DNA of 64,000 nucleotides from a virus, in the IMG/VR virus record IMGVR_UViG_3300031414_000009, positions 64,001-128,000 of that record; one strand, 5' to 3'. The number at the start of each line of letters is the position of its first letter. Positions within the stretch are counted from its first letter, which is position 1. The position numbers and the translations under genes were made by a program. Under the pieces are notes generated by a model. That model saw only the letters and a list, made by a program, of their open reading frames with translations. It was not told the DNA's origin and ran no database searches. Below are positions 1 to 64,000 of this stretch, in pieces.

Positions 1-476
1 ACCCGTAATGCTTCACGCTTTTTGTCTGCACTGACTTTCGAATTAGACATTACCTGTTGCATCACTAAGAAAGGTGCGCCGGGTATGCCACTGGTTGCTA
101 CGCTAACGTAATGCGGGTTCGAGAAACGTTCCGGATGTACAAGCTTTTCAATTTCATCTGCTGTACCGGATGCAGATAATTCATTGTTTTTGTAAAAATC
201 TACCGCACGCGATAACACCCGACGCGGTTCGTACGATGCCAGATCAACACCACCGCCGTATTGCGTAAAACCGCACGTCTCGATGACATGGAGTTCTTTA
301 TTAAGATTCTGTGCGTATTCAACCACACGGTCGATGCTTTTGCGGCGTTCGCGTTTGATGTACCACGCAGTTTGTTTGATAAGGCGACGAAGCTCACCCA
401 GGCACATAACAAAAACAAAGAGTGCGTTAAACGCAATCAGTAAAACGGTGAGTTTAAGCAGTGTAAATAAGTCCAT
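1..476 (-). CDS. Hypothetical membrane-anchored protein, 3' end outside the window
   Basis: Read manually: AAGGA RBS then ATG at 476, MDLFTLLKLTVLLIAFNALFVFVMCLGE..., open to base 1; hydrophobic N-terminus; absent from the ORF track because it runs off the edge. Confidence 0.7.
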   Translation of the reverse strand, partial: MDLFTLLKLTVLLIAFNALFVFVMCLGELRRLIKQTAWYIKRERRKSIDRVVEYAQNLNKELHVIETCGFTQYGGGVDLASYEPRRVLSRAVDFYKNNELSASGTADEIEKLVHPERFSNPHYVSVATSGIPGAPFLVMQQVMSNSKVSADKKREALR

Positions 477-508
477 TGGAAGTCCTTAACAAAAAAGATA
501 AATAGAAA

Positions 509-533
509 AGAGGAGACCGAAATGGTCTCCTCT
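509..533. terminator. Intrinsic terminator hairpin
   Basis: AGAGGAGACC-GAAAT-GGTCTCCTCT 10-bp stem, A-rich on the left, TATG on the right. Confidence 0.75.
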
Positions 534-541
534 CTATGACG

Positions 542-976
542 TCAATCGAAATAGCCGACCCAGATGTTTCTGCTAGCAAACCCGCTCTTGAAGTCTGCCG
601 TCTTATGCTCAGAATCGACCATGTATCGCAATAGCTTTTCATCTAATGCGAATGCTCTATTCTTGAACTCTTCAGACACATTCATATCGCGAGTCGCAAC
701 CCAGATACCGTAGTGAACCGGCCAGTATCCGTGATTAGCGATAATATCATCCGGGCTAAGCTCTAACCACTCGGTGTGAGTATTACCACAGAACTTACGA
801 AACTCTTCAAGAGTCTCATAGGACTTGCCACCCCGCATGCAGCCCGGGAATTCACCAGCAGCAAAGTATCCGTTTTTATACAGTACATACCCACCGCACT
901 GCACAAAGCCAGAGTTCGTGCTGATAATCTCAAATGCACGCTCTATGGAAACTGGCGTACCAGCGCTAATTTGCAT
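542..976 (-). CDS. Hypothetical protein
   Basis: 144 aa ORF overlapping the upstream gene, followed by a terminator. Confidence 0.7.
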   Translation of the reverse strand: MQISAGTPVSIERAFEIISTNSGFVQCGGYVLYKNGYFAAGEFPGCMRGGKSYETLEEFRKFCGNTHTEWLELSPDDIIANHGYWPVHYGIWVATRDMNVSEEFKNRAFALDEKLLRYMVDSEHKTADFKSGFASRNIWVGYFD

Positions 977-1562
977 CGGTCATATCCAGGAATTCAATGC
1001 CCTGGAATACGCAACCAGAGCTAGACTGGACATCTGCGTTAGAATACATTACACGAACCCGAGTTTCAAAGCCGCGAACCATACGAACTTTGAATTCAAT
1101 TGGGTGGATGTACTGTTCTTTACGCACCGGGTTTCTGAACGCGGGTGGGAAGGATGGCGTACTGGTACTGCTCATGGATGGTCCGAAGTCGTAGCCAGCT
1201 GCTTCCGCATAGGTAGCACCAATGGTATTCACTTTACCACGGGCGTCACCAGCACACACCTTCGCGTATTTGCTGTCCGGAGAATTGTAGCCGTTGGCAG
1301 ACTGTGCGTGCTGGACTGGTTCTTCGGTCGCTTTCCGCTGAGCTTCGAGTTTCTTCTGTCGCTCTTGAGCTACCTTCAGTTGACGACTGGACTCTTCGGA
1401 AGCCAGGCGTGCGTTATTGGCGACAATCGCCGCATTGGACGCAGTTACTGCCGCCATCGATGCCGTTACCGCAGCTGACGTGACTACTGTCACAGCCTGC
1501 ACCGGCATTGCGTAGCCGCACAGCGCTACGATTGCAGCAATCAAAACAGTGAATCTTTTCAT
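966..1562 (-). CDS. Hypothetical exported protein
   Basis: Signal-peptide-like start MKRFTVLIAAIVALCGYAMPVQA; GAGG RBS. Confidence 0.7.
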   Translation of the reverse strand: MKRFTVLIAAIVALCGYAMPVQAVTVVTSAAVTASMAAVTASNAAIVANNARLASEESSRQLKVAQERQKKLEAQRKATEEPVQHAQSANGYNSPDSKYAKVCAGDARGKVNTIGATYAEAAGYDFGPSMSSTSTPSFPPAFRNPVRKEQYIHPIEFKVRMVRGFETRVRVMYSNADVQSSSGCVFQGIEFLDMTDAN

Positions 1563-1570
1563 TTATATCC

Positions 1571-2914
1571 TCACGCAACAAGTTGAATGCGAAGTGTACC
1601 TTCTTTGTAGAGAGCATCCACAAAGCCCTGTACGCTATCGCTATTGGTTTTAAAGGTTTTCTGCACCGTTGCACCGGGCAGCGGATTGAAGATGTCTGGT
1701 GCGTTGTATGCTTCGCCTGGGAACATCAGCTCGATATACCGACGCAGTTCGGCGTCTTCCAGATAACCGATGTAGACACGAGCATCAACACGCTCATCGC
1801 GAATCAATGCCTCATCTAATTTCTCAGGATGGTTGGTAGTCATGATGACAATAACATCATCAAGGCCGAGAACACCGTCCAGACCATTTAACATGTCAGA
1901 AAGATTACCGGTCAGATATTCGTCCACAGCGTCACGAGATTCCCCATTCGCTGGAGCTTCTGGCAGCTGCTCACCGTCCCGTTCTTTCTTGATCTTCTTG
2001 ACTACCCCAAACTCTGGGTCAGTCTCAGCGTTGTCACGACGCCGTGATACTGAGTAGGTGTCGATATCTTCCATCAACACAACACCACCCTTGGCGCTCT
2101 GGAACAGTGAGTTGTATGACAAACTGCCGTCTGGGCGTAGGATATGCACAGATCGATTTAGCATCGACGCAATAGCTGCCGCCAGTGAGCTTTTACCCGT
2201 ACCCGGTGGTCCGTACAGTAGTACCGTGAACTTATAGTTAAAGCCACGCTTGACATACCACTCACGATTGGTCTGGAATTTACGTAGGGGTTCGATAAGC
2301 TCTTTCTGAACCTTATCGCTCACAATGACTGTTTCGGGAGAACGTTTGTTCATCCGACTAATCCAGTTCCAATCAGACTTAGCACTTTCAAACACCGTAA
2401 CCTGATTATCGCTGTCGTCCTTTTCCATGAACGCATCCATGAGACGATAAAGTGGTTCCTTGCTTCGACCTAGCGTCGATATGCTAACACGGTACTTAGA
2501 CTGGTTAGACTGATTGGCTTGGTCTTCTGCGATGGTGAAGAAATAGAACCGACGCTGGTAGATGAAGAAGTGTGTTCCCACGCCTGGACCAACCGACCCT
2601 TTGCCTCCATTACCATCCAGTGTAATGACGCGACTCCAGTTGAACCAGGAGTTCTTAGCAAACCACGCTAAGAAGGCAATGTACTGACGACTGTTGTATT
2701 CGGACCAGTTTGTAGACGCAGTAGAGAAACTCAACTTAGTCATGCACTGTGTACGAACAAAATGCATCACCCGGTTGGGTAGTTTCCACAGGATGAAACC
2801 GATGCCTCCTGTGAATACCAGGGAGCTGGTCGTTACAATCGCTGCCTGTGCCGCTGGCCATGGTTTGGCATAGTCCAGCAGCAGCTGATAAACCGCAAGC
2901 AAATGTTCAATCAT
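1571..2914 (-). CDS. BCS1-like membrane-anchored AAA+ ATPase
   Basis: N-terminal TM; BCS1-N-like motifs GPGVGTHFFIYQ and TLGRS; EWYVKRG; Walker A GPPGTGKS; Walker B LMEDID; LNGLDG; SRH TTNHPEKLDEALIR. Confidence 0.85.
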   Translation of the reverse strand: MIEHLLAVYQLLLDYAKPWPAAQAAIVTTSSLVFTGGIGFILWKLPNRVMHFVRTQCMTKLSFSTASTNWSEYNSRQYIAFLAWFAKNSWFNWSRVITLDGNGGKGSVGPGVGTHFFIYQRRFYFFTIAEDQANQSNQSKYRVSISTLGRSKEPLYRLMDAFMEKDDSDNQVTVFESAKSDWNWISRMNKRSPETVIVSDKVQKELIEPLRKFQTNREWYVKRGFNYKFTVLLYGPPGTGKSSLAAAIASMLNRSVHILRPDGSLSYNSLFQSAKGGVVLMEDIDTYSVSRRRDNAETDPEFGVVKKIKKERDGEQLPEAPANGESRDAVDEYLTGNLSDMLNGLDGVLGLDDVIVIMTTNHPEKLDEALIRDERVDARVYIGYLEDAELRRYIELMFPGEAYNAPDIFNPLPGATVQKTFKTNSDSVQGFVDALYKEGTLRIQLVA

Positions 2915-3804
2915 ACTAAGTCCCTCTGGAACAGTACAAGTGCCAGCGCCGCTGTAAAGGTATCGCAGATAGTTTTACCTTTAACCGTCAACCCACCCAC
3001 GCGAATGTTAAAGTCACGCAGTTCAAATCCGATATCGATAGAAATCCCGCGATAGTCTGCTGCGCAATTCAACGCATCACAGTCGCAGAGGAAATCTGGC
3101 GTATCGAACGTATTGTAGTTGTAATCTGGCGATGGTACAATTATCTTAACATCACCAAGGTCTACTGGGTCACCAGCTACGGTAATTACCGTCATTTTGT
3201 TTTCTTCGTAGTTCTCCCGCACCACCGGCTGGCGAAGTTGGCGAGAGAAACCCGAGATGGTAGTCAGTGCCGTATGGACCAACGCCTCATCACCAGTTAC
3301 CACCACACCATTCACTTCACGTCCTGCGGGAAAGAACGGTTGGTTAGGAACTGACTCTGCCTTTACTAATAGGTCGCGGGTGTGTTGGATTAATTCGGCC
3401 ATAGCCTCACCCAGCGGTTTGTTCAATGCGGCTGCGATAGGCATGTCGTGCTTATCAACCACAACTGCATTGTACAGGTTGGTGCTACTGATACGACGCA
3501 ATACCAGAGACCCCTGTAGCTTTTCAACCATAGCCCAAAGGGTGCGATGGTCTTTCACATACTGAGGACATACGTCAGTATAGGAGTAATGCGAGAGTGC
3601 TGCACCCGGACCTTTCTCTACGATGGTCTGTAAGTTGCGCTGGTTAGACACCAACGTTGATTTTAATGCGCGCTCTACTAACGCTGCTGCGGCATTGTAG
3701 ACGTAGGGATTCAGGTCCATCTCCCCACCAGGTTGTTCTTTGAGTGAGAATCCATTGTCTAAACAGATCTCACGAATATCTGCTTTGGTTAAAATGCTTT
3801 TCAT
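2911..3804 (-). CDS. Hypothetical protein
   Basis: 297 aa ORF, 4-bp overlap with the AAA gene, AGGA RBS. Confidence 0.75.
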   Translation of the reverse strand: MKSILTKADIREICLDNGFSLKEQPGGEMDLNPYVYNAAAALVERALKSTLVSNQRNLQTIVEKGPGAALSHYSYTDVCPQYVKDHRTLWAMVEKLQGSLVLRRISSTNLYNAVVVDKHDMPIAAALNKPLGEAMAELIQHTRDLLVKAESVPNQPFFPAGREVNGVVVTGDEALVHTALTTISGFSRQLRQPVVRENYEENKMTVITVAGDPVDLGDVKIIVPSPDYNYNTFDTPDFLCDCDALNCAADYRGISIDIGFELRDFNIRVGGLTVKGKTICDTFTAALALVLFQRDLV

Positions 3805-3856
3805 GGTTTCGAGTCCTTGTTAATAATATCAATAGATTACTGGTGTCTGTTTTTTG

Positions 3857-4678
3857 TTATTTGTCTACAGTATCTGCGTTTGAGGTGAACCACCAGTTTG
3901 GACGTGGGTCGTGGTTGGTCGGGGGCATGTTGTCACGAACCTGAGTAAACGGTCTCCCCATAGCAGCAGACTTACTGACATACTCGCTATCTGTTTTAGT
4001 GCGGTCTTTAACGTCCTCAGCCCGTCTCTGTCGATTGATCAACAGTTTGGTGTGGATAGTGTGGCCATACGTTTCCTTGTAAGCAGCGAGCGTCTGCTTA
4101 GCCATTTTACATGGTCTGCACTTCCCACACTGACTGTATTTATTCTCACCCTCACTGTTAGGCATTTCACACACCCAGATCATGTTCACCAACTCTGGAT
4201 CGATTGCATCGAGTATCTGATACTTCTCAAGATCAATCAGTGGCCAGTTAACTGGGATCGGGTCATGCCATCGTGTAAAGCGTTGGAGTTCACGCCAGGC
4301 ATTTTCTATATTGGGCAGCCAACGACAGAAACCACCGTCACTATAAACGTATCCCACTTGCAACTCGCTGTGTCGGTCATTGTCAATAACTGACAGTGCA
4401 GCAAACAACCACGCGGCCGGTTGTGAGTAGCGATTCCCCGGCGTTTGTGCAAAGCTGATGTGTGGGGCACGAAAATCTTTCTGCACTTTGTGTGGGCAGG
4501 TTTTATTTAAATAGGAGATGATTTTCTCACGAGCAACTAGCTCAGATGCGATCTTAGCGGGATGCTGTCCACCGTCGGCGTACATTACATCGCACGGTCC
4601 GATTTGGAGTTGCTTGTATACCAACGCAGTGGAGTCCAGTCCGCCAGAAAACAGAATCAGTGGAATTTTAGTGGTCAT
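3857..4678 (-). CDS. queC: QueC-family PP-loop ATP pyrophosphatase (7-cyano-7-deazaguanine synthase-like)
   Basis: PP-loop LILFSGGLDST and C-terminal Zn site WVC...CGKCRPC; family clear, substrate uncertain. Confidence 0.75.
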   Translation of the reverse strand: MTTKIPLILFSGGLDSTALVYKQLQIGPCDVMYADGGQHPAKIASELVAREKIISYLNKTCPHKVQKDFRAPHISFAQTPGNRYSQPAAWLFAALSVIDNDRHSELQVGYVYSDGGFCRWLPNIENAWRELQRFTRWHDPIPVNWPLIDLEKYQILDAIDPELVNMIWVCEMPNSEGENKYSQCGKCRPCKMAKQTLAAYKETYGHTIHTKLLINRQRRAEDVKDRTKTDSEYVSKSAAMGRPFTQVRDNMPPTNHDPRPNWWFTSNADTVDK

Positions 4679-4697
4679 TTCTTTTCCTTGTTAAAGA

Positions 4698-4723
4698 GCA
4701 TAAAACCAGGACCGAAGTCCTGG
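4698..4723 (-). terminator. Terminator hairpin with TTTTATGC tail
   Basis: Minus strand CCAGGAC-TTCG-GTCCTGG-TTTTATGC. Confidence 0.8.
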
Positions 4724-4729
4724 CTTAGT

Positions 4730-5158
4730 TTATACGTAAATCCAATACTCAGGGACGTCAGCTTCATCGAGAGCAGCGTTGTACTGTTGTTCAGTAACGA
4801 CGCCAGCTTTCCAATTGGTGATGTCAACGGTTGGGCTGTTAAGTCCCATTAGGCAGGCGGCGTGATAACGACTTTCGGTATCGATGACCTGACCCACATT
4901 TAACCCACCATTTGCGAACAGTTTCGACATGGCTTTAAAGTGTGTCCGGAAGGTTTCCCGTGGTCCGTTAGGTCCGTCAAGTGGAAACTCAATAGTCTCC
5001 CGAACAGAACTCGGCCGGCGGCCTAAAACCGGAATCACCACCTCACGGTTAAATGCGTTCATTGCACGCACACTACTTTCCGTTAAGAACAAAACTGAAA
5101 GTACGCCAGACGACATTTCACTACGTACAGTTAACTGGATATCAATCACGTCATCCAT
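4730..5158 (-). CDS. Hypothetical protein
   Basis: 142 aa ORF coupled to the HD gene. Confidence 0.7.
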   Translation of the reverse strand: MDDVIDIQLTVRSEMSSGVLSVLFLTESSVRAMNAFNREVVIPVLGRRPSSVRETIEFPLDGPNGPRETFRTHFKAMSKLFANGGLNVGQVIDTESRYHAACLMGLNSPTVDITNWKAGVVTEQQYNAALDEADVPEYWIYV

Positions 5159-5924
5159 TTTGTTTCCTCATATGCCGAACGAGTTCATCGACTTGCAGAC
5201 GAATGGCACCAGGCAGAACCGACTTAAACATCTTCTCGCCTGGCACCGTCTGGAACGTCCCCGATAAACTCATGCCGTAATCGATATTGCGTTTCAACCA
5301 CTCGCCGTAATCCGACACCCCGAACCGTGGACCTAACTCTTCGAACAGTCGATTTGACAGTTCCCGGTTAAGGAAGTACGTTGCGTAGATTTGGTCGGCG
5401 TCACGCAATAGCCCGGCAGGTAGATCGATCGTGTGCCCTTCTGGCAATGGCCAGATGGTATCGCCAATCAACCGAAGGGTCTCGGCGTGCCACTTGGGAT
5501 ATATGACATCCAGAGCACCACACTCATTGATCGAACTGATGGTGTTGGCGATGTTGAACGCATCGTCGTAACTAGCCGCGTGGTTGTAATCGTGCAGCAG
5601 AGCCGCATAGATCAGTGGTGGCCAAACTTCACCACCGCCAGCCTTAGCCAACATAAATGCAATCCACGCCACCCCGATTAAGTGGTGCGTAGAGTGATAG
5701 CTACCGCCCGGTCTGTTAGTGGCGATGACGAAATTGATGAGACCATCATATTCATCAAAGAACTCGGTAGACCAATACGAGGGCACACCTGTTGCAAGGT
5801 CACGCTCGGATGGATCTACGTCTTCGAGTTTAAATGGCACAGTGAAGGTCAAATCCATCGGCCGTGCTGTTATCACATCGGTACGCGGACCAATTAGTCG
5901 TATGTTAGCAGTATTATCCGACAT
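5151..5924 (-). CDS. HD-domain metal-dependent phosphohydrolase
   Basis: YHSTHH...AALLHDYNH...LRDAD motif series of the HD/PDEase superfamily. Confidence 0.8.
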   Translation of the reverse strand: MSDNTANIRLIGPRTDVITARPMDLTFTVPFKLEDVDPSERDLATGVPSYWSTEFFDEYDGLINFVIATNRPGGSYHSTHHLIGVAWIAFMLAKAGGGEVWPPLIYAALLHDYNHAASYDDAFNIANTISSINECGALDVIYPKWHAETLRLIGDTIWPLPEGHTIDLPAGLLRDADQIYATYFLNRELSNRLFEELGPRFGVSDYGEWLKRNIDYGMSLSGTFQTVPGEKMFKSVLPGAIRLQVDELVRHMRKQNG

Positions 5925-5956
5925 AGTTAAACGGGGAGCCTAAACTCCCCCTCCAG

Positions 5957-7276
5957 TTAGTTTGACGGCGGGTTATCGCAGTTAGCTTCCGGCACGGTAT
6001 CGTATTTGATATCGCGCTTAGGATGTGGGATGTTCAGTGTGTCACGCATACGCCACAGCCAATCAGTCTGATCGCCTGCAACCACCAGGACATGACCGGC
6101 ATCCTGCGTAACGTGATACACATTACTTTCGCTGGTGAGTACGTCATCCCAACGTAAACAAACCAATTCGGTTTTCTCCCAGTCCGACATATCGTCTTTG
6201 ACATGGTAAACCGGCAGTGCTTTAAAGCAACCACCACGCAAGTCACCGGCGTCACTGTAGAACTGACCTGCACGCACAACAACGCCAGCGGGGATCATGG
6301 CTATCGCACGCTTGACATGCTGGATTAAGTCATACGAGAGACTCACACCAACGATCTCAACTTCGTCCGGCTCGGGTGCGTCGCTGTCATACATACTTGC
6401 CCAGCGAAGGTCGCTCAACACACTCATGTGTCGTTCATACGGATGCGTTATTTCTGGGATCTCCAGCTCCGCATGCGCCCAAATATCCAGAGTGGCTTGT
6501 TCTACCAACTGCGCTAAGTGAGGGGTGATCTCCTCAGTCTCACGATACACTACCGGTTCAATGCGCTGACCCGATGCGGTAGCCAGCGCCATGTAGGTAA
6601 TCATCTGACGAGCCGGGTCGGTATCTACCGGCATGCGCAGACGCATTGTCTCATCCGTATAGTGAATACGCTGTGACTTTGCTTCGTGGTTGAACGGGAA
6701 CGAGATCTTACCACGGCGGGTGTGTCCAGACCATGCCTGAAAATCGTGCCACGGCGAAGGGAACTCAACGGCAAAGCGGTCCAGCCAGTAGGCTTCCTTA
6801 CTTACTGGGTCACGGAAGATAGTGCCGAACCGCTTGTTCTGGTCTGAGTTGCCAGGACCATGCGACATCCATTCGTCATCCGTACCCTGGAGTGGTGTAA
6901 ACGGACGGAACGTTACGGCAGCAATGAGGAACTGAATCAATTGCGCCATGGCCGGCAGGTTAAACTGAATCAGCTCGCGGTAGACCGGTTTTTCCACATC
7001 TATTGCATCAACCAACTCGGGATAATCGCTACCGATTTTGGAGTAGAGCTTTTCGATCTCCGGTGACTGGCCAAACTCAGCTCGCGCTTCCATAATACCC
7101 ATTGTGAGTTCAGCGACAGTATTAACGACATCGCGCAGGGCGTAAAGATTTCCTGCTGCGCCGCCCTCACGGGATGAGTATGCCAAACAGCGATGCGCTG
7201 CCGCAACTTGCTCTTCGGTCAACGTGGACTTCGGAAGGTAAGATAGTTCTTTATCAAAATGACTTTGGTATGACAT
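5957..7276 (-). CDS. Hypothetical phage protein
   Basis: 439 aa ORF, AGGA RBS; PFTPLQGTDDEW...QNKR segment recalled from other phage hypotheticals. Confidence 0.75.
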   Translation of the reverse strand: MSYQSHFDKELSYLPKSTLTEEQVAAAHRCLAYSSREGGAAGNLYALRDVVNTVAELTMGIMEARAEFGQSPEIEKLYSKIGSDYPELVDAIDVEKPVYRELIQFNLPAMAQLIQFLIAAVTFRPFTPLQGTDDEWMSHGPGNSDQNKRFGTIFRDPVSKEAYWLDRFAVEFPSPWHDFQAWSGHTRRGKISFPFNHEAKSQRIHYTDETMRLRMPVDTDPARQMITYMALATASGQRIEPVVYRETEEITPHLAQLVEQATLDIWAHAELEIPEITHPYERHMSVLSDLRWASMYDSDAPEPDEVEIVGVSLSYDLIQHVKRAIAMIPAGVVVRAGQFYSDAGDLRGGCFKALPVYHVKDDMSDWEKTELVCLRWDDVLTSESNVYHVTQDAGHVLVVAGDQTDWLWRMRDTLNIPHPKRDIKYDTVPEANCDNPPSN

Positions 7277-7308
7277 ATCGCTTTCCTTATTTTAGCGGTA
7301 ATGTACTT

Positions 7309-7653
7309 TTATTTAGCTGGCGTTGTTGTATACCACCAACCATCTTTGTTCAACTCAACGTTGTACCGCTGAGTCGCAGCCACACGCTTATCGTAGCGAG
7401 ACATGATTGCCCGCACGGCGGTGGGTAGTTTCACGATCTGGTTAATAACCTCGTCAGTGATAATGTTCTCGCCCGGTTTGAAGCGAAGAGTTGACGTCTC
7501 TTGATCAAACTCAACTTCCACCCAGCGAGGTGAACCCATTGCTTTATATACCGCCATGTTAATGCGAAGGCCACTCCACTTATTAACACTAACGGTAAAC
7601 GGTTCCGGCGCTTTGGTGTCCTCCGGTATTTCTCTGGTTTTAACCCACCCCAT
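7309..7653 (-). CDS. Hypothetical protein, AbrB-like fold suspected; paralog of 7640-8011
   Basis: Start moved to MGWVKT after GGAGAG RBS; GLRIN...G.P...EFD.E...LRFKP and DGWWY shared with the neighbour. Confidence 0.65.
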   Translation of the reverse strand: MGWVKTREIPEDTKAPEPFTVSVNKWSGLRINMAVYKAMGSPRWVEVEFDQETSTLRFKPGENIITDEVINQIVKLPTAVRAIMSRYDKRVAATQRYNVELNKDGWWYTTTPAK

Positions 7654-8011
7654 CTTTATCTCTCCAACGTCGAGGGCTTTTAGTGATGTACCACCACCCA
7701 TCATCGGCCAGACCCACCACATGTCTGCGAGTCCTGTGCACATCCAGATCGCGATAGTAGGTATAATGCCTGGCTATCTCTTTACCTATCGACACCTGGT
7801 TGTATCTCAGACGATGGCCAGACTCGCTCGGTCTAAAACGGAGCTTGCATGCCTCGGGATCATATTGAATCTCAAGGCACGGATAGCCGGTCTGCTCAAT
7901 GGCCTGTCTAACATTGATGTTGAGTCGCATCCCACCCTGTGGAGTCATGCTAACAAAGTGAGTAGCGGGTTCCGCCTTACGCTCATTAACCTTCACAGGT
8001 AGGTACGTCAT
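7640..8011 (-). CDS. Hypothetical protein, AbrB-like fold suspected; paralog of 7309-7653
   Basis: GMRLN...GYP...QYDPE...LRFRP and DGWWY. Confidence 0.65.
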   Translation of the reverse strand: MTYLPVKVNERKAEPATHFVSMTPQGGMRLNINVRQAIEQTGYPCLEIQYDPEACKLRFRPSESGHRLRYNQVSIGKEIARHYTYYRDLDVHRTRRHVVGLADDGWWYITKSPRRWRDKDGVG

Positions 8012-8013
8012 GA

Positions 8014-8250
8014 TTACTCCGGCGCGTAGTGAAGTTTAGCCACGGCATAACCTTCGGCGGTCAGCACACACAGATGCGTGTCTTTACCCTTAGGTGCGGA
8101 CGCCACATCAACACGTTTACACAAACCTAATGCTGCCAACTCGGCTTCACCTGACTTAGCAGGGATCTCGCCTGCTTCACGAGGACCAAACCAAAACAAA
8201 GCGAACAGAGTATCGATCGCGCCACCACTTAACTTGTTAACGTTAATCAT
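8014..8250 (-). CDS. Hypothetical protein
   Basis: 78 aa ORF tightly packed in the operon. Confidence 0.65.
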   Translation of the reverse strand: MINVNKLSGGAIDTLFALFWFGPREAGEIPAKSGEAELAALGLCKRVDVASAPKGKDTHLCVLTAEGYAVAKLHYAPE

Positions 8251-8713
8251 CTAATTCCCTAAGAGTGTATTTAGCCAACCATGCCCAGTTGTGTTCGGAC
8301 GGTGTTACCTCAAGCGCCATCGATAACACTATTAGTGCCTCGTAGACAAACGGGAACTCCGCCACTAACGTCTTCCGATCGTCATAGTCGAATAACTGGT
8401 CATGTGGCCAACGGGTTTCTGGTGTACCTGCGGAATCAAACCACTCACCTTCCCACTCAATCCAAACGTGGGTCGGGGACCCAGTTAGATGACAGTCGAT
8501 ACCCATCTCTTTCAAACGTGCCCGTGCGAGTAATGCGTAAGCATGACACAGACCATTATTAATGTAGGTATCGATAGGGATAGGTGTGCCGTCGTCTGCC
8601 TTAGGCTCCTCACTGCACTCATACCCAAACGCGTAGCATGACAACATGCGCACGCTGGGCGAGAGGCAACTGTTAAGATCAGTCAATACTCTACGGATTA
8701 CCGCGTGCGACAT
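8243..8713 (-). CDS. Transglutaminase/papain-like Cys-His-Asp protein
   Basis: GLCHAYA...HVWIEWEGEWFD matches the transglutaminase-like core motif order. Confidence 0.6.
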   Translation of the reverse strand: MSHAVIRRVLTDLNSCLSPSVRMLSCYAFGYECSEEPKADDGTPIPIDTYINNGLCHAYALLARARLKEMGIDCHLTGSPTHVWIEWEGEWFDSAGTPETRWPHDQLFDYDDRKTLVAEFPFVYEALIVLSMALEVTPSEHNWAWLAKYTLRELDD

Positions 8714-8723
8714 GCTGGCTTCC

Positions 8724-9653
8724 TTATGCGTCGGATTCTTTGATGAACACGCCGTCGCTGTTCATGTAGCCTTTACGGTCTTTGATTTCGTGCCAGGCAT
8801 CTGACATACACTCGTCCACGGTGATATCGTAGACGTCGGCCAGATCGTACAGACAAAGCAGCGCGATTTCGATATCGTCTTTTGACAGACGTTCAGCCAT
8901 GCGACCACCATGCACAGCAAAGTTGCCCAGGACATTAACCATGGCCTTCATGTGCATCTGCAACAGCTCATGTGGGTCATCGCTCAGAGTAGTACCCTGA
9001 GTTTTAGCTACTTCGTCTTCAACGCGACGCAGGTGCACGCGGAGATCGCGCTTGGCAATACCCAACACGTTGGTCAGAACAACAATACTGTCGCCGATGC
9101 TATCAACGATCAGCGGAAGTTTGTTGCGGCAGATGCCGGAAGCCAGCTCACCGACTTCTTCGTAGTACTTAGAAATCTGACCGTTGATTTTACCACAAGT
9201 CAGGATCTTACGCTCGGTAGACCAACCCAATACCTTACCCACTACATCCAGAGTAGGGTAAAGGGTTTTAGTCTTTACCAGGTCGATTGAGACCAGATTG
9301 ATCAGCTCTTTCTTTCCGTTGCCGTAAGAGTTGGCAGTACCGCGAATGGCGAATTCACAACCATATGGCCGCGCCAGTAAAGCCGCAGGGAGTTGACCAA
9401 CGTCTACACACTTAACAGTAGCACCATCCTTTGTCAGCTCTACAGTTACGTCACCAAGCAACAGTTTAGACTTGACTGGCTCCAGTAGGAAACTGGCTTC
9501 ATCGGGACTATAACCAGACAGACGATCTTCGCCCCAACGTTGTTCGATAGGACGAGCGTTAAATTCAGCAACTGCCTTTTCCAGCGACTCTTTGGTATAC
9601 TGGTTGGTTAGGACCACTGGAAAATGGAAGTAACCTTTTTCATCTTGGGACAT
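8724..9653 (-). CDS. MazG-like NTP pyrophosphohydrolase with an extra N-terminal domain
   Basis: C-half W..ER...QISKYYEEVGELA...DSIGD and EIKDRKG...GVFIKE typical of phage MazG-like proteins; start moved to MSQDEK after AAGGA. Confidence 0.8.
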   Translation of the reverse strand: MSQDEKGYFHFPVVLTNQYTKESLEKAVAEFNARPIEQRWGEDRLSGYSPDEASFLLEPVKSKLLLGDVTVELTKDGATVKCVDVGQLPAALLARPYGCEFAIRGTANSYGNGKKELINLVSIDLVKTKTLYPTLDVVGKVLGWSTERKILTCGKINGQISKYYEEVGELASGICRNKLPLIVDSIGDSIVVLTNVLGIAKRDLRVHLRRVEDEVAKTQGTTLSDDPHELLQMHMKAMVNVLGNFAVHGGRMAERLSKDDIEIALLCLYDLADVYDITVDECMSDAWHEIKDRKGYMNSDGVFIKESDA

Positions 9654-9724
9654 ATTCAAATCCTTTAAACTTGGTTGGCGTGTCTGTTTTATCACGCGTT
9701 GGTTGGGTTGATCTACGACAGCGA

Positions 9725-10171
9725 TTAGTGGACCAGTTTCAGTGAAGGTTTAGCTTTAACCGGCACGTCCTCTTTAGACTGGCCGTTACCGAAGTTTTCA
9801 AACCAGGACTTAGCCGAAGCGTAGTCGCAGATAGGCTGACCGATACCGGTTTCACGACCATACATCGCAGCGATTTGTTGATAGGCCAGAACGATGCTGT
9901 GCTCTTTCCCACCGAAGCGACAATTGAAGGTAATGAACTCAGGTCCAAAATTAAGGTTACCTGTGGCAGTCGAGGACACGTTAAGAACAATCGTCGGTAG
10001 CCCGCCTTCTGCTGGTGCGGGGATGGTAAAACCTAACAACATCGGGTCGGTTACGACGTCAGCGTACAGCTGAACAAAGGGCGTGTCGAATTCGCTGATC
10101 CAGCGGTGCGAAGCTTCTGCAAAGTACGGCAGGAAGTTCGGAACAACGATTTCTTTCTGATTCTGGCTCAT
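9725..10171 (-). CDS. sspB: SspB-like ClpXP adaptor (stringent starvation protein B)
   Basis: IVLNVS..ATGNL...ITFNCRFGG...IAAMYGRETG core; C-terminal KPSLKLVH resembles the ClpX-binding tail of E. coli SspB (LRVVK). Confidence 0.9.
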   Translation of the reverse strand: MSQNQKEIVVPNFLPYFAEASHRWISEFDTPFVQLYADVVTDPMLLGFTIPAPAEGGLPTIVLNVSSTATGNLNFGPEFITFNCRFGGKEHSIVLAYQQIAAMYGRETGIGQPICDYASAKSWFENFGNGQSKEDVPVKAKPSLKLVH

Positions 10172-10225
10172 GTTTTGTATCCTTATATAAGTGTCAGATA
10201 ATGGTTCGGGGTTGTAATTTAAAAC

Positions 10226-10256
10226 GGCATAAAAGGGAAGGTTTTATCCCTCCCTT
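10226..10256 (-). terminator. Terminator hairpin with TTTTATGCC tail
   Basis: GGCATAAAA-GGGAAGG...CCCTCCC on the plus strand. Confidence 0.65.
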
Positions 10257-10270
10257 AAGTATTGTATACT

Positions 10271-10681
10271 CTAAATCTCACTGAACGTAGCGCTTGCCAT
10301 AACAAACACTTCGTTTGGTGGATACTTCAGTTCGTCGAGGTTTACACAGCGAAGCTCAACTGTGGCTAACTCCGGGCGCTCCTGTTTATAGATTTTATCC
10401 TTCACCTTACTGTAGATAAACTCTAACTGGAGCTTCTCGCCATATAACCCATCTGCGGTGACCTTAACCCGCACACAGCTCGTGACTGTGCCCACGTCGG
10501 TTTGTTCAACCGTCTCTTTTGGTCTGTCCACTTTCTCGACAGTATACTTAACAGCCGTACCGTCAACGTTCACACCGGTGACACTGCCAGACACGTATTT
10601 GCTGTGCAGTCCAATACCCATGAAAGCGTCAACCAACTTGATTGGCTGATTGATGTCTAATCTTACTTCACGCAGTGCCAT
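10271..10681 (-). CDS. Hypothetical protein
   Basis: Start moved to MALREV after GAGG RBS. Confidence 0.6.
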   Translation of the reverse strand: MALREVRLDINQPIKLVDAFMGIGLHSKYVSGSVTGVNVDGTAVKYTVEKVDRPKETVEQTDVGTVTSCVRVKVTADGLYGEKLQLEFIYSKVKDKIYKQERPELATVELRCVNLDELKYPPNEVFVMASATFSEI

Positions 10682-10754
10682 AGCCCTGTCCTCATTGTCT
10701 TCGTTCATAATATGAACTAACCCCATTTTAACCTACCCTGGTCGGAGTACACAA

Positions 10755-12767
10755 ATGCATGATTACCTGAGTAGATTGCTCGGGATGATAGACGTTAAAG
10801 AGGAAGGCAATAACGTCATTATTTCGGGTCTGCCAGGCGATGATATCGTTGCAGATATTTATCGCTACTGGCGCACAAGCAAAATTGCCTCCAATATGTT
10901 CAGCTTCCAGGGTAAGTCTAAAATCATACTTCCCAAGTTCTTCGCGCTTGAGTTTCTTTATATGCTCGATGAACTTCGTCGTTCTAATACTGGACGAACT
11001 TCTGCACGAACGCTAAATAACATTCGAAAAGAACTCATTGAGAAAACCTGGCTATCTGGCATCACTGCCGATAACGTGCCACGTTTCTTGAATCGCAGTC
11101 GTCTGGGTCTGTTCATCAAACAGCCATTAAAACATCAGAGGGAGTTCCTGGACTCCTATGAAGACATCACCCCACGTTACAATCTGAACGGGTATGTGGT
11201 GGCGATGGGCGTGGGTACAGGTAAAACACTTGCCTCTCTTTATCTTGCTGAATGTTTGGATGTCGATTGTATTATCATGATACCGCCGGCTCGTGCGGTG
11301 AAGACGGTCTGGATACCGACACTCAAAGATGAGTACAAAAAGCCCAACGATGTTTGGGTAGCGTCAGATGGTAAGCCGTTCCCTAACAAACCACCGCGTT
11401 ATAGCATCTTCCATTATGAGTCATTGGCATACTTGAAAGAGTGTATCAAGACCTTCCGTGGAAAACGTGTTGCTGTAATACTTGATGAGTCACATAACCT
11501 CAACGAGTTAACAGCTGAACGTACGCAGATGATGCTGAATGCTGTAGAGGGACTCAACCCAATCGCCACGCTATGGTGTTCGGCTACACCGATTAAGGCA
11601 CTGGGTTCAGAAATGATTCCAATGCTGCGCAGCTTTGACCCGCTGTTCACGCCAGATGTTGAAATGCGATTCAAGCAGATCTTCGGTAAGAACAGTTCCA
11701 AAGGGACCGACATCATTAACAACCGCATGGGTGTGGTTAGTTATAAAGTCGAAGTGGTTAAGTCTAAGCCTAGCTATAATGACGTACCTATCCAGATACC
11801 GAACCCGACGCCGTTCACGTTGGACCAGCTGAAAGACGATATGATTCGTTTCATTAAAGAGCGCATGAACTACTACAAGGCGAACTTTAAGCAATTCGAA
11901 GATATCTACAATCGGTCGCTGGTTATCCACCAACAGTCACTGCGTAGCAAAGAAGAGATGGAAAACTTCCGTACCTATAACGAATACGTCAACATCATTC
12001 GCAAGGGTTATGACCCAGCCACGATGGTCGATATGGCGGCATTCTGTAACAAGTACGAGCTGAACAAGATCATGCCTTCTCTCCCACAGCAGATGCGAGC
12101 TATATTCAAAGATAGTCGTTCTGTAATCAAGTATGTTGACTTGAAGGTACGTGGCGAGTGTTTGGGCAGGATTGTAGGGCGTCGTCGTACAGAGGCAGTT
12201 TTAGCCACTATACCACATGCCCGCATTCCTGAGATTGTTCGTGGTGCGCAGAAGAAGACGGTTATCTTCACCTCTTATATCGAGGGTGTGCAGATGGCTG
12301 AGTCAATCTGTCGGCAGGCTGGTCTTAAGCCATTGGTTGTTTACGGCGATACCAACAAGAATCTGAAGGCTATCACAGATCAGTTCTTGAACGACCCGAA
12401 TGCCAACCCACTGATTGCTACGTATCAGTCGCTGTCTACGGCGGTGCCGTTAACTTCGGCATCAACGATGATCGCACTGAACCTCCCATTCCGCGAGCAC
12501 GACTACCAACAGGCAGTTGGACGCATTGACCGTATCAACCAGGATACCCCAACAGAGATTATCAACATCATGCTGGATACTGGCAAGATGGAGAATATCA
12601 CTGGCCGTACAGTTGATATCTTGCGTTGGTCTAAAGACCAGGTCGATCAGATCATGGGTGAGAAAGCAGGTTACACGGTTGAGCTGGCAATGGAATCTTT
12701 CGGCTACAACAACGTTACCGAAAATATCTACGGCATCCAACGTCCGTACTTCGCTGTCGCTGCATAA
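10755..12767 (+). CDS. SNF2/SF2-type helicase, probably virion-associated as in phiKZ-like phages
   Basis: Motif I MGVGTGKT, motif II ILDESH, motif III SATP, motif VI QAVGRIDR. Confidence 0.9.
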   Translation: MHDYLSRLLGMIDVKEEGNNVIISGLPGDDIVADIYRYWRTSKIASNMFSFQGKSKIILPKFFALEFLYMLDELRRSNTGRTSARTLNNIRKELIEKTWLSGITADNVPRFLNRSRLGLFIKQPLKHQREFLDSYEDITPRYNLNGYVVAMGVGTGKTLASLYLAECLDVDCIIMIPPARAVKTVWIPTLKDEYKKPNDVWVASDGKPFPNKPPRYSIFHYESLAYLKECIKTFRGKRVAVILDESHNLNELTAERTQMMLNAVEGLNPIATLWCSATPIKALGSEMIPMLRSFDPLFTPDVEMRFKQIFGKNSSKGTDIINNRMGVVSYKVEVVKSKPSYNDVPIQIPNPTPFTLDQLKDDMIRFIKERMNYYKANFKQFEDIYNRSLVIHQQSLRSKEEMENFRTYNEYVNIIRKGYDPATMVDMAAFCNKYELNKIMPSLPQQMRAIFKDSRSVIKYVDLKVRGECLGRIVGRRRTEAVLATIPHARIPEIVRGAQKKTVIFTSYIEGVQMAESICRQAGLKPLVVYGDTNKNLKAITDQFLNDPNANPLIATYQSLSTAVPLTSASTMIALNLPFREHDYQQAVGRIDRINQDTPTEIINIMLDTGKMENITGRTVDILRWSKDQVDQIMGEKAGYTVELAMESFGYNNVTENIYGIQRPYFAVAA

Positions 12768-12823
12768 AAAAAAATAAACTCAAGTGCTCCTCTACCCGTT
12801 GGGGTAGAGGAGTCTTTTATGCC
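12766..12823. terminator. Bidirectional terminator cassette (A-run, hairpin, TTTTATGCC)
   Basis: CTCCTCTACCC-GTTG-GGGTAGAGGAG between convergent genes. Confidence 0.85.
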
Positions 12824-13404
12824 ATCTTTGCCAGAGCGTCAAAGGTTTCGTGTTTACTCACCAGACGAGTTTTCTTGCTATAGGTAATGCTCTTAGCACT
12901 AGGGCGTGAAAGCACTTCGAAGATTACCCGTCCTTGTATCTTGAGGTATGCCTTATTTTTGCCGAACAAGGAAACATCTAACTCGCGAGCAATAAGGACA
13001 TTACCCATGCGGAGAGTGAATAGCTCCACTTCGCCGTCGCTGATGCGAAGGTCGTCCTCTGGTTTGGTAATCAGTTTGAGGCGGTAGATGTTCTTACGAG
13101 TTGCGCGACCTTTCCCACACCCGAGGTGTACCATGCGGGAAATAGCATCACAGACCAACTTGCGAGAAAGCGGATAAAGATCACCGTGATAATAGATACC
13201 TAACAGCTGTGTCAGCTCTCCCTGCGGATTAAAAACCATGAGTCCGTCAAAGTCAGCAATCTGGTGCATGTCGCCTGTTATGCTGATGATTGGTCTTTCT
13301 CGACTATAGATGGTAGCGGTAACTACTTCACCATGTTTACCGATACAGCCGTAGATAGACATAGCGCCATCTTTAGCGAAGAACGTTTTGTCTGTATTTT
13401 GCAT
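12817..13404 (-). CDS. Hypothetical protein
   Basis: 195 aa ORF, AAGGA RBS. Confidence 0.7.
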   Translation of the reverse strand: MQNTDKTFFAKDGAMSIYGCIGKHGEVVTATIYSRERPIISITGDMHQIADFDGLMVFNPQGELTQLLGIYYHGDLYPLSRKLVCDAISRMVHLGCGKGRATRKNIYRLKLITKPEDDLRISDGEVELFTLRMGNVLIARELDVSLFGKNKAYLKIQGRVIFEVLSRPSAKSITYSKKTRLVSKHETFDALAKMA

Positions 13405-13421
13405 TTCTTTTCCTTATATGG

Positions 13422-13455
13422 GGCATAAAGCGAGGAGCAGTGGCCACTGCTCCTC
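13422..13455 (-). terminator. Terminator hairpin with TTTATGCC tail
   Basis: GAGGAGCAGTG-GC-CACTGCTCCTC downstream of the transglycosylase gene. Confidence 0.8.
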
Positions 13456-13461
13456 TTGGTA

Positions 13462-14175
13462 TTAATTGTAACGGACGTTTTGAGTTGAGTAGTTGTAGGC
13501 GTAATCGTAAGTCATCAATGCACGGGCGCGTGCCTCAGACCCAAATGTAGTTTTGGGCGCATTCATCATTGATGTCATCTTGGCTTTAAACTGAGCGACA
13601 GTTAATGCCTTACCATTACGATAAAAGTGATTGCGATTATGCTTAGCCTGCATCGGCGTGACGTCACGCGCGAGTCTATTGTTTTTGGCCTTAAGCATGT
13701 TCAGTGCGCCGCCTATCCCAAGGAAGTGCGCAATGTATACCTCTGATGGTGAAACGTTTCGGTGTAATCGAGCGGTAAGAATTCCACGATTCTTCTTCCA
13801 CAATTCAGCACTCATTAACGCGTTAGCCATCGGGTTGGACATTTTGGTATTCCGGCTCAGGCCGTACTTAGGTCCAAACTCTTTGAGCATAGCGCGCCAG
13901 GTGGCTGGTTCAAACTGAAATAATCCTCGCTTGGTGTCGCCTTTGAATTTTGATTCAATAAAAGCAACAGCAGCCATGTTGGATGGATCTACTTTAGCTT
14001 TGACGCTTGCCTTTACGATAACGGCCTGATGCTTAGACCAGTTAGCGTAATGTGGGTTGGCAGTTGACACAGATGCCTGTGCGTGAGATTGTAAAAGCAT
14101 GAGTGCTGCAAAGACAAGCACGATGTAGGCAAAGAAGCCTACGCCCATTCTTTTACAGAAGTTAGTGGTTTTCAT
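13462..14175 (-). CDS. Lytic transglycosylase (SLT, phiKZ gp144-type catalytic domain) with signal/TM segment
   Basis: Catalytic IES motif, GLFQF...TW, YIAHFLG.GGA; hydrophobic N-terminus ending AQA. Confidence 0.85.
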   Translation of the reverse strand: MKTTNFCKRMGVGFFAYIVLVFAALMLLQSHAQASVSTANPHYANWSKHQAVIVKASVKAKVDPSNMAAVAFIESKFKGDTKRGLFQFEPATWRAMLKEFGPKYGLSRNTKMSNPMANALMSAELWKKNRGILTARLHRNVSPSEVYIAHFLGIGGALNMLKAKNNRLARDVTPMQAKHNRNHFYRNGKALTVAQFKAKMTSMMNAPKTTFGSEARARALMTYDYAYNYSTQNVRYN

Positions 14176-14287
14176 TTTCAGATGTTCCTTAGCGTTTTCG
14201 GCCCAGCGAAGGCCATGCGTTCAGGTTAGCAGGATTGCTGTGTATGTGTCGCTTACGTTTTATCCTTATTTACGACATTTAAGTTAT

Positions 14288-14869
14288 CTATACGATGGGG
14301 TCGAAGTGTACTTTATTACCAGGGGATGCTAAGACTCGTTTGTAGAGTCGAGTAAGAATCTCCTGGACACCGTCGCCTTCCCAATCAATGTTTGTCTTCT
14401 TAGAACGAGACATTGTCAACTCACCCTGACAACTACGTACAAGCGGGTGCTTTGCATACAATGTATACCAACTTTCGTGCTTTCTTACCTCCAGCGTAGA
14501 TGAGAAATACGCTACAATCGGTCGTTCGCCCACCGTACCATACGAGTCGTGGTACCAGGTTGAAACCGCAAATGCGATGTTCTCTAACTTAAGGTCGCAT
14601 GGGTTAACCTGAAACAACCACACGCTAGCATAGCGAGTAGGCGTTATCTTCATTAGTAGCCAACCAACAGGTTTCTGGAAACTAACCAGCGTTTCACTTG
14701 CAAAGAATGCGAGTCCACCGTCCACGTAGATACTAAAGTCCTTAACGTGGATAGTGCGTGGTCTGCGGTTTCTGCTGATAGATACTCGACTGGAGTACTT
14801 AGCCCGCTTAGACAGACTGGAAGAACTGAAGTCCCATTTAGATTTCAACTCAACTAAATCACGGTGCAT
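14288..14869 (-). CDS. Hypothetical early protein
   Basis: 193 aa ORF behind an early-promoter motif, AGGA RBS. Confidence 0.7.
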   Translation of the reverse strand: MHRDLVELKSKWDFSSSSLSKRAKYSSRVSISRNRRPRTIHVKDFSIYVDGGLAFFASETLVSFQKPVGWLLMKITPTRYASVWLFQVNPCDLKLENIAFAVSTWYHDSYGTVGERPIVAYFSSTLEVRKHESWYTLYAKHPLVRSCQGELTMSRSKKTNIDWEGDGVQEILTRLYKRVLASPGNKVHFDPIV

Positions 14870-14903
14870 GTTTTTGTTCCTTTTAAGATAGTCTTACGTA
14901 AAG

Positions 14904-14920
14904 ATAATGTATATCTAAAA
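14904..14920 (-). promoter_or_regulatory. Early (virion RNAP-type) promoter motif
   Basis: Minus strand TTTTAGATATACATTAT; one of nine similar sites. Confidence 0.65.
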
Positions 14921-14927
14921 ATTAGAT

Positions 14928-14958
14928 GGCATAAAACCCACCCCCGAAGGAGTGGGTT
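14928..14958 (-). terminator. Terminator hairpin with TTTTATGCC tail
   Basis: Minus strand AACCCACTCC-TTCG-GGGGTGGGTT-TTATGCC. Confidence 0.8.
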
Positions 14959-14962
14959 AGTC

Positions 14963-16486
14963 TTATTTGGTATACAGCTGCAACCAGCGACCCACGTCAC
15001 GCAGATAATGGCAGAACATAAACAGCGGTGAATACGCAAAGTCATTCGCGGTGTCCGGACGAGACTGGAAATAGAACTCATCGTACAGCTCTTCGCCGTA
15101 TTTTGAGTCGTAGCCAAATTCGTCATTTTCCCATACACCAGAATCGCAGCCAGAACCCATCATTGGGATGAGGTCATGCAGTTTGCTGTATTCGTTGGCG
15201 AAGTCCAGTAATGCCTTACCGGCCGCCACAACGTCGTCTTCTGAAAGCTCAGGTACGTCAGGTGCTTCTTTGTACGTAACCTTGATTTCTTCTACGGCAT
15301 TGAACTTAGCCTTAGGGTTATAGCGTAACACGTAGCCACCCATCAGTTCGTCACTGGTGAAGTTGGCTTTGAACGGATACGGAAGACGCTGTGCTTTTGC
15401 TAAAGTGTCTTTAGCCACAGCCTCGGCATCTTCACCCTTCTCGATACGTTTCTGTGCGTCTTCTTCCAGATCGCTCAGACCCTGGCCGTATGCTTTACAC
15501 GCAGGCAGGATAGTTTCGAGTAGCTTACGAATTCGAGACAGCGCTTCAGTGACGCCCTGTGCTGGAGGAAGAACCTTACCGTCCACAGAAAGACGACATG
15601 CCAGCTCTTTATCGATAGCCTTGCTCAGCGGATGGTAGTTGTGTTTAACCCAACCCGGATTGGCAAAGGTCTTTTCGATCTCTTTGCGTTGCTCTTGTGC
15701 CCAGCGAGAATCAGTAAGTTTCTTACCGTCTTTCTCGTCACCTGGTGAGGGTTTGTTATAACCCTTGAACATCGCTACGATACCGTCGAAGATACCTTCC
15801 TGGGACACTGAGAATGACTCAGTCGAAGGTTGGGTGTTAACAGTACCGGTATTTCCTGTGGCTGGGGAAGTCCCTGGTTCAGCTTGTGCTGGTTGTGAGA
15901 ACTCTGCTGCGCGTTCTTCCTGCACTGCGCTAACCAAACCCGCCGCTGTGACCGGTGCCTGTTTCTGTCCATCGGCTGGCTTCTCTTCCTGCTCGACTGC
16001 CTTACGCACGAGTTCCTGGGTGTCCAGTAACTTACCGTCAGGCGTTTTATCGTTAAAGCGATTGAACCAGTCAATCGTTTCTTCCATGCTCAGCAGAACA
16101 GTTGCATTGTTACGCTCAAGAAGACGCTTAGCGGAAACAATGGAACTCCACTGTTGTTCACTAAAGGCTTTGTCTTCGAAGCTTGGTAGGAATGCCACCA
16201 CAACCGTTTTCTCAGAGCGGATCGCGTCTTCAGTCATCTCGAGGAAACTGTAGCAACCTTCCTGATACGGCGTAATAGCATAAAGGATAACGTCCGCTTC
16301 TTCGCGAACAGCCAGCTCGGTTTCCTTGGCTTCCTCAGTCCACTCACTTACGATCGGATTGAACCAACGGAAACTTTGTCCTACTTGCTGGCAGAGACGC
16401 TCACGCCACTTCGGACCAGTGCTCGTGCCGCCCATAAAGACGACTGGAGCATTGCCTTCAGCAGCAAGTGCTTCACGAATACCCAT
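14963..16486 (-). CDS. Fusion of a nucleoside 2-deoxyribosyltransferase-like domain, a linker and a probable internal head protein domain
   Basis: N-terminal VVFMGGT...WRE...FNP...ADVILYAITP...SFLE; Q/A/P/T-rich linker; STE/SQE-GIFDGI resembles prohead-protease sites of phiKZ-like head proteins. Confidence 0.7.
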   Translation of the reverse strand: MGIREALAAEGNAPVVFMGGTSTGPKWRERLCQQVGQSFRWFNPIVSEWTEEAKETELAVREEADVILYAITPYQEGCYSFLEMTEDAIRSEKTVVVAFLPSFEDKAFSEQQWSSIVSAKRLLERNNATVLLSMEETIDWFNRFNDKTPDGKLLDTQELVRKAVEQEEKPADGQKQAPVTAAGLVSAVQEERAAEFSQPAQAEPGTSPATGNTGTVNTQPSTESFSVSQEGIFDGIVAMFKGYNKPSPGDEKDGKKLTDSRWAQEQRKEIEKTFANPGWVKHNYHPLSKAIDKELACRLSVDGKVLPPAQGVTEALSRIRKLLETILPACKAYGQGLSDLEEDAQKRIEKGEDAEAVAKDTLAKAQRLPYPFKANFTSDELMGGYVLRYNPKAKFNAVEEIKVTYKEAPDVPELSEDDVVAAGKALLDFANEYSKLHDLIPMMGSGCDSGVWENDEFGYDSKYGEELYDEFYFQSRPDTANDFAYSPLFMFCHYLRDVGRWLQLYTK

Positions 16487-16526
16487 TACAAACTCCTTAA
16501 CGGCGGGCTTTCACCCGCCTCAGTTT

Positions 16527-17525
16527 TTACATAAAGAAACCGTCGTCAGTGGCCTGGTCTTTCTCGTCGATAATGCTGCGGTTGTCTTTACGAGCAGCGC
16601 GGCGCTTTTCGACTTCTTCGAGCTTGCCTTTGACCATGTCAGCAATAGCCGGGATCGCCTGAACGCTCACTACAAAGTGATAGCTCTGATAATCGCGACC
16701 ATCTTTCGGATGATAACCGACGGTGCTATAGTCTGGCATTACGCCACCCAGAGTTTCAGCCGCATTGCTGATAACAGATGCGATTGAAATTGGATCAGCC
16801 ACAGAAGAAAGCTGCGATGCGTCGGTAACGACTTCAAGCAGTGCCAGCTGTGGTTTAACGTTGATGCCTGGGATACGATCAGGGCGCAGGAAGTTCAGGA
16901 TGTCTGCGGTGTCCAGCTCGGTAATGCGCGGGCCACACATAACACTGACAGCAGCAATGATTGCTTTTACTTTAGCATCCACCGCAGCACGTTCTGAGTT
17001 ATCACCATTGTCTTCGTAGGCAACCGGAATGAACATCCCGTTAGAACGAGCTTTGCCGTCCAGCGTCTTTAACGCATCCAGGGTGTTCTTAACGGTCAGC
17101 GCATTTTCGCTACTGCCGACAACGATACCAATCGCACGCTCGCCGCGTTTGATCAGCTCCATCAGTACGTTAGTACCTTCGGTGTTACCGGAACCACCAG
17201 ACAGAGAGAAGGCAACGATGTTCATTGCTTCCGGCGGCATGTTCAACAAAATCTGATTTGTTGAGTTATCTGCGGTAAATGCTTTGTGGGACTCAATGCG
17301 CAGTTTACCTGCACCGTCCATACCTGGAACGACATACACGTCTTCGTCACGTTCGTCACCGCGCAGGTTAGCGGTTTTACTGGTGTCGACGTAACCCACC
17401 TTAATTTCCGGCAGATTAGTGGCTTCGATCAGTTCTTTGTTTTCTGGCAGCGACAGATCCCATGGGCGAGTGGTGTTAATACCAAAACCGCCAACCCCAT
17501 AGATACGTACAGATCCTAAACTCAT
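16527..17525 (-). CDS. phuZ: PhuZ tubulin/FtsZ-family spindle protein
   Basis: GVGGFGIN, DGAGKLR, tubulin signature SLSGGSG, ELDTADI, acidic tail IIDEKDQATDDGFFM; start moved to MSLGSV after GAGG. Confidence 0.92.
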   Translation of the reverse strand: MSLGSVRIYGVGGFGINTTRPWDLSLPENKELIEATNLPEIKVGYVDTSKTANLRGDERDEDVYVVPGMDGAGKLRIESHKAFTADNSTNQILLNMPPEAMNIVAFSLSGGSGNTEGTNVLMELIKRGERAIGIVVGSSENALTVKNTLDALKTLDGKARSNGMFIPVAYEDNGDNSERAAVDAKVKAIIAAVSVMCGPRITELDTADILNFLRPDRIPGINVKPQLALLEVVTDASQLSSVADPISIASVISNAAETLGGVMPDYSTVGYHPKDGRDYQSYHFVVSVQAIPAIADMVKGKLEEVEKRRAARKDNRSIIDEKDQATDDGFFM

Positions 17526-17570
17526 TGTAAGCCTCATTTTTGTAAAATAGTCCATACCATTGGAGGTTGT

Positions 17571-18398
17571 ATGAACGCCATTGATAAGGCACTGCAAGAA
17601 ATCAGAGCGACCATTCCGCTTCCGATTCTACAGCGCGCCTTTATTAACACAATCGAACACTACCAGATGTTAAACGTTTCCCTGGACAGTGTTATTCGTG
17701 ATCAGGTCATTTCTCAGCGTGTCTGGGCTGACTGTAGCCTGCAAGGTGCGCAGCAAGTACTGATCCCATTCCGTGAATTGAAACCCATGCAACCGGATGC
17801 GTATTCCTTTATCTATCGCATTCCTAAGAGCATGACTAACGGTCGTAGCATAATGTCTGTGTTGGATGTAGTTTATTACGTAGCACAGGGATTAGTTGCC
17901 TACGGTGGTTCCTACAGTATGGTTAACTCGCTTAACTCTAACTGTGAGAACTCACCTATCCTTCAGGCAGGTAAGGCACTGCGCGACGTCGATGGTAACA
18001 TTGCACAGATCTCTACAGCTAATGCCCAGGTTATTGGTGAGAACGTTATCTTTATCAACGATAACTCCGGGCTAGTAGTTGCAGGTGGTGCGCACGTTAA
18101 ACTGGCCCACGACGATCAATTCTCTAACATCAAACCAGAGCTGTATGGTGCATTTGCTAAGCTCTGTGTGTTGGCCACCAAAGCCTGGATCTTTAACAAC
18201 ATGGAGATCATCATCGATCGAAATGAAGTCTGGTCCGGTATGGCGGTTGGCAAGTTCAAAGAGATCATCGATCGCTATTCCAGTGCGGAAGAGATGTACC
18301 AGGAGTACAAAGACACTACGTGGCGTAAGGCTCAAGTGTCTGCTGACTACGTGACATCCAACCGCATTATACGCGGGCTGTTCGGTTTCGCTCGGTAA
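17571..18398 (+). CDS. Conserved phiKZ-like protein, probably virion structural
   Basis: GGAGG RBS; 275 aa; divergent from phuZ; N-terminus MNAIDKAL..I...IP..IL recalled from phiKZ-like core genes. Confidence 0.6.
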   Translation: MNAIDKALQEIRATIPLPILQRAFINTIEHYQMLNVSLDSVIRDQVISQRVWADCSLQGAQQVLIPFRELKPMQPDAYSFIYRIPKSMTNGRSIMSVLDVVYYVAQGLVAYGGSYSMVNSLNSNCENSPILQAGKALRDVDGNIAQISTANAQVIGENVIFINDNSGLVVAGGAHVKLAHDDQFSNIKPELYGAFAKLCVLATKAWIFNNMEIIIDRNEVWSGMAVGKFKEIIDRYSSAEEMYQEYKDTTWRKAQVSADYVTSNRIIRGLFGFAR

Positions 18399-18876
18399 AG
18401 TACGCTACCGCCAGGCGTCCGGCAAACTCACTGGTATATTCAGTGCCAGGCACAATCAGTTGATGTGCAATGTGCATGTAATACAAGTGGTCCGGTTGCC
18501 TGATACGGTACAACGCCGTGCACGTAGCTGGACCAGGAATAGGGTACGTAGTGACCACCGCTACCAGATTATCATCCAGGTAGAGATAATGCGTAAACGG
18601 ATCGGAATCGTCTAGCATCAGTTCACCAGCGTCAAGTAACGCATGGGGTTCCTCAACTCGACTATCAACCCACTTACGCAACAGCTCGTAGTAGCTTCCC
18701 GTTGAACGGTCCTGACTACGATCCATTTTAACGAAGGTATAGTTCTTAGCTTCGTCTACTAACAGTGCCACTAAATTACCAACCTCGTAGTCGAGACTAA
18801 AGGTAACTTTACCGTCTTCGGTTTCCATGACACTGAGGTTTTCATCCACTTCAGGTTCAACAGCTTTAGTTTCCAT
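18367..18876 (-). CDS. Hypothetical protein
   Basis: 169 aa acidic ORF, convergent 3' overlap with 17571-18398. Confidence 0.65.
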   Translation of the reverse strand: METKAVEPEVDENLSVMETEDGKVTFSLDYEVGNLVALLVDEAKNYTFVKMDRSQDRSTGSYYELLRKWVDSRVEEPHALLDAGELMLDDSDPFTHYLYLDDNLVAVVTTYPIPGPATCTALYRIRQPDHLYYMHIAHQLIVPGTEYTSEFAGRLAVAYFTERNRTARV

Positions 18877-18885
18877 AATCTCACC

Positions 18886-18938
18886 AAAAAAAAAAATAGT
18901 CTTAGGCTAGCCTCCCTTGTGGGAGGCTAGTTTATGCC
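18886..18938. terminator. Terminator cassette (A-run, hairpin, TTTATGCC)
   Basis: CTAGCCTCCC-TTGT-GGGAGGCTAG. Confidence 0.8.
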
Positions 18939-18950
18939 CGCAGATGCGGA

Positions 18951-19310
18951 TTAATGAAAGCAGCGTTTAATCATGGTCTGAATATCGAATAACTCGATAG
19001 ACTCACCAATGACTTTACCGACTACAGTTTTACCCAGCTTAACTTCGCCGTCCTTCATACGCATTTCACCAACGGCCCATACTTTAAATGGGATACGGTT
19101 AGCTTTTGCGTAATCAACAGCTGCTTCGATTACCGACTCTGGGAGCAGGCGATCAGATGGATCTACCATTGGGTATGCCCGCATCAGTACTAACTCACCG
19201 TTCTGCTGAACGAGTGCGGTCACTGTATTGATGCTCAGTTCACTGCTCAAAACGATCTCTGCATTGAAATCGTTGTCTGCGTTCAGGATGATAGTATTTG
19301 ATGCGTTCAT
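18951..19310 (-). CDS. Hypothetical protein (family with 21942-22391)
   Basis: Start moved to MNASNT after AAGGA. Confidence 0.65.
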   Translation of the reverse strand: MNASNTIILNADNDFNAEIVLSSELSINTVTALVQQNGELVLMRAYPMVDPSDRLLPESVIEAAVDYAKANRIPFKVWAVGEMRMKDGEVKLGKTVVGKVIGESIELFDIQTMIKRCFH

Positions 19311-19323
19311 AGTGGTGTTCCTT

Positions 19324-19902
19324 TTATACGTATAAGACGATCTTTTCAGCAAGCTCTCGATTGCCTGCATAGATCACAACATGGCGATCGGTGGTATAGT
19401 CGTTATCGATATACCCGATCTGTTCGTTTTCGTTAGTATCAACTACAATAAGCCGATACTTAACAAAAGGACAACCGATGACGGTAATGCCATCGATCTT
19501 CTTCAGCAGCTCTACCAACATCGTGACTTGGTTATGTGCCCCGTTACCTGTGATGTATGTTCTACGGATCATCGCGCAGATAGAACTGTTTCCGTTCCTC
19601 AGATGCTTGACAGCGACGTTCTTGTCATAGTGGCCGACTTCGCTAAAATGCACTCCGTCCTCTGCATCAGTGTCGTGCGTCTCGATGACATAATAGCCAT
19701 CTGGTCCGGGGGTGAGCTTCTTCAACTCCTCCGGGTCACACTTACCACAGACGATGTGACCAACCACTTCGCTCACATTAAGGAGACTAGCGTTGCGCGG
19801 GTTAGCGTACACGACGATGTTTAAGTCCGTACATGACTTAATCCAGTCACGCAGTGTATTAGCACCGGGGACTTTAGAACGCATCTGAAATTCAGGGTAC
19901 AT
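19324..19902 (-). CDS. Hypothetical protein
   Basis: 192 aa ORF, AAGGA RBS. Confidence 0.7.
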   Translation of the reverse strand: MYPEFQMRSKVPGANTLRDWIKSCTDLNIVVYANPRNASLLNVSEVVGHIVCGKCDPEELKKLTPGPDGYYVIETHDTDAEDGVHFSEVGHYDKNVAVKHLRNGNSSICAMIRRTYITGNGAHNQVTMLVELLKKIDGITVIGCPFVKYRLIVVDTNENEQIGYIDNDYTTDRHVVIYAGNRELAEKIVLYV

Positions 19903-19968
19903 GTGGTGATCCTTTTCATAATAAGAGTTTAGGCTGTATTTAAATACAGCCTAGTTTAAGTAAAACGT

Positions 19969-20181
19969 TTAGAGCTTACGGAACAGGCTATCGATTGCGA
20001 CACCTGCCGCTGCACCAACTGCGGTGCAAGCAACCATAACGCCCAGGGTTTCAAACTGGCTAGCTGGTTCATCGCCTTCCTTCTTAGGGGACACGATGAC
20101 CGTTGTAGCAGCAGCAGCACCCAGTCCCATTGACACACCCACCAGGATGGTCGAGACGTTTTTCAGATCGAAGTCAATCAT
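19969..20181 (-). CDS. Small two-helix membrane protein
   Basis: Two Gly/Ala-rich hydrophobic segments around a charged loop; AGGAGGAG RBS. Confidence 0.75.
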   Translation of the reverse strand: MIDFDLKNVSTILVGVSMGLGAAAATTVIVSPKKEGDEPASQFETLGVMVACTAVGAAAGVAIDSLFRKL

Positions 20182-20195
20182 AGTTAACTCCTCCT

Positions 20196-20372
20196 TTATT
20201 CGGTCACTGAGCGAATGACTTTCTCAACAACCACACTTACGACAACGCCGGAAGTAATCACAGCTGCCCGGCGAAGCAGCTCATGTTCCTCGCCGACATA
20301 TTTGCGGGATTCGCGATCTACGACATAACTCGTGAGACCACCCGCTACAGCACATGCGATGCGAGCCATCAT
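20196..20372 (-). CDS. Small two-helix protein, 58 aa, below the ORF-track cutoff
   Basis: Read manually: GAGG RBS, MMARIACAVAGGLTSYVVDRESRKYVGEEHELLRRAAVITSGVVVSVVVEKVIRSVTE*; fills the gap between its neighbours. Confidence 0.7.
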   Translation of the reverse strand: MMARIACAVAGGLTSYVVDRESRKYVGEEHELLRRAAVITSGVVVSVVVEKVIRSVTE

Positions 20373-20430
20373 AAAAACAACCTCTCTTTCAGTTTAGGAT
20401 GGGGACACTATGGTCCCCGACTTGCAGTAC

Positions 20431-20622
20431 TTACTGCTGCGCTTCACGCACAACATCAGCTGCTGCATCACCGGCTGCATCAACAGCAGCCGCCACGCTC
20501 TCGGTCAGGCTCTCTGCGTCACCATTAGCACGTTTCCATGCCCAATAGCCAACGCCAGCAATAGCAGCGACACCAACAACAACACAAGTAGCGATAGTTA
20601 CGTTTTTAGCGGTAGAAGACAT
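20431..20622 (-). CDS. Small single-TM protein with Ala/acidic tail
   Basis: VTIATCVVVGVAAIAGVGYWAW then an acidic Ala-rich tail. Confidence 0.75.
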   Translation of the reverse strand: MSSTAKNVTIATCVVVGVAAIAGVGYWAWKRANGDAESLTESVAAAVDAAGDAAADVVREAQQ

Positions 20623-20703
20623 AATTTGACACCTTATAAAAATGAATGGAGTAAGGGCATAAAACCCAGGGAAGTGGAGAACTAACTCTCCACATTCACA
20701 AGG

Positions 20704-20733
20704 GTCTTATATATCTGAAAATTTATTGAAACG
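20704..20733 (-). promoter_or_regulatory. Extended early promoter, copy 1 of a 27-bp repeat
   Basis: TTATATATCTGAAAATTTATTGAAACG (20707-20733) is identical to 49707-49733. Confidence 0.8.
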
Positions 20734-20738
20734 TCGGT

Positions 20739-21200
20739 TTAGTTAATAAACCGTGCAGCACGCAGGTAGTTGAAGATGGCATCGCCCCAGGCGCGGGTAA
20801 ATGTCATACTCATCTGACCATGCTCCATAGAACCAGTACGCGCTTCCCACACCGGCAGCCATACACCACCGTCGCGAGTAGGTAACGCGAAATAGTTCAT
20901 TGTGAAGTTACAAGCACCCGGCAGGTACCAATCGTAGGCACCGTTCATGGCAGTGTTCAGACGTGCGATCGTATCCAGATGGATGGCGACCATATGCTGA
21001 TTGCAGTCTTCGGTGGTATAAACACGAAGCAGGTGATCAGGGGCAGGTTGATACTCAACAGCAAAGCCAGGTACTGCGTGAAGGGCATTGATGAAATCAA
21101 CGATAACCGGTGGCAGCGAACGACCGTTCTGATAAAGGAAATCCATGGTGCGCTGACGAACGGCGTTGATCTGAGCATATTCCGGGTAACGAGTTTGCAT
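20739..21200 (-). CDS. Hypothetical protein
   Basis: 153 aa ORF, AAGGA RBS. Confidence 0.7.
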   Translation of the reverse strand: MQTRYPEYAQINAVRQRTMDFLYQNGRSLPPVIVDFINALHAVPGFAVEYQPAPDHLLRVYTTEDCNQHMVAIHLDTIARLNTAMNGAYDWYLPGACNFTMNYFALPTRDGGVWLPVWEARTGSMEHGQMSMTFTRAWGDAIFNYLRAARFIN

Positions 21201-21212
21201 AGCTATTCCTTA

Positions 21213-21929
21213 TTAGTAGCGTGAAAGCCAACTAAAGAAGTTGGGTGACACGACGCGACCTTCTGCATCGAGGTAGTAGATCTCATCTGTTGTGTCGACA
21301 GAGAGATCGTATTCCACCAGAACACTTTCAGCCAGACGGAAGTTTAAGTTCAGTCCGAACTGTGTGAAGGTTGCAACGGTCTTGGTATTGAAAGAGGCAT
21401 GATGAGGATAAAAGGTCTCATCAAGATTAGGAGCAAACAGACTGTAAACACCTGCGTCCAATACACGGACAGTAGGATGCTTTAAGTCAGCGAATGCACG
21501 CAACAGTTGCTTAGTGAGTTTGTCACCCAGCACACTATCGGCAAAGATACTGATGTAATTCTGATCAACACCAAGCCAGCCAGCTAACACGCCGACGGTA
21601 GGTTCGTTAATCTGAATGCTAACGCCAGCGTTTTGAATGCGTCGTTTACCGACTAACTCAAGACGATTGGCAACCAGGCTTTGGTTAGACTGAGCCAGCA
21701 CGCCATAGTGACCACTGATAGTGCCCGGCTTGAGAATGTAAGACTCTTCCCATGCCAGGAGTTCAGAGGGTCGACCAGGATGCGGGATCTGACTAACTGG
21801 TACGTGTGCATCGGCACGCGTCGAACTGGAGGTTTTATAGCCAAGGGTAAAACCCAAGGTAAAACCACCGCCCGGTGTCGAAACTACACTTGCTGATTTT
21901 ATTTCAGGTTCGAAGATTGAGAAAAGCAC
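21213..21929 (-). CDS. Hypothetical protein
   Basis: 238 aa ORF, GTG start after GAGG. Confidence 0.7.
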   Translation of the reverse strand: MLFSIFEPEIKSASVVSTPGGGFTLGFTLGYKTSSSTRADAHVPVSQIPHPGRPSELLAWEESYILKPGTISGHYGVLAQSNQSLVANRLELVGKRRIQNAGVSIQINEPTVGVLAGWLGVDQNYISIFADSVLGDKLTKQLLRAFADLKHPTVRVLDAGVYSLFAPNLDETFYPHHASFNTKTVATFTQFGLNLNFRLAESVLVEYDLSVDTTDEIYYLDAEGRVVSPNFFSWLSRY

Positions 21930-21941
21930 GTTAGTGTCCTC

Positions 21942-22391
21942 TTAACATGCCTCGCTATGGAGAAGTTCCAAACGAGCCACGCGATTGAGTGAGCGCTCAC
22001 TGTCCGACACTTTCACACCCCGACACGAGAGGTTAGTTAACCCCGTGGTGCTAAACGTGAATCGTCCGTCAGTGATCGAGCCTAAAGTCACGTTAGCGAT
22101 AGTTATGGAGCTGGCAACTTTATTCATCCAAAGTTGACCCATAACCCGAACTGTTCCCTTTGCTGCATTGGCAACAAGAAGGCGAGCACGATCTGCTACT
22201 TTACCGTAATCTTCCGGTATAACAGCATCACCGTTTTCCAGTGCGTATACGTGGACCACATCATTCGCGGTAAAAAGGACGACAATGTCTTTCAACTTGA
22301 TTTCTTTGTTCAGTCGCATGATCACTGCATTGTTTTCACGCATCTCTAAGAAATCCGATTTAGAGGTCTTAACCCAGCGATAAGTCTGCAT
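21942..22391 (-). CDS. Hypothetical protein (family with 18951-19310)
   Basis: 149 aa ORF, TAATG coupling. Confidence 0.7.
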   Translation of the reverse strand: MQTYRWVKTSKSDFLEMRENNAVIMRLNKEIKLKDIVVLFTANDVVHVYALENGDAVIPEDYGKVADRARLLVANAAKGTVRVMGQLWMNKVASSITIANVTLGSITDGRFTFSTTGLTNLSCRGVKVSDSERSLNRVARLELLHSEAC

Positions 22392-22765
22392 TAGAACCTC
22401 AGCGTTGTTTTACCAATGTCGATGCACACGGTTTTGGATTTCGGTGTTTCGCGATACATCACAAAACCTTCGATAGCCAGTGGGCTTTCCAAATCCCAGT
22501 TAATCTTGAGTGGTGTAGTCCACAGTACGTTACGTGCAACTTTCTTCAGGCGAGGGTAGAGTTTGTACAGCTCCGCCGTAGTGGTCTCTTTCGTTACCAG
22601 AGGATCATTTGCAATATCACGGATAATGCGAACAAACTGCGCATTGTCCAGATTGATGTCGTACGTGCTACGTCCACCTACGCCAAGGTTCTTATCTTGG
22701 ATCGGGAAAACTGACAGAGCGTATTCAGTAGCAAAGGTAGGGATTTTAGCGTGTGCAGTAATCAT
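22391..22765 (-). CDS. Hypothetical protein
   Basis: 124 aa ORF, AAGGA RBS. Confidence 0.7.
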   Translation of the reverse strand: MITAHAKIPTFATEYALSVFPIQDKNLGVGGRSTYDINLDNAQFVRIIRDIANDPLVTKETTTAELYKLYPRLKKVARNVLWTTPLKINWDLESPLAIEGFVMYRETPKSKTVCIDIGKTTLRF

Positions 22766-22785
22766 GTTCGTATTCCTTATGAGAG

Positions 22786-23001
22786 TTAGGTCTGGATGGT
22801 GAACTTGTCACCTGATAAAGTAACGGTAATGCGTTTAGGTGAAACCTCTACGCTATAGTTTTCATGCTTACATGCAACCAGGTCCTTACGGCACTGATAT
22901 AGCATAGTGTGCATAAATGATTTTAAACGTGGTTTAGCACTGGCGATCTTAGAACCGACAATGTAGTTATTGAAAGCTTTGACAATGTGATTAGGCAGCA
23001 T
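22786..23001 (-). CDS. Small basic hypothetical protein
   Basis: Probable start MLPNHI overlapping the previous stop. Confidence 0.55.
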   Translation of the reverse strand: MLPNHIVKAFNNYIVGSKIASAKPRLKSFMHTMLYQCRKDLVACKHENYSVEVSPKRITVTLSGDKFTIQT

Positions 23002-23557
23002 GCTCGCGGTCCGGGATAATTGCTTCCACGGTGTCGGCATCGATGCGGTTAATACGATAACGCGTTACGGTAGCCAGGCCACGGGTAGCAGGGGTAGCAA
23101 AGAACAAGGTGCGTGTACTAAGGAAGTAACCCTCGCAAACTCGCAGCGGGTTTTGACCTTTGACCAGTGGTTCGATCAGACGCACACTTACAACCGTATC
23201 AAGGTCAACGACCGCGCGATTAGGAACGCCAACGAAGTCCCAGAACATACGGTGGAGATAGGAGCCATTGCGCAGAGTTTCCAGCGAACGAGCGATCTCC
23301 ATCGTATAATGGTTCAAGCTAAGTTTTGCTAAACCGTTTGTGCTAACCTGGAATGAGATCTTTCGATTCATTATCAGCGGGCGAATTACCAGTGCTTCTT
23401 TTACGTCCCCAACGCTAACGTAATAGTTACCACCAGCCATATTGCAGACAATGGTTGCTTCACCTGAAGCGAGAATTACAATGCCCGGTCGGGGTACCAG
23501 CGTTTGTTTAACAAAGCGCATTACGCCTTTGTTCTGATCATAATACAGGGTAGCCAT
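22991..23557 (-). CDS. Hypothetical early protein
   Basis: GAGGAG RBS; first gene behind the promoter motif at 23593-23609. Confidence 0.7.
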   Translation of the reverse strand: MATLYYDQNKGVMRFVKQTLVPRPGIVILASGEATIVCNMAGGNYYVSVGDVKEALVIRPLIMNRKISFQVSTNGLAKLSLNHYTMEIARSLETLRNGSYLHRMFWDFVGVPNRAVVDLDTVVSVRLIEPLVKGQNPLRVCEGYFLSTRTLFFATPATRGLATVTRYRINRIDADTVEAIIPDREHAA

Positions 23558-23592
23558 TAATTCTCTCCTCTTATTGGGCTATCTACACGGAA

Positions 23593-23609
23593 ATAATATG
23601 TATTTGAAA
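23593..23609 (-). promoter_or_regulatory. Early promoter motif
   Basis: Minus strand TTTCAAATACATATTAT. Confidence 0.65.
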
Positions 23610-23634
23610 AATGAATGATGTCTAAGGAACCGCT

Positions 23635-24846
23635 ATGGCTGATACGTTAAAGGCGGTCTTTGATCGACAATGTCCTGATATTGTTGCTGATGCTAAGTTT
23701 GCACAGAAGATCATTGACTATGCAAAAGCCTTCGTTAATAAGAATCCTGACCATGTCCGGTTCTTTGGCGGAGCGCTCATTGGTGTTTACCCATTGCGTT
23801 GGGTGAACTCCGATCTCGATAAGTGGTACGATGTAATTCTGAATGGTGCCGATGAGATTGCCATTCGGAAAGAACTGCACGCTGTACCAGGCATTGATGC
23901 AAGTTGGGTACGTGGTGCTGACGAGACTAACCACTCGATGATCTATTGCTTGCACCTGCTTGAGCACGCAAACATTCCAGCCAAATTGAAACTGGAAGCA
24001 CAGATTGCAGCGATGGAGATTCTCCAGTACAAGTTCTTATCGAGCCTGATGTTCCACTACTTCCCACACCCCGCAGCATTATCTGTTGCTCAGGCGACGT
24101 ATAACGCTCTCTCGAAGAAGTTCGACCTGAAGGTGACTGGTAGTTGGGGTGCACTGATTAAAGAGCGTGCAATCGATATCATTGCGCCTAAGAGCATCCA
24201 CCGGAAAGCCTTCACCGACTTCACCGACTCCAAAGCAGTGGTTTACATTATCACTGACGTGCAGGGGCGTCTGCGCAGTATCGTTAAGAACATCACTGCC
24301 GTGTTCTATACGGTTAAAGATGCAGGTAAAGGTGTGCTGTCAGAATCAACGATGGTGGAAGGTGAGGATGGTATGTACCTCAAAGACAAAACCTCTGCTA
24401 TCCGTGACGGCATGAACTATCTGACCAGCATCGTTAACGACAAACGTGGATTCGTTCGTAAAGAGATTCTGCGTTTGGTTAACCGTAAGATGTCTACGTC
24501 GCGCGACTGGTTGGTGGAAGCATCGCTGAATCTGTTGTCCGATCGTTACGGTGATCCTAAGTATCCCGGTGTGCAGGAACTCTGCAAAGAGACACTGTTA
24601 CATGCCTTCGAAGTAATGACAAGTAAGAACATTCGCACTAACGATTATCCGCTTATTATGGATACGCTGAAGAAAAGCTACATGGCTTCTCGTGAGACAC
24701 ACCCTGGTGTGTTGAAGATGCGTAAGTTAGGCGATGAACTCGTACTTGCCGCGCTACCACCAGGGCGTAGCAACGTCGTTGCACCAGATCGTGGTGCCGT
24801 GTTGCTTTACATTGTGCTGCGTACTTTAACTAAGCACAATTTCTAA
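23635..24846 (+). CDS. Conserved phiKZ-like protein, probably virion-associated
   Basis: 403 aa, AAGGA RBS; FVNKNPDH..FFGG.L.G motif recalled from phiKZ-like core genes near the terminase. Confidence 0.65.
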   Translation: MADTLKAVFDRQCPDIVADAKFAQKIIDYAKAFVNKNPDHVRFFGGALIGVYPLRWVNSDLDKWYDVILNGADEIAIRKELHAVPGIDASWVRGADETNHSMIYCLHLLEHANIPAKLKLEAQIAAMEILQYKFLSSLMFHYFPHPAALSVAQATYNALSKKFDLKVTGSWGALIKERAIDIIAPKSIHRKAFTDFTDSKAVVYIITDVQGRLRSIVKNITAVFYTVKDAGKGVLSESTMVEGEDGMYLKDKTSAIRDGMNYLTSIVNDKRGFVRKEILRLVNRKMSTSRDWLVEASLNLLSDRYGDPKYPGVQELCKETLLHAFEVMTSKNIRTNDYPLIMDTLKKSYMASRETHPGVLKMRKLGDELVLAALPPGRSNVVAPDRGAVLLYIVLRTLTKHNF

Positions 24847-24847
24847 C

Positions 24848-24897
24848 AAAAAAGAAAAGGCTGAGGCAAGGGACCCAACGGTCCCTTGCCTTATGCC
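24848..24897. terminator. Bidirectional terminator cassette
   Basis: A-run, AGGCAAGGGACC-CAAC-GGTCCCTTGCCT, TATGCC; between convergent genes. Confidence 0.85.
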
Positions 24898-24898
24898 G

Positions 24899-25282
24899 TC
24901 ACATTCCGTTCAGTACACTGTACGGGAATGCTGCTATCCAATGGTGCCTGTCGTTTTCGTATATTGCGCGTACATAAAACTCACTTCGGATGCTGCGACG
25001 CCTGGCGTCAATGAAACCACTAAAGAACCTAGCATTTTCATTGAGTTTGGCAGTAGTCATAAACATGTCGGGTTTGGCTATACCAACCAAACCACCTTGG
25101 AACATGTAAAAGGTGTCACCTACTTCGGCTTTTAAATGTCGTAATCCAGCGGGCGTGAATTTCATCTCTTTATTCCCGCAGCCAAAGATCATACGTTTGC
25201 TTACTCGCGTTATGACGAAACGATCAACTACTCCTAGGATCTCGTTATTGGTTAAAGATCCCGTTGGCGTTTTCATATGCAC
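24899..25282 (-). CDS. Hypothetical protein
   Basis: 127 aa ORF. Confidence 0.6.
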   Translation of the reverse strand: MHMKTPTGSLTNNEILGVVDRFVITRVSKRMIFGCGNKEMKFTPAGLRHLKAEVGDTFYMFQGGLVGIAKPDMFMTTAKLNENARFFSGFIDARRRSIRSEFYVRAIYENDRHHWIAAFPYSVLNGM

Positions 25283-25748
25283 TCCAGACTTTTTCTCGTA
25301 AGAAGTCCACGGAGCGACCTGTTAATAATTCCGACTCGACTTCCGGATGTTTGTCATCATTGACCCACACCTCGGCAAAACGTTCGTCTTCTAACAGGAA
25401 CTCGACTGACCCCTCTCCAGTGTCAATGATCTCCATATCCCCACATGCAAGCAGATCGTATTCGATAAATGGCGGTGTGGTAATGCTCAGTAGTGTCAAT
25501 AGCTGATTATCCAACTCACCCACGTCGCCGTTTCCACGAAACGCTAGTAAGTCGTACAACACCGGTCCGCTGTAGTCTTCATGGTAATAACCAATCAGTA
25601 CCCAGAAAGCCTTAGGTGCTTCTTCGTCGGTTGGGGTGTATAACTCTCCTACAACTTCATTTTTGTAGTCAAGCCATTTACCGCCAATTCGTTTTAGTGC
25701 ACGGTCGGCCTTAGTGATCGCCTCCCAATTATCAAATAGTGTTTGCAT
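25245..25748 (-). CDS. Hypothetical early protein
   Basis: Start moved to MQTLFD after AAGGA, downstream of the promoter motif. Confidence 0.7.
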   Translation of the reverse strand: MQTLFDNWEAITKADRALKRIGGKWLDYKNEVVGELYTPTDEEAPKAFWVLIGYYHEDYSGPVLYDLLAFRGNGDVGELDNQLLTLLSITTPPFIEYDLLACGDMEIIDTGEGSVEFLLEDERFAEVWVNDDKHPEVESELLTGRSVDFLREKVWSAYENANGIFNQ

Positions 25749-25783
25749 GGATGATTCCTTAAATAGATGTCCTTCGCACCGGG

Positions 25784-25800
25784 GTAGTATATATCTGAAA
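25784..25800 (-). promoter_or_regulatory. Early promoter motif
   Basis: Minus strand TTTCAGATATATACTAC. Confidence 0.7.
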
Positions 25801-25849
25801 ATGCGATGGGGCATAGGAGACTCCCCCGAAGGAGAGTCTCCACAGTGGA

Positions 25850-26326
25850 CTACAGATAACGTTCAATCAGACCAGCGAGCTGCGCAGTGAATCCATCAAT
25901 ACCTTCAGACGGTCCAAAGCCTAACAGTTGCAGATTGGTTACTTTAGCTACGCCGTTAACGTGTGGGGCATCAAAGGTAGCCATTGGTGAATTACCGAGG
26001 GTCGCCATCCAGCGATCACCGGCACGGGTAATGCTAAAGCCTAACCCGTAACCACACAATTTCCACAGCCCCCCATTTTCACGAGTAGCCCGATCGGCAA
26101 TATACCCTACCAGACACTCAGGAATACCCAGTGACAGATTGGATACCGATACGCCATAGAAAACCATTCTCCCTGTTGGGTTCTGAATAACACAGATGCC
26201 TTGTTCCATAGGCACCGCAAAAGGTGACAAAGTCAAAATACGCTGGCGTTCCTCGCCATGGGCCAATGCAATCGCTGGACCCATAACTAGATCGCACTGA
26301 TCCAGGAATCTCCGATCGATGTTCAT
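25850..26326 (-). CDS. Hypothetical protein
   Basis: Start moved to MNIDRR after GGAGAG; terminator hairpin at about 25816-25841. Confidence 0.65.
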   Translation of the reverse strand: MNIDRRFLDQCDLVMGPAIALAHGEERQRILTLSPFAVPMEQGICVIQNPTGRMVFYGVSVSNLSLGIPECLVGYIADRATRENGGLWKLCGYGLGFSITRAGDRWMATLGNSPMATFDAPHVNGVAKVTNLQLLGFGPSEGIDGFTAQLAGLIERYL

Positions 26327-26342
26327 GTAAGTCTCTCCTACA

Positions 26343-26723
26343 TTACGTGTAACCTCCTCTGGTCGTTGTTTCCAGATACGCCACGTAATGGTCAAATACA
26401 TTTGTTAATTGATGCGCTGAGGGATACACCACTATGGTGCGTGCCCTTGCAGTTGGCGCTTTTGGATCTTGATAGAACATCACCCAGTCCTTATAGATTC
26501 CGGACGGTACATAGACCCGACCATTGTAATGCCAATACTGTTGCTGAAAACAACAGATCAGAATTGTTACTGGAAGGCTCTCACCAAGAAACCGAACGCT
26601 GTGTAAACGATATACTAGCTCCCCATGGAGGAGTACGGGTTTACGTCGTTTACGTAGGCTCGTTCGTATGATATCGAACACTATTTTTATTTTACGCAAA
26701 TAAAGCTTGAGTAGCTTCAGCAT
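26343..26723 (-). CDS. Hypothetical basic protein
   Basis: GGAGG RBS; N-terminus MLKLLKLY echoes MFKLLDYF of its neighbour. Confidence 0.65.
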   Translation of the reverse strand: MLKLLKLYLRKIKIVFDIIRTSLRKRRKPVLLHGELVYRLHSVRFLGESLPVTILICCFQQQYWHYNGRVYVPSGIYKDWVMFYQDPKAPTARARTIVVYPSAHQLTNVFDHYVAYLETTTRGGYT

Positions 26724-26752
26724 GCTTCGTCCCTCCTAAAGAGGACAGCATA

Positions 26753-27130
26753 CTATTTCTCTAAAGCGAGGATGCGTTCTACTGCTCGAGCTTTGTTAAT
26801 TGCGAGGATAAAGTCACGCATGTTAGCCATGATGTCCGTACCCAAATAAACCTTGCTGTGAAGCGTTGTGCCGTCTTTTGGTTTCAAGGCATCCATATGG
26901 CCAGACATTCGGTGTTCCTGTCCCTCAACGCACCACACGCGCACTGCGGGTACCCGTTTGCGCTGGCTACGACATTTAACCAATACGGTGCCCGGTAATG
27001 CCATAACAATCACTGACATGCGCAGTTCTGAAAGCGTAGCTGTATCAAGGCGATGCGGTACAGCACCGTGCTCGACCTCGAAAGTGTTTGCTGTGAATTG
27101 CGTCTTGAAATAGTCAAGTAGCTTAAACAT
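26753..27130 (-). CDS. Hypothetical protein
   Basis: Start moved to MFKLLD after GGAG. Confidence 0.65.
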   Translation of the reverse strand: MFKLLDYFKTQFTANTFEVEHGAVPHRLDTATLSELRMSVIVMALPGTVLVKCRSQRKRVPAVRVWCVEGQEHRMSGHMDALKPKDGTTLHSKVYLGTDIMANMRDFILAINKARAVERILALEK

Positions 27131-27226
27131 GGAAATCTCCAGGGCTGGTATTTTTGTACCAGCCCGCATTGATTTATGAATCAAACAAATAGTCCGGGGT
27201 TTTATGCCTGTGGAGGGCACGTCCTG

Positions 27227-29347
27227 TTAGAATCTACGCACACGCATGGCTTTGGTACGAGCATCCTTAATGTCCTCTAAGAGTTCGTTCAGTGAGAAGC
27301 TTTCACCACCCATTGCTTTGATCTTAGTATTCAGAACGTTTAGTTTGTGTTCGAGTTTACTTACAACATACATGTTGGTTGTACTTTTTAACTCGTCAAC
27401 GACTTCGTCCAGTTCCTCACGATAAGCCTTCTGGAGTTCAGCTTCAGCTGCTGCACGGCGTTCTTCAGGAGTAGCCGCATCCGCCATAGTCTTCGACATA
27501 ATCGCACCACGAGGAATACCGTAGTGAGATAGGTTAGAAGCTTTCATGACAAACCAGAAGTTCAACAACCAACTGATTACCATGTCATCATGCCCAGATG
27601 CTTTATGGTCGATACGCCCGTTCTTAACAACGAGAGAAGTAATCTCATTGATGAGTGTTTTATCGCGAGTAACTCGACCAGCGCGTTTGGCCGCTTCTGG
27701 CAAAACTTCACCGTAAAGCGTCATGCGACTTTCAGCTGTCGTATTGAATCCAAACTTGTTACGTACGTCATCGTAGAAATAACTACCACGAGAACGAACC
27801 GGTGAGTTTACCATAGCCGCTGCATTTTTATCCACTTTCATCTCTTCAACAACCCAGTTGAAGATACGTTTAAATGGATCTATGCCTTGCAGTGGTAAAC
27901 GGAGTAACAAGGCATCAATCATTGTCTGTGCTGTAGACTTACGTTCAATGATCAGGGTAATGTTCGGATACTTAATTAGCAGTTCACCGATGTAGTCAGC
28001 AAACTTAATCAGGTTCGTCTCATTACAACGCCCCGCCCCGATAGTGCCCATATCGCGGATATCTGCAAATACCATCCCGATGGCATCTCGACCTACCGCT
28101 TCCGAGGTATCCATTCCGAGCAGGACATGCGAACTCTCCATGAACTTCTCGTGTTGGGCTTTAGGGATATGCCACCCGATGCTATAACCATCCTTACTGT
28201 ACTCGGTCCACAAAGGGTCGCGCTCAGAATCACGGATAATGTTGTTAAGCTCAGTTGACAGCGGCGAACGGAGTGAACCCGACGTCCAGCGGTTGAAGAA
28301 GTCACGGTCGGCCTCTTCACCTTTTGCACCGGAGTTCTGTAACGCGTCACGCAGCCATTCTTCAGTCAAGCCTAACTGGCGATAGCTCCACGTACCGTTG
28401 ATCATGATACGCGCGCCTTTCTTGCCGATACGTTTGATCAGCACACGTCGCAGTTCATCTTGATCTTTCAGGTCGTAGTATGACTCATCGAACACAGCAG
28501 CGTCAGAGAGCATCTCGTAGACATATGCGCCCTCACGGGTATCCTTCTTACCTGCCGTTGTTGTAAAGATGTTTGAGTATGGCTGGTCGTTCTCACGCGC
28601 AATCTGACGTGCCATTGTACCAGCAGCCAGAGCAGCAGGAATGGTGATGTCAATGTTTGAACAGAAGGGCACCTCATCGATATGCGTTACCTGACACGTA
28701 GATCCACGCCCCAAGTTTAACGCACCCGACTCTGTTTTCTGAGCCACCCCTGTCACGTAAGCATTACCTAACAGGTTGTAGGTCAGTTCTGACTGGTTAT
28801 CAGCATCCGCCCGGTCTTTCACCCAGAGGTAGGAAGGGAGCAGGTCACGGATTGCTTTTAAGCGGTCGATGTTAGAACGACGCAGCGCGTCATCCTTTGT
28901 AATCAGATAGATCTTCCCTTTATACATCGTGAAATACATCAGGTTGATACTGATGGTATCTGACGAACCAGACTTACCTGTCTGACGTGGCTGGATTAAC
29001 ATGTAGTCGATGTGGTTGTAGAAGCTCCAGATCAGACTAATGTTTGCACGGTTTGCTACGAAGCGACGCGGAACACTACCGGCTTCAAATCGTACAATCT
29101 CACGATAGTAATACCAGGGGTTAAACCGACACTCAATGGCGATCTTATTCTTAATCTCGGCTGGAAGGTCTGCCGCAAAAGGATCGACGTGTCTGAGTTC
29201 GGGCTGAAGTAATGACAGCATGAAAGTACAGTTACGTACACCCATTGCTTTGTACAGCTCTGCCATGTCCTTAAAGGACTGGTTACTGGTCTCCCAATGG
29301 ACGACAGCAGTAGGGTAGAGCTTCCAATCTTGTTCGAATAAAATCAT
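27227..29347 (-). CDS. terL: Terminase large subunit (phiKZ gp25-like)
   Basis: Walker A PRQTGKS, Walker B THIDE, coupling TTTAG, nuclease GMDTSE and GHDDMVISW; start moved to MILFEQ after GGAG. Confidence 0.92.
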   Translation of the reverse strand: MILFEQDWKLYPTAVVHWETSNQSFKDMAELYKAMGVRNCTFMLSLLQPELRHVDPFAADLPAEIKNKIAIECRFNPWYYYREIVRFEAGSVPRRFVANRANISLIWSFYNHIDYMLIQPRQTGKSGSSDTISINLMYFTMYKGKIYLITKDDALRRSNIDRLKAIRDLLPSYLWVKDRADADNQSELTYNLLGNAYVTGVAQKTESGALNLGRGSTCQVTHIDEVPFCSNIDITIPAALAAGTMARQIARENDQPYSNIFTTTAGKKDTREGAYVYEMLSDAAVFDESYYDLKDQDELRRVLIKRIGKKGARIMINGTWSYRQLGLTEEWLRDALQNSGAKGEEADRDFFNRWTSGSLRSPLSTELNNIIRDSERDPLWTEYSKDGYSIGWHIPKAQHEKFMESSHVLLGMDTSEAVGRDAIGMVFADIRDMGTIGAGRCNETNLIKFADYIGELLIKYPNITLIIERKSTAQTMIDALLLRLPLQGIDPFKRIFNWVVEEMKVDKNAAAMVNSPVRSRGSYFYDDVRNKFGFNTTAESRMTLYGEVLPEAAKRAGRVTRDKTLINEITSLVVKNGRIDHKASGHDDMVISWLLNFWFVMKASNLSHYGIPRGAIMSKTMADAATPEERRAAAEAELQKAYREELDEVVDELKSTTNMYVVSKLEHKLNVLNTKIKAMGGESFSLNELLEDIKDARTKAMRVRRF

Positions 29348-29375
29348 TGTTAAGACTCCATAGAGGCAAGGCACT

Positions 29376-29401
29376 GGGCGTAGGGGGAAACCCCTACGCC
29401 C
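29376..29401. terminator. GC-rich hairpin between a virion gene and terL
   Basis: GGGCGTAGGGG-GAAA-CCCCTACGCCC. Confidence 0.65.
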
Positions 29402-29406
29402 TTTGC

Positions 29407-31122
29407 TTAGCTGGTCTTAGTCGTGTTCAGATGATGCACAACGAGTGGTGAACTACCCAATTGCAGATCAACGTTAGCGAGGCGTTGGATAAACTGAATC
29501 ACAACAGACTCACCGACGTTCATTCCAGTACGCGACGCAATTGTAGCGTTCCAGGAACCGACAGGATACTCAGTAACGATATCGTTCATCACCAGACGGA
29601 AGTGGGTCGGTGTAGGTGCTTTCAGTTCCTCACCCTCGATGAACAGAGGCTGGGTACGATAGAACACCTGATCTAACCACAGGTCGAGCGATGTGATACC
29701 ACAGGAGATATCTACAGACCAGTTGCCGACTTTGTTGAAAGTGAAATCAGCAGACAGATTCATACCATATTCCTTATCTGCGTTCTGACTGTAGCGGAGA
29801 AGCCACGGCGTGTCGCTAGATAATGGATTACCCATGAGCGTAATGCCCAGGTTTTGGGTATGTAAATGCGGGTTCAGTGAAGGGTCAACTTTAGACACCT
29901 CGACAGAAACACCCAGGTCTTGCAGGATACCGTATTTGAGCGGACGGAAGGCCGGCGTGTTCGGGTTCCACTCGACGTATGGCGTTGCGTAGTACGCGCG
30001 CTTACGATCTGCGTTATACAGATACCATTCGATTTCATAGCCAACGAACTCGTTAACCCAGACAGGGATTGGGAACAGCTTGAGGCTATACGCACCTTCG
30101 GCTGCCACACTGCGAGCATTATACGCCTTAGCAATAAAGCGCTTAACGTTCTCACTGCCCACGATGCTGGATTCTTCATCGCTCAGGATATACGTCAGCA
30201 CCAACGGAATACGCTCGCCCTCGATTGTGGAGACGTATTGCTCCATACCTTCGAGTTTGACCTTACTGCCGTCGATTGGGTAATCCTGATAGCCGTCGTT
30301 AAAGTAAACACGGCACATCATCATCAGACTTTCGATGGTGGTGTTCAACGGAACGTTCAACACAGTCTTATCAGACTTATTGAGGTTCGGAGAAACCAGC
30401 TCGATGCCAGTAATAACGCGTTGTCCGATTTCGACTGGACGGGTAAATGTGGTTACTGAAGTGAACAGCACAGAGCGGCTCAGAACGCTACCGTCTTCAC
30501 CGTAGAACACAACAGTACACGGTTCACCCTCTTTCAGCGTGGTCGTCGTGTAAGCCTGTACAGCCACGTAGATTGCATCGTTAGTGATGTTGTTAGTGCC
30601 AACGAGTTCCAGTGGAATGTTCTCGTTAGGACTTACACCGTTACCGTCGTACCAGATACCGATTGGGGTATAACCTTCACCGGTATTATAACCACGGAAG
30701 ATCTTAGCCCATTTAGCTTCACGACCGTAGATATACAGCTGGCGGTCAATGTTCAGTGTGTGTGGCGTTACCGCACCATTGAAGTAGATACGCGAGCTTT
30801 CAGACTGGAACAGTCCTGGGCCAGAACCGAGAATGATGTCATAGTCGGTATCAGCATTTGGGTCTCGTGGCATGTACCAACGCTCCAGTCGAGACTCACC
30901 CGTGGTGTAGTCAACTTCCAGCACGCGCTTGATACCATTCTCCCAATCAATGACACCGTCGTCAGGATTGGGTACATACTTGCCCTTACCGTTCGGTCCG
31001 GTATAGATCTCACGGATATGCCACCAACGGAAGCCACGCTCTGAGTCGCGCTCCGGGATAGTATCCGTATTGGGATCTAACGTACCAATCGGTGGGTACT
31101 GAGTAGAATCGGTCATTGTCAT
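29407..31122 (-). CDS. Virion structural protein (phiKZ gp26 position)
   Basis: 571 aa beta-rich protein; synteny terL - three virion genes - sheath - tube. Confidence 0.75.
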   Translation of the reverse strand: MTMTDSTQYPPIGTLDPNTDTIPERDSERGFRWWHIREIYTGPNGKGKYVPNPDDGVIDWENGIKRVLEVDYTTGESRLERWYMPRDPNADTDYDIILGSGPGLFQSESSRIYFNGAVTPHTLNIDRQLYIYGREAKWAKIFRGYNTGEGYTPIGIWYDGNGVSPNENIPLELVGTNNITNDAIYVAVQAYTTTTLKEGEPCTVVFYGEDGSVLSRSVLFTSVTTFTRPVEIGQRVITGIELVSPNLNKSDKTVLNVPLNTTIESLMMMCRVYFNDGYQDYPIDGSKVKLEGMEQYVSTIEGERIPLVLTYILSDEESSIVGSENVKRFIAKAYNARSVAAEGAYSLKLFPIPVWVNEFVGYEIEWYLYNADRKRAYYATPYVEWNPNTPAFRPLKYGILQDLGVSVEVSKVDPSLNPHLHTQNLGITLMGNPLSSDTPWLLRYSQNADKEYGMNLSADFTFNKVGNWSVDISCGITSLDLWLDQVFYRTQPLFIEGEELKAPTPTHFRLVMNDIVTEYPVGSWNATIASRTGMNVGESVVIQFIQRLANVDLQLGSSPLVVHHLNTTKTS

Positions 31123-33677
31123 TAACCTTTGATTGTGACGAACTGGGTCAAGTCAACAGCACCGCTAAGGTAAAGCTGACAAATCCTTTCAAGGAACAGA
31201 TACTGACTGCGAGTCACTGTTCTCGTCTTAGCCCACGGATGCGGGTGAACGGTAACATACTCGAGGTCAACACCGTTTCTTGTTGGCTCATACTCAAGGA
31301 TATACTCATAGTCCTTCAGCGATTCCATAACTGTTTGATCTGGTGCGGGCATCTGTGGCGGATCGAACCACCCTTTCTGAATGTCAGAAATGAGTTTGGT
31401 AATGATCGGACTGAACAGACGATAACGCCATTTAGTGGTGGCCAAATCAGTGAAGGTTGGTGGATTCAGTTTGGTCATCAGATAGTCACCTACCCGCTTA
31501 TCCAAATCCTCAGCCTGTTCACGTAACACATCGCCATCGTAGTCAGTGATGCCTGGTAACGGAACATGCACGTCAGAGATCCAATACGGACGACCGTCCT
31601 CAACCGCAGCAGTTTCCTTTACGCGCACCCCGTAGCGCTGCTCAGCAAACACCAAATCATCCCGATGGAATGTTCTACCGTCAGCCACCACACGAATAAC
31701 GTGATCGTCGCGAATCTGGTAGATGCGGTCGTTTGAAAGAACGCCATGTTGAACGAAGCCGTAATCTGGAAATGGTCTCATCGTACCATCGGGTTGCGCC
31801 CAATCCGTACAACGGATATCGATGTTATTTTCACCATCGACATTCAACCACTCTTTGTTGACCACCACAATTTCTGGATAGTTGACAAAGAAGTCCAGGT
31901 TAGGAATCAAGCTGTGCCTATTAAGCCAAAGTTCGATCTTACCCACCGGAACTTCCAAGACCACACCCTGTACGTCAGTGTAGTTTAAATGGAAGCGGAA
32001 GAAACCGTCGTCCTGCTCCATGGTCAGACGATACGCCAGGAACTTGCTGTCGGTAACAGTGACGCAGACCTTACGCGATTCGTCGTAGAGCCACTCTACC
32101 ACCCCGTCAACGATCTTGTAGTAGCCATCGTCTTCAGTGATTTGTTTCCAGTTGTTCTTCGTTGCCGAGTTACGCACATCAGAAACATAGAAGCGATAGC
32201 TCTTAAGTGGATCTAACGTCAGATCAACCTTGCCATAATACGCCTCAACGTTTTGAGTGCCCTCACCAGAAATCCCTTCAACCAGTTCAGCATTACTGTT
32301 ACGTGGATAATAGCGCAACCCTGAGGTATGGCGATACCAACCCAACAGCAGACCATCAGCATCGTACTCGTAGACTGTCGAGTTGAGCTGAAGACCCCAT
32401 GGTAACTCCACGTAGTTAAACCCACCCGGAAGATGAATAACTTTCTGTGGTGTTTGACCCACGATTTCCGTCATGCTGTTGTGACCCAATGCAGTGATCG
32501 AATCGTCAGCATTCAGTTCGTGATACCAGCACGACATCAGGTACGTGTACATCGAACTTTCCAGCCAATCGGCGGTCCATTCTTTCAGCACGCTGTCAAG
32601 GCCCTGTAAACCACGCAGGATGTCTTTATCCGAAAGCTTATACAACTCATGGATTCGGTTAGCTTCGTGCACCAGTGGTCTTGCATAGCCCGATTCTCGT
32701 ACCTGAACACGGATGATCAGATTCTTCGCGTCGTTCTGCCAGACGGTGTCGTCCTTCACGAACCCTTTTACATAAGTAGAAGGAATCGAATAGTCGCGAT
32801 GCGTTACCATACGAAGCGAGTTCTCACGGTTGCGATGATAGTAAACACCATCGTAGTTTCCGTTTGACTCTTTCTTTATAAGGTAGATGTCGATGTCGTC
32901 TCGGAAGTAAATTTCCTCATCGCCGCGCTTAGGCGGATGCAGGATAAACTTGGCTAGCTTGTCCAGGCTTGACGTGAACGACGGGAGTGAGGACATAGGG
33001 AAGTCAATAACCGCTGCGATAGACGGATCGTAGAAATACTCAACGTAATCGCCCGGTTTAACTTTAGCAGTCGATACATTATTAACATAGCGACCGTTAT
33101 GCCAAATGTTGACGTAACCCACCTTTGGTTTGATCTCTTGGATTTCAGCCTGTAAAGCATTGATATCCGCCACGGTCTTCATCAGACCACCGCGACAAAC
33201 CAGCAGATCTCGTTTGTCTTCACCACGAGATGACCCAAAGTAAGCATCTGTATAGATGCGTAGATTCAGGTCTTCATTATTAAGGTCAGAAATGCGTAAC
33301 ATCTCCTTCACACACAGAACAAAGCTCTTATCGTGGGTACGACAAATGTACGCTTGTGTGCGTGGGAGTTGAACGCCGTTATTAAGGTAAAGGTCAGCGA
33401 CCATACCCTGAGTGGTACACAAGTCAGCCAACGTAATCCATGTACCGCGTTGAGGGAACAGGCCCAGCTCAATGGGGCAGTTCTGTCCGATCTCGTATAC
33501 GTGGTAAAGTGAATCGTCAGTTGGCAACGTGAGGTTTGTCCAGCCGTAGCTGAACCGGTGGCGAGAACCACCGAACTCAGTCAACCTTGCCAACTTGAAG
33601 ATAGCCTGACGGTCCTGTTTGGGACTGCACCAGATGTTCTTCGTGACAAAGTCAAGCATCTTTTCCTTGAGGTCCAT
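31122..33677 (-). CDS. Virion structural protein (phiKZ gp27 position)
   Basis: 851 aa, NIWCSPKQDRQ N-terminus; synteny. Confidence 0.75.
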   Translation of the reverse strand: MDLKEKMLDFVTKNIWCSPKQDRQAIFKLARLTEFGGSRHRFSYGWTNLTLPTDDSLYHVYEIGQNCPIELGLFPQRGTWITLADLCTTQGMVADLYLNNGVQLPRTQAYICRTHDKSFVLCVKEMLRISDLNNEDLNLRIYTDAYFGSSRGEDKRDLLVCRGGLMKTVADINALQAEIQEIKPKVGYVNIWHNGRYVNNVSTAKVKPGDYVEYFYDPSIAAVIDFPMSSLPSFTSSLDKLAKFILHPPKRGDEEIYFRDDIDIYLIKKESNGNYDGVYYHRNRENSLRMVTHRDYSIPSTYVKGFVKDDTVWQNDAKNLIIRVQVRESGYARPLVHEANRIHELYKLSDKDILRGLQGLDSVLKEWTADWLESSMYTYLMSCWYHELNADDSITALGHNSMTEIVGQTPQKVIHLPGGFNYVELPWGLQLNSTVYEYDADGLLLGWYRHTSGLRYYPRNSNAELVEGISGEGTQNVEAYYGKVDLTLDPLKSYRFYVSDVRNSATKNNWKQITEDDGYYKIVDGVVEWLYDESRKVCVTVTDSKFLAYRLTMEQDDGFFRFHLNYTDVQGVVLEVPVGKIELWLNRHSLIPNLDFFVNYPEIVVVNKEWLNVDGENNIDIRCTDWAQPDGTMRPFPDYGFVQHGVLSNDRIYQIRDDHVIRVVADGRTFHRDDLVFAEQRYGVRVKETAAVEDGRPYWISDVHVPLPGITDYDGDVLREQAEDLDKRVGDYLMTKLNPPTFTDLATTKWRYRLFSPIITKLISDIQKGWFDPPQMPAPDQTVMESLKDYEYILEYEPTRNGVDLEYVTVHPHPWAKTRTVTRSQYLFLERICQLYLSGAVDLTQFVTIKG

Positions 33678-33679
33678 CT

Positions 33680-34603
33680 TTAGCCCTCGTTTTGTTTAAG
33701 CAACAGCCCCAGTCCGTTCACGAAACGTTTATCTTCGCCATCGCGACCGAGACGTTGAACCAACTGACCGATCGGTGTATTGCGATACGTTCTTTCCTGA
33801 CAAGCAGCCCAAAGCATAGCAAGGAAGGTCGGTGGGTATTCAACCGCAACACCAACAACTTCACGCACAGCAGTGCTACCAAACCAGCTAGTCGCAATGG
33901 TGGTGAAAAGCAAACCAACTGTCAGACCACCCGCCCGAACACTGTTAAGCGTCTTAACGGCTTCAATGAATTCTTTCGCGTTGTTGATAGTTTTACCATA
34001 ACCGGAAAGAATATCGTAAACACGCATCTGCGGGATACGGGTCAAACGGTCAACTGCCTTCGAGTACATGGTACGCTCACGCTCATCAAGTTCACGTTGC
34101 GGACCGTCTTCAAACTGACATAAGAACCAGAATGCAGCTAACGCCTGAATAGCAATAGTCGTCTGAACATCCAGTGACAGTTTGTTAGCCAGTGTGTTTG
34201 CAATCCAGTTGGAGTACACGGTAGCCGGTAAGCTGCTGACATTCAGGAAGTCAGGAGTTGGTGTCTGATTCCATAGCTGTTGCAAACGAGCACGCATCAG
34301 GTTGAAAGGGACCGGGCCGCTGTTAGGCAGTTCTACGTTGGCCTCACCGATACGACGAATCTGAGAACGGTAAGGACGCAGGTCTACCGCTGTGTAAGTT
34401 TTGCGATCAACTACCGAGGTGAAAGTGATAGGGTGCGCAATGACCGGAACATCTGCATCGTTCAAAATGGAGAGGATAGCGGGCGCGTCAGGGATTAGCC
34501 CCGATACCAAGCTACCTTCCGTGCGTGCGACCTCAACGTCCTTAAATAGCCCACGAACGTCGTAGGGAGGAATCGCAGTCGCTTCATATGGACTTTTAAA
34601 CAT
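33680..34603 (-). CDS. Virion structural protein (phiKZ gp28 position)
   Basis: 307 aa, MF.SPYE.T start and A.EYPPTF motif; synteny. Confidence 0.75.
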   Translation of the reverse strand: MFKSPYEATAIPPYDVRGLFKDVEVARTEGSLVSGLIPDAPAILSILNDADVPVIAHPITFTSVVDRKTYTAVDLRPYRSQIRRIGEANVELPNSGPVPFNLMRARLQQLWNQTPTPDFLNVSSLPATVYSNWIANTLANKLSLDVQTTIAIQALAAFWFLCQFEDGPQRELDERERTMYSKAVDRLTRIPQMRVYDILSGYGKTINNAKEFIEAVKTLNSVRAGGLTVGLLFTTIATSWFGSTAVREVVGVAVEYPPTFLAMLWAACQERTYRNTPIGQLVQRLGRDGEDKRFVNGLGLLLKQNEG

Positions 34604-34644
34604 GGACTAATACCTCGTGTAGATGATAAATACTGTGTTATTTT

Positions 34645-34787
34645 TTACTAATGACTATGATGTGGTAAATCGCCTGAACCATAACATTTACACCTTACGG
34701 TGTCTCACTCTGGAGTGGTTGGCGGTTAGGTACACAAAGTTAGTAATAGTAGTAGTAGCTAAGTAATACACCGGTGTATTGATTTAG
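34645..34787 (+). promoter_or_regulatory. Structured leader upstream of the tail sheath gene
   Basis: Nested inverted repeats (AATCGCC/GGCGGTT, AACCA/TGGTT, ACACC/GGTGT, CACTC/GAGTG), palindrome AATACACCGGTGTATT, TATG at 34656. Confidence 0.5.
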
Positions 34788-34813
34788 TGATAATCCATCC
34801 AGGAGATTTGTTG

Positions 34814-36883
34814 ATGTCTCAAATTCAGAATGCGATGCCAAACGCAGTGCTACTGGGTGTCGATGACCAGTCTAAAAGGACGGTCCCTTATGAATCGAGC
34901 ACCATGCCGATTCACCTGCCGCATGTGTTTTTCTATGCGTCATGGGGTCCGACTGAACCTTTGCTGGCATTAGGCTCCACAGCGAACAACACGTATGGTC
35001 AGGCGACTTTCGAGCCGCGCAGCCCGTATACCACTCACCAATGGCCTCTGATCGAACGCATGTTCGCTCGTAGCAACGCGATGGTCTGTCAGCGCATTCA
35101 GCCTGATGACGCACCACCTCCTGCTACCATCGGCCTGTACCTGGATGTCCTGCAAACGGATATTCCACAGTACGAACGTAACAGCGACGGCAGTTTCAAG
35201 TTTGATGCTACTGGCGCTAAAATCTCGACTGGCAAGACTTCCCCTGGTGTGCGCATGCAGTGGATCATTGCTCCAGTTGCAGAAGGCAAGCTCGGTAAAG
35301 CGAAGAAAGTCCCTGGCTCACTGACTACGAAAGATGGTGGTACTTCTACTATCTATCCAATCCGTGAATTCCAGACCAGCTTCTTCGGCGCTGCTGGTAA
35401 CAACCGTGGTCTGGCGCTTTGGGCACCTACCATGGAATCCGACAACCCGGTTAACTCCCGCGTTGTTGCTGATCAGCAGGCACAACTGTATCGCATGCGT
35501 TTCGTAACGCGTGACAACGATCGCAGCTCTGGCAAATCTGTTCGTACCCAACAGGGTGCAGAATATGTTGAGTTCAGCTTCCGTGAAGACGTGGTTGACT
35601 CTAAGACCGGCGTTGAATATGGTTTCGACATTACTGTCCTCGACAGCTATCGTAACCTGAATGCGCGTAACGGTCAGCCTAAGCGCTGGGGTCCATTCAA
35701 CGCTACTTATGCCTACGAGCAGAACCTGGAAGACCTCCTGGAAATGCTGTACACCGTAGAGCAGCCGGTTAACGCCGAACTGCCAGCTGACGTAGAAGCA
35801 TCTGCGCACCACCTGATCAACTTCGTAAGCGGTGTTCACTACACCGGCGTTCCTTATTACGCTATCGAAGTGCTGGGTCCGAACGACGGCGCATCTGCAC
35901 TGTCTGAAAGCGCGACCTACTACGCAGGCGGCGGCGGTGACGGTACTATGTCTAAAGCAGCGTTCGATACCGCTGTTGGCGATATCTGCCAGGATTACGG
36001 TGAAGGCAAATGGGGTCTGGGCAACCGCCTGAAGTTCCCACAGAGCATGATCTATGATACCGGCTTCGACATCGACAACAAGTTCAAACTGCTGAACGTG
36101 CTGTCTGCTCGTAAAGACATTGCGGTTGTCCTGTCTACTCAGGATATCGCGCTGGAACAGAATGGTATCATCCAGGAAAGTTCCATGGCCGTGTCCCTGC
36201 AAACCCAGGCGAGTCTGCACCCAGAGTCTGAGTACTACGGTACTCCGGTAATGCGTGCTGTGATCGTTGGCCACTCCGGCTACCTGATCAACTCCAAATA
36301 CCGTAAACTGGTACCGCTGACTGTAGACCTGGCTGACAAGCTGGCTGCATACGCTGGTAACGGTCGTGGTATCCTGCTGCCAGGCGCTGCACCTGATGTC
36401 AACCCGAACAACATCGTCACTCTGTTGAAAGATGTGAACTGCACCTTCAAGAACGTTTCTGTCCGTAACGCGGATTGGGTAAACGGTCTGGTGTGGGTCG
36501 AGTCTTACGATCAGGACGACGCTCTGTTCTATCCGGCCCTGCAAACCGCATACAACGACGATACGTCTATTCTGAATAGCGTGCCGACGATGATGATCTG
36601 CGGCGAGCTGGAGAAAGTCTGCGTACGCGTGTGGGCACGTCTCACTGGTCGTAGCGACCTGACCTCAGAGCAGTTTGCACAGCGTTCTGATGAGCTGATT
36701 CAGGAACTGACCGAGCGTCGTTTCGATAATCGCGTTATCATCGTTCCTGAGACGTACTACACGACTCTGGATGAAGCGCGCGGTTACAGCTGGTCTTGCC
36801 GCATTAAGCTGTATGGCAACAACATGAAGACTGTGGGTAGCTTCACCATCGAAGCCCACCGTCAAGAGGAGCTTAGCGAATAA
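34814..36883 (+). CDS. Contractile tail sheath protein (phiKZ gp29-like)
   Basis: About 690 aa, strong codon bias, PIHLPH/WGP, YDTGF, PESEYYGTP and GYSW motifs; AGGAG RBS before MSQIQN; precedes the tube gene. Confidence 0.9.
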   Translation: MSQIQNAMPNAVLLGVDDQSKRTVPYESSTMPIHLPHVFFYASWGPTEPLLALGSTANNTYGQATFEPRSPYTTHQWPLIERMFARSNAMVCQRIQPDDAPPPATIGLYLDVLQTDIPQYERNSDGSFKFDATGAKISTGKTSPGVRMQWIIAPVAEGKLGKAKKVPGSLTTKDGGTSTIYPIREFQTSFFGAAGNNRGLALWAPTMESDNPVNSRVVADQQAQLYRMRFVTRDNDRSSGKSVRTQQGAEYVEFSFREDVVDSKTGVEYGFDITVLDSYRNLNARNGQPKRWGPFNATYAYEQNLEDLLEMLYTVEQPVNAELPADVEASAHHLINFVSGVHYTGVPYYAIEVLGPNDGASALSESATYYAGGGGDGTMSKAAFDTAVGDICQDYGEGKWGLGNRLKFPQSMIYDTGFDIDNKFKLLNVLSARKDIAVVLSTQDIALEQNGIIQESSMAVSLQTQASLHPESEYYGTPVMRAVIVGHSGYLINSKYRKLVPLTVDLADKLAAYAGNGRGILLPGAAPDVNPNNIVTLLKDVNCTFKNVSVRNADWVNGLVWVESYDQDDALFYPALQTAYNDDTSILNSVPTMMICGELEKVCVRVWARLTGRSDLTSEQFAQRSDELIQELTERRFDNRVIIVPETYYTTLDEARGYSWSCRIKLYGNNMKTVGSFTIEAHRQEELSE

Positions 36884-37755
36884 TGGCTAGACACACTGAT
36901 ACAATCATTGGCAAACACGCCTATGGTGAATATTCGCTCACTCCAATGGTAGATGTCGCGCAGGGTGCTCAGAACGGGCACATGAACGATTTCCGCTTTT
37001 GGGTAAACAACAGCGCCTACGTTCACCGTAACACTGTTGCGATTCTGGTGGAAGCCCCTCGTGGCTTCCGTGACCTGGAGTCTCCTCAGTACTGGGTTGA
37101 AGCACTCAAGGCGATCATTGAACGTCACTCTCAGCGTATCGAGGGTCTGCGTTCTACGATCACTGTAGAGAACGTTGAAAACGCAGTAGGTGGTGATGGC
37201 AACATGCAGGAAGACCTGTCTAACGTTACTCGTGAACGTAGCCAGCCGGTCCACACCCTTATCGAGAAATACGGCATGCCGTTTAACAAATTCCTCGAAG
37301 GCTGGATCACCAACCTGCTGATGGACCCGATTACGAAAGTGGCTAACGTCATTACTCGTAACCAGTCCAACCGCCCAACAGACATGCTGCCAGACTACAC
37401 GTCTGCAACTGTTCTGTACTTTGAGCCAGATCCGACGTTCACCACGATTCAGAAAGCATGGTTGTGCACCAACATGCGTCCGAAGACTGGTGGCCAGGTT
37501 GAAGGTATTCGTGACCTTACCCAAGGTGGCGAATCTCTGACCTACTCTGTGGAGTTCACCGCACTGACTCAGGTCGGCGTGGGCGTAATGAACTTCGCAC
37601 AGCGTGTCCTGGATAGCATGAACCTGACTGGTACTAACCCGAACCTGCGTGACGCATTCGTAACAGCTATCGACGCTGACGTGAATGCAGCAGAGGGTGG
37701 TTACGCGCAACAGGTGAATGAAGCTTCTCGTGAGTTCGTGAATCCGGCCAACTAA
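36883..37755 (+). CDS. Tail tube protein (phiKZ gp30-like)
   Basis: 290 aa coupled to the sheath; EPDPT...AWLCTNM.P motif. Confidence 0.88.
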   Translation: MARHTDTIIGKHAYGEYSLTPMVDVAQGAQNGHMNDFRFWVNNSAYVHRNTVAILVEAPRGFRDLESPQYWVEALKAIIERHSQRIEGLRSTITVENVENAVGGDGNMQEDLSNVTRERSQPVHTLIEKYGMPFNKFLEGWITNLLMDPITKVANVITRNQSNRPTDMLPDYTSATVLYFEPDPTFTTIQKAWLCTNMRPKTGGQVEGIRDLTQGGESLTYSVEFTALTQVGVGVMNFAQRVLDSMNLTGTNPNLRDAFVTAIDADVNAAEGGYAQQVNEASREFVNPAN

Positions 37756-37758
37756 GGC

Positions 37759-37818
37759 AAAAAAAAAATAAGCATAAGAGTCCTCCTACCCTTTTGGGTA
37801 GGAGGCTCTGTTTATGCC
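37759..37818. terminator. Bidirectional terminator cassette
   Basis: A-run, CCTCCTACCC-TTTT-GGGTAGGAGG, TTTATGCC. Confidence 0.85.
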
Positions 37819-38126
37819 GTTAACCAGCCAATCTCATCTTCACGCCAAAGAGTCTCTTTGCCGTCCTCTTCGGTTATAAAGAACTTCACACCAACTGGCA
37901 CCCATACGACTTCTAATCTCGGTGTGCTAAACTCACGTAGGTTCGGGAATAACATACGCGTTACTTCATCGACAGTCTCGCCAGATTCACCCAGAATGGC
38001 AAGGGCTAGTCGTGGGCAAAACACTGCCTCTTCGTTAGACTCCCCAGTGGCGTAGGTGCTCCAGTTCTCACCATACCCGGAACCGGTTATTACAGCCACC
38101 TTATCATCACGAATTAATTTTTCCAT
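37812..38126 (-). CDS. Conserved phage hypothetical protein
   Basis: KVAV...GYG..WST and W+P.G..F.I.E.DG.E pattern recalled from other phages. Confidence 0.7.
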   Translation of the reverse strand: MEKLIRDDKVAVITGSGYGENWSTYATGESNEEAVFCPRLALAILGESGETVDEVTRMLFPNLREFSTPRLEVVWVPVGVKFFITEEDGKETLWREDEIGWLTA

Positions 38127-38135
38127 TTGTATGCC

Positions 38136-38390
38136 TTATTCACGGATTAAGTTTAAGGTAGTCACTGCGCCAGACAAACAGATCTGGATGACAGAACCAT
38201 CTTCGATTTCGTGGTCGATCGTCAACACGTCAGAAGGTTCCTGTTTGTAGAAACCACTCACATCGTGAGAGCCTAAACTACGGATGAGTTTGATGGCCCG
38301 CGCCTTGTCAACCTGATTGGATGTGCTACCCGCTTTGAGATGCATCAACAAGCTAGTTGGCAGAGCTACTACAAGTTTCTGTTCGAACAT
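38136..38390 (-). CDS. Hypothetical protein (paralog of 39071-39331)
   Basis: 84 aa; shared T.L..L...N..DK...SLG pattern. Confidence 0.65.
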   Translation of the reverse strand: MFEQKLVVALPTSLLMHLKAGSTSNQVDKARAIKLIRSLGSHDVSGFYKQEPSDVLTIDHEIEDGSVIQICLSGAVTTLNLIRE

Positions 38391-38392
38391 GA

Positions 38393-39028
38393 TTAAACCG
38401 CTTCCTTTAAAGTGACGACGTTTTGACGACCAGTCAATACTACCTTGACCGGTATATCCAATATACGTTCAACAGACACAGCGTACGCATCTGTTGGTAT
38501 ATCCAGTTTGTTGGAGGTTATATCCTCCAGTGATGTATAGTTGCTCAGGTCAGCAACTTCGATTTCGTGCTGCTGCTTAGTGATGAACATCGAGCCACTG
38601 CGATGAGTCAGAACCACCTCACGAACAGGACCCAGGTTAGAGATGCCTTCATCAGCACAACGGCGAATGATTGCTTCGTAGTGCTCTGGGTTGGACAGAT
38701 GCATCTTCCGCAACCAGTCTACGTAAGTACGGTTAACATCGTTGGTGCAATCGCGTGCATTCAGATGTGCATAGATAAGCTGAACCATTAATTGTTGGAG
38801 TTGTTCTTTCTGCTCAGCCTTATCCGTGAAACTAGCCAGCACGTCTTGATACATGACTTTGCTAGAGGACAACATCATTTCATCGAGGTTGGTTTCTGTG
38901 TTCGACATGGTTGTTTCCTTTTTCTCTGGCTGAGTAGTTTCTGCTTTATCTTTAGTACACCAGTAAACGACACCGGCCATTGCTATACCAACGACTGCGC
39001 TGCCGATTACTAAAGTTTTAGTGTTCAT
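38393..39028 (-). CDS. Single-TM anchored hypothetical protein
   Basis: MNTKTLVIGSAVVGIAMAGVVYW anchor resembles those of 20431-20622 and 48966-49412. Confidence 0.7.
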   Translation of the reverse strand: MNTKTLVIGSAVVGIAMAGVVYWCTKDKAETTQPEKKETTMSNTETNLDEMMLSSSKVMYQDVLASFTDKAEQKEQLQQLMVQLIYAHLNARDCTNDVNRTYVDWLRKMHLSNPEHYEAIIRRCADEGISNLGPVREVVLTHRSGSMFITKQQHEIEVADLSNYTSLEDITSNKLDIPTDAYAVSVERILDIPVKVVLTGRQNVVTLKEAV

Positions 39029-39070
39029 TTGGTGTGCCTTATAAAAGTGGGTTGACCATCCGGTCAGGTC

Positions 39071-39331
39071 TTATGCTTCAACAACAGTTAATACAATTTT
39101 AGAACCAGCAAAGCTAGCGGCTACAACTTTATCACCGTCTACTTCACATTCCATACAAACAGTGGGTGAGTCGTCCTGGGACAAGAGGTCGTTGACGTTC
39201 GTACCCAGCGACCAGATGAAAAGCGCATTGCGCAGTTTGCTCTTGTCAATGATTGGATTACCAGGCTGACGAAATTGCAGTTCTTTTACCAGACCAGTTA
39301 AGTTCTTTACTTTGATTGTACGAGTTGTCAT
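39071..39331 (-). CDS. Hypothetical protein (paralog of 38136-38390)
   Basis: Start moved to MTTRTI, downstream of the hairpin at 39361-39382. Confidence 0.65.
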   Translation of the reverse strand: MTTRTIKVKNLTGLVKELQFRQPGNPIIDKSKLRNALFIWSLGTNVNDLLSQDDSPTVCMECEVDGDKVVAASFAGSKIVLTVVEA

Positions 39332-39386
39332 GATTATGTTCTCAGTTGGGTATAATGAAAGAGAGAGGGCGAACCCTCTCTCAGAT

Positions 39387-40022
39387 TTAGAACTCATTCG
39401 CTGCACGTTCGATGTCTTCCGGTGACATGTAGTTAGTACACATATCTGGCAGAGCACGATGTAGTTCAGCGGCCACCGCTTGACGCATGTCGCCATCACG
39501 TACGCCAGTGAGTAGTTGCTCCACGCGATTGACGATTATCCCTGCTGCGGTCTCCGCATCTTCTTTACCTAAAGATGCATCGATAGCACGATAGTCATCC
39601 ATGACCTCGACGCTGTCAGTGTAGCCAGAGAACTGTTGTCCATAATAGCTGGCTGAACCGCCAACCTCGCTACCGCCCCAGCAGCGTTCTTCCATTGCGA
39701 GGTGTACTACAGAGTCAGGACTTGCTTCTACGATCTTAGCGATATCCATGACACTTAGGTTATCACTTATGCCACCTTCCGCAATAACCTCACCGCCCGC
39801 AGAGATGGTAACGTCTTGCCCATCCGTAACAACCGTTACCCATGGACGATTTTCCAGCTGCTCAGCCACCGTCTCGTAGTCAGGCAATGATTGTTCATCC
39901 AGACTGAGTCGTGTATGGTCAGGCATTAGCGTGACTTCCATACCGTCGATCAGTCCAGCGACGTCGGCGGACACGCCATTAACTTCGATGTGTCCTTTTA
40001 CGTCATAGTAGTCGTGAGACAT
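39387..40022 (-). CDS. Acidic hypothetical protein
   Basis: 211 aa, AGGAG RBS. Confidence 0.7.
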   Translation of the reverse strand: MSHDYYDVKGHIEVNGVSADVAGLIDGMEVTLMPDHTRLSLDEQSLPDYETVAEQLENRPWVTVVTDGQDVTISAGGEVIAEGGISDNLSVMDIAKIVEASPDSVVHLAMEERCWGGSEVGGSASYYGQQFSGYTDSVEVMDDYRAIDASLGKEDAETAAGIIVNRVEQLLTGVRDGDMRQAVAAELHRALPDMCTNYMSPEDIERAANEF

Positions 40023-40031
40023 GTTTACTCC

Positions 40032-40475
40032 TTATCCTTTAAAGTCGAGAAGCCATTTGTAGATAGTGCTGGCAGGCAGATTACGAATATCGTCCTGGGA
40101 CAGCTTTTCCATTACTGTTCTTTCGGCTACATAGAACAGCATTTGGTGCAGAGTGCCGTATTCACACGACACACGACCAATCACACAGTTAACATCCGGC
40201 ACCATTTGCTGGGTGTTGTTGAACCAGTAAACGACACCGAGTAACACATTCTCTTGATCTTCGATATCAAGATGTCTGAAACGACGGTATCCACGACCCC
40301 AGTGACAATCGCTCATGTTGGAGATATAGCGATGACGTTGTGGTAGGTGATGTGCATTTGCAGTGATGGTGGCTAACTGATCGCTGGTCAACAAACCAGG
40401 ACGGTTGATATAATACGCAGTAATGAAGATCGCGGCTGCTAATACGATTGATACTACCCAGATGTTGTCAAACAT
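40032..40475 (-). CDS. Membrane-anchored hypothetical protein
   Basis: N-terminal TM IWVVSIVLAAAIFITAYYI. Confidence 0.7.
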   Translation of the reverse strand: MFDNIWVVSIVLAAAIFITAYYINRPGLLTSDQLATITANAHHLPQRHRYISNMSDCHWGRGYRRFRHLDIEDQENVLLGVVYWFNNTQQMVPDVNCVIGRVSCEYGTLHQMLFYVAERTVMEKLSQDDIRNLPASTIYKWLLDFKG

Positions 40476-40506
40476 AATCGTGTTCCTTAAAGAAGTAGGT
40501 TAGCGT

Positions 40507-41109
40507 CTACAGACGCAAGAGTTTATTGAAGTTAAAGTTTGGGTATTTCTTTACAGCTACACTCAGGTTATCGCTGAGTGGTACACGGTTATACAATAAC
40601 CACGCAGCCAGCACCAGTTCTACGGTTCGATCTCCTTCCGGGAATGGAATGGGAGTAATGCGAGTTGCGTTGATGCGTTTCAGTTGTTCCTCTTTTGGTA
40701 CCTGCGAACATTCAGGGCATGGCACATACCCAGTTCCGTTCCAAACTGACTTACGTTCAATTTCGAACGACATCATGTTACGGTTGTGGTACCAGCTAAC
40801 ACAACACTCAGGGTAACCGAACATTGCCCCAGGTCTGTGTTGCGGTATGTCACCGAGATCGTATACATCTACGAAATGCTCATCGGTGTGGAAACGAAGT
40901 TTATTGCCGACGACAGTTACTTTACAGTCCACAATGAATCGTGGGTCGTGACGCAGCAGCTCTACCATAATGGAAGGGTCGTAGCAGTCACTGATAACCT
41001 GTGTGATAAAGACATGTTTATGCCACAGGGTATCGAAGGCACCGCCCGAAAGATAGGACGATGTGTCGATATGATCTTTTACGGTATAGCAAGCCACGGC
41101 GAGTTGCAT
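40507..41109 (-). CDS. Cys-rich protein, DUF483-like
   Basis: G.MFGYPECC and YVPCPEC motifs. Confidence 0.6.
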   Translation of the reverse strand: MQLAVACYTVKDHIDTSSYLSGGAFDTLWHKHVFITQVISDCYDPSIMVELLRHDPRFIVDCKVTVVGNKLRFHTDEHFVDVYDLGDIPQHRPGAMFGYPECCVSWYHNRNMMSFEIERKSVWNGTGYVPCPECSQVPKEEQLKRINATRITPIPFPEGDRTVELVLAAWLLYNRVPLSDNLSVAVKKYPNFNFNKLLRL

Positions 41110-41118
41110 AGGACCTCC

Positions 41119-41316
41119 TTACTCTAGTATTTTGCTTTTGATGTAATGTCCCACAGCGAAAGTAGTAAGCGCCACACCAAGTCCTGAAAAGAAGCAGGTC
41201 TTATCGCACTCGCCACGTACTTCAGCTACGGCATGCATGGTAACGGCTGCCGCAGTACCAGCAATGGCATTGATTGCGTTATCGATCAGGAACTCAGCGA
41301 TAGGGTTAGTTTTCAT
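41119..41316 (-). CDS. Small two-helix membrane protein
   Basis: Two Ala/Gly-rich hydrophobic segments around a charged loop. Confidence 0.7.
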   Translation of the reverse strand: MKTNPIAEFLIDNAINAIAGTAAAVTMHAVAEVRGECDKTCFFSGLGVALTTFAVGHYIKSKILE

Positions 41317-41327
41317 TTCGGTGGACC

Positions 41328-41516
41328 TTATTTAAATAAACAGATTGTGCCTGCAACCAGTACAGACATTCCGCATGCAGCACCGACACCCATTGCGTCA
41401 GCGGCTTCTTGTGTGACATCTGGATCGTTCATCGCACCTTCACGAATGAGGAATCCAGTTATTGCACCAGCGGCTAAACCGATGGCAATTGCGTTCTCTT
41501 TTAAGAAGTCTCCCAT
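41328..41516 (-). CDS. Small two-helix membrane protein
   Basis: AIAIGLAAGAITGFLI...GVGAACGMSVLVAG; GAGG RBS; first gene behind promoter copy 2. Confidence 0.75.
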   Translation of the reverse strand: MGDFLKENAIAIGLAAGAITGFLIREGAMNDPDVTQEAADAMGVGAACGMSVLVAGTICLFK

Positions 41517-41545
41517 TGGATCATCCTCTCTATTGATTCACCGGA

Positions 41546-41575
41546 GTATTATATATCTGAAAATCTGCTGAAACG
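41546..41575 (-). promoter_or_regulatory. Extended early promoter, copy 2 of the 27-bp repeat
   Basis: TTATATATCTGAAAATCTGCTGAAACG, 24/27 identical to the other two copies. Confidence 0.75.
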
Positions 41576-41634
41576 TCGCAGATCTTATGTTGCACTATCT
41601 ATAACTCCCTGCCATTAAATAGGAAGGGTCACGC

Positions 41635-42444
41635 ATGAGTATGTACAAAAAAGGCTCCACCGATACGGTATTGGAAGCCATCAACACAGAAAACGCCATT
41701 GCCGTTAACCCGCTTTCACTTAAGAATGTGGGGTTCGGTATTCCTATGGCTGTTAGCACACCGGGTGCTTCACAGAACGCTCGTGTGCGCATATATGGAC
41801 TTATGCGACAGGGGTATCAGGGCACAGTCGATATTGAATATCGTCGGCTGGCACTAGAGTCTCTTTTTGAGAACCAAACTCTCTTAGTTCAGTTTAGCGG
41901 AGCTAAATCACTGAACGACCTTTTACCTGCAATCAATGCCACGTACGCAACTAACTTTGAGAAAGGGGATGTTGTAAACGTGGACGTGTCTACACTAGGT
42001 GATGATTACATCGTTACGCTAGAGACCGCCGCTAGTTGTTTGATGTGGTCAGGGGCAGTAGACATTCGTGTTGTAAAAGCACGACCAGCATTAGGATCAT
42101 TGATTCTACAGCAGAAGATGGCCATCGTCACTGAGCCATTCCCTGTCTCTGGCGCTAAGCGACTGGAGTATGTCGGCTGGGGATATAACTTCGCCGAAGC
42201 GGCTACCGAACTACTCAAGTACAACGGTAAAAGCGCAGACGCATCACTTGTTAGTGTTATTAATGGTGTTGTGGATTTAGGGTTGGTCTTTACAACCGCT
42301 GGTTCCGTGCAGAAAGGACAAGTTAACCTTACTGGTGCGACATGTGCTGTTGTAACGGCAGACGGCTTCACGACGCTTGAAATCAAGAACATTCAAAGTA
42401 ACGAATGGGTCGGAACACTAATCATCCCTTGGGTGGTGGAGTAG
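41635..42444 (+). CDS. Virion tail/baseplate-associated paralog 1
   Basis: Family pattern: N-terminal helix L..IN..N, Y.R..L..LF, LL..IN..Y, C-terminal G.L.+.+. Confidence 0.7.
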   Translation: MSMYKKGSTDTVLEAINTENAIAVNPLSLKNVGFGIPMAVSTPGASQNARVRIYGLMRQGYQGTVDIEYRRLALESLFENQTLLVQFSGAKSLNDLLPAINATYATNFEKGDVVNVDVSTLGDDYIVTLETAASCLMWSGAVDIRVVKARPALGSLILQQKMAIVTEPFPVSGAKRLEYVGWGYNFAEAATELLKYNGKSADASLVSVINGVVDLGLVFTTAGSVQKGQVNLTGATCAVVTADGFTTLEIKNIQSNEWVGTLIIPWVVE

Positions 42445-42447
42445 CCT

Positions 42448-43290
42448 ATGTTTCTTTATCCGAACGGGAAGCAGTTTATCATCAACTACCTTAACAAGAC
42501 GAATAAAACCAGCCTGGCTCCTCAGGAGTATATCTGGTTGGGTCCTCGCGCGTTAACGGACGATGAGAAGACTGCTTTCCCTACCTGCGATACTGCGGTG
42601 CAAATTAAGTCTAGTGCGGACGCTAAGACTTACGGAAATCTGGATTTGTATTACACTCGATATGACATTTCCAAGTTCCTCGGCATTGGTACAGAGAACG
42701 ACATTGAGTTACCTATTTCTCCGATCACCGTGAGCAGTAACTACGAATGTTTAGGTTCTCTCTATCAGTTCCTGGGCATCGAGTTGACAAAGGACGAAGT
42801 CAAGCTCGAATCGGTGAATTGGGATAACCGCACTGCTCGCTTCGAGTTGCTACCGAACTCACTGCTGTGGTTCGGCGTTCTTACTGTGCGCATCCGCCCC
42901 GGTGATAGCGTGTTATCTGACCTCGTCGGTAACAATGAAACCTCAACGATGTTCAGTTATCCAAACTTCAACACCAATAATGGCCAAGGGCCGATTTATG
43001 CCTATGGTGTTAACTTCACCGAGGCTATGCGTCCATACGCTGGCAAAGGGTTAGACATTAAGCCTGCTGACTTAATGGGTATCCTGGCTACGACAGGCGA
43101 TCCTTGGACTCTGTTCCGTTCTCCGAGCAACTGGAACTTGTTCGAATCGGAAGTGATTTACAACGGACCAAATAGCTCCGATTTTCCAACCGACCCGTTC
43201 TATGAGAATGTGTGTGTTGTAAAGCTGGCGCTCTATTGCACCAACCTTGCTGGAACATTGTATATCCAGTATAACTCAACAAGCCTGTAA
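42448..43290 (+). CDS. Virion tail/baseplate-associated paralog 2
   Basis: YTRYDI, QG.IYAYG.NF, GTLYIQYN. Confidence 0.7.
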   Translation: MFLYPNGKQFIINYLNKTNKTSLAPQEYIWLGPRALTDDEKTAFPTCDTAVQIKSSADAKTYGNLDLYYTRYDISKFLGIGTENDIELPISPITVSSNYECLGSLYQFLGIELTKDEVKLESVNWDNRTARFELLPNSLLWFGVLTVRIRPGDSVLSDLVGNNETSTMFSYPNFNTNNGQGPIYAYGVNFTEAMRPYAGKGLDIKPADLMGILATTGDPWTLFRSPSNWNLFESEVIYNGPNSSDFPTDPFYENVCVVKLALYCTNLAGTLYIQYNSTSL

Positions 43291-43301
43291 GGATTTGACA
43301 A

Positions 43302-44177
43302 ATGGGTAAGTATAACAAACCATCCGATGTTCTGGTTCTCGACCTGATCAATGAAACCAACACTGATCCAAGCACCAGCGTGAGCATCAACATTAATAGC
43401 AGCCAGGTAGTATTCGGTAAGCCATCTGTTGTTGCAGCCGGTGAGGGTATCGACTGGAATACTCTCCTGCGTTGCACGGCTACTCGTAGCTCTCCGTACG
43501 TAGGTAGCGTAGATCTGCAATACAACCGTTTGAACATTACCAAACTGTTCAAAAATATCGCCGTTAACCTTGACGTTAAAGGTGCTACCAAAACCAGCGA
43601 TCTGCTGGCGCGTCTGAATGCGCGCTATGGTCTGAGCATCGATGCGAAAGAAGTCGTTGAAAATACTGTAGCGACTCGCGATACCGACCATCCTGTCGTT
43701 ACCCACACTATCGTTATCGCAGATACATCTCTGGCGTATACCGGTACTCTGGATGTCACCATCGGTGAAGATGCTGATGTCGGTGAGCGTCTGAACTTGG
43801 TCATCACCAAACCGAAGTTGGATGGTCTGCACTATCCAGTTGATGACACTGAGAAAGGCCAGGCTTACGTCTATTCCTACGGTGTGGACTGCAACGCCAT
43901 CCGCGTGTTCCTCCAGACACTGGTTGCTGGGGTAGCTGTGGATGACACCGCGTTAGCCAAAGAGCTGAACAAAGTTGTCCCTGAGCTGTGGGTTGCTGAT
44001 TCCACCAAAGCACTGGACTACAACGTGAACGGCGCAACAGTTATCTTCTCTGGCGCTACCAGCGATCCAGATGCTGTTGACGCAAACACTGCGTTCAGTA
44101 AAGTTGTGATCGTTCGTCTGGATGACACTAAGTGCTCTAACTTCGCTGGCGATCTGTACCTGCATTTCAACGCGTAA
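43302..44177 (+). CDS. Virion tail/baseplate-associated paralog 3 (strongest codon bias, likely high copy)
   Basis: YNRLNI..LF, LDGL.YP, GDLYLHFN; followed by a cUUCGg hairpin at 44183-44202. Confidence 0.75.
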   Translation: MGKYNKPSDVLVLDLINETNTDPSTSVSININSSQVVFGKPSVVAAGEGIDWNTLLRCTATRSSPYVGSVDLQYNRLNITKLFKNIAVNLDVKGATKTSDLLARLNARYGLSIDAKEVVENTVATRDTDHPVVTHTIVIADTSLAYTGTLDVTIGEDADVGERLNLVITKPKLDGLHYPVDDTEKGQAYVYSYGVDCNAIRVFLQTLVAGVAVDDTALAKELNKVVPELWVADSTKALDYNVNGATVIFSGATSDPDAVDANTAFSKVVIVRLDDTKCSNFAGDLYLHFNA

Positions 44178-44215
44178 CTGCAATGGGGACTTCGGTCCCC
44201 ATAGAGGGGTAACGA

Positions 44216-45013
44216 ATGCCTATTTACAATAAGTCACCCTTGGGGCTTTTGTGCGATGAAATAAACGCGCGTCAAACTCCAAAGCTGCCCCTGTCGCCAA
44301 CCAACGTACGTGTTCGTAAGGTGGAGGCCATTACCGCAAGGGATATCACCAAACCCAATGCTAAGGTCACACTGGTAGGTAGACAATCTCACGGCATTAC
44401 AGGCGAGTTAACGGTATTGGTTAGGCGCATTGCGCTGGCCACTCTCTTTAAGAACCTGAAGCCGATTGTTATTGCTTCGCGTAACATCACGTTCGCTGAG
44501 GCGGCGCGACTACTTAATGTTCAGTACGGATTGAATCTCGACCCAGCGGACTTCAGAGACGATATCTATACCGGACGCCCTAACTTTAACTTAACTCCAG
44601 GTGCAAACTCGTTACAGTACTACGGGTCGGTTACTATCAAGATTGTCGACATGATAAAGGATCTGGGCTATCTCAGGTCACTTCAGATCGATGAGCGCAA
44701 ACACCCAGTTGCTGTGGATGGGCGCAAGTGCATCGACATGTTATCTTGGGGTTGGGATAATACGGATATCCGATCGTACATTACGGCTATTCCGGCAGGT
44801 AAGCTCTCGAACACCACGGCAGTCAGCTCATTACTTAGTGAGTTAAAGGATGCACGCGGAATAACTATCAACGTAACGGGTGCAACCATACGCCACTACA
44901 ATCCCATCGGCGGGTTAGCGACAGCGAATATGATTTACGATCGAGTTAGTATCATCAGCGGTATTGACGATCCAAACTACGCTGGCACCATGTATCTTCA
45001 CTTCAACGTGTAG
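44216..45013 (+). CDS. Virion tail/baseplate-associated paralog 4
   Basis: RRIAL..LF, GTMYLHFN. Confidence 0.7.
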   Translation: MPIYNKSPLGLLCDEINARQTPKLPLSPTNVRVRKVEAITARDITKPNAKVTLVGRQSHGITGELTVLVRRIALATLFKNLKPIVIASRNITFAEAARLLNVQYGLNLDPADFRDDIYTGRPNFNLTPGANSLQYYGSVTIKIVDMIKDLGYLRSLQIDERKHPVAVDGRKCIDMLSWGWDNTDIRSYITAIPAGKLSNTTAVSSLLSELKDARGITINVTGATIRHYNPIGGLATANMIYDRVSIISGIDDPNYAGTMYLHFNV

Positions 45014-45023
45014 GAGCGGCAGC

Positions 45024-45899
45024 ATGCCACTTTATAACGATATTAAAACGGCGTTAATCACCAACCTTAACCAGTTGAATGGTGCGTCCGTCAGGGTTGG
45101 TGAATTAACGTTCTCCAAACCACAGCCTACCAATGGCAAATGGAATGGTAAAGACGTAACTCAGAATACCGCTGTTCGCATCACGGCTACGGCAGGAGCG
45201 TCATGGACGGGCACAACTGTACTGTTGTATAACCGTTTGAAACTCAGCGATCTTTCCACTCTGATCGGTAACGTTGTTAAGGTCAGTAATATCGATACGG
45301 TCTGGGAGCTTATCAGTGCACTTAACTCATTCTACGGTCTGGGCTTAGACACCACTGATTTCGTAAACGACGCCATCGCTATTAACTCTGACGGCAACGG
45401 AACTGTAGACTTAACTGCATTGCCTACAAGTCTGGGTTGGACTGGAACGTGGTCAATTGCAATTGCTAAAGGCGATGCTAACCTTCCGGATGCTGTATCC
45501 AATACCACGCTTAACGGTCTTTATTATCCTGTTTCCGAGGACATCACTAAGCGCTTGGCGCAGTCAATCTTCTACGGAAGTGACTTCACCGACGTTTATG
45601 ATACTATCAAAGGTTACGCGCCAGGTAAGGTACTGGATGATGACATGTTGGCCATTATCAACGCTCACCAGTCATACGCCACCGCGACCGGTAAGTGGGT
45701 AAATGCCGCTACGCCAGCAGCGCAAAATAACCTGTACGGAACGACTGTCGTTTCTAACGGTAAAGCGAGCGAAGTACAGTACGCTAACTCAGACCGTTAT
45801 GAGTTCGTTGTTGTATTGAGGCCGAGCGCGTCAACTCTCAGCGTCCGTGGTGATTTCTTGTTCCACTATAATAAACCACTCGATCCGACTGGCATCTGA
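45024..45899 (+). CDS. Virion tail/baseplate-associated paralog 5
   Basis: Start moved to MPLYND after AGGAG; YNRL.L, LNGLYYP, GDFLFHYN. Confidence 0.7.
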   Translation: MPLYNDIKTALITNLNQLNGASVRVGELTFSKPQPTNGKWNGKDVTQNTAVRITATAGASWTGTTVLLYNRLKLSDLSTLIGNVVKVSNIDTVWELISALNSFYGLGLDTTDFVNDAIAINSDGNGTVDLTALPTSLGWTGTWSIAIAKGDANLPDAVSNTTLNGLYYPVSEDITKRLAQSIFYGSDFTDVYDTIKGYAPGKVLDDDMLAIINAHQSYATATGKWVNAATPAAQNNLYGTTVVSNGKASEVQYANSDRYEFVVVLRPSASTLSVRGDFLFHYNKPLDPTGI

Positions 45900-45911
45900 T
45901 AAGGGGTTACG

Positions 45912-46757
45912 ATGTTCTACTCAAAGAACTCCAAGGAATTAGTCTACGACCTTATTTCGCAGGCTAACCCAAATATCCAGCCCGCTTTAACTAGCGCAAA
46001 TAGTATCGTTGAGGCTGTTACTGCGGTTACACCGAGCGCGGCCAACGGGATGCGAAATACCCAAGCCCGCGTTCGTGCCATTCAGGGTGCAGGTTATAGC
46101 GGCTCTTTCATCGTTTACTACAACCGCATTAGCTTACAACAGGTGATGTTGGTTAACGACTGGTGGAGCGGCTACACGAATGTCAGAATAGACAGCTATT
46201 CCGGTAACTCGGTGCATGCCCTTCTGCCATTGATCGCTGCGCGTTACGGCATTAACCTCAATACCTGGGACGTAAACAACCAGAACTTGAGTACCCAAGG
46301 TATCGCAGATCGAGTTGAGCGCGTTGGGTTAGCAACAGGTGCTTCCTGTCCAGCATACACTGGTTCTGTGATCTTAGCAGTATATCGCGGTAAACCGACG
46401 TTAGAAGAACAGGCGTCAATCACAGCCCTCTCGCAAGCCCAACACTTCGACGCCACAGCAGCTACTATCGCCGCTGGTATGAAATCGGCGGCATTGTGTA
46501 CGTGGGGCCTGGACTTGACCGACAATAAGAACCTGATCAATAGCGCCAGTGCCGTATTGAGTAACTGGTCGGCACTGATGGGTGTTCTTGCTAACTACGG
46601 CGTACCACCGATGGATACACCAACATCCAACCAGATAGGTATCGTCGTACCCACAACCAACCAATATGCCAACCCTAATTTCGATCGCGTTACAATTGTT
46701 ACCGGCTTAACTGGCGCTAACATCCAGGGCACCGCATACTTCCACTTTAACCTTTAA
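45912..46757 (+). CDS. Virion tail/baseplate-associated paralog 6
   Basis: YNRISL, GTAYFHFN. Confidence 0.7.
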   Translation: MFYSKNSKELVYDLISQANPNIQPALTSANSIVEAVTAVTPSAANGMRNTQARVRAIQGAGYSGSFIVYYNRISLQQVMLVNDWWSGYTNVRIDSYSGNSVHALLPLIAARYGINLNTWDVNNQNLSTQGIADRVERVGLATGASCPAYTGSVILAVYRGKPTLEEQASITALSQAQHFDATAATIAAGMKSAALCTWGLDLTDNKNLINSASAVLSNWSALMGVLANYGVPPMDTPTSNQIGIVVPTTNQYANPNFDRVTIVTGLTGANIQGTAYFHFNL

Positions 46758-46767
46758 GGGGTAGACA

Positions 46768-47670
46768 ATGTCTGGCTTCTATCAAAAGGCATCAATTGAC
46801 TTGTTGTATGATCTCATCAACAAGGACAACCCCAATCTGCCATACGTGGTGTCAGCAAACACCTTCGTAGTGCACTCTGGGCCAAAGGTCATGGACCCCG
46901 CTACAAATAACGGCCGTAACACTCAGGTGGTAATGCGTGCTGTTCCAAATGGCGGGTACCGTGGATTAGTTACCCTCAACTATAACCGCATCGATTTGGC
47001 TAGTCTGTTCAAAGACATCGAAGTGGTTATTACGCATTACACCGCAAACACGTTTGCTACACTGTTACCGATGTTTAACTCGGTATACGGTATGGCACTG
47101 ACAACCGATGAAATGCAAAACCCAAGCTGGACTAATAGCGCGGCATCTACAACTGTCGCTATCACAACAGCCGGTGTCAAAAATACAACCGCGTCGTTAG
47201 CGTTCATCGGGACTATTCCTAAGTTCACGTGGAAACGCGGCAACCCAAGTTTAGAGACTTTGATCACTCGTCCTGAACCAAAGATGTTGATGCCCGCAAT
47301 TCTTACCGACGGGGCAGATTTTTCGCAACGCTATCGCGGCATGGATTTTACATCAATACGTGCTGAACTTCTGGCTGTTAACAGCGCTAACAGTGCACCA
47401 GCGTGGACGGCACTCGCAGCCAAGTTGAAAGAAGTTACTGGCGATTCCTGGACGTATGTTGGCACCAGCAACATCCCTTTTAACCTCTACTTTGCATCCC
47501 TGTACCTGACTTCAGTTCCGGGTGGACCGAGTGCAGTAGACACCGCAGACTACTGGTACACCGACTGCACACATTTCGCACGTATCACGCTTAATGTTCA
47601 GTTCAACGGCACAGCCCGCAACGGTGGTAACGGGTTAGCCTCGTACCTTCTGTTGCCGTACAACGGATAA
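46768..47670 (+). CDS. Virion tail/baseplate-associated paralog 7
   Basis: YNRIDL..LF, C-terminal YLLLPYN. Confidence 0.7.
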   Translation: MSGFYQKASIDLLYDLINKDNPNLPYVVSANTFVVHSGPKVMDPATNNGRNTQVVMRAVPNGGYRGLVTLNYNRIDLASLFKDIEVVITHYTANTFATLLPMFNSVYGMALTTDEMQNPSWTNSAASTTVAITTAGVKNTTASLAFIGTIPKFTWKRGNPSLETLITRPEPKMLMPAILTDGADFSQRYRGMDFTSIRAELLAVNSANSAPAWTALAAKLKEVTGDSWTYVGTSNIPFNLYFASLYLTSVPGGPSAVDTADYWYTDCTHFARITLNVQFNGTARNGGNGLASYLLLPYNG

Positions 47671-47679
47671 GGACCCATC

Positions 47680-48585
47680 ATGCTTGCTCGTAACTATTGG
47701 AGTTCCAAGTTTATTGACCGACTCCTGACGACCACGTCGTCAAACAACGGCATGACAACAATGACAACTGATAATGTCATTGTATCCAAACCAGCGGTTT
47801 TAAATGGCACGTGGCATCAGGCCACCACCGATAAGAACACTGCTGTCCGCGTTACTGGCGTAGAAGGCGGCATCTACACCGGTACTAACTACATTCTGTA
47901 TGATCGCGTGGGCTTCGAGGCGTATGTGAATATCAAGGGCGACGGTTATAAAACCAAACCCATGCAGATTCCAGCCATCACTAAGAAATCTCAGTTGGTT
48001 CCTTTCCTGAATATCTATTTCGGATTGGGTCTGTCTGCCGATGAGATCATCGAAGGTGATGTGACAATCCCAAGTGCTGGCGGAGTCTTCACTATTCGCA
48101 TTGACCCAACTGCTAACAACTATCAGTTTAACGCGGGGTATGACTTCCCATGTACAACCGATGGTTATGTTGCGTCCGCAACAGTAAAGAAAGCTGATCT
48201 GTCTGGTTTAGTCTACCCTTCGACAGATCTTACAGCTTCCCAAGCTTATATGGCGAGCTATCCACTTAGCTTCACCAAAGAGTTTGCAACGTTATCGAAG
48301 CTGACGGTCCAATCCCAGGTAGACGCCGCACTGATGAAGTCCATCAACAACGTGATGGGCACTAAGTTCACAATGGAAGCAGGCGATTATAGCCTGTCGG
48401 GAGCGAAGATTATTTACGCTGCATTGAACAGTACTGCTGTTCAGGCTAACCCGAATTACAAGTATGTAGTCACCATTAAACTGTCCAACGATTCTGTTAA
48501 GATGCGCGGAACTCTGATTCTGCAATACAACGAACCGTTCGATGTCACTTTACCGCCAGCCGATGGCGAGGCTATTCCGGGGTAA
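47680..48585 (+). CDS. Virion tail/baseplate-associated paralog 8
   Basis: YDR, LSGLVYP, GTLILQYN. Confidence 0.7.
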   Translation: MLARNYWSSKFIDRLLTTTSSNNGMTTMTTDNVIVSKPAVLNGTWHQATTDKNTAVRVTGVEGGIYTGTNYILYDRVGFEAYVNIKGDGYKTKPMQIPAITKKSQLVPFLNIYFGLGLSADEIIEGDVTIPSAGGVFTIRIDPTANNYQFNAGYDFPCTTDGYVASATVKKADLSGLVYPSTDLTASQAYMASYPLSFTKEFATLSKLTVQSQVDAALMKSINNVMGTKFTMEAGDYSLSGAKIIYAALNSTAVQANPNYKYVVTIKLSNDSVKMRGTLILQYNEPFDVTLPPADGEAIPG

Positions 48586-48587
48586 CT

Positions 48588-48902
48588 ATGTATCCAGCTT
48601 ATGTCTACGGATATCAGTTTAACTTCAGTAACGAACGCAACCGTTTGAAGCTGATTAAAGCAGGTGACGAACCGGACGTTGAACTGATCACGTCGTTGCG
48701 GACAATTACTGGTAACGACTGGCGTCTGTCAGGTGAGAGTGAATATAGTCTGGACGGGGCAAGGATTACCTTTAACGGTAAGAACGAGCCGTACATGCTG
48801 TCTAACTCAAACTACACGACACTGATGACCATTGAGTTATCTGAGAAGTGTTTGGCATTGGAAGGTACGTTAATCGTGCAATATAACATGCCTGCTGAAT
48901 AG
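48588..48902 (+). CDS. Short paralog 9, C-terminal domain only
   Basis: YP.Y.YG..F...YSL.GA.I...GTLIVQYN aligns with the C-halves of paralogs 2, 3 and 8. Confidence 0.7.
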   Translation: MYPAYVYGYQFNFSNERNRLKLIKAGDEPDVELITSLRTITGNDWRLSGESEYSLDGARITFNGKNEPYMLSNSNYTTLMTIELSEKCLALEGTLIVQYNMPAE

Positions 48903-48905
48903 ACA

Positions 48906-48964
48906 AAAAAAAAATAAGTCCGAGTGCTCCTCTTCCCCGAAGGGAAGAGGAGTCTCTTTATGCC
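48906..48964. terminator. Bidirectional terminator cassette
   Basis: A-run, CTCCTCTTCCC-CGAA-GGGAAGAGGAG, TTTATGCC; near copy of 12766-12823. Confidence 0.85.
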
Positions 48965-48965
48965 G

Positions 48966-49412
48966 TTAGTCGAACAGGCTTTCGAAGTATTTGCGATCCA
49001 GATCCAGGTTCGGATCTTCCTGCTTGGCAACGAACGCCAGGCCCAGGATACGCTTAGCTTCTTTGGCGATCACTGCGCGCATGGCAGTGTCATCAACCAG
49101 ATCGATGAAGTCCAGGTGTTTGCGGGTATCGCGCACATCCAGATCTTCAGTCATCGCGTAATACGCCAGCGAGATGGCCAGTGTTTCACGCAGGGTTTTG
49201 TTGAAACGACCATCGGCTTCGTAAAGACTTTCCATGGTCAGATTGTTCGCCGACGCAGCAAACGCTTTATAGACCACAGCACCACCGGCTTCTTTAATGT
49301 CGTCAGCGGCTTCACCGCTAACGATCCAGTTGTACATCTTAACTGCGCCAACAGACACACCAACAGCAGCGATACCAGTTACTACACCAATAGAGAAATC
49401 TTTCATGTTCAT
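48966..49412 (-). CDS. Single-TM anchored hypothetical protein
   Basis: FSIGVVTGIAAVGVSVGAV anchor; AAGGA RBS. Confidence 0.7.
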   Translation of the reverse strand: MNMKDFSIGVVTGIAAVGVSVGAVKMYNWIVSGEAADDIKEAGGAVVYKAFAASANNLTMESLYEADGRFNKTLRETLAISLAYYAMTEDLDVRDTRKHLDFIDLVDDTAMRAVIAKEAKRILGLAFVAKQEDPNLDLDRKYFESLFD

Positions 49413-49445
49413 AATTCTATTCCTTATAACGAGTGATAGGTTTGA

Positions 49446-49667
49446 TTAATCAGGGTTGTTACCGAACAGCCAGTCCATAGTAGACTTGGAGACTGCACCG
49501 GCAACTGCAAATACAACAGTACTAGCGATCAGGCGCGCCAGTATTTCAGTGCGTTTTTCGGTATTCTCTTCACGGCAGCTTTCTGCAACAACATCTTGAG
49601 CGATATAGGCAGCAGTGGCAGCGGTGATAATACCTAGACCTTCAGCAAGCGATTTGATCATTGACAT
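49446..49667 (-). CDS. Small two-helix membrane protein
   Basis: Two hydrophobic segments around a charged loop; GGAG RBS; first gene behind promoter copy 3. Confidence 0.75.
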   Translation of the reverse strand: MSMIKSLAEGLGIITAATAAYIAQDVVAESCREENTEKRTEILARLIASTVVFAVAGAVSKSTMDWLFGNNPD

Positions 49668-49703
49668 GGCTTTCTCTCCAATTAGCTCTACTAATTCACT
49701 TGT

Positions 49704-49733
49704 GTGTTATATATCTGAAAATTTATTGAAACG
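49704..49733 (-). promoter_or_regulatory. Extended early promoter, copy 3 of the 27-bp repeat
   Basis: Identical to 20707-20733; abuts the terminator GGCATAAAA-CGAGGAAC-CGAA-GTTCCTCG. Confidence 0.8.
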
Positions 49734-49766
49734 GCATAAAACGAGGAACCGAAGTTCCTCGCTGTA

Positions 49767-50192
49767 TTACACTGATTTCTTCAGAAAATGCGTCACCACT
49801 TTGCGATACACAGCGTGAGCCAGACCGGTCATTTTAGCCAGACGATTTTCCACGTACAGAGAAATCACACCAACTACCTGCTCGTCGTTCTGATACAGAA
49901 TGAACGTACGGCCCTGGAGTTCTACCGTTGCACGGATAACGCCATCAGTAGAATGGCGCAGCGTTTCGATAGGAGAACCCAGTGCTTTGAAGTTACGAGC
50001 AACAGCTGGAATCAATACACCGTCATTAGTGACGATGCTTTCCGGGAAACGAGTACGATACACATCGAAGACTTCAGCGACGAGGCTATCGTCTACACCA
50101 CGTTGTGCGCGCTCCTGTACAAACTCCCACGCCTCTTCAGGACGTGAGACCATCTTCGTCTTTAAGACAGAAGCCAGGTCGTTATACTTCAT
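49767..50192 (-). CDS. Hypothetical protein
   Basis: 141 aa ORF overlapping the upstream stop. Confidence 0.65.
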   Translation of the reverse strand: MKYNDLASVLKTKMVSRPEEAWEFVQERAQRGVDDSLVAEVFDVYRTRFPESIVTNDGVLIPAVARNFKALGSPIETLRHSTDGVIRATVELQGRTFILYQNDEQVVGVISLYVENRLAKMTGLAHAVYRKVVTHFLKKSV

Positions 50193-51084
50193 CTTTCTTT
50201 TCCTCTTCTATAGGTACAGCTTCGACCACCAACGGGTCCCAGAGTGTGGTCAGCTGGCTATCGATAGCTGCTAACCTGTAGTAAAACTTACGCCAGTTCA
50301 CGCGCAGATCTGTAACGCTACGCGGGTGGTTAAAGGAGCGATCAAACGAGTTGATGAAATCGACCAGGTCGCGTTGCAGGCGATGCATCTTTTCTTCGTT
50401 CTCATCAGTATACGGCTTGTCGTTGTCAATCTCACGCAGTGTCTTCAGTAAGGCACGTGCAGCCGATGTGGCTGCTGACATACCTTCGACTAAGAGATTA
50501 TCACCCACGACATCTTTCGGATCGATTACTGGACCAAGTGCGGCAGCGTTGAGTCCGTCGATAAACTGTTCTTCGGTGATCATCGCACGACCAGTCGGTG
50601 AATTGGCTACGATCTCTTCACCGTAGAGACGTAAGATAGTCTCGCCGCCCGAGCGAGCTAACTGGTGGAACTTTTCGCGATACGCAGTCAGTTCAATTGT
50701 GAAACTTTCCGGTAACACGTCAGCGTTCGCGCGCAACCAGTTACGAATGAATTCGTCTGATACGTAGTTACCACTATACACCGGCGGCCAATCAATCGCT
50801 GGCGGCTTAGGAAACTGATCGGGGTACGTGTTGTGGAACAGGCTCTCATTACGGAACCGTTCCATCAGCCGTTCGTGTTGTGCCCCACCGAAATCATACT
50901 CGGTTTGTTGTGCCACGTTGTGGATGGCGGACAGATGCATTCGTAACGTTTCGTTGAATGCGTAGAACGGGTTGGTTGCTTGAGGCAAAGCATTAGCAAA
51001 AGCACCAGAAGCAGACGACGCTGCATTGGACATCGCATTGAGTGTCTCAAGCGCCATCCGGATTGCGGGATCTTTAACGTACAT
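50182..51084 (-). CDS. Hypothetical protein
   Basis: 300 aa ORF, AAGGA RBS. Confidence 0.7.
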   Translation of the reverse strand: MYVKDPAIRMALETLNAMSNAASSASGAFANALPQATNPFYAFNETLRMHLSAIHNVAQQTEYDFGGAQHERLMERFRNESLFHNTYPDQFPKPPAIDWPPVYSGNYVSDEFIRNWLRANADVLPESFTIELTAYREKFHQLARSGGETILRLYGEEIVANSPTGRAMITEEQFIDGLNAAALGPVIDPKDVVGDNLLVEGMSAATSAARALLKTLREIDNDKPYTDENEEKMHRLQRDLVDFINSFDRSFNHPRSVTDLRVNWRKFYYRLAAIDSQLTTLWDPLVVEAVPIEEEKKDEV

Positions 51085-51135
51085 GATTGTATTCCTTATT
51101 GAATAGTCTACAGCATTAATGCTAGTGATTAATTA

Positions 51136-52032
51136 TTACCTATTGGGAAGGTAAATATCCCCTGCGGTCTCATCCATGCACCCAACTACAATAGCGTTGA
51201 GTATGGGACGTTTGATCTGAATATCTAAAACGTCTTCTGGAAAAACGCTAGAGATCCAACGATCTGCATTGATGGCTTCGGTTGAGGCCCGCATAACTGA
51301 CACAATACAAAACTCGTCGTTATATAAGGCAGCAACATTACCGTAGAGTTCACGATAACGAAGTCCACAGAAGTGATGTTTATTCCATAGATAACGAAGT
51401 ACCGTGTTTGCTCTCAAGTGTGAGAATGCTAAACGCAGTTGTATTTCCAGATTACCGTAACTACTGAAAGACGTAATGACATAGCGCTCAATTTCACTAC
51501 AGAATGAACTAAGTGCAATGACGTTCTTAGCGATAACGTCGGTCTTGGTGTTGGTTAAGTCAGAGATAGGTAGTCGTGCTCGGATAGGTTTATTCTCCAC
51601 CCATCGTGCAAAAGCCTTTCTCTGCTTATCTGCTAACACTGGACGAATATCGTACTCCACTGCGACATGTGCAAATACAGCACTTACACTGCTATATAGA
51701 TCAACCTTTGTTGTAGGGTTATCTATCGACAGCATATGGTGCACCACCTCACCAACTTTAAACTTAGCAAACGCTACCTTTACGCCAGTCTCCAAATACG
51801 AGCCGTATGGGAACCAGAGACGATTGTCCCATACAACTACCCAATCACCCGACCTTAGGTTAAAAGCTCGCTGCTGAGCCTTAGAGAGCGTTATAACGTC
51901 ATAACCATCCTTTGTCCAAAACTCCCATCCCCAGGATAGCTTGGTGTGCAACTTACCAAGGAAATCCCCACGCCCATTTAACTTCTTTGTGCCATAGTTG
52001 TTTATCTCACCTGCTAGTCCCGGAACTACCAT
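51136..52032 (-). CDS. Hypothetical early protein
   Basis: 298 aa, GAGG RBS, behind a TATATTAC promoter. Confidence 0.7.
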   Translation of the reverse strand: MVVPGLAGEINNYGTKKLNGRGDFLGKLHTKLSWGWEFWTKDGYDVITLSKAQQRAFNLRSGDWVVVWDNRLWFPYGSYLETGVKVAFAKFKVGEVVHHMLSIDNPTTKVDLYSSVSAVFAHVAVEYDIRPVLADKQRKAFARWVENKPIRARLPISDLTNTKTDVIAKNVIALSSFCSEIERYVITSFSSYGNLEIQLRLAFSHLRANTVLRYLWNKHHFCGLRYRELYGNVAALYNDEFCIVSVMRASTEAINADRWISSVFPEDVLDIQIKRPILNAIVVGCMDETAGDIYLPNR

Positions 52033-52070
52033 AGTTGTTTCCTCTTTTATGCAAGGTTAATTGCAGGAGG

Positions 52071-52087
52071 GTAATATATATTTCAAA
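52071..52087 (-). promoter_or_regulatory. Early promoter motif
   Basis: Minus strand TTTGAAATATATATTAC contains the phiKZ early consensus TATATTAC. Confidence 0.75.
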
Positions 52088-52125
52088 AGGGCATAAAACC
52101 CTCTCCCGAAGAAGAGGGCTTTAGA

Positions 52126-52761
52126 TTAGTCAATAAACACGCGTGGTTCGTAGTACTCGCCGCTGGTAGCAGGCCCAGGTAAAATGCCGTACGGACCAGG
52201 AACAAAGAAGTCTTTGAACTGTCCGGCTTTATATGGTGTATAGACCCATGCCCTTTTGATACGAGCGGTCTCACGATCCAGTACGTCCACTTGGGTCACG
52301 ACGCGGTAAATTGTGCCTTTGTAACCGAAACAATAAAAGTACTCGTGTCCAGTGTCGATACGATTTGGGTCTTTACAGAACCCTATGGCCAGATTACGTT
52401 CAGTTTGGTTAGATCTTGCAAGTACGGTATTCTGGCGAAGGAATTCCCAATACTCTTCAACGCCCAACGACTTAACGATAGACTCTTGGTCACGGAAGTA
52501 ATTATCGGCCCGAATAAAGGGTACCGTAGAGTCTTCCATGTCAGCATCAGCACGTATGCTAATATAGCTGGGGTAAGTCAAGTTGAAAGCTGGTTCGTCG
52601 TGCTGGTAGTTACCATTGAGCGTGATAACCTTTGTGGCGGGCATGGCTTCGTATAAGTCACGAATCTCAATGCCCTTAAAAGTCGGAGGTTTGTTAAACG
52701 CACAACCCGTCAAGAACGTTAGAGATACTAACACGAACAAAGCCATACAACGTTTAAACAT
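52126..52761 (-). CDS. Putative lipoprotein
   Basis: Signal peptide with lipobox FLTG-C; GGAGG RBS. Confidence 0.7.
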   Translation of the reverse strand: MFKRCMALFVLVSLTFLTGCAFNKPPTFKGIEIRDLYEAMPATKVITLNGNYQHDEPAFNLTYPSYISIRADADMEDSTVPFIRADNYFRDQESIVKSLGVEEYWEFLRQNTVLARSNQTERNLAIGFCKDPNRIDTGHEYFYCFGYKGTIYRVVTQVDVLDRETARIKRAWVYTPYKAGQFKDFFVPGPYGILPGPATSGEYYEPRVFID

Positions 52762-52769
52762 AACCCCTC

Positions 52770-53441
52770 CTAAACAGGTGTAGCATTCAACACAATAACA
52801 CCCTTCGGCGTCGGTACCGTAATGACGACACCTTCTTCCCGCTCAATTGTCCTTACGACAATATACTTAGCGAGTAGCCAGATCTCGGCGCTTGGTATCA
52901 TCACTGTGCCAGGTTTAATTGTGAAGTGTGCCAGTAAATCATTAATGAACTTATTGACCGCCGGATGTTGTCCAGGCATGTCAGGGAAGGCAACTGCTTC
53001 AGTCAGGTCAGCGCCTTCAACCACAGGGGGCAGCGCAGCTAATGCGGCAGTGAAGGTACGCACCAAATCTTCGCATTCCGCGACATATGCAGCACGGTCA
53101 GCGAAAAAGGAAGCCACGTATCCATCCCAAACCGCTTCTTCTTCAGACACGATGATCTGCGAATCTACATTTGGCACAGGACCCGCAGTTACCCGTTTAA
53201 CCGCATCTGAAACCAACAGGAGAGCAGCAGTCTCTTCCGGGTTAGCACTGGACCCCATCAACATACGAACGTCTACGTCGGTGTACGGTGCCCCTAACAA
53301 CGCTGTCATTGCGTTGGCTACTTCTTCCGCTGGAGACACGCCCTTAGCGGTATGCAACTCAGTAACAATCGTGTTACATACTTGAGCCGCTAGAAAGGTG
53401 CGTTTCGTTACCCAGGCTTGTATGCCGAGTTCATCGCTCAT
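52770..53441 (-). CDS. Hypothetical protein
   Basis: 223 aa acidic ORF, TAATG coupling. Confidence 0.7.
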   Translation of the reverse strand: MSDELGIQAWVTKRTFLAAQVCNTIVTELHTAKGVSPAEEVANAMTALLGAPYTDVDVRMLMGSSANPEETAALLLVSDAVKRVTAGPVPNVDSQIIVSEEEAVWDGYVASFFADRAAYVAECEDLVRTFTAALAALPPVVEGADLTEAVAFPDMPGQHPAVNKFINDLLAHFTIKPGTVMIPSAEIWLLAKYIVVRTIEREEGVVITVPTPKGVIVLNATPV

Positions 53442-53863
53442 TAGACCTCCGGCGGGTAGATTGCGAAGTGACCACGGATAGTACGAATCAGATAAGAATC
53501 GTCTTCCGTGTTTGTAAAGTCACGAATGACCATAAAGCCTGCGCGGTTTAATAGCGACATAATCCGCCAATCCGCGTAACCTTCTTTTGTGAACATTGCT
53601 TCGGTCAAGAGTTTATAGATCAACTCGATAGACTCAGCAGGGCCAGCATCAATGACGATCAGGCCGTCTTGTGCTACAGCCAACTCTTCAACGGTAGGGT
53701 AGCTGACCGCCCAGTTAAAGTGATAAGGCAAACGCTTCAACAAATCGATGGCCAGGAACGCGCGCCCTGTACGATGCATCTGATCTGCATCCGTAAAGCT
53801 CTTCACCACAACACGTGGTAAGTTCTGCTTGATCCTTTCAAACTCTGCGTCAGTAATAGCCAT
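53441..53863 (-). CDS. Hypothetical protein
   Basis: Probable start MAITDA. Confidence 0.65.
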   Translation of the reverse strand: MAITDAEFERIKQNLPRVVVKSFTDADQMHRTGRAFLAIDLLKRLPYHFNWAVSYPTVEELAVAQDGLIVIDAGPAESIELIYKLLTEAMFTKEGYADWRIMSLLNRAGFMVIRDFTNTEDDSYLIRTIRGHFAIYPPEV

Positions 53864-53915
53864 GGTAGAATCCAAAAAAAATGATAGAGGGTAAGGGGAG
53901 CCGAAGCTCCCCGTA

Positions 53916-54374
53916 TTACGGAATCAATAACCCATCTGTGGTAATGGGGCGACACATAAACTTAGTATCATAGGTTTCCGGTAACTGTTCTTTTAAACGT
54001 ATGATGTTGATGTTGTATTTGAATCCGCCGGACTCAACCACCAACGTCTTCGCATTTTTAAGCTTGTTCCAGAAACGATAGAAGTCAGCTCGATGCGCCG
54101 GTGGGGTTTCAGGATTAAGGTAGTTCGGTGTTGGCACGTCGTCAATGTAAATGGAAAAATCGCGAGTGAGATCTACCCGGTGTGATTGGAATGTCGCACC
54201 GAGCAGTACTCTGAGATTCACACTACAAGCGATATCTAACATTGCTGATTCGTCCTGGAAAATCCGGTAATGTATTTCACGCTTACCTCCGATCGTTTTC
54301 CATTCAGTAGCCAACGCTGGGACCACCATGAATGCCACTAGAGCAATCAATAGATGTCGCAGCCATTTTCGCAT
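53916..54374 (-). CDS. Exported protein (paralog of 54398-54859)
   Basis: Signal peptide ending ALA; I.C, I.ID and FW.+L+NAK.L shared with the neighbour. Confidence 0.7.
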   Translation of the reverse strand: MRKWLRHLLIALVAFMVVPALATEWKTIGGKREIHYRIFQDESAMLDIACSVNLRVLLGATFQSHRVDLTRDFSIYIDDVPTPNYLNPETPPAHRADFYRFWNKLKNAKTLVVESGGFKYNINIIRLKEQLPETYDTKFMCRPITTDGLLIP

Positions 54375-54397
54375 GTCAGTCCCTCTATACGGTCAGG

Positions 54398-54859
54398 CTA
54401 AAAGCCCAGTTTGCATGAGAAGTCTGGTGAGTCGTACGCAGGCAGAGAGGTGGCAAGTTCTTTGGTGGTGAACGACTTAGTGGTGTTACCCACTGTGAAG
54501 CTTAACGACTTAGCGTTACGCAGTTCAGCCCAGAACTTCTTATACCCTTCTGGAGTCCCGTAGGTCGCGGCAGAGAATGGATTGGCGATAGTCTTACCGT
54601 CAATCGTAATACTCACTGGTCCAGCCACAGGTTTATCGTTTGCGTTATTGAACATACCAAACCACAGTTCGGTCGGCTCGGTGTCGTCGCAGGAGATAAG
54701 CACATAGGTACTGTTGTCTTCTGACGCAGCAGCGTACTCATCGGTACCCTGTGCCCAACCAGACTTCCAGTTAGTGTTCACCGCGAAATCACTTGCAGCC
54801 TGCACGTTGAGGGAGACCATCATACCGATCGCTACCACAACAGTTAAGAGCTTTTTCAT
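54398..54859 (-). CDS. Exported protein (paralog of 53916-54374)
   Basis: Signal peptide ending VQA; two Cys placed as in the paralog. Confidence 0.7.
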   Translation of the reverse strand: MKKLLTVVVAIGMMVSLNVQAASDFAVNTNWKSGWAQGTDEYAAASEDNSTYVLISCDDTEPTELWFGMFNNANDKPVAGPVSITIDGKTIANPFSAATYGTPEGYKKFWAELRNAKSLSFTVGNTTKSFTTKELATSLPAYDSPDFSCKLGF

Positions 54860-54867
54860 AGTAACCC

Positions 54868-55500
54868 CTATTTAGATTCCATTTTGTTCAGCATTTCTGA
54901 GAACAGGTCCTGCCGACCGATTCGTGTAAATGCTGCATTAAGTTGGACTAACAGCCAAGCCTTTTTGTCTTCGCTGATGTCAGAAAGTTTACCAAACCAA
55001 TCAAGTTCTTCGACTTCAGTAGATTCGGTCTGATTGTCCGAAGTCTCGATAACGGCCCGCACCGACATTGGTGTCATGACTGTGCTTTCTGTTGCACCAG
55101 ACTCCGGGTTCTTACTTGCATCGTTGGTGGCAGTAAAGTCAAACAATTCAAGTGGGGTAGGACAATACCGAGTGAACCAAAGAATCGCATCTTCGTTTAA
55201 CTCGATACCGTAGATCATTACCAGATGACCTACCGAACCGCCACTGGCGGCCTCATATAACTGACCCCTGACTACGGCAATCGAATTGGTGGAGGCGTTG
55301 ATCTCGTCGACTACTGCTTTAATACCGTCACTGTTATTAAAGGTACCAGCATTTCGAACCAGCAGGTCGTTTAAATACCCGTCTGCTACGATGTCGCCTT
55401 TGAACCCACTACAGGGTTCGATAATGTGTTTACCTGCGCTATTACCCGTTGCCAGAGTAATAAGGCGAACCAACGCCATAATGTCAGCGCGATTAAGCAT
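54868..55500 (-). CDS. Hypothetical protein
   Basis: 210 aa ORF. Confidence 0.65.
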   Translation of the reverse strand: MLNRADIMALVRLITLATGNSAGKHIIEPCSGFKGDIVADGYLNDLLVRNAGTFNNSDGIKAVVDEINASTNSIAVVRGQLYEAASGGSVGHLVMIYGIELNEDAILWFTRYCPTPLELFDFTATNDASKNPESGATESTVMTPMSVRAVIETSDNQTESTEVEELDWFGKLSDISEDKKAWLLVQLNAAFTRIGRQDLFSEMLNKMESK

Positions 55501-55502
55501 GG

Positions 55503-56195
55503 TTATATCCCCGCTAATAAATAACTGTTACGTGTGCAGATGCAGAGCTTGTGATGGCGTGCCCGCACGTAAACCTTGACCGCATTCGAGTGACCAGGAA
55601 CGTCGATACGTTTGAAGAGCAGTGGAATAGCATACTCCTCTTGTTTAGGCAGGAACCAGAACTGTGACTCCCATGCAGAGCGCAGTGTCCGACCATCTAC
55701 CATCAAATTACGTACCGTGTTAATGATCAACTCACAGCGTGCATCGCGTTTGTCTTTCCAATAAGCTAAGACATTGCTTGCACCAGGACGAGGTTCGCTG
55801 TCAATCTTCTTAATGGATGCTGCGATAACAGTCAGCGCATTATTCCGATAGTCGACCTCTTTACGCAGCTCTTTAGCCAAATGCACCAATGTCGTATAAT
55901 TCGGGCGATTAAGCTCAGCATATTCTTCTCTACTGTACGAGTGACCGTAGAATACAGAGAAGAATAAGCGTCCCTCAAGCCACGATGGCATTTTGTTCTC
56001 AATGATAGCCAAAGCAGTCCATACATCCATGTCCTTGATGACTTGATCCTTTCGACCGTGCTTGTAATACTCACTGTTCAGCAGAAACGTTAAGGTCTCC
56101 ACTTTGTGATGCGGATACTGATCTTTCAGGTATGCCACTGCGGTGATGAAATTGAAAGTGTGAGTAACGCGCGCCAGTTCTCTTGAGAATTTCAT
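55503..56195 (-). CDS. Hypothetical protein
   Basis: 230 aa ORF. Confidence 0.65.
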   Translation of the reverse strand: MKFSRELARVTHTFNFITAVAYLKDQYPHHKVETLTFLLNSEYYKHGRKDQVIKDMDVWTALAIIENKMPSWLEGRLFFSVFYGHSYSREEYAELNRPNYTTLVHLAKELRKEVDYRNNALTVIAASIKKIDSEPRPGASNVLAYWKDKRDARCELIINTVRNLMVDGRTLRSAWESQFWFLPKQEEYAIPLLFKRIDVPGHSNAVKVYVRARHHKLCICTRNSYLLAGI

Positions 56196-56268
56196 GTTAG
56201 TACCTAAAAAAGATTAAAAAATAAAGTAGCACAAAAGGAGAGCCGAAGCCCTCCTGTGTTTTGTTCTT

Positions 56269-57192
56269 TTAAGCGTCAAGTTCATCCGGGCAGATAACCA
56301 CGACGTTCTTGTACAGAATGGCACTGTACGGGCCAATACTCAGATACTCGAACATACGACTGTTCGGTACGTCGCCAGCAATATAATTGTTGAGCTTGTC
56401 AATGATCTCCGTGACACAACCAGACCAGCAGATATTCTGCCAGATAGCCAGAGCCGGATCGATAAGCAGTTCTGACTCAGTCAAGTCATCGCGTTCTACC
56501 GTAGTAAAGGTACGTGGCTCACCATTACCCAGTTCGATGAGAACGTTAGCAAACTGGTCAAAGATGTCGACGTGCTCAGCCGGAGCCTGCTCTGGCCATA
56601 CATAGCTGAACGGAACGATTGAAGTCTGACGGGTGGTTGCGTTCAGCTGCTCTACCAGGGTAGTGCGTTTGTAGCGAACCAGACCGCGCTTAACTTCAAA
56701 CTGGATACGCACACTTACGTTGGTATCGTTGTGCTGCGCATCGAGCGTGTGGTGACCATTGAACTGCACCCAACCAGATCCCAGCAGCGTCATTGCCAAC
56801 GACAACTTACCTGCGCCTACACAATGAGAGAAGACCATGTTCATCAGATTCTGAATGGAAATCATTTCATCGTAAGCAACCAGTGCCTCCACCGGAATAT
56901 TAGCCAGCCAAAGCGGGATGTTGGTCAGACGAGTACACGGGCAGCTTGACAGCACGAACTCAGTAACCTGAGACGGGAACATCGCTGTAGCTAACTGCTC
57001 CAGACGTACACGGTACTGAATGGTCGGGTGTTCGTAAGTGGTGCTGTTACGAAGGTCGTCATGTCCGACACCTACTGCATCGATCTGCAACAGGAACGAG
57101 TTGTCGATCAGATCCAGGTCACGAACCAGGATAGAGCCGTTCTTAGCTGGGAGGGTAGATTTGATATGGGTAACACGGATATTGCGGTTCAT
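56269..57192 (-). CDS. Hypothetical protein downstream of the structured RNA
   Basis: Start moved to MNRNIR after AAGGA; strong codon bias (CTG, AAC, ATC, CGT). Confidence 0.75.
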   Translation of the reverse strand: MNRNIRVTHIKSTLPAKNGSILVRDLDLIDNSFLLQIDAVGVGHDDLRNSTTYEHPTIQYRVRLEQLATAMFPSQVTEFVLSSCPCTRLTNIPLWLANIPVEALVAYDEMISIQNLMNMVFSHCVGAGKLSLAMTLLGSGWVQFNGHHTLDAQHNDTNVSVRIQFEVKRGLVRYKRTTLVEQLNATTRQTSIVPFSYVWPEQAPAEHVDIFDQFANVLIELGNGEPRTFTTVERDDLTESELLIDPALAIWQNICWSGCVTEIIDKLNNYIAGDVPNSRMFEYLSIGPYSAILYKNVVVICPDELDA

Positions 57193-57208
57193 AGGTAGAT
57201 CCTTGTGT

Positions 57209-57577
57209 AATGTCCTATTGGCGGACATGGATTAATGTAAACCGGCATATTAAGGAATTCAATACGCGGTGGAATGTACAGGGGTGTCTTATTTCCCTGC
57301 ACATACACACTACGCACTGATGCTTACGGATGTAATTCAACCGAGCACTGTGATGATGGATTGATTAGAAGTTTTTCCGGAACGTCTCATCCAACACCAA
57401 TGTATAGTGCCAACTCGTTATGGTGAGTTGGCTACCATAGGGAGCATGAGGAAGAGCGCGAAATGGTTTACCATGCAACCCCGCGAAGGCATTTAGCTAT
57501 GCAGTCAACTTGTAAGAGGTGAACCGCATTGAACCATGGTAATTCCAAATCGGGATGCTCTCCCTCACGCAAACCGG
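57209..57577 (-). ncRNA. Candidate structured non-coding RNA or cis-regulatory leader, about 370 nt
   Basis: No credible ORF in an otherwise gene-dense window; at least eight helices, whose non-Watson-Crick positions are mostly G-U only on the minus strand. Confidence 0.65.
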
Positions 57578-57581
57578 GCAG

Positions 57582-57788
57582 TTACGCCGCGATATCGTTA
57601 GCCTGTTTCTCTTCTTCCACTTCCGCAGAATCAGTGAGGTGCAGCATCTGCTGCTCATCCAGGTGATCTACCAGCGCAGCGCTCAGAGCTTCACGCTCTT
57701 CTGCAACATTCAGGTCGACAGGTTTTTCTGGGCTGAAAGTACTCAGGAAACCGGTTACTGATTCTTTGATCTCGATTTTAGTTGACAT
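57582..57788 (-). CDS. Acidic microprotein ending in an ssrA-like tail (..KQANDIAA)
   Basis: GGAG RBS, 68 aa, strong codon bias. Confidence 0.7.
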   Translation of the reverse strand: MSTKIEIKESVTGFLSTFSPEKPVDLNVAEEREALSAALVDHLDEQQMLHLTDSAEVEEEKQANDIAA

Positions 57789-57882
57789 CGATACTGCTCC
57801 GATAGGTTAGAACGATTGAGTACGCCACCATTGGCGTACCCTTAACACAACGAACTGCTTACAGACCGCGTTTGGGTAAAGC

Positions 57883-58311
57883 TTAGCTCAGCGCTTCGGC
57901 GGCTTTTGCTTTCAGGTGTGCTTTGACAGAAGTCAGGTGCGCAGTTGCACGATACTTCACAGAGATCTGGCTGGTAGACATGCGACCGCCTTTACCATCA
58001 GATACTTCGACAGAGCGTTTGAAGCCCAGGTCGAGGTTCGCAGAACCCATTGGGATACGCGCCGCAGTAGCTTCCAGCTCTTTGCTGCCAGCCATTTTGT
58101 CAACAGACAGTTCACCCATTGCCAGGGCCGCTGCACACATAAAGGTATTGTCGTTCTTCTCATATGCCTTACGGCCTTCGAGAGTCAGACCTTCAGCCAG
58201 GTTACGCTCGTAAGCGTCGGCTGCGAATACCGGGGAACCGTCTTCTGCGTAGGTCACGTCAGTTTTCAGGTTGTCTGCTACGTTACGTACTGCGTCTTTA
58301 ATAGTGCTCAT
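57883..58311 (-). CDS. Hypothetical protein, probably highly expressed
   Basis: 142 aa, GGAG RBS, strong codon bias. Confidence 0.75.
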   Translation of the reverse strand: MSTIKDAVRNVADNLKTDVTYAEDGSPVFAADAYERNLAEGLTLEGRKAYEKNDNTFMCAAALAMGELSVDKMAGSKELEATAARIPMGSANLDLGFKRSVEVSDGKGGRMSTSQISVKYRATAHLTSVKAHLKAKAAEALS

Positions 58312-58400
58312 TATACTACTCCATTCGTTCAGTGTTGATAGTTCGGATTGGGATTACTTTTATAGCATACCCTCACTCTATACGTGGGGTATGTATTTTT

Positions 58401-58784
58401 TTACAGCGTTGACATACGAGTAGCCAGCTCCAGATGTGAGCATACACCGTACAAACGCAGATTGTGGATCTCTAACCCACCACAGGTTTCGACTTTGGCA
58501 ACGATCGGCTTCCATGATTCATGGATATCTTTAACCTGTGCTGCAAAGCGAGTTGAGGACACTGGGTGAATACCCACGATACCACGGTGGTCGTTGTTGT
58601 CTGCATAACCGACTACACCGTAGATACGACCTTCACGGAGTTCTTCACGTTCGATACCGAGAATGCCATATTCTTCTTTGACTACGTCCCCATTGCTCAG
58701 GGTAACGTCTACACGAATAGTAGACAGACTGAGGTGGCTGTTCCACTGGATAGATACGAAGTCAAGCTTTTGTGCATTTAACAT
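58401..58784 (-). CDS. Hypothetical early protein
   Basis: 127 aa, behind a TATATTAC promoter. Confidence 0.7.
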   Translation of the reverse strand: MLNAQKLDFVSIQWNSHLSLSTIRVDVTLSNGDVVKEEYGILGIEREELREGRIYGVVGYADNNDHRGIVGIHPVSSTRFAAQVKDIHESWKPIVAKVETCGGLEIHNLRLYGVCSHLELATRMSTL

Positions 58785-58823
58785 GGGGTCTTATTCCTTA
58801 TAGGAGTGGGTGTTAACACTAAG

Positions 58824-58840
58824 GTAATATATACTTGAAA
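58824..58840 (-). promoter_or_regulatory. Early promoter motif
   Basis: Minus strand TTTCAAGTATATATTAC. Confidence 0.75.
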
Positions 58841-59374
58841 TTACTTTGAGTCCGCAACGACCACCAGGCTGGATTCCATCGTGTTGATGCGAGCCTCTAG
58901 CTTCTCACGGAAAGTGATGGAGCCAATCGTCTCTTGCAGTGAGAGGCACTCTACAACGATCACAGGAACAACCAGAGAAACAAACCTGCGCGGGGTGACA
59001 CCACGCATCGGGTTGAACATGCGCATCTTGTAGAGCTTCCTGAACAGCTCTTTCGCCATCGGGTTAAACGCCAGCAGGTGAGCGCGGAGCTTTAACCATT
59101 CCAGCATAATGTCTACAGTCAATGCCAACACCCGCATCTTAGAGCTATCGCCATTATCTGCATACATAGCGTAGTGGCTTTCTAACGGAATCCGTGAAAG
59201 GATAACCCCAGGCTGAAACACGGTATCGCAGTGTGGTGCTGTGGTGGCCACTAATTGCTGACGAGTAGGTCTGCGCATACCCTTGCGATAGAGAGAACGA
59301 AATGTGGTGTAAATGTTCGTTACTAAGATAGTGACTTCAGACTCAAGGCTTGCGATGACGAGGTGGTTTGACAT
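58841..59374 (-). CDS. Hypothetical protein
   Basis: 177 aa ORF, AAGGA RBS. Confidence 0.65.
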   Translation of the reverse strand: MSNHLVIASLESEVTILVTNIYTTFRSLYRKGMRRPTRQQLVATTAPHCDTVFQPGVILSRIPLESHYAMYADNGDSSKMRVLALTVDIMLEWLKLRAHLLAFNPMAKELFRKLYKMRMFNPMRGVTPRRFVSLVVPVIVVECLSLQETIGSITFREKLEARINTMESSLVVVADSK

Positions 59375-59386
59375 TGGAGGTGTTCC

Positions 59387-60067
59387 TTATACTTGGCGAA
59401 CGAATATGTTGGTTTCAGACTCACGACGGATTTTATCTAACAACTGGTCGTCAGTGTAACCACTGCTTAAATAGTTAACGTAAACTTTGGCATCTACTAC
59501 AGCTACAATCTCATCGGGCATGACGCCATCAAGATAGCTACGGGTATAAACAAAACGGAGAGGGTCGTTCGATGACTCCATATAACTCAGAGTCTGACAC
59601 GCACGGTCAATAGCTTCCGCACAACGGCCAATTAAGAAGTCCAGTCCATCTTCTTGATCGTCAGACAGATCCCAGATCTCGCGGATAGCTGTCAGTATGT
59701 ACGCCAATGCAATCACTGCATCCAGCGATACACGACGGTTACGGAACTGTGCAAACTGACCACTTGGGTCACGACGTAATTCGTTCCACGCCGATTCATC
59801 ATTACGGATAAAGGCATGATAGGTTGCATGCAGCTTAGCCGGTGTGAATTGTTTAGCGATCAGCTCGAATGTGGGTGTTGCTAACATAGGCTCAGAGATA
59901 CCTGCGTTCAACATGAGGCTACGTAAGGCACGACCCGAGACAATCGGGAAGTCTTTACACGCAGTTTCAAAATCCCCCACCGCACGACGGATTGTATTGG
60001 TCCATTCCATTAAACCAACGTCGTGGTGGGGCTGCATCATGTGGGTTGGTTCAATAATGATCTGCAT
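59387..60067 (-). CDS. Hypothetical protein
   Basis: 226 aa ORF, AGGAG RBS. Confidence 0.7.
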   Translation of the reverse strand: MQIIIEPTHMMQPHHDVGLMEWTNTIRRAVGDFETACKDFPIVSGRALRSLMLNAGISEPMLATPTFELIAKQFTPAKLHATYHAFIRNDESAWNELRRDPSGQFAQFRNRRVSLDAVIALAYILTAIREIWDLSDDQEDGLDFLIGRCAEAIDRACQTLSYMESSNDPLRFVYTRSYLDGVMPDEIVAVVDAKVYVNYLSSGYTDDQLLDKIRRESETNIFVRQV

Positions 60068-60086
60068 TTCTTATTCTCCTTGAAAG

Positions 60087-60127
60087 GGCATAAAAGCCTC
60101 CCGAGAAGGAGGCTTTGTTTTTATGCC
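60087..60127. terminator. Symmetric terminator with TTTTATGCC on both strands
   Basis: GGCATAAAAGCCTCC-CGAGAA-GGAGGCTTTGTTTTTATGCC. Confidence 0.8.
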
Positions 60128-60879
60128 GAAGTAATATCGGTTATCTTTTTCCAGCGCGATAAAAGATCAGCGCTTCCTGCGATTGCTTCATCGCCTGGGC
60201 TAGTCTGGTTGAATACCCAGTTAGCAGCCGCCAGCGGCTCTGTGCCGCCTTTAGTGATCCAGGTGGCCATAGCACCAGCATCGTAGAACACTGTCTCACG
60301 GTTCTCGTTAGCGAGGCTTGTGAGGGCAGATACAAATACGTTACCTGTTGGCTGCAATGGATCATTGTGTCGCAGGATAACAATAGCCACATACGTTACG
60401 TGACGAAGGAGAGCACGCAGGATACCAGAGTTCTCAATGCCCACTGGTGTACCCTTATTCTCTTCTTCCTGAATCAACGTCTTAATGCCCAACATCGCCA
60501 TCGCCAGTGCCGGGTAGTTAATCGGGTCCTGGTTAAAGGTGTAGCCAATGCGAGGAGGTAAATACGTCGCACGGTTGCTGATGTAAGACATATTGTAGCC
60601 GTAGAGAATATTTAAAAACACGGCTTCGATATAAGAGTCAGGAATGTCACGTAAATTGGCAATCGGAATAGGGTTGAGTGGATCAGCCCCTGCGATGCGT
60701 TGACGCCATTCGTCGGCAGAGAAGTCAATCTCCCACGTTACTTCAGGCAGTGGCTCTAGTGGCTTCGTATACGTACCGATACCGGCAGTATCTACGCCAC
60801 CATCCCAGAATTTGAAATAGTCCTGTGGAACCAGCGCCAACGCACCGAAAACATCAGTGCTTTTTCGGTAGATATACAT
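60121..60879 (-). CDS. Hypothetical phiKZ-like protein next to the prohead protease
   Basis: 252 aa; promoter motif at 60895-60911. Confidence 0.7.
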   Translation of the reverse strand: MYIYRKSTDVFGALALVPQDYFKFWDGGVDTAGIGTYTKPLEPLPEVTWEIDFSADEWRQRIAGADPLNPIPIANLRDIPDSYIEAVFLNILYGYNMSYISNRATYLPPRIGYTFNQDPINYPALAMAMLGIKTLIQEEENKGTPVGIENSGILRALLRHVTYVAIVILRHNDPLQPTGNVFVSALTSLANENRETVFYDAGAMATWITKGGTEPLAAANWVFNQTSPGDEAIAGSADLLSRWKKITDITSA

Positions 60880-60894
60880 CCAGCTTACCTATTA

Positions 60895-60911
60895 GTAATG
60901 TGTATTTGAAA
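60895..60911 (-). promoter_or_regulatory. Early promoter motif
   Basis: Minus strand TTTCAAATACACATTAC. Confidence 0.6.
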
Positions 60912-60920
60912 AACTGATGA

Positions 60921-61700
60921 TTACCAGCGAGTAGAGCCACCAACTGGGAACACGAGTTCGCCGCGATTAGGCTTGCGTGCACCGATGTCCAGGATGATGC
61001 TCTTGGCCACGTTGTTCGCAGACTCATTACCCATCTGTGCATTCTGACGACGTTCAACGAGTTCGTCCAACATGTCACGAGAGATAACGATTTCCGGACC
61101 ACTGTGTGCTTCAAGACCTGGTGCGTTCCACTTCTTCGCCAGATAGATACCCGGCTCATTAACGTGGTCGTATGTGATAACAGCACGGACTTCTTTTTCA
61201 AGACGACCATTGCGGTAGTTATCATCAGTCAGGCTACGGATAGACTGACACGCATTGGCACGTGGAGTTTCCAGTGCATCAATCAGTGCGCCTTTCTTAT
61301 CGCCAAAAGGTTTGACCTTGCCTAAGATGGCAATGATCGGTTGACCATCGCGACCACGGAACAGACCATCGTCTGCCCAAAGATCTGCGATGTGCTGGCA
61401 AACGTTTGGCTCGTAGATGTCCATGATGCGATTCATGAACTGACGATCATTCATGCCGGGTTGCATACGCGGATGACCCAGCTCACCACGCAGGGCACCG
61501 TCTAACACGCGGCGCTGGAATGCGCTCGTCTTAGCAAACAGTGCCTGTACGTTACGCGACCACGGGTACCATGCCTCACCGGAGTTGTGAACGTTAAAGC
61601 CGCCCATTACCATGGTATAAAAACCATCGGCATCAGGCTTCATCACGCCGGACTTGTTGGTACCTTGCAGTGCGGTACAACCATAACGAAAGAGTTCCAT
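60921..61700 (-). CDS. Prohead (head maturation) protease, phiKZ gp175-like
   Basis: LRGELGHP (catalytic His), QSIRS (catalytic Ser), TYDHVNEPGI; C-terminal GLE/GNE candidate autocleavage sites. Confidence 0.9.
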   Translation of the reverse strand: MELFRYGCTALQGTNKSGVMKPDADGFYTMVMGGFNVHNSGEAWYPWSRNVQALFAKTSAFQRRVLDGALRGELGHPRMQPGMNDRQFMNRIMDIYEPNVCQHIADLWADDGLFRGRDGQPIIAILGKVKPFGDKKGALIDALETPRANACQSIRSLTDDNYRNGRLEKEVRAVITYDHVNEPGIYLAKKWNAPGLEAHSGPEIVISRDMLDELVERRQNAQMGNESANNVAKSIILDIGARKPNRGELVFPVGGSTRW

Positions 61701-61701
61701 G

Positions 61702-62424
61702 CTACAACCTCAGAAGTTTCTCAAATCCTTCCAAACGGACAGCGGGGTTAACCAGCGCCGAGGCGAGTGCGTCACGGAAGTAACTACCCATCAGTTTGGT
61801 CGTGGTATTGGTCGCTTGCGCCTGGATATTACGGAAAGCTACAAACGCAGGGTTTGTGCGATCCAGTTCTTGTTTGCTACTCACCGATTGACGGAGGTAG
61901 CGATTTCGTTGGTTGGGGTCACGCGCCATAACTGCGGCCAACATCTCAAAGATAGCATGGTTGGTGTGCAGGTTCAGGTTTGCGTAATCCTTGGACGTAT
62001 CGAAAATACGACCAATGTCAACGTAACTCATATACCAAGGCACTCGACCTTTAGCAATGAATTCGTTGTAGATCTGGTATGGGAGTTTGTTATCACACAC
62101 CATCGCAGTATTTGGGATGACTACCGCGCCGGGTTCAAAAGTGAACTCCAGATATTTCGTGTCCCCATAAGTGCGCTCACCTACCGTTGTGGGTGACAGA
62201 CGTAACATAGAGTCTACTAATGAAACTCCGTAGTACTTGTCGCCAACCACCACAGCAAAGATAGCGAGTGTAAAAGCACTACCCACGAAGTTAGCCAGTT
62301 GTTTTTCAACGTAGCGTTTCGGGATAATGATCTTACACCCTTCCTTAGTGATATACTGGTTGCCCTGCTTCACTAAGTTACCATGCACTTTGGAGGCGTC
62401 ACGAACAAGACCTGTGTAATCCAT
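61702..62424 (-). CDS. Virion RNA polymerase beta-prime C-terminal subunit (phiKZ gp176-like)
   Basis: Adjacent to the protease; HAIFEMLAAVMAR and SYFRDALASALV...LEGFEKL echo the beta-prime C-terminal motifs KHIEVIVRQMLR and SFQETTRVLTEAA...LRGLKEN. Confidence 0.75.
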   Translation of the reverse strand: MDYTGLVRDASKVHGNLVKQGNQYITKEGCKIIIPKRYVEKQLANFVGSAFTLAIFAVVVGDKYYGVSLVDSMLRLSPTTVGERTYGDTKYLEFTFEPGAVVIPNTAMVCDNKLPYQIYNEFIAKGRVPWYMSYVDIGRIFDTSKDYANLNLHTNHAIFEMLAAVMARDPNQRNRYLRQSVSSKQELDRTNPAFVAFRNIQAQATNTTTKLMGSYFRDALASALVNPAVRLEGFEKLLRL

Positions 62425-62440
62425 AACGCCTTCCTTTTAG

Positions 62441-63898
62441 TTACTTGCGAATCAGCTGGTCAGCAACCCACTGGCAGATGTAAACCTTGGCACCGTGGTA
62501 AGCGGCCACACGTGGGCTACAACCTGGGTTCTCCTGCATGTACGCATCGGTAGCGATCAGCAGGTCCAGTGTCTGATAACGAGCGTACAGGACGCCAGCG
62601 ACCAGATAACGAACATGCTCGTACATGTCGGCAGCAGTAAACTCGCGCGCTTCCGCGTAAGTCTTGATTGCTTCCCACAGAATTTCCGGTGAGGTACCCA
62701 GCTCAGACAGGTCCAGGCTGTTTACCAGTTTACCGAGTTCAGTGTAGGCAACAGAACGGGCAGTGTCAGAGAGACGACCCAGTGCATTGTTACGGAAACT
62801 TTCAACCTGCTTAGCCCATGCGGCATTCAGTGCTTCGGCATTAGCCAGAACAACATCAGCAGTACGTGGACCAGTAAAGCCAGGCAACGTGGTCGCGAAC
62901 AGCAGCTCAGGATAACCTTCTTTATCCAGGAATGCGTTGTACACACGGTCCAGGATTGGGAACTCGTTTGGTGCCACAGCTACGCCTTGACGCAGGGTAG
63001 TAGGCAGATCCAGACGACCACTTGCGATGTGCTGTGCGATATCGCTGAGCAGCATGTGGTAGGTAGCACCCAGGCCAGCTTGCGCGTTAACCACGGCTTC
63101 GTTCCAGTAGTCAATAGACACAGGAGTATTGGCCGGTGGGTTATCATGCAGGTTGTTCAGGATGATACACGCGATAGCCAGCGGAGGCAACGCGAATACG
63201 TTACGACGGATGAATGGGGTAGCCCCACTGAAGTCAACCAGACGAGTGTAGCCATTGCTAACGTCATCGTTGTGTGTCAGTGAGCCACGCAACAGGTCGT
63301 TGACCAGTTCATCGATGTAACCGTCAGGATAGCCAGCCAGGAAGTCCAGCACCTGTGCGTTGGTGTCAGCACTACCGGTTTCCAGCAGTACCTTCAGTTG
63401 ATCACCAGTTAAAGTAGGCAGGTCGGTAATAAAGGACAGGTTGGTCGGAGTATCTTTGTATTGAGCAAAGAGTTCGCTTACTGTGACGGAGGCAGCCAAC
63501 GGATGGATTTTAAACTCACGTACGTCGTTGGTTGGGGTCAATGCACGGTCAACCGATTTAACGATAGCGTCAACAGTTGAGGCAATGGCCGGTACGACTA
63601 CGTTACGTGCTTTCTCGATGGTCTTTTCCATCTGAGCAGCACCCTGGGAAACCAGACCTTCAACAATCATCTCGTGACTGGTAGAGATCTGACTGGTTTC
63701 TTCAACCGCTTCAAGGATAGCAACCGTACCATCCTGCGCATCACCAACGATCTCGATGAGTTCTTCATTGACCACAGGTGCACTGTTTACGGCCAGATCG
63801 TCGAGTGGGCTGTCGTCCATTGCTTCCAGACCCACGCCACGGCGAATCATGTTAGCAACAACAGGACGTACAGCAGTAGTTACATTCTTACGCAACAT
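62441..63898 (-). CDS. Virion head protein (phiKZ gp177 position)
   Basis: Start moved to MLRKNV after AGGAGG; synteny; acidic N-terminus with a GLE site. Confidence 0.65.
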   Translation of the reverse strand: MLRKNVTTAVRPVVANMIRRGVGLEAMDDSPLDDLAVNSAPVVNEELIEIVGDAQDGTVAILEAVEETSQISTSHEMIVEGLVSQGAAQMEKTIEKARNVVVPAIASTVDAIVKSVDRALTPTNDVREFKIHPLAASVTVSELFAQYKDTPTNLSFITDLPTLTGDQLKVLLETGSADTNAQVLDFLAGYPDGYIDELVNDLLRGSLTHNDDVSNGYTRLVDFSGATPFIRRNVFALPPLAIACIILNNLHDNPPANTPVSIDYWNEAVVNAQAGLGATYHMLLSDIAQHIASGRLDLPTTLRQGVAVAPNEFPILDRVYNAFLDKEGYPELLFATTLPGFTGPRTADVVLANAEALNAAWAKQVESFRNNALGRLSDTARSVAYTELGKLVNSLDLSELGTSPEILWEAIKTYAEAREFTAADMYEHVRYLVAGVLYARYQTLDLLIATDAYMQENPGCSPRVAAYHGAKVYICQWVADQLIRK

Positions 63899-64000
63899 TT
63901 CCTGCCTCCTGTACTGCAATGTTAGCCATAGCGTTCGCACCGCGATTCAAGCAGGCGTTCAGCTGGATAGCAACATCAGACTCGATGTCACGTGGGCCAT
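63888..64000 (-). CDS. 3' end of an upstream gene (partial)
   Basis: Open frame ...GPRDIESDVAIQLNACLNRGANAMANIAVQEAGNVA* overlapping the next start. Confidence 0.55.
   Translation of the reverse strand, partial: GPRDIESDVAIQLNACLNRGANAMANIAVQEAGNVA

Follow-up and report, generated by a model that had tools for sequence, protein, structure and literature searches.

The question raised by this locus is what a phiKZ-like jumbo phage encodes in a gap without genes within its head-assembly operon. The window, by which we mean the whole stretch of viral DNA that was analyzed (64,000 nt), contains this gap on its minus strand at 57193-57581 (389 nt), flanked by a 68-aa ORF, whose stop codon precedes it, and by a 307-aa ORF, whose start follows it, and the original prediction had placed a large, unannotated structured RNA in it. 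The existence of a real structured RNA encoded by the gap is confirmed: comparison with shuffled sequences (z -6.5) and covariation among syntenic relatives establish that it is large, strand-specific, and conserved, and all of the predicted coordinates proved to be correct, with each listed helix found at its position. The assignment of the genome to the phiKZ-like jumbo phages also holds, given a head protease with 288 phage matches, the occurrence of PF20034 in relatives, and the identity of the nearest cultured relatives, which are Erwinia jumbo phages. The genes that matter for the following are:

60921-61700: head-maturation protease of the phiKZ type, a 259-aa ORF, identified by 288 matching phage records
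57883-58311, minus strand: conserved 142-aa gene (PHROG 9746), located 5' of the RNA in all lineages and also 5' of the structured gaps of RAY and pEa_SNUABM_37 (pEa37)
57582-57788, minus strand: 68-aa acidic ORF upstream of the RNA, found between the RNA's 5' domain (D1) and its core in loci L135 and L136
56269-57192, minus strand: downstream gene of 307 aa, the fastest-evolving gene of the neighborhood, with homologs behind the RNA in all lineages

Terminator hairpins are present on the minus strand at about 60093 (60097-60109) and at about 52096-52130, each followed by TTTTATGCC, and a terminator-like site is found at 56255-56236, 3' of the 307-aa gene. These sites place the RNA inside a transcription unit, about 2.5 kb from the probable start. 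After both hairpins and the same TTTTATGCC, the Shine-Dalgarno sequence (SD) of the next gene follows within about 25 nt, and this arrangement may represent a combined terminator and phage-promoter signal. The candidate phage promoter motif was searched for next to the RNA and is absent there, and no terminator and, in a promoter scan restricted to the sigma-70 type, no promoter was found at the RNA ends in the window. Elsewhere in the neighborhood, the adjacent genes at 60121-60879 (252 aa) and 60921-61700 (259 aa), the second of which is the phiKZ-type head protease, are similar in size and are possibly tandem paralogs; the RAY product annotated as a head maturation protease sits at the position of the first gene. 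Three genes downstream, the 153-aa gene at 54398-54859 matches Pfam PF27224 (YfjT) in relatives and has a neighboring paralog of 151-152 aa.

On the minus strand, 57193-57581 folds with an MFE of -138.9 kcal/mol versus a shuffle mean of -102.6 +/- 5.6 (z -6.50), and none of 100 shuffles was as good, whereas the plus strand of the same gap gives a z of only -1.13. Such a strong strand-specific signal is expected for an RNA that uses G-U pairs, and the shuffle test on both strands confirms the asymmetry between strands that had been proposed on the basis of G-U pairs that would be lost on the other strand.

No near-identical DNA was found in the phage collection by megablast. The Erwinia phage pEa_SNUABM_54 (pEa54), however, encodes a homolog of the 142-aa gene that is followed at the same place by a 334-nt gap with a z of -4.3; its RNA maps to 106411-106747 of MW879341. 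Loci were gathered via contigs encoding homologs of the 307-aa and 142-aa proteins, which provided 16 further loci from about seven lineages, including the cultured pEa_SNUABM_54, with a matching RNA between the same genes. The common gene order, with genes given by their lengths in aa, is head protease (PF20034), 252, 226, (177), 127, 142, 68, the gap, 307-464, 230, and about 206-210. The core covariance model, R1, matches each of the 16 loci once, with scores from 209 down to 35 bits and E values from 1e-50 to 5e-7, and it has a single match in the 166-kb genome record and a single match in pEa54. The presence of the same flanking genes in every relative fits, at the level of gene order, the idea that the RNA and its neighbors may act as one module. 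Exact-motif scans of IMG/VR and of JGI metagenomes returned no contigs beyond those already known, and one 14-mer motif gave more than 118 chance matches.

Two of the collected loci differ locally. In L159 (519-1448), a 309-aa gene with faint HTH_28/DUF7769 matches is inserted between the 143-aa gene and the small ORF, possibly as a mobile element. In L156 (2225-2527), 303 nt without a called gene (z -4.3) separate the 143-aa gene from a 67-aa ORF; this segment has two strong hairpins and apparently contains another small acidic ORF, comparable to the extra 61-aa ORFs that are called in L138 and annotated in pEa54.

Combining RNAalifold output with one closing helix found by hand gave a structure model of 102 pairs in 16 helices, and covariation was evaluated in three alignments:

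Full gap, 12 sequences: 102 pairs, 97.5% paired versus 33-41% in slid controls, 41 compensatory versus 6-11
Core, 17 sequences: 47 pairs, 96.8% paired versus 34-43% in slid controls, 25 compensatory versus 4-8
5' domain alone: 31 pairs, 96.9% paired versus 36-53% in slid controls, 17 compensatory versus 3-10

In each of these alignments, none of 500 shuffles equalled the observed paired fraction or covariation score. Because the compensatory counts come from related sequences and the 17-sequence core alignment was fitted to R1, the slid controls are the fairer comparison. The elements of the RNA, read in the 5' to 3' direction, are:

57573-57577, minus strand: 5' strand of the closing helix P0, 4 nt past the stop codon of the 68-aa ORF, pairing with 57242-57246
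57444-57570, minus strand: accessory 5' domain D1 of 127 nt, with 31 pairs, 96.9% paired and 17 compensatory
57409-57432, minus strand: hairpin A, an 8-bp stem with a conserved 8-nt loop of the ACCAUAAC type and an invariant CC
57309-57408, minus strand: central multi-helix junction, two helices around conserved unpaired sequence
57371-57383, minus strand: peripheral hairpin with the 7-nt loop CCGGAAA, containing a self-complementary CCGG at 57380-57377
57340-57357, minus strand: near-invariant junction strand with CACAGUGCUCGG, the best conserved unpaired stretch of the family
57269-57308, minus strand: hairpin B, whose 11-nt loop ends in UAAGACAC and whose stem comprises 10 bp and an outer 3 bp
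57247-57265, minus strand: hairpin e, which follows hairpin B and precedes the 3' strand of P0, with one-sided changes only
57242-57246, minus strand: 3' strand of P0, pairing with 57573-57577
57199-57232, minus strand: anti-SD module, comprising the anti-SD (57232-57229), a hairpin (57228-57210), a spacer, and the SD of the 307-aa gene (57202-57199)

The closing helix P0 consists of 5 pairs, which are 97% paired and include one compensatory pair (G-C to A-U). It also accounts for the CCGGTTT that had been noticed at both ends of the element: its reading as a direct repeat is not meaningful, as the CCGG parts pair with each other (57577-57573 with 57246-57242), with one compensatory change. 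In domain D1, which P0 encloses together with the core, a closing stem of 13-14 bp, a 7-bp helix, two internal helices, and a small conserved hairpin surround an invariant junction. The predicted long helix of 57570-57557 with 57457-57444 exists and covaries (13 pairs, 7 compensatory), and its inner continuations are supported too. D1 is self-contained, and the R2 model yields a single copy each for this genome and for pEa54. The domain is missing in the L151, L154, and L156 lineages and is cut down to its stem in L139; at its position, the L151 lineage has two unrelated hairpin domains and L154 has none, so that the minimal RNA is about 245 nt. In one lineage, represented by L135 and L136, D1 lies upstream of the small ORF, which separates it from the core. 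At this site (L135, 2330-2738, and the same coordinates in L136), the ORF between the two RNA parts encodes 69 aa and is acidic, and this local rearrangement keeps all three parts.

The universal core (57439-57269, about 170 nt) contains two hairpins with invariant loops and an invariant single-stranded junction. Both hairpins were foreseen correctly: in hairpin A (57432-57409), 7 of 8 pairs are compensatory and 99% are paired among 17 sequences, and in hairpin B (57304-57274), 8 of 10 pairs are compensatory with 100% paired. Hairpin B is the sole hairpin of its type in the 166-kb genome record. The prediction of a three-way junction between them was right in part. Its long closing helix stands, as a long-range helix of 57408-57395 with 57322-57309 that has 6 compensatory pairs in the 17-sequence core alignment, but its arms, UGGAU/AUCCA and UGCUCGG/CCG..AGCA, are artefacts of single-sequence MFE folding, and an inner helix of 57393-57388 with 57332-57327, which has 3 compensatory pairs, is preferred. 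The junction strand with CACAGUGCUCGG is kept from the window to the most distant members, for which R1 gives 35-45 bits. The CCGGAAA-loop hairpin, in contrast, is peripheral, since two lineages, L151 and L154, are without it; its stem has one compensatory change, in pEa54 and L156. A helix of CCGG with UCGG proposed by RNAalifold is doubted, because the pairing never varies and UCGG is invariant even where CCGG has been lost.

Toward the 3' end, the hairpin predicted at about 57265-57247 (hairpin e) is present, but compensatory support is lacking: changes are one-sided, and pEa54 has another hairpin there. In relatives, the position of hairpin e is taken by a different hairpin or an intrinsic terminator. 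The hairpin foreseen just before the ribosome-binding site (57228-57210), which has an A-rich loop, is upheld by 3 compensatory pairs. The layout of the anti-SD module (UCC or CCC, a covarying hairpin, GGA or GGU) is common to nine lineages, RAY and pEa37 among them. No more than 4 bp make up the helix that occludes the SD, and the predicted pairing probability of the SD is 0.53, which is the 42nd percentile among 177 genes of this genome; thus, the idea that SD occlusion is a thermodynamic outlier was rejected. Two pseudoknots suggested by hand inspection, one between the strand 5' of hairpin A and its loop and the other between the loop of the SD hairpin and the junction strand, were dropped because their variation is uncompensated.

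How strongly the RNA is constrained can be judged from nucleotide identities between the window and six relatives, given here in the same order for each element:

RNA core: 98, 95, 82, 82, 75, and 67%
142-aa gene: 86, 77, 81, 82, 75, and 72%
68-aa gene: 95, 64, 61, 65, 59, and 59%
307-aa gene: 82, 61, 62, 62, 56, and 55%
230-aa gene: 71, 67, 66, 66, 63, and 62%

The core is more conserved than the 68-, 307-, and 230-aa genes in all six comparisons. Set against the 142-aa gene, it has the higher identity in four relatives, ties with it in one, and falls below it in the most distant (pEa54). Purifying selection on the RNA is therefore about as strong as on its best-conserved neighbor. In the Agricanvirus phages, conservation extends up to the start codon and collapses beyond it: RAY and AH06 are 83% identical in the RNA gap and 27% in the downstream protein, and the values for RAY and Desertfox are 92% and 40%, respectively. 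Hypervariable genes behind the RNA are found at 56269-57192 in the window and at L146 (4179-5363), L163 (1699-2889), and L162 (1501-2913), and RAY and Desertfox differ to this extent in the downstream protein although they are close relatives.

The 307-aa protein belongs to no Pfam or PHROG family; a Foldseek search with its AF2 model (pLDDT 71) was negative, its best VIA Z is 4.9, and Atlas gave no lead. Weak similarity links it to RAY gp174 and to the proteins of 464 and 442 aa found behind the RNA in other lineages, in their N-terminal 300 residues. A paralog of the downstream gene exists, as tblastn gives two places per record. The downstream protein may be a diversifying host-interaction or capsid-internal protein. 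For the 142-aa protein, the model is poor (pLDDT 48), and the protein is without a known RNA-binding domain.

Distant homologs of the 142-aa protein extend to the Agricanvirus phages (RAY, Ea35-70, and others), to pEa_SNUABM_37 and pEa_SNUABM_48, and to Xanthomonas phage LucasX. Directly 3' of this homolog, RAY has a structured gap of 252 nt (z -6.9) and pEa37 one of 262 nt (z -4.5), and at the syntenic site in pEa_SNUABM_37 (local E 3.9e-5) and RAY, the loop of hairpin B is found on a wholly changed stem. Besides hairpin B, these gaps share a few short motifs with the RNA; R1 has no match to the whole RAY and pEa37 gaps, where hairpin B alone scores, and after circular permutation the pEa37 sequence scored no more than 4.4 bits, which is not significant. 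Homology of the RAY and pEa37 gaps is, on present sequence evidence, limited to hairpin B and unproven beyond it. In pEa37, an intrinsic terminator lies between the RNA and the SD module. Neither R1 nor R2 has a match in LucasX, where only a terminator is found behind the 142-aa homolog. In Erwinia phage AH06, the annotated gene 183 (L162, 1331-1504), a 57-codon ORF, spans the conserved structured Agricanvirus gap and is probably a mis-annotation.

The claim that the RNA belongs to no known class was examined by a search of Rfam 15, which yielded no family match in the window and zero matches in six related loci. Among its 4227 models (E up to 10), the best score was 17.5 bits against a threshold of 56, for a microRNA model on hairpin B (E 0.66). 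Within this search, the GOLLD and ROOL models (RF01998, RF03087) had no match in the window or in the six related loci, and the ribozyme models had no match at E up to 10. ARAGORN found no tRNA or tmRNA gene in 56000-59000. The evidence does not point to a group I intron either: RF00028 has no match (E up to 10), the 68-aa ORF is closed by a stop codon, and in every relative the 307-aa ORF starts from an SD and ATG of its own, with the small ORF of L135 lying between two RNA modules. The element is unlike such an intron in that both flanking ORFs are complete and the small ORF changes side relative to D1. As in a riboswitch, a conserved, covarying aptamer-like fold is located 5' of a putative regulated gene. 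In L156, and by MFE only, the C-run of the predicted core closing helix is also the C-run of the anti-SD; an alternative conformer or switch has no covariation support in the alignments.

The best explanation, which we hold tentatively, is that this RNA is a cis-acting leader gating the downstream gene, and we file it as a new RNA family within the known kind of large structured phage RNA or leader. On this view, the gap encodes a modular structured RNA that would be one segment of a polycistronic head-module transcript running from about 60093 to 56255-56236, and this RNA would set in cis the expression of the fast-evolving 307-aa family gene. The conserved loops and junction would bind a factor, which might be a small molecule or else a protein of the phage, with the co-conserved 142-aa product as one candidate. 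Whether the pyrimidine anti-SD beside the core can block the ribosome-binding site would then depend on the state of the fold, as would read-through of transcription in those lineages in which a terminator takes this position. Several features are consistent with this leader. The RNA is always on the coding strand immediately 5' of the 307-aa homologs and occurs in a single copy per genome. Its stability is strand-specific, with covariation across 12 and 17 sequences, and the order of anti-SD, hairpin, and SD with covarying stems is kept in nine lineages. The predicted shared C-run of L156 would follow the logic of a riboswitch expression platform, and the terminator of pEa37, between the RNA and the SD module, is placed as in attenuators. 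In addition, the core retains a higher identity than the 307-aa gene in every comparison, and conservation ends at the start codon. However, with an SD helix of only 4 bp and a mid-range pairing probability, occlusion is energetically ordinary, the alternative conformer is without covariation support, and most leaders are smaller and plainer than a core of about 170 nt plus accessory domains. Furthermore, D1 occurs on either side of the 68-aa ORF and hence need not adjoin the regulated start, and a terminator after the pEa37 RNA would fit a discrete, terminated RNA equally well.

Such a discrete RNA is a doubtful but nearly as likely alternative to the leader: a stable ncRNA processed or terminated out of the operon transcript and acting in trans, either in an RNP, for example with the 142-aa protein, or by self-association, in a role that could be tied to head assembly or phage mRNA handling. 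A universal core with invariant loops and junction and with lineage-specific accessory domains is typical of functional RNAs, and the closing helix that joins the ends, the portable D1 module, and the intrinsic terminator right after the syntenic pEa37 RNA would all suit a separate molecule, although neither a promoter nor a defined 5' end was found, the RNA begins 4 nt past a stop codon inside an operon, and the lineage of the window is without a canonical terminator. The loop of hairpin B is kept across genera while the rest diverges, and conservation of the RNA is closer to that of the 142-aa gene than to that of the downstream gene, but the model of the 142-aa protein is of low confidence, and the protein has no known RNA-binding domain. 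Through the self-complementary CCGG in the 7-nt loop, kissing dimers could form, comparable to those by which ROOL, GOLLD, and OLE are held together (PMC12286853), yet the CCGG hairpin is absent in two lineages. A more specific version, in which a head-assembly RNA acting in trans pairs via the CCGG loop or binds the 142-aa protein and serves as a scaffold, chaperone, or address label for a fast-evolving, possibly capsid-internal protein, appears unlikely.

Somewhat less probable still is a processing or stability element of the mRNA, whose long and almost perfect helices (the D1 stem and hairpin B), as substrates of RNase III or barriers to exonucleases, would uncouple the amounts of upstream and downstream message, as RNase III sites between T7 genes do. 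The internal position in a polycistronic unit, stems of 13-14 bp and 10-13 bp, and the location at the border of well-conserved and fast-evolving genes are in line with this, but an element of this kind needs little beyond a helix, whereas here loops and junction strands are invariant where stems have wholly changed, and D1, which contains the longest helix, is dispensable. The concentration of invariant unpaired nucleotides in a multi-helix junction might also recall a new self-cleaving or otherwise catalytic RNA, and small ribozymes abound in phages; no feature points to a cleavage site, however, and together with the negative search of the Rfam 15 ribozyme models this makes a catalytic RNA very improbable. 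The reading that the gap is not an RNA at all, but a DNA signal (an origin, a recombination flank for the variable gene, or protein-binding palindromes), a missed small gene, or a chance fold, is largely refuted and the least credible of all. The gap does border a hypervariable gene and contains palindromes, e.g., TTCCGGAA, but the asymmetry between strands, with a fold that relies on G-U pairs, and the compensatory changes, of which 41 keep pairing rather than sequence, argue against a cluster of DNA palindromes. Across the gap there are small ORFs (34-42 codons), and in AH06 such an ORF is annotated over the RAY-type gap; none of these ORFs starts with an ATG plus SD, and indels of 1-2 nt among relatives disrupt every small frame, which argues against a missed gene.

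What is new here is a conserved RNA family, backed by covariation, in which exchangeable accessory domains are added to a defined core, and which is located in front of a very fast-diversifying gene. If it is a leader, as we tentatively prefer, it would constitute a new and unusually large class of regulatory RNA; a trans-acting role would instead bring an RNA component into the assembly of jumbo phages. Among known systems, GOLLD (RF01998), ROOL (RF03087), and OLE are similar in being large, intricate, and often phage-borne RNAs of unknown function that were found by comparative genomics (PMC12286853), and they are likewise modular, with optional domains and with loops that could mediate self-association. 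There is, however, no match to them in sequence or structure, and the present RNA has about 250-390 nt versus 500-800. Furthermore, those RNAs are free-standing genes near tRNAs, whereas this one lies in a protein-coding operon directly before a start codon.

Riboswitches and autoregulatory leaders, such as ribosomal-protein leaders and the leader pseudoknot of T4 gene 32, share with it the cis position 5' of one gene family and the succession of a conserved fold and an SD-pairing element or, in one relative, a terminator, as well as, by MFE prediction in L156, a C-run that could belong to either the closing helix or the anti-SD. Unlike in those systems, there is no match to a known aptamer class, SD occlusion is predicted to be weak, and the gene concerned encodes a fast-evolving protein in a head module.

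Within the jumbo phages, a 2026 review goes no further than noting the expression of non-coding RNAs by phiKZ (PMC13282480), and the phiKZ examples found in full-text literature searches were only two short UTR-derived RNAs (PMC8545117). These are a 3'UTR RNA of PHIKZ298 of roughly 100 nt and a 5'UTR RNA of p40 of roughly 180 nt, one of which may end by premature termination before the downstream start (PMC8545117). Similar to the RNA described here, they are structured, come from a phiKZ-like jumbo phage, and derive from operon UTRs and not from genes of their own (PMC8545117). They differ in consisting of two hairpins, in their loci, and in having no reported conservation or covariation; no homology is apparent from their description.

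Finally, the pRNA of phi29 is tied to head morphogenesis and multimerizes through 4-bp loop-loop pairs, and the present RNA resembles it in being located in a head module and in having a 4-nt self-complementary loop. The two have no similarity in sequence or structure and come from different phage families. We know of no packaging or assembly RNA in the phiKZ-like phage family, and if a trans-acting role in head assembly were true, the present RNA would be a functional analogue of such an RNA. The question is directly testable at the bench because there is a clear member of the family in the cultured pEa_SNUABM_54 and because gaps that share one hairpin with it are present in the well-studied Agricanvirus phages RAY and Ea35-70.
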